A stretch of 22,264 nucleotides of DNA from Trueperaceae bacterium (GTDB taxonomy: Bacteria > Deinococcota > Deinococci > Deinococcales > Trueperaceae): positions 23,801 to 46,064 of the forward strand of contig JBBDRK010000057.1 of assembly GCA_040905465.1 (NCBI GenBank), given 5' to 3'. Below are positions 1 through 22,264 of the stretch, in pieces. A program made the translations under genes and the position numbers. The first letter of the stretch is position 1. Each line of letters begins with the position of its first letter. The notes below the pieces were generated by a model. The model was not told where the DNA came from, searched no databases, and was given only the letters and a program-made list of their open reading frames with translations.

Positions 1-1
1 T

Positions 2-547
2 GGCCTGGGCTTCGACGCCTACCCGGAGTTCGCCATGCACGAGGGCGAGCAGTACGCCCGGGTACGGATCGGTTGCTTCACGACGCGCGACGCGGCGGTG
101 TCGTTCGCTCGTGACCTGCGCGGTCGGGTGACTGCCGACGCCGTGGCCCAGCCGCTCGGTTCCCGATCGGCCCCGAGGGCCTGCCTGGAGTGGGATCCCG
201 GGTTCGTCAAACCGGCGCAGTGGCACACCGTGCGCAGGGGTTCCGACATAGTATTCCGGGTGGAACGAGGGGGCCAGGTCGGTTACGTCCAGCACGATGG
301 GGAGCGCTGGCTCTTCGACCACTCGCTGGCCGCTGAACCGGCGCCAGCGGCCGCGGGCGGCGCCCGATTCAGGCAGGTCGATGTCGCTGGCGTCGCCCTG
401 GTGCAAGTCGGCCTCGCCGACGGCACCGCGCTCAACGTCTGCGGCGGGCGACTGCTCTGGCAGCACGGCCTCGTTGCCGTGGTGGAGAGAGCAAGCACCG
501 TGATAGCCTGCGTGGTGAATGAGACCTTTCCGGACGACGGCCCGTAA
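2..547 (+). CDS. Hypothetical protein with SPOR-like motif; 5' end probably outside the window
   Basis: Frame is open from base 2: GLGFDAYPEFAMHEGEQYARVRIGCFTTRDAAVSFARDL resembles the SPOR pattern G-F-x-A-Y...Y-R-V-R-(I/V)-G-x-F-x-x-R-x-x-A. Stop TAA at 545-547. Confidence 0.55.
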   Translation, partial: GLGFDAYPEFAMHEGEQYARVRIGCFTTRDAAVSFARDLRGRVTADAVAQPLGSRSAPRACLEWDPGFVKPAQWHTVRRGSDIVFRVERGGQVGYVQHDGERWLFDHSLAAEPAPAAAGGARFRQVDVAGVALVQVGLADGTALNVCGGRLLWQHGLVAVVERASTVIACVVNETFPDDGP

Positions 548-649
548 CGTGAACGGCGGGTCGAATCGTACGAGAGGCAGGGTGGGAACGGCATGAACGA
601 CAACCGGCAAAGGGCGGCCGGGAGTGCCGGTGAACCTGGAGAATTGGGG

Positions 650-1510
650 ATGACTGGAGCGAGGCTCATCGTCCTGAGTGGACTGAGCGGCGCCGGCAAG
701 ACGACCGCCCTGCACGCGCTGGAAGACATCGGATTCTTTGCGGTGGACAACATTCCACCGTCGTTGTGGGCGCCGCTCGCCAGGAGGGCGGAAGCGGTGG
801 GCGAGGCACGGGTCGCGGTTTCGGTGGACGTTCGTACTTCGGCATTCCTGGGCGAGCTGGAAACCGGACTGGAAGCGTTGAAGGAGAGCGGTTTCGAGCC
901 GACTGTCCTGTTTCTGACGGCTTCCGACCACACTTTGGTGAAGCGTTACAGCCTCACCCGCCGAACTCACCCGATAGGTGAAGGGACCCTGTCCCGCGAT
1001 ATCGCCAGCGAGCGCGTGAGCCTCGAAGGTGTGCGCAGCCGAGCTCAACGGGTAATGGACACGACCGAGCTCAGCGCCAAGGAGCTGGCGCACCAGATCC
1101 GGCGCACCTTCGCCCAGGAACGCTCGTTTCGACTGCGACTCGTTTCGTTCGGCTACAAGCGCGGCGCTCCGATCGACGCGGATCTCGTGCTCGATGTGCG
1201 CGCCCTGCCCAACCCGTACTACGAAGAGGCGTTGCGTCGACTCAGCGGCACCGAAGCGGAAGTCCAGGCGCATGTCTTCACTCCCGGCGGTCTCGAGCTC
1301 TACACTCAGTTGCGCAACCTGGTGCGCACGCTGGCCGCTCTCGCCCGCGACGGCGAACGCACTTCATACACCGTTGCGCTGGGCTGTACCGGCGGGCAGC
1401 ATCGTTCCGTTGCCGTCGTCGAGCGGCTGGTGCGTGATCTCGCCCAACACTTCGACGCCGAAGGCGAACACCGCGACCTGGCCAACGCCCTGGCGGAGCA
1501 CCAGGCATGA
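650..1510 (+). CDS. rapZ: RapZ/YvcJ family P-loop nucleotide-binding protein
   Basis: Walker A GLSGAGKT, DNIP, SFGYKRG, DVRALPNPYY and GCTGGQHRSV motifs. Start placed at ATG 650 (GGAG upstream, typical family length); ATG 593 is the alternative. Confidence 0.95.
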   Translation: MTGARLIVLSGLSGAGKTTALHALEDIGFFAVDNIPPSLWAPLARRAEAVGEARVAVSVDVRTSAFLGELETGLEALKESGFEPTVLFLTASDHTLVKRYSLTRRTHPIGEGTLSRDIASERVSLEGVRSRAQRVMDTTELSAKELAHQIRRTFAQERSFRLRLVSFGYKRGAPIDADLVLDVRALPNPYYEEALRRLSGTEAEVQAHVFTPGGLELYTQLRNLVRTLAALARDGERTSYTVALGCTGGQHRSVAVVERLVRDLAQHFDAEGEHRDLANALAEHQA

Positions 1511-2841
1511 CCAAGGGCGACCGAGTCAAGCATCTGCTGTCGATGCGTTACTGGCTGGCGCCCGGCATGGGAGTCAAGAGGCACGTCGTGCTCGCAGTGG
1601 CAGGCGCCGTGCTGCTGATCGTCGGTGTTGTGGGGGCCATGCTCTGGCTGTTCTCCGGGAACCGGCAGGCACTGTCCGACCCGATCGAGGACGTGCTGGT
1701 GAGCGGCTCGTGGCTGCGCTTCGGTCTGGCCACCGCGATATTCCTGATCGTGGCCGGCATGATGACCGCAACCGTGGCGGTCGGCAGGCTCAACCGCTCT
1801 CTACTGTCGAACTGGATGTCGCGCCCGCACGAGGCTGCCGAGGTGTTGCACCGCCGCCTGCAGCTCTCGCGGGGGCCACGCATCGTGGCGTTCGGCGGCG
1901 GTACCGGGCTCTCGAACCTGCTTCGCGGCTTGCGCGCCCACACCAGCAATCTCACGGCGGTGGTTACGGTGGCCGACGATGGCGGTTCCTCGGGGCGTCT
2001 CAGACTGGCATTCGGAATGCCCGCGCCGGGAGACCTGAGCGACTGCGTGGCGGCCCTGTCAGACAACGAACTGGAAGTATCCCGACTCCTTCAGTATCGC
2101 TTCGAGCGCGGCCAGGAGTTGCAGGGGCATACCTTCGGAAACCTGCTGATTACCACCCTGACCGAGGTCGAGGGTGACTTCGGGCGGGCGATTCGTGCGC
2201 TCAACTCGCTCCTCAACCTCTCGGGTTCCGTCTATCCGGCCACTACCGAACCGGTGTCGCTTTGTGTGCGAAAGTCCAATGGAGTCGTAGTGCGCGGCGA
2301 GAGCGCCGTGAGGCAGTCGGCCGGCGCGGTCATGAACGTTTCCATCGAACCGGAGGAAGTGGCCAGCCTGCCGGAGGTGACGAGGGACATCGCCCTGGCG
2401 GACCTGATAGTGCTGGGGCCGGGCAGCCTGTTCACCTCGACGATTCCGCCGCTGTTGGCCGGAGACGTGCGGCGCGCCCTGCTGGAAACGAAGGCTCCCC
2501 TCCTGTATGTCTGCAACATCATGACCGAAGCTGGTGAAACCGACGGCTACCAGGCGATCGAACACGTCATGAAGCTGCGTGAACACTTGGGTCGGGCACC
2601 GGACTGGGTGGTGGTCAACGCCACCCCGGTGGATCCGGATCGCCTGCAGGCCTACGAGCAGGAGGGGGCGGAAGTAGTCGAGGTCGAACCGGAGCGCTTT
2701 GCGGCCGAGGGAATCCGGCTCGCCCAGCTCGAGCTCCTGGGCAGCGGACCGTATGCGCAGCACGATGCCGACGCGCTTGCCAGCTGGCTGATTGCCTTCT
2801 GCAAACGTGGGCTGGCGCTCAAGGCAGGATTGCGTGTTTGA
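1507..2841 (+). CDS. yvcK: YvcK/GlmR (CofD-like) UDP-sugar-binding protein with two N-terminal hydrophobic segments
   Basis: FGGGTGLS, VTVADDGGSSGRLR, PGD, GHTFGNL, GPGSLFTS and NIMTEAGET motifs; ATGA overlap with the rapZ stop. Confidence 0.93.
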   Translation: MTKGDRVKHLLSMRYWLAPGMGVKRHVVLAVAGAVLLIVGVVGAMLWLFSGNRQALSDPIEDVLVSGSWLRFGLATAIFLIVAGMMTATVAVGRLNRSLLSNWMSRPHEAAEVLHRRLQLSRGPRIVAFGGGTGLSNLLRGLRAHTSNLTAVVTVADDGGSSGRLRLAFGMPAPGDLSDCVAALSDNELEVSRLLQYRFERGQELQGHTFGNLLITTLTEVEGDFGRAIRALNSLLNLSGSVYPATTEPVSLCVRKSNGVVVRGESAVRQSAGAVMNVSIEPEEVASLPEVTRDIALADLIVLGPGSLFTSTIPPLLAGDVRRALLETKAPLLYVCNIMTEAGETDGYQAIEHVMKLREHLGRAPDWVVVNATPVDPDRLQAYEQEGAEVVEVEPERFAAEGIRLAQLELLGSGPYAQHDADALASWLIAFCKRGLALKAGLRV

Positions 2842-4015
2842 AACCTTCCTGATAGTTGCGGCCCTGACCGCTGTGGATCCGGTCGGCGACGTCGTCGGCG
2901 CCGGCTCTCTGGAACCGCCGACTGCCGCGGTCTACCGGAACCTGGCGCCGTTCGACCTTCTCGGGGTGACGGTTGCTGACGAAGAGCAGCTGACGGTGCT
3001 GATCGAGTTGGGCTCGCTCACCAACCCCTTCGAGCTGCCGCTCGGTTTCTCACTGCCGGTCATCGAGGTCTATCTCGAGGGCGGCAGGGGAGGTCGGGCC
3101 GAGCTCCTGGAAGGCTCGCGGATGCGCCTCCCCAACGGGCGAAGCTGGGAGGTGGCCTTGCGGCTCACTGGTGAGGGAGCGGCTGCCTATCGGGCATCCG
3201 AAGACGGGACGATGGAGAGCGTCACTCCGGAGGTGGAGGTCGACGGCAACGTGCTGACGGTTTCGACACCGTTCGCGAGGCCGTCACGCGCGCGAGTTTA
3301 CGCCATGACCGGACTCTACGACCTCTTCGGTACCAGTCCGTGGCGTCCGGTCGAGGCGACCGAGTCGCCCTGGGCGTTTTCGAATGAAACGCAGCGCACG
3401 CCGGTCGTCGACGTGCTTACCGACGACTCTTCCGCGCAACGCCAAGCGGTGGAGACCGGGGTGCTGGTAGCCGGTGGGAGTCGTGCTACTGCCCGGGGCG
3501 CGGTATGGCTGGTATTGATGGCGGTGGGCCTGCTGGTCGCATTGGCCGGCATCGCCATGCGGACGTTCTCCCGCCGGACGCCCGTTCCCGTTTCTCAAGA
3601 CGGAGAGCGACCGCCCGAAGGGGAAGCGGCACCCGCAGCAGAGGTCGCGGCGGGAGCTGCGGCGGTGGAACCGGACAGCGAGGGGTCCTCTGCGGTGTCA
3701 CCATCGCCGGCCGACCTCACCGACCGCGACTCCGATCCGTGGGACTCGTCGGCGCTGCTCACCCGAGCGGACGACGACGACTTCGCGGACGAGTTTCCGG
3801 CCGCCGAGCCGGCAACCGGCGGGGTGTGGGCACGGCCGGTACCCTTGCGAATCGAGAGGACGGACCCTGCCGCGAGCGCGGACGATGACGACAGCGAGCC
3901 GGAAGTCGTTACGGACGATGAGAACTCAGGTGTCGCAGGCGAAGGCGACGGGGCCGAGCCCGAACCTGAAGAGACAGAAGAAGAGACAGAAGAGGACGAC
4001 CCGCCGGTCCGGTAG
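2834..4015 (+). CDS. Membrane-anchored protein with glucodextranase-type DOMON-like domain and an acidic, probably disordered tail
   Basis: GTG at 2834 overlaps the yvcK end (AGGA upstream). Short hydrophobic N-terminus, then DPVGD..GAG...PT, NPFELPLGFSLPVIEVYL, a TM segment (AVWLVLMAVGLLVALAGIAM) and a D/E/P-rich C-terminus. Confidence 0.7.
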   Translation: MFETFLIVAALTAVDPVGDVVGAGSLEPPTAAVYRNLAPFDLLGVTVADEEQLTVLIELGSLTNPFELPLGFSLPVIEVYLEGGRGGRAELLEGSRMRLPNGRSWEVALRLTGEGAAAYRASEDGTMESVTPEVEVDGNVLTVSTPFARPSRARVYAMTGLYDLFGTSPWRPVEATESPWAFSNETQRTPVVDVLTDDSSAQRQAVETGVLVAGGSRATARGAVWLVLMAVGLLVALAGIAMRTFSRRTPVPVSQDGERPPEGEAAPAAEVAAGAAAVEPDSEGSSAVSPSPADLTDRDSDPWDSSALLTRADDDDFADEFPAAEPATGGVWARPVPLRIERTDPAASADDDDSEPEVVTDDENSGVAGEGDGAEPEPEETEEETEEDDPPVR

Positions 4016-4038
4016 ATACACCGGCCCGGCGGTGGCGA

Positions 4039-5331
4039 TCAGTCCCCTGCTACTGCCGGCGCCGAACTGGCTACTTTGCGGACGGCCTTGGCGCCGAGCG
4101 CTACCAGCCGCTCGGTGAGGGCCTCGTAGCCCCGATCGACGTACTGCAGGCCACTGATGACCGAGGTGCCGGTCGCGCCCAGGGCGGCGATCACCAGGGC
4201 GCCACCAGCTCGGATGTCGGCGGCGTGCATCCTGGCGCCGGCCAGCCGGCCACCGCGGATTATCAGCGTTCGTTCGAAGAGCTCTACGTCCGCGCCCGTC
4301 CGCCGCAACTCGTCGACATGGGTGAAGCGGTCGGGGTAGACGCGATCTCTCACCACGCTGGCGCCGGGAAGAGTGGCCAGATAGGCCGAGAAGGGCGCCT
4401 GCAAGTCGGTGGGGATCTCCGGGTACTCGGCCGCCGTGACGTCGACCGCCTGCAAGTCACCGCTCGCGTCCACCAGCAGCCCGTCCTCCCCTGCTTCGAT
4501 GATTCGAACTCCGGTCTCGCGGAGCTTCGAGCTGACCGCTTCCAGGTGCGAGGCGTTGATTCCCCGCAAGGTCACGGTGCCACGAGTTGCGGCCGTGGCG
4601 AGCATCAGCGTGCCCGCTTCGATGCGGTCGGGCAACGGCCGGTAGTCGACTCCCGAGAGTTCACTGACCCCTTCTATCTCTATGGTTCCCGTCTCGGCCC
4701 CCGATATCCGGGCGCCCATCGCGTTGAGCATGTTCGCCAGATCGGCGATCTCCGGCTCCAGGGCGGCGTTCACGATCGTCACTCGGCCTCCGGCCAAGGC
4801 GGTCGCGAGCAACACGTTCTGGGTGCCGCCGACCGTCGGTGCCTCGAACTCCACTCTGCCCGCGAGCTTGGCGCCGCGGAACGCATGGAAATCGCCGCCC
4901 TCCTCGTCTATCTGCACGCCGAGCGCCTGAAATGCCGCGATATGGCGGTCGACCGGGCGTGGGCCGAACGCGCACCCGCCTGGCATGGAGATGCGGGCCC
5001 GTCCGCAGCGGGCGAGCAGGGCGCCCATCGCCACGAAAGAAGCGCGCATCTTGCTCACCAGGCTGTAAGGGGCTCCGCAGGTATGGACATCGGCGGCATG
5101 CAGGTGCAGGTCCCGGCCTTCCCAGCGCACCTCGACACCGACGTGCTCGAGGATCTCGAGGGCAACCAAAACGTCACTCAGTCTGGGGATATCGTGCAGG
5201 CGGACCGGCTCGCGAGTCAGCAGGGAGGCCAGGATCAGGTAAAGGGCGGAGTTCTTGGCGGTGTTGACGTGCACCTCACCGCGGAGCGGAGTCCCGCCCT
5301 GGATGAAAAGTGCCTCTCCCTGCTGTTGCAT
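4039..5331 (-). CDS. murA: UDP-N-acetylglucosamine 1-carboxyvinyltransferase
   Basis: AKNS, MRAS, PGGCAFGPRPVDRH (Cys-type active-site loop), DRIEAGT, PTDLQ, DIRAG and DRGYE motifs; AAGGA SD before the ATG. Confidence 0.97.
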   Translation of the reverse strand: MQQQGEALFIQGGTPLRGEVHVNTAKNSALYLILASLLTREPVRLHDIPRLSDVLVALEILEHVGVEVRWEGRDLHLHAADVHTCGAPYSLVSKMRASFVAMGALLARCGRARISMPGGCAFGPRPVDRHIAAFQALGVQIDEEGGDFHAFRGAKLAGRVEFEAPTVGGTQNVLLATALAGGRVTIVNAALEPEIADLANMLNAMGARISGAETGTIEIEGVSELSGVDYRPLPDRIEAGTLMLATAATRGTVTLRGINASHLEAVSSKLRETGVRIIEAGEDGLLVDASGDLQAVDVTAAEYPEIPTDLQAPFSAYLATLPGASVVRDRVYPDRFTHVDELRRTGADVELFERTLIIRGGRLAGARMHAADIRAGGALVIAALGATGTSVISGLQYVDRGYEALTERLVALGAKAVRKVASSAPAVAGD

Positions 5332-5409
5332 GTCGTCCTTCCGGCGCCGAGCGCACAGCCATTGGCTGCTTTATCTCTAGGGAGTATCTTACACACCCTG
5401 TGTACTTGC

Positions 5410-5438
5410 AGCGTACCGAGGCGCTGCTGTATTGTCAA
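5410..5438 (-). promoter_or_regulatory. Putative sigma70 promoter for murA
   Basis: Minus strand TTGACA (5438-5433), 17-bp spacer, TACGCT (5415-5410). Confidence 0.65.
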
Positions 5439-5461
5439 GGCAATCCTACAGATGCTACTAT
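5432..5461 (+). promoter_or_regulatory. Putative sigma70 promoter for the RHH-kinase genes
   Basis: TTGTCA (5432-5437), 18-bp spacer, TACTAT (5456-5461) with extended -10 TG at 5453-5454. Confidence 0.6.
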
Positions 5462-5499
5462 CATCAACGCTGTCGAGGACCTCACATATGGAGGATGCG

Positions 5500-5709
5500 G
5501 TGCCCAAGCGAGAGAAAAGCAAACGACTCCAGGTCGTGATAACCGAGGAACAGGACTCGCTGCTGACCAAGACCGCTTATCAGCTCTCCAATCCCGAGCG
5601 GCTGGTGTCGAAGTCGGAAGTCGTCCGGCTCGGTATCGAAATGCTCAATCGCGCGGTGGAGACCGGAGAGATCGATCCGGCTCTGTTCAAGGCGATAGAG
5701 GAATCCTGA
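5500..5709 (+). CDS. Small ribbon-helix-helix-like DNA-binding protein, 69 aa
   Basis: GGAGG-5nt-GTG start. MPKREKSKRLQVVITEEQDSLLTKTAYQLSNPERLVSKSEVVRLGIE has a beta-strand (KRLQVVI), a helix and S-K-S-E-V-V-R, as in CopG/RHH proteins. It is the 3' end of the long ORF 4225..5709. Confidence 0.8.
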   Translation: MPKREKSKRLQVVITEEQDSLLTKTAYQLSNPERLVSKSEVVRLGIEMLNRAVETGEIDPALFKAIEES

Positions 5710-5724
5710 GCCGTCGCGGCTGGC

Positions 5725-7581
5725 ATGTTCCATCCCGGCGAACTGATTGACGACCGCTACGACATCCTCGGCCCGTTGGGCCAGGGCGGGATGGCACAGG
5801 TTTTCAGGGCACGAGACAGGCATCTGGAGCGCGAAGTCGCTCTCAAGGTACTCCGGCCCCACCTGACCGAAACCGACAGCGAGCGTTTCCGGCGCGAGAT
5901 CCAGGCACTGGCCCGATTCGGTCATCCCGGGATCGTCTCGATCTTCGACCTAGGGCTAGGCGACCATGTCTACTTCGCGATGGAGCTCATCGAGGGCGGG
6001 TCGTTCACCGACCTCGGTCCCCTCGAGCTCGACACCGAGGCGCTCGAAACGTTGCTGAACGCAGCGATCACGGTCGCCGAGGCGCTCGGCTACGTCCACC
6101 GGCTCGGAATGGTGCATCGCGACCTCACCCCACGCAATATCCTGCTAACGGCCCAGAACCACCCAAAGGTGATGGACTTCGGCCTGGTGCAACTCACCGA
6201 GACGAGCCGCCAGCTCACCCGAACGGGACTGACGCTGGGGACACCCCAGTACATGGCGCCGGAGCAAGCGCGCGGCGATATCACCGGCGCACATACCGAT
6301 CTCTACGCCTTCGGAGCGGTTCTCTACCGGACGCTTACCGGGATCGCACCGTTTGACGCCGAGAACGATCAGGCCGTGCTGTACCAGCATGTCTACGGGC
6401 AGTTGACGCCGCCGCACGAGCTCAACCCGCAGATACCCGGTGAGCTTTCCGGCCTCATCACCGCCCTCCTCGCCAAGGATCCCGCGGGCAGGCCCGACTC
6501 CGCATCCGCCGTGGCCGACTCGCTGCGGGCGATGCTGGCCTCGATGTTGCTGCGAGGCACCCATCTGCCGAATGGCGGCCCCGGGCGCTGCGGCGTGTAC
6601 GGTGCCGGTCCGGTCCAACCGCGCGCGCTCGAGCGGCGCTGGCAGGTTCAGTTGAGTGACGGGCCCCAGTGGCCGGCCGGAATTGGCGCCGCCGAGGGCT
6701 TCATCCTGGTCGGGTTGCGGAGCGACTGCACAGTGGTGCTGCGCACAGCCGACGGAGGCGTGGTCACGACCTTCGCGGCCGACGACGAGGTGAGCACGGC
6801 CCCCGTCTTCAGTGGCGGCCGGCTCTACATAACCAGCCGGGACGGCGGCCTGCAGGTGATCTCGTGGCCGACCGGCGAGCCTTTGTGGAGCGATCCGAAC
6901 AGCGGGGTCGTCGGTTTGCTGCCGTATGGTGAAAGCCTGGTGGTCACCACCAACCGCGGGACGCTCGAGCGCTCGGTACCGGGCAAGAAGCCTCAGTGGC
7001 GCTACGAGGCAGGCAGCCCTGCCGCCACCGCACCGACGATTCATCGCGGCCAGATCGTTTTCGCCAGCAGCGACGGCTGGCTCCATGTGGTCGACGCCGG
7101 TAACGGCACGGGCCGCTTCAAGGTGGAGGTGGGTGGCGTTCTCGCTCCAGCTGTTGCGCATCGGGGCGTTCTGCTGCTGCCGGTGCGCGACGGCGAGTTG
7201 CACGCCTTCGATCTGCGTAGCCGGGAAGTGCTGTGGAGCTACGACATCGCCGGCGAGATCTACGGCTCACCGGCGGTGTGGAACGGGCGCGTATTTCTCT
7301 CTTCGTGGAATCGTACCCTGCGGTGCCTCTCGCTGCTTAACGGCGAAGACATCTGGGAGGCGGCTACCGACACCAGAGTGACTGCGTCGCCGGCGGTGGC
7401 CAGCGGTACCCTTTACCTGGCCACGGAGCACGGCGAACTGCTGGCCTACGATGCTCGCTCGGGGACCGAACTGTGGCGCGAACAGGTTTCGCACTCCCCC
7501 ATCCAGGCCAGCCCGCTTCCCATCGGCGACACCCTGGTCGTGGCGGCTCTAGACGGGACGGTCAGCGCCTTCAGGTCCTGA
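5725..7581 (+). CDS. Hanks-type Ser/Thr protein kinase with C-terminal PQQ/BamB-type beta-propeller (architecture of Deinococcus RqkA)
   Basis: GQGGMA, VALK, HRDLTPRN, DFG, GTPQYMAPE and DLYAFG motifs; repeated (S/A)PAV...G.L.A.D...G...W propeller motifs; no obvious TM helix. Confidence 0.92.
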   Translation: MFHPGELIDDRYDILGPLGQGGMAQVFRARDRHLEREVALKVLRPHLTETDSERFRREIQALARFGHPGIVSIFDLGLGDHVYFAMELIEGGSFTDLGPLELDTEALETLLNAAITVAEALGYVHRLGMVHRDLTPRNILLTAQNHPKVMDFGLVQLTETSRQLTRTGLTLGTPQYMAPEQARGDITGAHTDLYAFGAVLYRTLTGIAPFDAENDQAVLYQHVYGQLTPPHELNPQIPGELSGLITALLAKDPAGRPDSASAVADSLRAMLASMLLRGTHLPNGGPGRCGVYGAGPVQPRALERRWQVQLSDGPQWPAGIGAAEGFILVGLRSDCTVVLRTADGGVVTTFAADDEVSTAPVFSGGRLYITSRDGGLQVISWPTGEPLWSDPNSGVVGLLPYGESLVVTTNRGTLERSVPGKKPQWRYEAGSPAATAPTIHRGQIVFASSDGWLHVVDAGNGTGRFKVEVGGVLAPAVAHRGVLLLPVRDGELHAFDLRSREVLWSYDIAGEIYGSPAVWNGRVFLSSWNRTLRCLSLLNGEDIWEAATDTRVTASPAVASGTLYLATEHGELLAYDARSGTELWREQVSHSPIQASPLPIGDTLVVAALDGTVSAFRS

Positions 7582-7696
7582 CCGGCAACCGGTGCGCCGC
7601 GCTCGCTGCCGGCGTCGCAGTTACCGAGCTACTCCGGCAGGTTCGACACCGTGAAGCGATCCTCGCGAGCAACCGTTCGACACCGCGTGGCGTTTC

Positions 7697-10600
7697 TCAT
7701 GGCTCGCGACCGGCTCCGGCAGCCAGCGCCGTTTCCGCCTGGAGGGCCGCAAGGACTACCGCCTCGGAAGCGCGGTCAGCGGGCAGATCGGCCGTCGCAT
7801 CCTCGAGCTCCGGATGCGGTGCCACGCGCCGGAACGCCTGGAGCGCGGTCGGCCAGTCGGCAAGCAAACCGCGCGCGCGGGCGCTTCCGGTCACATCGGC
7901 GTGCCGCTCTACCAATGCCCGAAGCAGAGAGCTGTCGACGCTGTGCTCGACCGCCTCGATGCCGACCATGCCTGAATTCAGCCGGCCGGCGAGCCTGGCC
8001 TCGGGATCGAAGACGTAGGCTACGCCCCCCGACATGCCCGCACCGAAGTTGCGGCCGGTGCCGCCGAGGATTACGGCCACGCCACCCGTCATGTATTCAC
8101 AGCCGTGGTCGCCGCACCCCTCCACCACTGCAACCGCGCCCGAGTTGCGCACGCACAAGCGCTCGCCGGCAGCGCCGGCGGCGTACAGACTTCCGCCGGT
8201 GGCGCCGTACAGCACCGTGTTGCCAAGGATCACATGGCGGTGGGTCTCGAAGCGGCTACCCGGGGGCGGAGCGATCACGATCTCCCCGCCCGACATGCCC
8301 TTGCCCACGTAATCCTGGGCCTCGCCCTGCAGCCTCAGCCGCATACCTCGCACGGTGAACGCCCCGAAGCTCTGGCCGGCGGCCCCGGTGAGGGTGACGT
8401 CGATGGTTCCGGCGGGCAGGCCGTCCCGCCCATGCGCGCGGGCGATCTCACCGGAAAGCCTGGCGCCGACCGAGCGCTCCCTGTTGCTGATCGGGTAGCG
8501 GAGCGCGACATTGTCGCCGGAGCCGATGGCCCGTTCGCTGTCGCGCCACAGCGTCTCATCCAGCGGAGCAGCCGTTTCCGGCCGGTCGTTGCGAGCCTGT
8601 CCCGAGCGGCGCGCACGCGCACCGACCGGATCGGGATCGCGCAATACGGCTGTCAGGTCGAGGCGACCGACCTTCGGCAGCGCGACTTCGCGCTGCTCCA
8701 GCAGGTCCACCCTGCCGATGACCTGGTCCAGGCTGGTGAACCCCATCTCGGCGAGGATCATCCGTACCTGCTGAGCCAGGTAGACGAAGAAGTTGACGAT
8801 GTGCTCCGGCTGCCCCTGGAACTTCTTGCGGAGCTCCGGATCCTGCGTCGCGATGCCGACCGGACAGGTGTTGAGGTGGCATTGCCGGATCAGGGCGCAG
8901 CCCGCCGCCACAAGAGCGGTGCTGCCGAAACCGAACTCCTCGGCGCCCAGCAACGCCCCGACCATCACGTCGCGGCCGGTCTTCATGCCGCCGTCGACCC
9001 GTAGCGTCACGCGTCCGCGCAGGTCGTTGGCCACCAGGACCTGCTGGGTCTCGGCCAGACCGAGCTCCCATGGAACTCCGGCATGCTTGACCGACGACAG
9101 CGGGCTGGCGCCGGTACCGCCGTCGTTACCGGAGATCTGGATGTTGTCGGCATAGCCCTTGACCACACCGGCGGCGATAGTGCCCACGCCGGAGGTCGAA
9201 ACCAGCTTCACGCCTATCCGCGACTCGCGGCTCACCCGCTTGAGATCGTAGATGAGCTGGGCGAGGTCCTCGATCGAGTAGATGTCGTGGTGCGGCGGCG
9301 GGCTTATCAGGGTCACGCCCGGCACGCTGTGGCGTATGCCGGCGATCTCCGCGGACACCTTGAAGCCCGGGATCTGCCCGCCCTCGCCCGGCTTGGAACC
9401 CTGGGCCATCTTGATCTCGATCTCGCGGGCGTTTACCAGGTAATCGGCGGTAACGCCGAAACGGCCGGACGCTACCTGCTTGATAGCACTGTTGGCCCAG
9501 TCGCCCGCCTTGGGGTGCCAAGGGGCGTGAGACGCCTCCGGACGGTCGGCGTCGTACGGCCGAAACCGATCGGGGTCCTCGCCTCCTTCACCGGAGTTGC
9601 TCTTGGCGTTCAGTCGGTTCATGGCGATGGCCAGAGTCTCGTGCATCTCGCGCGACACGGAGCCGTGGCTCATCGCCTGGGTCGTGAAGCGGCGAACTAT
9701 CGCTTCGACGGGCTCCACCTGTTCGAGTGGAATCGCTTTGGCCGCCTTGCGAACCTGCAGCAGGTCGCGCAGGTTGCACGGTGGACGCGTGTCCACCTCT
9801 CGGGTGTACTCCTCGTAAGCCTCGAAGCTCTCGGTGCGCACCGCCTTGTGCAGGTTCTTGAAGACCTTGGGGTTGAACGCGTGGTACTCGCCCGCCTTGC
9901 GAAACCGGTAGATTCCGCGGTCGACCAGCTCGGCGTGCTCGCCGAACGCCTCGCCGTGCAGGCGCAGCACGTCGGTGGCAAACGTATCCAGGCCGGCGCC
10001 GCCAATGCGACTGGTCGTTCCGTAGAAGTAGCGCTCGATGACATCCTGGTCGACGCCTACCGCTTCGAAAATCTGGGCGCCCCGGTAGGAGCTGATGGTG
10101 GAGATGCCCATCTTCGACATGATCTTCAGGAGGCCCTTCTCCACGGCCTGAACATAGTTGCTCACGGCGTCCTCGCCGGCGGCGACGCTCTCGTCCCGGC
10201 TCTTGCCGCTCAGTGAGCGCGCCGTGGCGAAAGCCAGGTAGGGGTGGACCAGCGCCGCTCCGTAACCGATCAGGCAGGCGTAGTGATGGTCTTCGCGAGG
10301 CTCTCCGGTGTCGCAGACGATTGCCGCCTTGGTGCGGCGACCGACCAACAGGAGGCGGTGGTGAACGGCGCCGACCGCCAGCAGCATCGGCACCGGCGCC
10401 CAGTCGGGACCTACTTCGCGGTCGGAGACTATCAGCACCGAAACGCCGCTCTCCACCTCTTCCTGAGCCTGGTCGGCCAACTCGTCGAGCGCCGCCTTGA
10501 GACCCTCGGGGCCATCTTCGACCCGGAACCGCGCTTGCAATGTGGCGCTTCCGAACGCCTGCTGCTCGCGAAGCCCACGAAGCTGACCGGCGTCGATGAT

Positions 10601-12298
10601 CGGGGATTCGAACCGCATCACCCGCGCCGCTTCGGGCTCCTCCTCGAGCAAGGAAGCGCGCGGTCCCAGTACCGTCGCGAGCGACATGACCAGCCGCTCG
10701 CGCAGGGGATCGATCGGTGGGTTCGTCACCTGAGCGAAGCGTTGTTTGAAGTAGCGGTAGAGCTGCTGGGGTTGCTCCGAGAGCACGGCCAGGGGCGTGT
10801 CGTCGCCCATCGAGCCGACCGGCATGTCGGCGTGCCCGGCCATCGGTTCGAAGATCCGGTCGTAATCCTCTTTCGAGTAGCCGAAGAGCTTCTGGCTCCT
10901 GGTAAGAGCCTCCGGGTCGGGGAGCCGCCGGTCCAGCGGCTCATCGCGCCGCTCCGCCTGGACCTGGTAGCGCTCCACCCACTCTCGATAAGGTCGCCGG
11001 GTCGCGTAGCGCGCCTTGATTTCCTCGTTCCGGAGCAGCTTGCCCTCGAGGGTGTCGACGGCCAGCATGCGGCCCGGGCCGAGTCGGCCTTTCTCGATGA
11101 TCTCGTCCTCCGGCAGCGGCACCAGGCCGGCTTCTGATCCCACCACCAGCAGACCGTCACGGCTGAGCCAGTAGCGCTGGGGTCTCAGGCCGTTGCGGTC
11201 GAGTCCGGCCACCGCGTAGCGGCCGTCGGTCAACGCCAGCGCGGCCGGGCCGTCCCACGGTTCCATCAGGGTGGCGTGGTAGCGGTAGAAGCCGGCCAAC
11301 TCCTCGCTGGTGGCCGGATCCTGGTCGAACGCCTCGGGCACGAGCATCATCAGGGTATGGAGCACGTCGCGCCCCGACAGAGTCAGCAGTTCGAAGGCGT
11401 TGTCGAGGGCGGCCGAATCGCTGCCGCCGGCTTCGATCACCGGCAGGAGATCACGGACCTCGTTGCCCCAGACGTAGCTCGACATACGCGGCTCGCGTGC
11501 CTTCATGAAGTTGACGTTGCCCTGCAACGTGTTGATCTCGCCGTTGTGGGCCAGAAAGCGAAACGGTTGGGCCAGCGACCAGCGCGGCATGGTGTTCGTG
11601 CTGTAGCGCTGGTGGAACACGGCTATCGCCGTTTCGTAGTCGGGATCGGCCAGGTCGAGATAGAAGTTGGAGAGTTGATCGGCCACCATCAGCCCCTTGT
11701 AGGTGATGGTCCGGCTCGACAAAGAGGTAACGTAGGCGCGCCCCAGGCCGGCCTCCTCGAGACGCCTCTCGATGCGTTTGCGGGTCAGGTACAGGGTGCG
11801 TTCGAACGAGTCGTCCGACAGCCACTCCGGCTTGCCCAGCAGCACCTGGCGAATCACCGGACGACGCAGCCGGGCATCGTCTCCCAGGACGCTGTCATCG
11901 AGCGGCGGCACCCGCCACATCAACCTCTTCAGCGGAGAGCGCGCGATCTCGTCGCGAATGAGAGCGTAGACCTTCCTGAACGGCGAGTCGTTTGCCACGA
12001 AGAAGGTGCCCACGGCCAGGTCGCGATCGCGTTCGAGGTGTATCCCCTGAGCTTCGAGGTCACGACGAAACAGCCGGTGGGGGATCTGGGTCAGGACGCC
12101 AGCGCCGTCACCGGTTCGCCCATCGGCGCTGACCGCACCCCGATGGGCCAGATTGTGCAGCGCCCCGAGGGCGTGCACCAGCACGTCGTGGCTGCGACGA
12201 CCGCTCACGTCGGCGATGAAGCCGACGCCGCAGGCGTCACGCTCTGACGGCCAGGCCAAACGAGTGAAGTCGGAGGTCCGTTGGACAAACTCGGGCAT
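7697..12298 (-). CDS. gltB: Glutamate synthase large subunit
   Basis: ERDA/CGVGF processing site, HQRYSTNT, EPWDGPA, FAQVTNPPID, IKQVASGRFG, KPGEGGQ, [3Fe-4S] motif CALIRQCHLNTCPVG and GXGXG C-terminal domain. Start ATG 12298 behind GGGGAG. Confidence 0.97.
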   Translation of the reverse strand: MPEFVQRTSDFTRLAWPSERDACGVGFIADVSGRRSHDVLVHALGALHNLAHRGAVSADGRTGDGAGVLTQIPHRLFRRDLEAQGIHLERDRDLAVGTFFVANDSPFRKVYALIRDEIARSPLKRLMWRVPPLDDSVLGDDARLRRPVIRQVLLGKPEWLSDDSFERTLYLTRKRIERRLEEAGLGRAYVTSLSSRTITYKGLMVADQLSNFYLDLADPDYETAIAVFHQRYSTNTMPRWSLAQPFRFLAHNGEINTLQGNVNFMKAREPRMSSYVWGNEVRDLLPVIEAGGSDSAALDNAFELLTLSGRDVLHTLMMLVPEAFDQDPATSEELAGFYRYHATLMEPWDGPAALALTDGRYAVAGLDRNGLRPQRYWLSRDGLLVVGSEAGLVPLPEDEIIEKGRLGPGRMLAVDTLEGKLLRNEEIKARYATRRPYREWVERYQVQAERRDEPLDRRLPDPEALTRSQKLFGYSKEDYDRIFEPMAGHADMPVGSMGDDTPLAVLSEQPQQLYRYFKQRFAQVTNPPIDPLRERLVMSLATVLGPRASLLEEEPEAARVMRFESPIIDAGQLRGLREQQAFGSATLQARFRVEDGPEGLKAALDELADQAQEEVESGVSVLIVSDREVGPDWAPVPMLLAVGAVHHRLLLVGRRTKAAIVCDTGEPREDHHYACLIGYGAALVHPYLAFATARSLSGKSRDESVAAGEDAVSNYVQAVEKGLLKIMSKMGISTISSYRGAQIFEAVGVDQDVIERYFYGTTSRIGGAGLDTFATDVLRLHGEAFGEHAELVDRGIYRFRKAGEYHAFNPKVFKNLHKAVRTESFEAYEEYTREVDTRPPCNLRDLLQVRKAAKAIPLEQVEPVEAIVRRFTTQAMSHGSVSREMHETLAIAMNRLNAKSNSGEGGEDPDRFRPYDADRPEASHAPWHPKAGDWANSAIKQVASGRFGVTADYLVNAREIEIKMAQGSKPGEGGQIPGFKVSAEIAGIRHSVPGVTLISPPPHHDIYSIEDLAQLIYDLKRVSRESRIGVKLVSTSGVGTIAAGVVKGYADNIQISGNDGGTGASPLSSVKHAGVPWELGLAETQQVLVANDLRGRVTLRVDGGMKTGRDVMVGALLGAEEFGFGSTALVAAGCALIRQCHLNTCPVGIATQDPELRKKFQGQPEHIVNFFVYLAQQVRMILAEMGFTSLDQVIGRVDLLEQREVALPKVGRLDLTAVLRDPDPVGARARRSGQARNDRPETAAPLDETLWRDSERAIGSGDNVALRYPISNRERSVGARLSGEIARAHGRDGLPAGTIDVTLTGAAGQSFGAFTVRGMRLRLQGEAQDYVGKGMSGGEIVIAPPPGSRFETHRHVILGNTVLYGATGGSLYAAGAAGERLCVRNSGAVAVVEGCGDHGCEYMTGGVAVILGGTGRNFGAGMSGGVAYVFDPEARLAGRLNSGMVGIEAVEHSVDSSLLRALVERHADVTGSARARGLLADWPTALQAFRRVAPHPELEDATADLPADRASEAVVLAALQAETALAAGAGREP

Positions 12299-12448
12299 GT
12301 TCTCTCCCCTGAATGTGATCGAGGTCAGGGCCGGGGTCGGCCTGATAATGGTTCTGATTCTCGGACCGGCCCGGCCCGCTCCGCATGGCTCTGCATCAGG
12401 ACGCATGTTTTAGGAATCGGAGCGCCGCGCCGCGCGGCCGTGGCGAGA

Positions 12449-12477
12449 ATTATAGCGTCAGCGCCGACGACTGTCAA
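12449..12477 (-). promoter_or_regulatory. Consensus sigma70 promoter upstream of gltB
   Basis: Minus strand TTGACA (12477-12472), 17-bp spacer, TATAAT (12454-12449); perfect consensus. Confidence 0.85.
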
Positions 12478-12611
12478 ACTCGGCACTCCCACGAACTGCG
12501 CCGGAGGCGGGCTTTACATCCACTGTCACGGAGCGGATAGGCGACCGGAATCGTTCCACCGGCGGCATTGCGCCGTGGATGGCAAGGCACAGGGCCCCGC
12601 CGACTTCATAT

Positions 12612-14234
12612 CTATGCAATGCCGTCGGCGATCCTGTCGGCGGGTGCGACCCCTTCCCGGGGCGCCGTGCCGTCTTTCAGCAGCTTGTATTCGATCGCGT
12701 CGAGCAGAGCTTCGTAGGAGGCATCGATGATGTCCGAGCTCGCTCCCACCGTACCCCAACTGTCGTGCCCATCGGTTATCTCCAACTGCACCCGAACCAC
12801 CGCGGCAGTTCCGGTCTGGGTACCGTCGAGGACGCGCACCTTGTAATCGACCAGCCGCAGCTCTCCGACCGAGGGGTAAAACCGCGACAACGCCTTGGTG
12901 AGGGCACGGTCGAGGGCGTTTACCGGGCCGTGCCCCACGGACGCCGTGTGCTCGAGCACCCCGCCCACCTCCACCTTGATCACAGCCTGGCAACTCGGTT
13001 CGCTCTCCCCTTCCCGCTTGTCCATCAGTACCGAGAAGCCGTGCAGCGTGAAGTAGGGCCGGTAGTCACCACGAACCTTGCGCGACAGCAACTGAAACGA
13101 CGCCTCGGCGCCCTCGAACGAGTAACCCCGGTGCTCCAGCTCCTTGAGCCGGGCCACCACCTCGCGGGTCGACGGGTCCATCGCTCCTATCGACTCGCCG
13201 AACTCGACCGATTTGGCCAGCACGTTCGCCCGGCCCGACAGCTCGGACAGCAGGATGCGCCGGCGGTTGCCTACCGCCTCCGGATCAATGTGCTCGTAGG
13301 TGTCCGGCCGCTTGTTGACCGCAGAGACGTGCACGCCGCCCTTGTGAGCGAACGCGGCGTCACCGACGAACGGGGCACGCACGTTCGGTGGCAGGTTGGC
13401 GCGCTCGTCGACGAACCGCGAAAGCTCGCGTAACGCCGTCATTGCCTGCGGTTGCGGGCGGTTGAGCTTGAGCGCCAGGTTCGGCAGCACCGAGATCAGA
13501 TTGGCGTTGCCACAACGCTCTCCGTAGCCGTTGACGGTGCCCTGAACGTGGCCGACGCCGGCATCGACGGCAGCGAGCGTGTTGGCAACCGCCAACTCGC
13601 TGTCGTTGTGCGCGTGGATGCCGATGGGCAGCGGGAACAGTTCCCGAGCTTCGCGTACCAGCCGTTCGACGGTACCGGGCAAGGTCCCGCCGTTGGTGTC
13701 GCACAGAACCAGGGTATCTGCCCCACCCTCGAGTGCGGCCGAGAGCGTGGCCAATGCGTACGCGCTGTCGGCGGCGTAGCCGTCGAAGAAGTGCTCGGCG
13801 TCGTAGATCACCTCGCGGCCATGCGTCTTGAGAAGCTCCACCGAACGCCTGATCATGCTCAGGTTCTCGTCGAGTCCGGCGCCCAGCGCCTCGCTGACGT
13901 GAAGAGTCCACGCCTTGCCGAAAACGGTTACCACCGGCGTGCCGACAGCAAGCAGGGCTTGCAGGTTCTCGTCATCCTCCGCTTCCACCCCGCGCCGGCA
14001 GGTGGAGCCGAAGGCAGCCAGTCGTGCCTGCAGAAGGGGGACGTCCCGCATGCGCTCGAAGAACTCGATGTCCTTGGGGTTGGAACCGGGCCAACCGCCC
14101 TCTATCAGGTCCATGCCGAACGCGTCCAGCCGGCGGGCGATCGCCACCTTGTCCTCGCTGGTGAAGTTCACGCCTTCGGCCTGGGCGCCGTCGCGTAGCG
14201 TGGTGTCGTATATGCGCAGGGGCCCGTCGCTCAT
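12612..14234 (-). CDS. cimA: Citramalate synthase (bacterial CimA type, LeuA family)
   Basis: YDTTLRDGAQAEG, IEGGWPGSNPKD, YDAEHFFDG, HAHNDSE, AFAHKGGVH, FEGAEASF and DYKVRVL motifs. ATG 14234 is 6 nt from GAGGT, whereas ATG 14240 abuts that SD. Confidence 0.92.
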   Translation of the reverse strand: MSDGPLRIYDTTLRDGAQAEGVNFTSEDKVAIARRLDAFGMDLIEGGWPGSNPKDIEFFERMRDVPLLQARLAAFGSTCRRGVEAEDDENLQALLAVGTPVVTVFGKAWTLHVSEALGAGLDENLSMIRRSVELLKTHGREVIYDAEHFFDGYAADSAYALATLSAALEGGADTLVLCDTNGGTLPGTVERLVREARELFPLPIGIHAHNDSELAVANTLAAVDAGVGHVQGTVNGYGERCGNANLISVLPNLALKLNRPQPQAMTALRELSRFVDERANLPPNVRAPFVGDAAFAHKGGVHVSAVNKRPDTYEHIDPEAVGNRRRILLSELSGRANVLAKSVEFGESIGAMDPSTREVVARLKELEHRGYSFEGAEASFQLLSRKVRGDYRPYFTLHGFSVLMDKREGESEPSCQAVIKVEVGGVLEHTASVGHGPVNALDRALTKALSRFYPSVGELRLVDYKVRVLDGTQTGTAAVVRVQLEITDGHDSWGTVGASSDIIDASYEALLDAIEYKLLKDGTAPREGVAPADRIADGIA

Positions 14235-14248
14235 CGCCATACCTCGGC

Positions 14249-15799
14249 TCAGGGGGTGGATACTTTCGCTTCGCCCTGGGCCACGCCGGCCGCGAGCTTG
14301 TTGAGGACATCCACGTAGGCAAGGACGGACGCTTCGACGACATCGGTGGACAGGCCTCGCCCGTGAACCTGACGGCCGTCGCTGCTGACGCGTATCGAGA
14401 CCTCGCCCAGGGCGTCCTTGCCGGCGCCGACGCTGCGGATCTCGTAGGCCTCCAACGCTACCGGGACCTGGCTGATTCTCTCGACGGCCTTGTAGGCGGC
14501 GTCGACTGGACCGTCACCGGTCGCGGCTTCCTCGTAGATGCCGGTGTCTGTCCGCAGGCGGACGGTGGCGACCGGGGTGAGGGCGGTTCCCGACTGGAAC
14601 TGGACCGCCTGGAGCTGATAGGTCTGCGGGACCTTGGTGGTCTCGGCGTCGACGAGCGCACGAATGTCCTCGCTGGTCACCTTGCTCTTGCGGTCGCACA
14701 GATCCTTGAACTGCCGGAACAGCGAGTTCACCTGGTCATCGGCCAGCTTGGGATAGCCGAGCTCGTCGAGCGACTGCCGGAAAGCGCGCCGTCCGGAGTG
14801 CTTGCCCATAACCAGAACGCCGGCGTCCCGCCCGACCGACGCGGCGCTCATGATCTCGTAGGTCTCGACAGCCTTGATCACGCCGTCCTGGTGAATACCC
14901 GACTCGTGCGCGAAGGCGTTGTCGCCGACAACAGCCTTGTTGGGAGGCACCACCATGCCGGTGTACATGGCGACCAGGCGCGAGGTCCGGTAGATCTCGC
15001 GAGTCTTGATCGAAGTGGTGTGCTGCCAGAAGTCGCGGCGCGTGTGCAGCGCCATCACGATCTCCTCAAGCGATGCGTTGCCGGCCCGTTCGCCGATGCC
15101 GTTGACGGCGCACTCGATCTGCGTTGCGCCGCTCCTCACGCCGGCGAGGCTGTTGATGGCCGCGCAACCGAGGTCATCGTGGCAGTGAGTGCTCACGTCC
15201 ACCCGCTCGATTCCCGGAACGCGTTCGCGAATGGTGCGCACGAGCTCGCCGTACTCCCACGGCATCATGTAGCCGACGGTGTCGGGGATGTTGATGGTCG
15301 TCGCGCCGGCCGCGATCGTCTCGGTGAAGATACGCACCAGGAACTCGGGATCGGACCTTCCCGCGTCCTCGGCACTGAATTCGACGTCGTCGACGAAAGT
15401 CCTGGCCAACTCCACCGCCTTCACGGCGCGCTCGACCACGGCATCCGGCGCGAGCTGCAACTTCTTCTCCATGTGGATGGAGCTGGTGGCGATGAAGGTG
15501 TGGATGCGCGGCCGGGCCGAGCCGGCCACGGCCTCGGCGGCCCGCTCGACGTCCGCCGCGTTCGCCCGAGCCAGTCCGGCCACTGTGACGCTGTCCGACT
15601 CCTCACCGATCGCGCGGGCGATCTCGCGCACCGCCTGGAAGTCGCCCTCGGACGCAACCGGGAAACCGGCTTCGATGACGTCGACCCCGAGCCTGGCCAA
15701 TTGACGGGCGATCTCGGTCTTTTCCTTGGTGTTGAGCGCTACTCCGGGCGACTGCTCTCCGTCGCGGAGGGTGGTGTCGAAAATCTTAATGTGGGCCAT
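14249..15799 (-). CDS. leuA: 2-isopropylmalate synthase
   Basis: [46 protein letters not shown] motifs and C-terminal regulatory domain (GDGPVDA). Confidence 0.96.
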
Positions 15800-15939
15800 C
15801 TGGCTGGCTCCCTTCAGGAAGGAACGGGTTCGGGACTATCTGCGGAGTGCGGAGGGCCTCGGCGGTAGTCGGTGGTGCGCACCGTACCGCCAGCGTCCCG
15901 CCGCCGAACCTCGCCTCGACCCGCTCGCCCTGTCCATGC

Positions 15940-16962
15940 TCACCCCAGATCGTTTCGCGCCTGCTCGGAAGGCGCGGCGATGAACGGCATCATCTTGCGC
16001 AGGCGCTTGCCGACCTGGGACACCAGGCTCGCCTCGGTGTTGCGCCGGCCGGTGCTGAGCATGGGCTGGCCCACCTGGTTCTCGAGCAGGAACTCCCGGG
16101 CGAAGGCGCCGCTCTTGATGTCGGCCAGCACCCGGCGCATCTCGGCGCGGGTCTCGTCGGTCACGATCCGCTTGCCGGTAGCGTAGTCACCGTACTCGGC
16201 CGTGTTCGACACCGAGTAGCGCATCCGCTCGAAGCCGCCCTCATAGATCAGGTCGACGATGAGCTTCATCTCGTGGACGCACTCGAAGTAGGCGACCTCC
16301 GGCTGGTAGCCCGCTTCCACCAGGGTCTCGAAACCGCTGCGCATGAGTTCGGTCACGCCGCCGCACAGCACGGCCTGCTCGCCGAACAGGTCGGTCTCGG
16401 TCTCCTCGGCGAAGGTCGTCTCGATCACGCCGCCGCGGGTGCCTCCTATGGCCTTCGCGTAGGCCAGCGCCCGTTCACGCACCCGACCGCTGGCGTCCTG
16501 ATGGAGCGCCAGCAGGCAGGGCACTCCGGCCCCCTCGCTGTAGACGCGGCGCACCAGGTGCCCCGGGCCCTTGGGGGCCACCATGAACACATCCACGCCC
16601 TCGGGAGCCTTGACCTGGCCGAAGTGGACGTTGAACCCATGGGCGAAGGCCAGGGTGTTGCCCTGGTCGATATTGGGGGCGATGCTTTCGCGGTAGACAC
16701 GTCCCTGAACCTCATCGGGGAGCAGGATCATCACGACGTCACCGGCCTTGGCGGCCTCGGCGACGTCCATCACCTTCAGGCCGGCGCTTTCGGCTTCGGC
16801 CCAGGACGCCGAGCCGGGCCGCAGCCCGACTATTACGTCGAGTCCCGATTCGCTGGCATTGAGGGCGTGGGCATGGCCTTGCGACCCGTAGCCGATCACG
16901 GCGATCGTCTGACCCTGGAGGTGTTCGAGGTTGGCGTCGGCGTCGTAATAGATGTTGGGCAT
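15940..16962 (-). CDS. ilvC: Ketol-acid reductoisomerase
   Basis: [45 protein letters not shown] and SNTAEYG motifs. Confidence 0.97.
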
Positions 16963-17067
16963 GAGGGCTGGGTGTTTCCTTCCTGTTGCTGGCCGCGCTC
17001 TCGCGGCCCGGGCGGGTCGGGACGGACCGTTGGCAGGTCCGCCGTTGTCAAATTCGTACGAAGATCG

Positions 17068-17592
17068 TCAGGCGACCTTCTGGGCGGGGCGACGCACGCG
17101 GGCGTCGTTGCTGGAGCGTGAAAGTGCCACCCGTCCGGTGCGGGTCAGCTCGACGATCCCGAAGGGAAGCATCTGATCGATGAATGCGTTCATCTTGCTT
17201 TCGTCGCCGGTCACTTCGAACACCAGGGCGTCGCGGTGGACATCGATGATATGGGCACGAAAGTCCTGCGCGATCTGCCGGATCTCCACCCGGTCCTCGG
17301 GCGTCCTCACGGCGACCTTGACCAGCATCAGTTCGCGTTCCACGAAGGGCGCCTCGCTGTGGTCTATCACCTTGATCACGTCGATGAGCTTCTGCAACTG
17401 CTTCTCGACCTGTTCGACGGTGCCGTCCTCGCCGGTGACCACGAAGGTGGTGCGCGAGATGCCGGGCTCCTCCGTCTGAGCCACCGACAGGCTCTCGATG
17501 TTGAACGCCCGGCGTGCGAACAGGCCGGCGATCCTCACCAGAACCCCCGGCTGATCGCGCACGGTGACGCTCAGGATGTGCCGGTGAACCAT
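17068..17592 (-). CDS. ilvN: Acetolactate synthase small (regulatory) subunit
   Basis: Start ATG overlaps the ilvB stop (TGATG). MVHRHILSVTVRDQPGVLVRIAGLFARRAFNIESL ACT domain, RELMLVKV and ELTRTG. The ORF track over-extends it to 18318. Confidence 0.95.
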   Translation of the reverse strand: MVHRHILSVTVRDQPGVLVRIAGLFARRAFNIESLSVAQTEEPGISRTTFVVTGEDGTVEQVEKQLQKLIDVIKVIDHSEAPFVERELMLVKVAVRTPEDRVEIRQIAQDFRAHIIDVHRDALVFEVTGDESKMNAFIDQMLPFGIVELTRTGRVALSRSSNDARVRRPAQKVA

Positions 17593-19322
17593 CAGACCGT
17601 TACCTCGGTCCTCTTCGACGCTTCCGCTTTCTCCTCGTCCAAATCGGGCTCCTGATCGCCGATTATCATCTCGTCGACGCCGGCACCCGCGGGAATCATG
17701 GGGAATACCTTTTCCGACTCGTAGACCACGAAGTTCAGTACCGTCGGCCTGCGGGCGGCGATTGCGTCCGTCACTGCCTGTCGCGCCGATTCGCGATCGA
17801 AGATGTTGTGCCCCTCGATACCGTACGCCTCGGCCAGCTTGGCGAAGTCCGGGTTGCAGTCCGCCAGGAAAACCTCGCTGTAGCGCTGGGCGTGGAACAT
17901 CTCCTGCCACTGGCGCACCATCCCCAGCATCCCGTTGTTGCAGATGGCCACGACTATCGGCAACTGATGCTTGTAGATGGTGGCGAGTTCCTGGATGTTC
18001 ATCTGGATGCTGCCGTCTCCAGATACGACCACCACCGTCTCGTCGGGCCGTGCGAACGCAGCCCCGATGGCTGCCGGCAGGCCGAATCCCATGGTGCCCA
18101 GGCCGCCGGAGGTGATGAAGCTGCGCGGGCGGTTGGTGGTGAAGAGCCGGGCAGCGAACATCTGGTGCTGGCCAACGTCGGTCGTGACTATGCACTCGCC
18201 CTCGGCGGCGTCGCGCAGCATCTCGATGACTTCCTGGGACACCAGCGGCTTGTCGACCTTGTAGCGCTCCCGGTAGGAACCCTTCCACTCGTTGAGCTGC
18301 GCCCACCAATCGTCCCACTTGCCGGGGCCGACAAGCGGCTCGATCTCGTCGCCCAGCCGCGGCAAGACGTCTCGCAGGTCTCCTACCACCGGTACGTGTG
18401 CCTTGACCAGCTTGGAGATCTCGGCCGGATCGATGTCGATGTGAACCACGGTCGCATTGGGAGCGAAGCGGGAGATCTTGCCGGTGACCCGATCGTCGAA
18501 GCGCAGTCCAGCGCCTACTATCAGGTCGCAGTTGGTTATCGCCCGGTTGGCGGTGACCGTTCCGTGCATCCCCGGCATGCCCAGCGAGCTGGGGGCGCCG
18601 TATGGATATGCGCCGATGCCCATCAGCGTGCTGATCACCGGCAGGCCGGTACGTTCGGCGAAGGCCGCTACCTGTTCCGACGCTACCTGGGCGCCGCCTC
18701 CGACCATCAGGATCGGACGCTTCGCTTCGCTTATCGTCTTGGCGGCTCGGCGGATCTGACCGGCATGGCCGACCACCGTCGGTCGGTAACCGGGAAGGTC
18801 TATCTTCACCTGAAACGACCCCTCGAACGCCGCTTGCTGGACGTCCTTGGGGATATCTACCAGGACCGGGCCGGGGCGGCCGGTCGTGGCGATGTGGAAG
18901 GCCTCGGCTATCACCCGGGGGATGTCCTCGACCCGCTTCACCAGATAGTTGTGCTTGGTTACCGGCAGGGTTATGCCGTAGACGTCGGCCTCCTGGAAAG
19001 CGTCGGTGCCTATCAGGGCGGTGGCCACGTTGCCGGTTATCGCCACCACCGCCGAGGAATCCATCATCGCCGTCGCCAGCCCGGTAACGAGGTTCGTAGC
19101 GCCGGGACCGCTCGTCGCGAAGGTCACGCCGCAGCGGCCGGAGGCCCGGTAATAGGCGTCGGCCGCGTGGGCGGCCGCCTGCTCGTGACGCATCAGGATG
19201 TGGCGGATCGGCGAGTCGTATACGGCGTCGTAGATCGGCATGATGGCGCCACCCGGAAGTCCGAAGACGGTGTCGACTCCCTGGTGTTCGAGGGCGGTGA
19301 GCACGGCTGCCGCGCCGTTCAT
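17592..19322 (-). CDS. ilvB: Acetolactate synthase large (catalytic) subunit
   Basis: MNGAAAV..FGLPGGAIMP, RHEQ, TSGPGATN, GRPGPV, FDDRVTG, DVGQHQM and the ThDP motif GDGS..NN. Start ATG 19322; the extension to 19445 runs through the terminator. Confidence 0.96.
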   Translation of the reverse strand: MNGAAAVLTALEHQGVDTVFGLPGGAIMPIYDAVYDSPIRHILMRHEQAAAHAADAYYRASGRCGVTFATSGPGATNLVTGLATAMMDSSAVVAITGNVATALIGTDAFQEADVYGITLPVTKHNYLVKRVEDIPRVIAEAFHIATTGRPGPVLVDIPKDVQQAAFEGSFQVKIDLPGYRPTVVGHAGQIRRAAKTISEAKRPILMVGGGAQVASEQVAAFAERTGLPVISTLMGIGAYPYGAPSSLGMPGMHGTVTANRAITNCDLIVGAGLRFDDRVTGKISRFAPNATVVHIDIDPAEISKLVKAHVPVVGDLRDVLPRLGDEIEPLVGPGKWDDWWAQLNEWKGSYRERYKVDKPLVSQEVIEMLRDAAEGECIVTTDVGQHQMFAARLFTTNRPRSFITSGGLGTMGFGLPAAIGAAFARPDETVVVVSGDGSIQMNIQELATIYKHQLPIVVAICNNGMLGMVRQWQEMFHAQRYSEVFLADCNPDFAKLAEAYGIEGHNIFDRESARQAVTDAIAARRPTVLNFVVYESEKVFPMIPAGAGVDEMIIGDQEPDLDEEKAEASKRTEVTV

Positions 19323-19345
19323 GTGGCGTTTACTCGCTGTCCCAT
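19319..19345 (-). other. 8-codon mini-ORF (MGQRVNAT*) overlapping the ilvB start
   Basis: AGGAGG (19356-19351), 5-nt spacer, ATG GGA CAG CGA GTA AAC GCC ACA TGA; the TGA overlaps the ilvB ATG as ATGA. Confidence 0.6.
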
Positions 19346-19384
19346 TACTTCCTCCTGTGCACTTGCGCCGCCGGGCGGGGGCGG

Positions 19385-19428
19385 AAAAAGAAAAAACCCC
19401 GTCAACATCGGGTCGACGGGGTTTTTTC
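19385..19428 (-). terminator. Intrinsic terminator of the ilv attenuator
   Basis: Minus strand GAAAAAACCCCGTC-gacccgatgtt-GACGGGGTTTTTTC-TTTTT: a 14-bp inverted repeat with a U-tract, between the leader peptide and ilvB. Confidence 0.9.
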
Positions 19429-19445
19429 GTCGTATGGGCTTGCAA

Positions 19446-19541
19446 CTAGACGACGGCACCCCTCAGCGAAAGACCTAGAATCACGATCGCCACCCGGCGC
19501 CCGGGACGCTGACCTACGTTGCTGTGAGGTACGCGCTTCAC
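19446..19541 (-). CDS. ilv operon leader (attenuator) peptide, 31 aa
   Basis: GTG..TAG encodes MKRVPHSNVGQRPGRRVAIVILGLSLRGAVV. The Val/Ile/Leu cluster lies just before the antiterminator/terminator, and the GTG is 8 nt after the -10 box. Confidence 0.85.
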   Translation of the reverse strand: MKRVPHSNVGQRPGRRVAIVILGLSLRGAVV

Positions 19542-19549
19542 TGGCGCAG

Positions 19550-19578
19550 AGTATACGGGGTGCTAAGGTGACTGTCAA
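19550..19578 (-). promoter_or_regulatory. Sigma70 promoter of the ilv-leu operon
   Basis: Minus strand TTGACA (19578-19573), 17-bp spacer, TATACT (19555-19550). Confidence 0.85.
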
Positions 19579-19832
19579 GCACGGTTTTCTCGGGGGGCTT
19601 TACCCTCGTGGCCCGACGCGGACCGGCGCGCTTTCGGTCGGTACGTCGGCGCGCGGCCGGCAGGTGGAAGTAAGGGCCGCCGGAAGGCGGCAGAAGTGAT
19701 CGCCGGAAGGCGCGAGTGCGGCGAACTTCGTGGTCCCTTGCCAGGTTCCGCGGGCGAAGCTGCAGCATAATGCCTTCGATTGATCAGCGTCGCGCGTAGC
19801 TCTCTTGCGTCCAGTAGCCGAGGAGGTTGACG

Positions 19833-20138
19833 ATCGAAACTCTCAGGGTATCCGGAACTTCCAGACCGAACTCGGTCGCCGGAGCTATAGCTGCCCTCCT
19901 GCGCAACGAGGGCGAGGTGGAGGTGCAGGCGATAGGTCCCCACGCGGTGAACCAGGCGGTAAAGGCGATCGCAATCGCTCGCAGTTATATCGAAGCGGAC
20001 GGTCTGGACCTCACGACGCGCCCATCGTTCGTCAAGCTCGAGCTGCAGAGTGAGGAGCGCACGGCCGTGAGATTCGCGGTGAACCGGGTAGTGCTCCCGG
20101 AAGGCGCCGGTCCAGAAGCGCGCACTGCCGAAAGCTGA
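19833..20138 (+). CDS. spoVS: SpoVS family protein (Alba-like fold)
   Basis: ETLRVSGTSRPNSVAGAIA..VEVQAIGPHAVNQAVKAIAIAR..ERTA is the family signature. Start proposed at ATC 19833; TTG 19827 is the alternative. Confidence 0.92.
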   Translation: METLRVSGTSRPNSVAGAIAALLRNEGEVEVQAIGPHAVNQAVKAIAIARSYIEADGLDLTTRPSFVKLELQSEERTAVRFAVNRVVLPEGAGPEARTAES

Positions 20139-20258
20139 GGGGTCAGACCGGAAGGAAATCGCAACGGGGTGGTCGATTGCGATGACTCGCAGATGCTCCT
20201 GCCATGAAGTCGATCACCACGCTGCCATCTGGAATATTCCGTGTCTAGGAAATCTGAG

Positions 20259-20264
20259 TATAAT
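20259..20264 (+). promoter_or_regulatory. Putative -10 box for the metallopeptidase-rsmB genes
   Basis: Perfect TATAAT in a relatively AT-rich intergenic patch about 70 nt before the start; -35 is poor. Confidence 0.5.
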
Positions 20265-20335
20265 GCTGTCAAGTTGGGGCAGACGAAGAGAGCCGCCCCC
20301 CCCGCCCGGACTCTCCATAGGAGGAGCGAGAGACA

Positions 20336-21007
20336 GTGTTGATGTACTACCTGATCGGAATCGTCGCATTCGCCGCGTCCATGTTGGTGCAGTGGTGGCT
20401 TCGCAACACCTACCGCATCTGGATGGCGCGCCCCAATGCCTCTGGGCTCACGGGGCGCGACGCCGCCTTGGCGATCCTCGACGCCAACGGCGTTACCGAC
20501 GTGAAAGTCGAGATGGTGAAGGGAACTCTCACCGACCACTACGATCCCACCAGCAAGACCGTCCGGCTTTCGGAGGGCAACTTCGGCCGGGCAAGCGTGG
20601 CGGGCATGGCCGTGGCCGCTCACGAAGTCGGCCATGCGCTTCAGCACAATCTCGGGTATACCCCGCTGCAATGGCGTACCTCTTTGCTTCCGGTGGCCAG
20701 CATCGGTAGCCAGTGGGGTCCGATCCTGGCGATGATCGGCCTGTTCCTGACCGGTGGTCCCAATATCCTGCTGACCATAGGCATCTGGCTTTTCGCCGGA
20801 GCGGTGCTGTTCCACCTGGTAACCCTTCCTATCGAGTTCGACGCCAGCCGAAGGGCACTCAGTCAGCTCGACCGGCTCGGCATCGTCACCAGCCAGGATG
20901 CCGGCGGGGCTCGAGCCGTCCTCACCGCCGCGGCGATGACCTACGTAGCAGCGGCCGCGACCGCCATTACCTACCTGATCTACTTCATCATGGCCAGCCG
21001 GAGGTAG
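20336..21007 (+). CDS. Putative neutral zinc metallopeptidase, YugP family (membrane)
   Basis: GTLTDHYDP, AVAAHEVGHALQ (HExxH), LVTLPIEFDASRRA and VLTAAAMTYVAA motifs; AGGAGG upstream. Start could be 20336, 20339 or 20342. Confidence 0.9.
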   Translation: MLMYYLIGIVAFAASMLVQWWLRNTYRIWMARPNASGLTGRDAALAILDANGVTDVKVEMVKGTLTDHYDPTSKTVRLSEGNFGRASVAGMAVAAHEVGHALQHNLGYTPLQWRTSLLPVASIGSQWGPILAMIGLFLTGGPNILLTIGIWLFAGAVLFHLVTLPIEFDASRRALSQLDRLGIVTSQDAGGARAVLTAAAMTYVAAAATAITYLIYFIMASRR

Positions 21008-21011
21008 CCGC

Positions 21012-22264
21012 ATCTCAGGGCCGCGAACCCTTGCAGTAGACGTCTTGCGCCGCGTTCATCGCGGCGCTTTTGCTGCGCCCTCGCTCTCGAGCGCCATGGA
21101 CGGACTGGCGGAGGCCCGCGACCGGGGCCTGCTAACCGATCTCGTCTACGGGACCCTGCGTAATCAGTTGCTCCTGGACGCCTGCCTCGCCGGGCGTCTT
21201 CCGGCGCCGCAGCGCTTGCCGGAAGACGCCCGCAACGCATTGCGACTGGCAACCTACGAGCTGCTCATCCGGGGCACGCCGCCACACGCTGCGGTCGACG
21301 AGTGGGTCGAGGTGGTAAAGGCGTCGGCCCCACGGCTGGCCGGGCTCGCAAACGCGGTACTTCGGCGCGTCGAGGTTCCCGCGAACCTGCCGTGGGACGT
21401 GCTGCACTCGCTACCGGCGTGGCTCGCCGAGAGGCTGCGGGCGCTGCTCGGGGACGCCGCGGTCGAAGCCGCCGCGGGCATGCTGACGGCGGAGCCGCTG
21501 TGGTTGTCGAGCTTCGGCGAAGACGCGGCAAGGGTGCTGGTCGAAGACGGCTGCGAGGTCAGTGACGGACCTGTCACCGGCAGCCTGGCAGTACGAATTC
21601 CCCGGCCGCTGGCCACCTTGAACGCGTTTCGCAACGGCCTGGTGCAGCCGCAGAACCCGGCCTCACGGCTTTCGGCCACCCTTCTCGCCCCTGCCGCCGG
21701 TGAGCGGGTGCTGGACCTGGCGTCCGGCAACGGGATCAAGAGCGCTCAGTTGGCGTACATGGGGGCGCGCGTGACGGCGGTGGAGATCGACCGGCGCAAG
21801 GTCGAGCGGGCGGAGTCCAACCTTGCCAGGCTCGGCCTGGGCGTGGAGCATCTGGTAGCCGACCTGCGCCGTAAGCCCGATCTGCCGCCCGCGCTCAAGG
21901 TAATTCTCGACGCACCATGCAGCGGGACCGGAACGCTGCGCGGCAACCCCGAGATCAAGTTGCGCCTGCGGGAGCACGACATCGCAGAGCTGACCACCCT
22001 GCAGGCCGCGATGCTGGACACGGCGGCGGCGCTCACCTCGCCCGGTGGCACCCTGGTGTATTCGGTGTGCGCCCTGACCGCGGATGAAGGACCGGTACAG
22101 GTGGAGCGCTTTCTTGCGCGGCACGACGAATTCGAGCCGCTGTCAGTGGAACTTCCGCTGGAGCCACCGGCCGAGGGCAGTTCGAATCGACAGGTCAGCC
22201 TGAGCGCCGGTCCCGGCCGGGTGGTCCTGCCCATCTCCGGTCTCGATGGCTTCTTCATCGCGCG
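21012..22264 (+). CDS. rsmB: RsmB/Sun family rRNA m5C methyltransferase with N-terminal NusB-like domain; 3' end truncated by the window
   Basis: Not in the ORF track because there is no stop in the window. DRGLLTDLVYGTLR, LANAVLRR, QPQNPAS, VLDLASGNGIK, LDAPCSGTG, LVYSVC and DGFFIA motifs. Start proposed at ATC 21012. Confidence 0.9.
   Translation, partial: MSGPRTLAVDVLRRVHRGAFAAPSLSSAMDGLAEARDRGLLTDLVYGTLRNQLLLDACLAGRLPAPQRLPEDARNALRLATYELLIRGTPPHAAVDEWVEVVKASAPRLAGLANAVLRRVEVPANLPWDVLHSLPAWLAERLRALLGDAAVEAAAGMLTAEPLWLSSFGEDAARVLVEDGCEVSDGPVTGSLAVRIPRPLATLNAFRNGLVQPQNPASRLSATLLAPAAGERVLDLASGNGIKSAQLAYMGARVTAVEIDRRKVERAESNLARLGLGVEHLVADLRRKPDLPPALKVILDAPCSGTGTLRGNPEIKLRLREHDIAELTTLQAAMLDTAAALTSPGGTLVYSVCALTADEGPVQVERFLARHDEFEPLSVELPLEPPAEGSSNRQVSLSAGPGRVVLPISGLDGFFIA

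Follow-up and report, generated by a model that had tools for sequence, protein, structure and literature searches.

An rsmB-like gene of a Trueperaceae bacterium most likely starts at AUC, four nucleotides past the stop codon of a yugP-like gene

The infC gene of E. coli starts at AUU and is autoregulated by IF3, a case cited in PMC2830850 and PMC3643588, and attenuation of the pyrBI type is a ribosome-mediated control of transcription. Ribosome-mediated attenuation is also what has been described for BmrCD of B. subtilis (PMC4191407). For translationally coupled genes, the published distances from stop to start at which reinitiation occurs include -4 and -1 and reach to about +10 nt (PMC10666635). 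As for the strength of near-cognate codons, E. coli reporters are reported to give AUC about 5-8% of the output of AUG (PMC3643588), and a figure of about 0.3% for ATT is cited in PMC10666635. Non-AUG starts have been proven or proposed in Deinococcus-Thermus for dnaA (ATC), rpsL (CTG), Deide_03051 (CTG) and infC (ATA) in the account of Baudet et al. 2010 (PMC2830850), and the ATC start of Deinococcus dnaA, which the initial annotation of the present locus had cited, is thus a real precedent. The name rsmB does not occur in PMC2830850.

The locus described here lies in a window (the whole stretch of DNA that was analysed) of 22,264 nt, in which an rsmB-like gene runs on the forward strand from 21012 to 22264 and past the window end. 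Its product has a NusB-like N-terminal domain and an RsmB/NOP C5-cytosine methyltransferase domain, PF01029 and PF01189 both being present on this genome's own rsmB gene call, with a partial match to TIGR01951 (nusB) over residues 46-131 and a match to E. coli RsmB (1sqf) over residues 25-386 (E 2.2e-40). The NCBIfam RsmB equivalogs were matched at E 1.9e-59 to 4.3e-55, yet under their curated cut-offs (201.6 bits against 319 for NF011494 and 187.6 against 269.05 for TIGR00563), with a query that lacks its C-terminal end, where the window stops. The residues D300, A301, P302, C303 and G305, and also C353, do not vary in any of the 19 family sequences; we take DAPCSG and the later Cys to be the conserved motifs that hold the two catalytic cysteines of RsmB. 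The AlphaFold model of the product has a mean pLDDT of 87. The gene is therefore filed by its architecture as RsmB-like, and specificity for C967 is putative. A search for related loci with the rsmB protein alone found nothing, and one with the family alignment returned mainly distant Proteobacteria and Gemmatimonadota, the best named matches being Deinococcus and Thermaceae at 43-48% identity.

Immediately upstream on the same strand is a yugP-like gene (20336..21007, its 5' end taken from the list of open reading frames), which encodes a YugP-family Zn-dependent membrane metallopeptidase. Its homologues at 91% identity all carry PF04298 and are named either zinc metallopeptidase [Trueperaceae bacterium] or YugP, and a profile search with the protein gave no NCBIfam match. 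To our knowledge YugP and RsmB are not partners in any complex. The yugP-like protein ends in ...ASRR, and its last two Arg codons (CGG AGG) form a Shine-Dalgarno (SD)-like GGAGG at 21000..21004, directly followed by the TAG stop at 21005..21007. The proposed initiation codon of rsmB, ATC 21012..21014, stands 4 nt past this stop and is separated from the GGAGG by 7 nt. Further 5', a TGA at 20976-20978 shuts the rsmB frame, which overlaps the end of the yugP-like gene by 29 nt. The same frame includes TTG 21045..21047, the first canonical start codon and the choice of gene callers, and ATG 21096..21098, the first ATG in frame and the start in some public calls of close relatives; both are taken here as internal, as Leu residue 12 and as residue 29, respectively. 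Neither the 11 codons between TGA and ATC nor the 10 between ATC and TTG include ATG, GTG, TTG, CTG, ATT, ATC or ATA, which leaves the ATC as the sole near-cognate before the TTG. The initial annotation had placed all these elements correctly, including GGAGGT at 21000-21005.

Of the 873 canonical junction starts of this genome, 82 (9.4%) have a full GGAGG ending 4-11 nt upstream, as do 279 of 17773 internal in-frame ATC codons (1.6%), a likelihood ratio of about 6-fold for a real start. The anti-SD is assumed here, the assembly (95% complete) having yielded no 16S rRNA. Sequestration of the SD or the start was considered and rejected, the fold of 20960-21080 having a z score of -0.71 with both GGAGG and ATC unstructured. 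A search of Rfam with 20800-21300 brought no family near its gathering score (best E 0.31).

The features expected of genes that start at a near-cognate non-AUG codon, as do infC, pcnB and dnaA, are found in rsmB, namely conserved and structured N-terminal residues 5' of the first ATG, GTG or TTG, and a near-cognate codon in an open frame. Translation from the ATC would give the predicted N-terminus (M)SGPRTLAVDVLR. The NCBIfam RsmB profiles align from residues 15-16 of P0001, that is from residues 4-5 counted from the ATC, and helix 1 of the AlphaFold model covers residues 3-16 (pLDDT 91 over the first ten residues), so the earlier proposal that the first helix of the NusB-like domain begins before the TTG, residue 12, is borne out. 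In the alignment to 1sqf, query residue 25 stands opposite chain residue 28, and N-terminal lengths therefore agree to within 3 residues. Arg5, encoded by CGA 21024..21026 in helix 1 and 5' of the TTG, is shared without exception by the 19 aligned family sequences. The slot of the ATC, four codons 5' of this Arg, is occupied by ATG in G006, G016 and G122, by GTG in G061 and G062, and by ATH in other genera. On these comparative, structural and positional grounds ATC 21012 is most likely the start of rsmB, and it is from them that we infer actual use of the AUC.

A scan of this slot across the family, Trueperaceae to judge by how the nearest public homologues are named, took in 128 genomes, of which 117 were matched and 115 analysed, with the invariant Arg serving as anchor in all 115. 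In 72 of them, called syntenic here, rsmB follows yugP, and 43 are without that gene order. The syntenic set comprises 31 genomes with canonical codons, 31 with ATH alone or ATH and CTG, nine with CTG only and one with none, so that ATH is as common as ATG, GTG and TTG combined; canonical starts are found in 42 of the 43 others, and non-canonical slot codons thus in 41/72 syntenic against 1/43 non-syntenic genomes, although these and all other family counts overstate the number of events because kin are not independent. The slot holds any of ATG, GTG, TTG, CTG, ATC, ATT and ATA among syntenic relatives, and the 31 ATH genomes span 15 genera. Wherever the arrangement is syntenic, the slot is only a few nucleotides from the yugP stop. 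Measured from that stop, the codon falls between -5 and +13 nt in 30 of these 31 and in eight of the nine CTG genomes, with overlaps of the forms TAATC, TAATT, ATAA and CTGA. Even in genus g7, whose N-terminus is 16-24 codons longer, an ATY overlaps the TAA. Thirteen ATH genomes have an in-frame stop no more than 12 codons 5' of the Arg, and ATH is the sole near-cognate in that stretch.

It had been suggested at the outset that orthologues might conserve a strong SD together with a codon such as ATC, ATT or CTG. The slot is conserved, with ATH or CTG recurring at it in syntenic genomes. A strong SD is not general, most ATH relatives having at most three of the five bases; nor is ATG the codon of all orthologues, 31 of 72 syntenic relatives having ATH. 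The two relatives in the same genus are without the ATC, G001 having a TTG 21 nt past the stop and G002 no near-cognate codon, which indicates that the N-terminus of rsmB is labile, and the invariant Arg may be dispensable in G002. The idea that ATA at the slot departs from ordinary Ile codons was dropped, for slot usage (ATC 12, ATT 11 and ATA 8 of 31) resembles the Ile usage of rsmB in ATH genomes (49%, 32% and 19%).

Within codons 12-19 of rsmB there is a perfect hairpin of 8 bp, all GC, made up of GCGCCGCG, the loop TTCAT and CGCGGCGC (21047..21067, forward strand), and followed by a U-rich tail, TTTTGCTG (21068..21075), in the rare codons GCT, TTT and GCT. In this genome GCT accounts for 9.3% of Ala codons and TTT for 10.8% of Phe codons. 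The hairpin lies 35 nt past the start and about 40 nt past the yugP-like stop, has a free energy of -17.8 kcal/mol (z -3.15) and is the only terminator-like match within 20200-21500. Genome-wide it is one of 11 matches (about nine sites) of this strength with at least five T, none of them in the body of an ORF; the U run at the rsmB hairpin is short in this genome, at 4 U, and is extended by a strain variant, G>T at 21072. At least seven of the eight pairs are kept in register in 53 of the 72 syntenic relatives and in none of the 43 others, and the 8-nt tail has four T or more in 48 of the 53 relatives that carry the hairpin, compared with six of the 62 that do not. Changes on both sides of the stem were seen in 14 cells, against 3.4 in shuffles (0/500 reach it), for what is a coding region in related sequences; in four genera a synonymous CGC>CGT is paired in the stem with CGC>CAC, Arg>His. 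A hairpin with a U run at 21047-21071, conserved and with compensatory changes, is a new observation. Canonical starts occur in 22 of the 53 hairpin-bearing relatives, and the hairpin is hence not specific to weak codons. We infer that it may be the intrinsic terminator of the yugP-like gene, or a barrier to post-termination ribosomes.

The reading that we favour joins these elements, and we would give it as a whole a probability of roughly 0.7. RsmB would be translated from AUC 21012, decoded by the initiator tRNA, by ribosomes that have just terminated at the UAG 4 nt upstream (termination-reinitiation) or that are recruited by the embedded GGAGG. The weak AUC would keep RsmB output low and tied to translation of the yugP-like gene, and the hairpin would be opened only by ribosomes restarting at the junction codon, in which case expression of rsmB would depend on that restart. 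The slot with its non-AUG codons is a trait of the lineage and did not arise by accident in a single genome. The geometry is that of coupled genes, a co-directional pair with the start at +4 nt (reference about -8 to +10 nt, PMC10666635), and dependence on gene order and stop distance fits coupling with a weak start better than a feedback loop. The combination of weak start, coupling and hairpin suggests deliberately low and tightly coupled expression.

Within this model reinitiation appears the better description than de novo binding led by an SD. That the AUC is used through SD-led de novo 30S initiation, the proximity of the stop reflecting only compact packing of the operon, is a rather unlikely alternative that draws on the full GGAGG at ideal spacing in this genome and on the view that gaps of about +10 nt with an SD are likely to represent independent initiation (PMC10666635). 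In most ATH relatives, however, the SD is poor (best two to three of five bases), and yet the codon stays between -5 and +13 nt, in some cases overlapping the stop by 1 nt or 4 nt. Non-canonical codons are also nearly confined to the syntenic arrangement (41/72 against 1/43).

It is unlikely that TTG 21045 is the true or main start, with the conserved residues upstream of it a relic or untranslated, even though it is the first canonical codon, the genome's own gene call P0122 starts there (MRRVH), and relative G002 seems to need a TTG two codons past the Arg. The TTG has no SD-like run before it, and the 8-bp GC stem of -17.8 kcal/mol opens with its G. Starting at the TTG would drop nine of the 14 residues of helix 1 as well as the invariant Arg, and at Leu7, 5' of the TTG, CTT here stands against TTG in G001, a synonymous two-base change as expected of translated sequence. 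Relatives encode Leu, Met or Val at this position, the codon being CTG in 30 of 115. Among the 42 non-canonical relatives it is of canonical type in 20 (TTG in 11) and something other than ATG, GTG or TTG in 22 (CTG in 13), and in 16 of the 42 the next canonical codon lies at least 19 codons past the Arg (range 19-81). Set beside 11/31 and 11/42 in the other groups, the 20/42 is ambiguous and clustered by lineage, and it counts only in favour of a TTG start. The position may serve as a back-up start. As for ATG 21096, a start there would remove the whole of helix 1 and the greater part of helix 2 from the model; P0123, a relative's gene call that is 83% identical, begins MDGLAE.

A more elaborate possibility, and a doubtful one, is that AUH, the 4-nt gap and the hairpin together form a sensor, in which restart by post-termination ribosomes, or by ribosomes poor in IF3 or immature, would open the hairpin and allow rsmB to be both transcribed and translated. 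Were this so, a 30S-maturation enzyme would be made in greater amounts when stringency or 30S maturation falls, in a homeostatic loop like that of infC but arising from coupling and attenuation by way of the first 20 codons of rsmB.

The feedback loop put forward in the initial annotation, in which the AUC would place RsmB synthesis under the influence of start-codon stringency, with m5C967 in turn acting on that stringency in the manner of infC, is improbable, and the same applies to its broader form, in which immature or under-modified 30S subunits favour AUH and so raise RsmB. AUH has been kept through at least 15 genera with its third base freely exchanged and few conversions to ATG, as would fit selection for a weak, IF3-sensitive codon, and infC of this genome apparently begins at ATA. 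Assembly-defective 30S subunits of E. coli, the result of rbfA and ksgA deletions, are also reported to initiate wrongly at near-cognate and non-cognate codons (PMC6868393), and RsmB is reported to be an assembly chaperone (PMC13674486). The loop was nonetheless unsupported by the one direct test found in the literature, the E. coli CAT reporters, where deletion of rsmB is reported to have had little effect on AUC, AUU, AUA and CUG, and only deletion of rsmD to have raised AUA, about 2-fold (PMC3643588). Canonical starts in 31/72 syntenic and 42/43 non-syntenic relatives imply that RsmB can function in this family without a weak codon, and weak codons occur only beside an upstream stop, which coupling accounts for without feedback.

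Last and far less probable are a sequencing error hiding an ATG, an rsmB pseudogene, or a YugP-RsmB fusion by frameshift or readthrough, which the source of the genome (a metagenome-assembled draft in 81 contigs) and the 29-nt overlap of the rsmB frame with the yugP-like end might bring to mind, but the rsmB ORF is intact and well modelled (mean pLDDT 87), and codons of this class are seen in 31 genomes. A fusion was rejected because relatives differ in whether the upstream stop shares the frame of rsmB, which one recoding event could not explain. The runs in which the stretch occurs are DNA contig runs. In run X1 a Logan contig (425 nt at depth 30, covering 20710-21134) also reads ATC and not ATG, differing from the window solely at 21072, 21080 and 21104; X1 is probably the source sample, which makes the contig a separate assembly of the same data rather than independent data.

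Elsewhere in this genome, infC appears to start at ATA and rpsL shows CTG; an ATC start of dnaA was looked for and is absent, the gene having a canonical GTG instead. For a screen of junctions, 389 candidates were ranked on the coding score of the gap and the best 60 were taken, 27 of which had a family match. Five other genes among these 60 have their profile N-terminus at a CTG adjoining the upstream stop, and for recR this region comprises 62 codons 5' of its first canonical start. An N-terminal extension was seen at none of the five informative other junctions bearing ATH within the best 60. The rsmB junction itself ranked below 60, and short extensions like that of rsmB would therefore be missed by the screen.

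If the ATC is the start, public gene calls in this lineage (MRRVH..., MDGLAE..., MEARER...) are too short, the RNA-binding domain losing as many as some 35 residues, and the genome screen suggests that CTG starts next to an upstream stop likewise escape gene finders, as in recR. In no fewer than 15 genera a ribosome-biogenesis enzyme has kept a weak AUH start, exclusively where it directly adjoins the stop codon of one particular gene, and accompanied by a conserved intragenic terminator-like hairpin. The junction could offer a compact natural system for the tolerance of near-cognate codons by reinitiating ribosomes. It raises the questions of whether near-cognate codons of this kind fix the dosage or act as sensors of IF3 and of 30S maturation, and of whether a terminator in the first 60 nt of a gene makes its transcription dependent on reinitiation.

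The cases of Baudet et al. resemble the present one in phylum, in the ATC class, in the conserved N-terminal residues before the first canonical codon and in the conservation of the codon in relatives; unlike them, the rsmB codon lies 4 nt past the stop of the preceding gene, and from genus to genus any of seven codons may stand there. With infC there is in common a gene of the translation apparatus, a conserved AUH start and an output that should rise as discrimination falls. The product of infC is however the discriminator itself, while loss of RsmB is reported to have little effect on AUH in E. coli (PMC3643588), and AUH is not universal in the rsmB family. Attenuators such as pyrBI and BmrCD, and the ribosome termination structures of Chemla et al. 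2020 (PMC7518266), share with this locus a stable hairpin past a stop that is crossed by a translated ORF. A hairpin of this kind could end transcription when no ribosome is close behind, or could act as a block to ribosomes that have already terminated. In contrast to pyrBI and BmrCD, the ORF that crosses the hairpin is the putatively regulated gene itself and there is no leader peptide, and while Chemla et al. found structures depleted at gaps below 25 nt, a hairpin is predicted here alongside a gap of 4 nt. The nearest likeness in arrangement is to the coupled pairs of Huber et al. 2019 and 2023 (PMC6728339, PMC10666635), with two genes on the same strand, a start near the stop and overlaps of the ATGA and TAATG type. 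Those studies dealt with canonical starts and mentioned ATT only as a possible, rare explanation for overlaps of -5, whereas at the yugP-rsmB junction near-cognates are as common as canonical codons, in one gene pair and across the family.

We consider it probable (at roughly 0.7 to 0.8), from sequence comparison, that rsmB starts at ATC 21012-21014, as one instance of a weak-start-codon usage that is found across the family and bound to the junction with an upstream yugP-like gene. The rsmB frame opens after a TGA at 20976-20978, and the 22 codons that follow contain no ATG, GTG, TTG, CTG, ATT or ATA, the sole near-cognate codon being this ATC; the first canonical start (ATG, GTG or TTG) is TTG 21045 and the first ATG lies at 21096. 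The upstream ORF (20336..21007), a YugP-family Zn metallopeptidase (PF04298) whose closest public homologues are 91% identical and named zinc metallopeptidase of Trueperaceae bacterium, ends at TAG 21005-21007, and its last two Arg codons (CGG AGG) together with the T of that stop form GGAGGT (21000-21005). All of these positions had been given correctly in the initial annotation, which also allowed that ATC might be a sequence error. It is at least no assembly slip: a contig assembled separately from X1, a sequencing run, spans 20710-21134 at depth 30 and differs at 21072, 21080 and 21104 only, with no difference at ATC. Since X1 is probably the source sample, this agreement is a test of the assembly and not of the biology.

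The stretch upstream of TTG 21045 is protein-coding by four results. NCBIfam RsmB profiles, entered at positions 5 and 1, match the stop-to-stop translation from residues 15-16 onwards (residues 4-5 when counted from ATC); Arg5 from ATC (codon 21024) is invariant across 19 aligned family sequences; and an AlphaFold model derived from the same alignment (mean pLDDT 87, first ten residues 91) places helix 1 at residues 3-16. This agrees with the earlier claim that the conserved first helix begins before 21045, and as TTG is residue 12, a start there would delete 9 of the 14 helix residues. Finally, E. coli RsmB (1sqf) aligns with its chain residue 28 opposite query residue 25, a shift of 3 residues, so that the N-terminus predicted from ATC is as long as that of the crystallised enzyme.

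Public gene calls do not reflect this N-terminus. Those of the rsmB clade are inconsistent and mostly truncated (P0122, P0123, P0190, P0224, P0196, P0166): the gene studied here is called from TTG (P0122, MRRVH...), and for close relatives the calls begin at internal ATGs (MDGLAE..., MEARER...). An NCBI record from a Trueperaceae genome matching G018 (P0166) begins MLALSV, which corresponds to an ATC read as Met at the position next after the Arg; an ATC start for rsmB has thus been chosen by an automatic pipeline before, though not at the junction. No paper linking rsmB or Truepera to a non-canonical start codon was found among open-access papers and bioRxiv. At its other end the ORF reaches 457 residues in the contig, beyond the window (L003:2785-2904), whereas the gene call P0122 ends in ...GFFIAR; residues 418-450 have a predicted pLDDT below 50 and are without equivalent in relatives some 410-420 aa long, which may reflect a C-terminal extension or a lost stop.

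An RsmB N-terminal match was found in 117 of 128 family genomes and 115 were analysed, leaving aside G111 (unpublished) and G129 (N-terminus cut by a contig edge); each locus was anchored on the invariant Arg and the stop of the yugP homologue sought upstream. Where yugP lies directly upstream (72 syntenic genomes), 31 have a canonical start, 31 have ATC, ATT or ATA (ATH) alone or with CTG, nine have CTG only and one, G002, has none; among the 43 genomes without yugP upstream, 42 have a canonical start and one does not. The ATH codon is ATC in 12, ATT in 11 and ATA in eight genomes, spread over 15 genera, and in 30 of the 31 it lies within -5 to +13 nt of the upstream stop, with overlaps such as TAATC, TAATT and ATAA; CTGA overlaps occur in eight of the nine CTG-only genomes. 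Although the N-terminus is extended by 16-24 codons in three of the four genomes of genus g7, the overlap of ATY with TAA is kept there. Thirteen ATH genomes have an in-frame stop at most 12 codons before the Arg, leaving ATH as the sole near-cognate codon where the frame is open, and 16 of the 42 non-canonical genomes offer no further canonical codon until 19-81 codons past the Arg. The same junction position, four codons before the Arg, is filled by ATG in G006, G016 (as TGATG) and G122, and by GTG in G061 and G062.

For the 72 syntenic loci a quick tree was built on residues of RsmB and of the YugP C-terminus, without the start and hairpin columns. On it ATH occupies the greater part of a clade of 32 tips (SH-aLRT 95) and two more clades, and 12 changes are required among ATH, CTG and canonical states and 33 among the seven codons; the weak codon is thus old and exchanges its third base freely, with only occasional conversion to ATG. 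The two genomes of the same genus count against strict conservation, and the rsmB N-terminus is labile: G001 has TTG 21 nt past the upstream stop, and G002 has no ATG, GTG, TTG, CTG or ATH ahead of a TTG two codons after the Arg. The G002 junction (L005) retains CGGAGGTAG and a coding-like ...ARR upstream, and rsmB may start there at ACG or have a shortened N-terminus. The initial annotation had asked whether a strong Shine-Dalgarno sequence (SD) followed by ATC, ATT or CTG recurs in relatives, and whether all orthologues might instead have ATG. They do not, and a weak codon recurs (ATH in 31 and CTG only in nine of 72 syntenic genomes), but most ATH relatives have only 2-3 of 5 SD matches, and neither congener conforms. 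The full SD is present in our genome and not general among ATH relatives. In that genome GGAGG ends 4-11 nt upstream of 82 of 873 canonical junction starts vs 279 of 17773 internal ATC codons; 16S rRNA was not found in the assembly.

Elsewhere in the genome dnaA (L126, G000:C49 near 291843) has a canonical GTG, not ATC. For infC (L128, G000:C56 near 4844) profile position 1 falls on ATA behind GGAGGTGGAG, and for rpsL (L129, G000:C15 near 3263) on CTG behind AAGGAG; these appear to be the starts, in agreement with reports from Deinococcus and Thermus (PMC2830850). Among 2974 same-strand pairs of 3131 ORFs selected by a codon model, 873 had a canonical start at the junction and 389 had a downstream frame open at the stop and no canonical codon within 20 nt. 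The best 60 of the 389 by coding signal in the gap, outside which rsmB itself ranked, were run against NCBIfam, and 27 gave a family match: ten with CTG near the upstream stop, five with ATH and 12 with neither. The profile N-terminus lay at the junction in five of the CTG cases (L131, recR; L136, GNAT/RimI-like; L139, mnhE; L142, acs; L152, pxpB) and in none of the others. Three of these CTGs are CTGA overlaps and the others lie at +9 and +10 nt; in all five genes the first ATG, GTG or TTG comes 13-62 codons later. With five of ten so placed, CTG-initiated coupled genes are not rare and seem common in this genome, and gene callers would truncate them. As far as seen among these 27 matches from the best 60 of 389, the ATH start may be special to rsmB and infC.

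We suggest that ribosomes ending yugP at UAG 21005-21007 would restart 4 nt on at AUC 21012 with initiator tRNA, aided here by GGAGG. The start-stop distances at this junction fit published limits on termination-reinitiation, which is reported as efficient at -4 and -1, falling steeply by +14 to +20 nt and nearly nil by +38 (PMC10666635). In CAT reporters of E. coli, initiation from AUC reached about 5-8% of the AUG level (PMC3643588), so rsmB output should be low. It is unlikely, though conceivable, that the codon serves as a sensor, immature or assembly-defective 30S subunits initiating better at AUH and so raising RsmB: 30S subunits defective through rbfA or ksgA deletion are reported to misinitiate at near- and non-cognate codons (PMC6868393), as repeated for rsmA in a 2026 preprint, and RsmB is reported as a 30S assembly chaperone (PMC13674486). 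The narrower fidelity feedback loop first proposed was soundly premised, the RsmB methyl group adjoining the initiator tRNA, but is unsupported, as E. coli rsmB deletion, alone or with rsmD, is reported to change AUC, AUU, AUA, CUG and ACG initiation little, and only rsmD deletion raised AUA, about two-fold (PMC3643588).

Within rsmB codons 12-21 (21047-21075) lie a perfect 8-bp all-GC hairpin, GCGCCGCG-TTCAT-CGCGGCGC (21047-21067; -17.8 kcal/mol, z -3.15), and directly 3' of it the T-rich tail TTTTGCTG. Translated, it reads (L)RRVHRGAF, and its stem begins with the G of TTG 21045. It is the only terminator-like match within 20200-21500; genome-wide, 11 matches (about 9 sites) join a stem of this kind to 5 T or more, none inside an ORF body, and no Rfam family matches the hairpin. 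The tail codons are uncommon ones (GCT, 9.3% of Ala; TTT, 10.8% of Phe). X1 contigs carry strain variants at 21072, 21080 and 21104, the latter two synonymous; the first, G>T, turns GCT (Ala) into TCT (Ser) and extends the run of T from 4 to 5, yielding TTTTTCT as in several other genera. At least 7 of 8 pairs are in register in 53 of 72 syntenic vs 0 of 43 non-syntenic genomes, and at least 4 T occur in the 8-nt tail in 48 of 53 genomes with the hairpin vs 6 of 62 without. Independent genera show compensatory changes: in G006, G125, G141 and G122 a synonymous CGC>CGT of the 5' arm is matched by Arg>His CGC>CAC on the 3' side, as U-A, with a U.G intermediate in three g7 genomes, and other A-U or U-A replacements occur in G013, G137 and three g9 genomes. 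Across the 72 rows, picked by gene order and not by hairpin, 84.7% of cells are paired vs 28-69% with partner columns slid, and 14 cells have both sides changed vs 3.4 in shuffles; the covariation score of 0.104 vs 0.066 was reached by 0 of 500 shuffles, in what is coding sequence from related rows. Because the hairpin also accompanies canonical starts (22 of 53 genomes), it is tied to the yugP-rsmB junction, not to the weak codon as such. We infer its function, and regard it as a new cis-element outside what was initially annotated.

The hairpin lies 35 nt past the AUC start, directly over TTG, and the footprint of a ribosome initiating at AUC would stop short of it. It could be yugP's intrinsic terminator, set inside rsmB and suppressed only by a restarted ribosome trailing the polymerase. 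It could also be a barrier confining post-termination ribosomes to the 40 nt that contain AUC, and the two readings would not be mutually exclusive. The former would be a case of ribosome-mediated attenuation, with rsmB's own 5' end as the leader, and the latter resembles reported ribosome-termination structures (PMC7518266).
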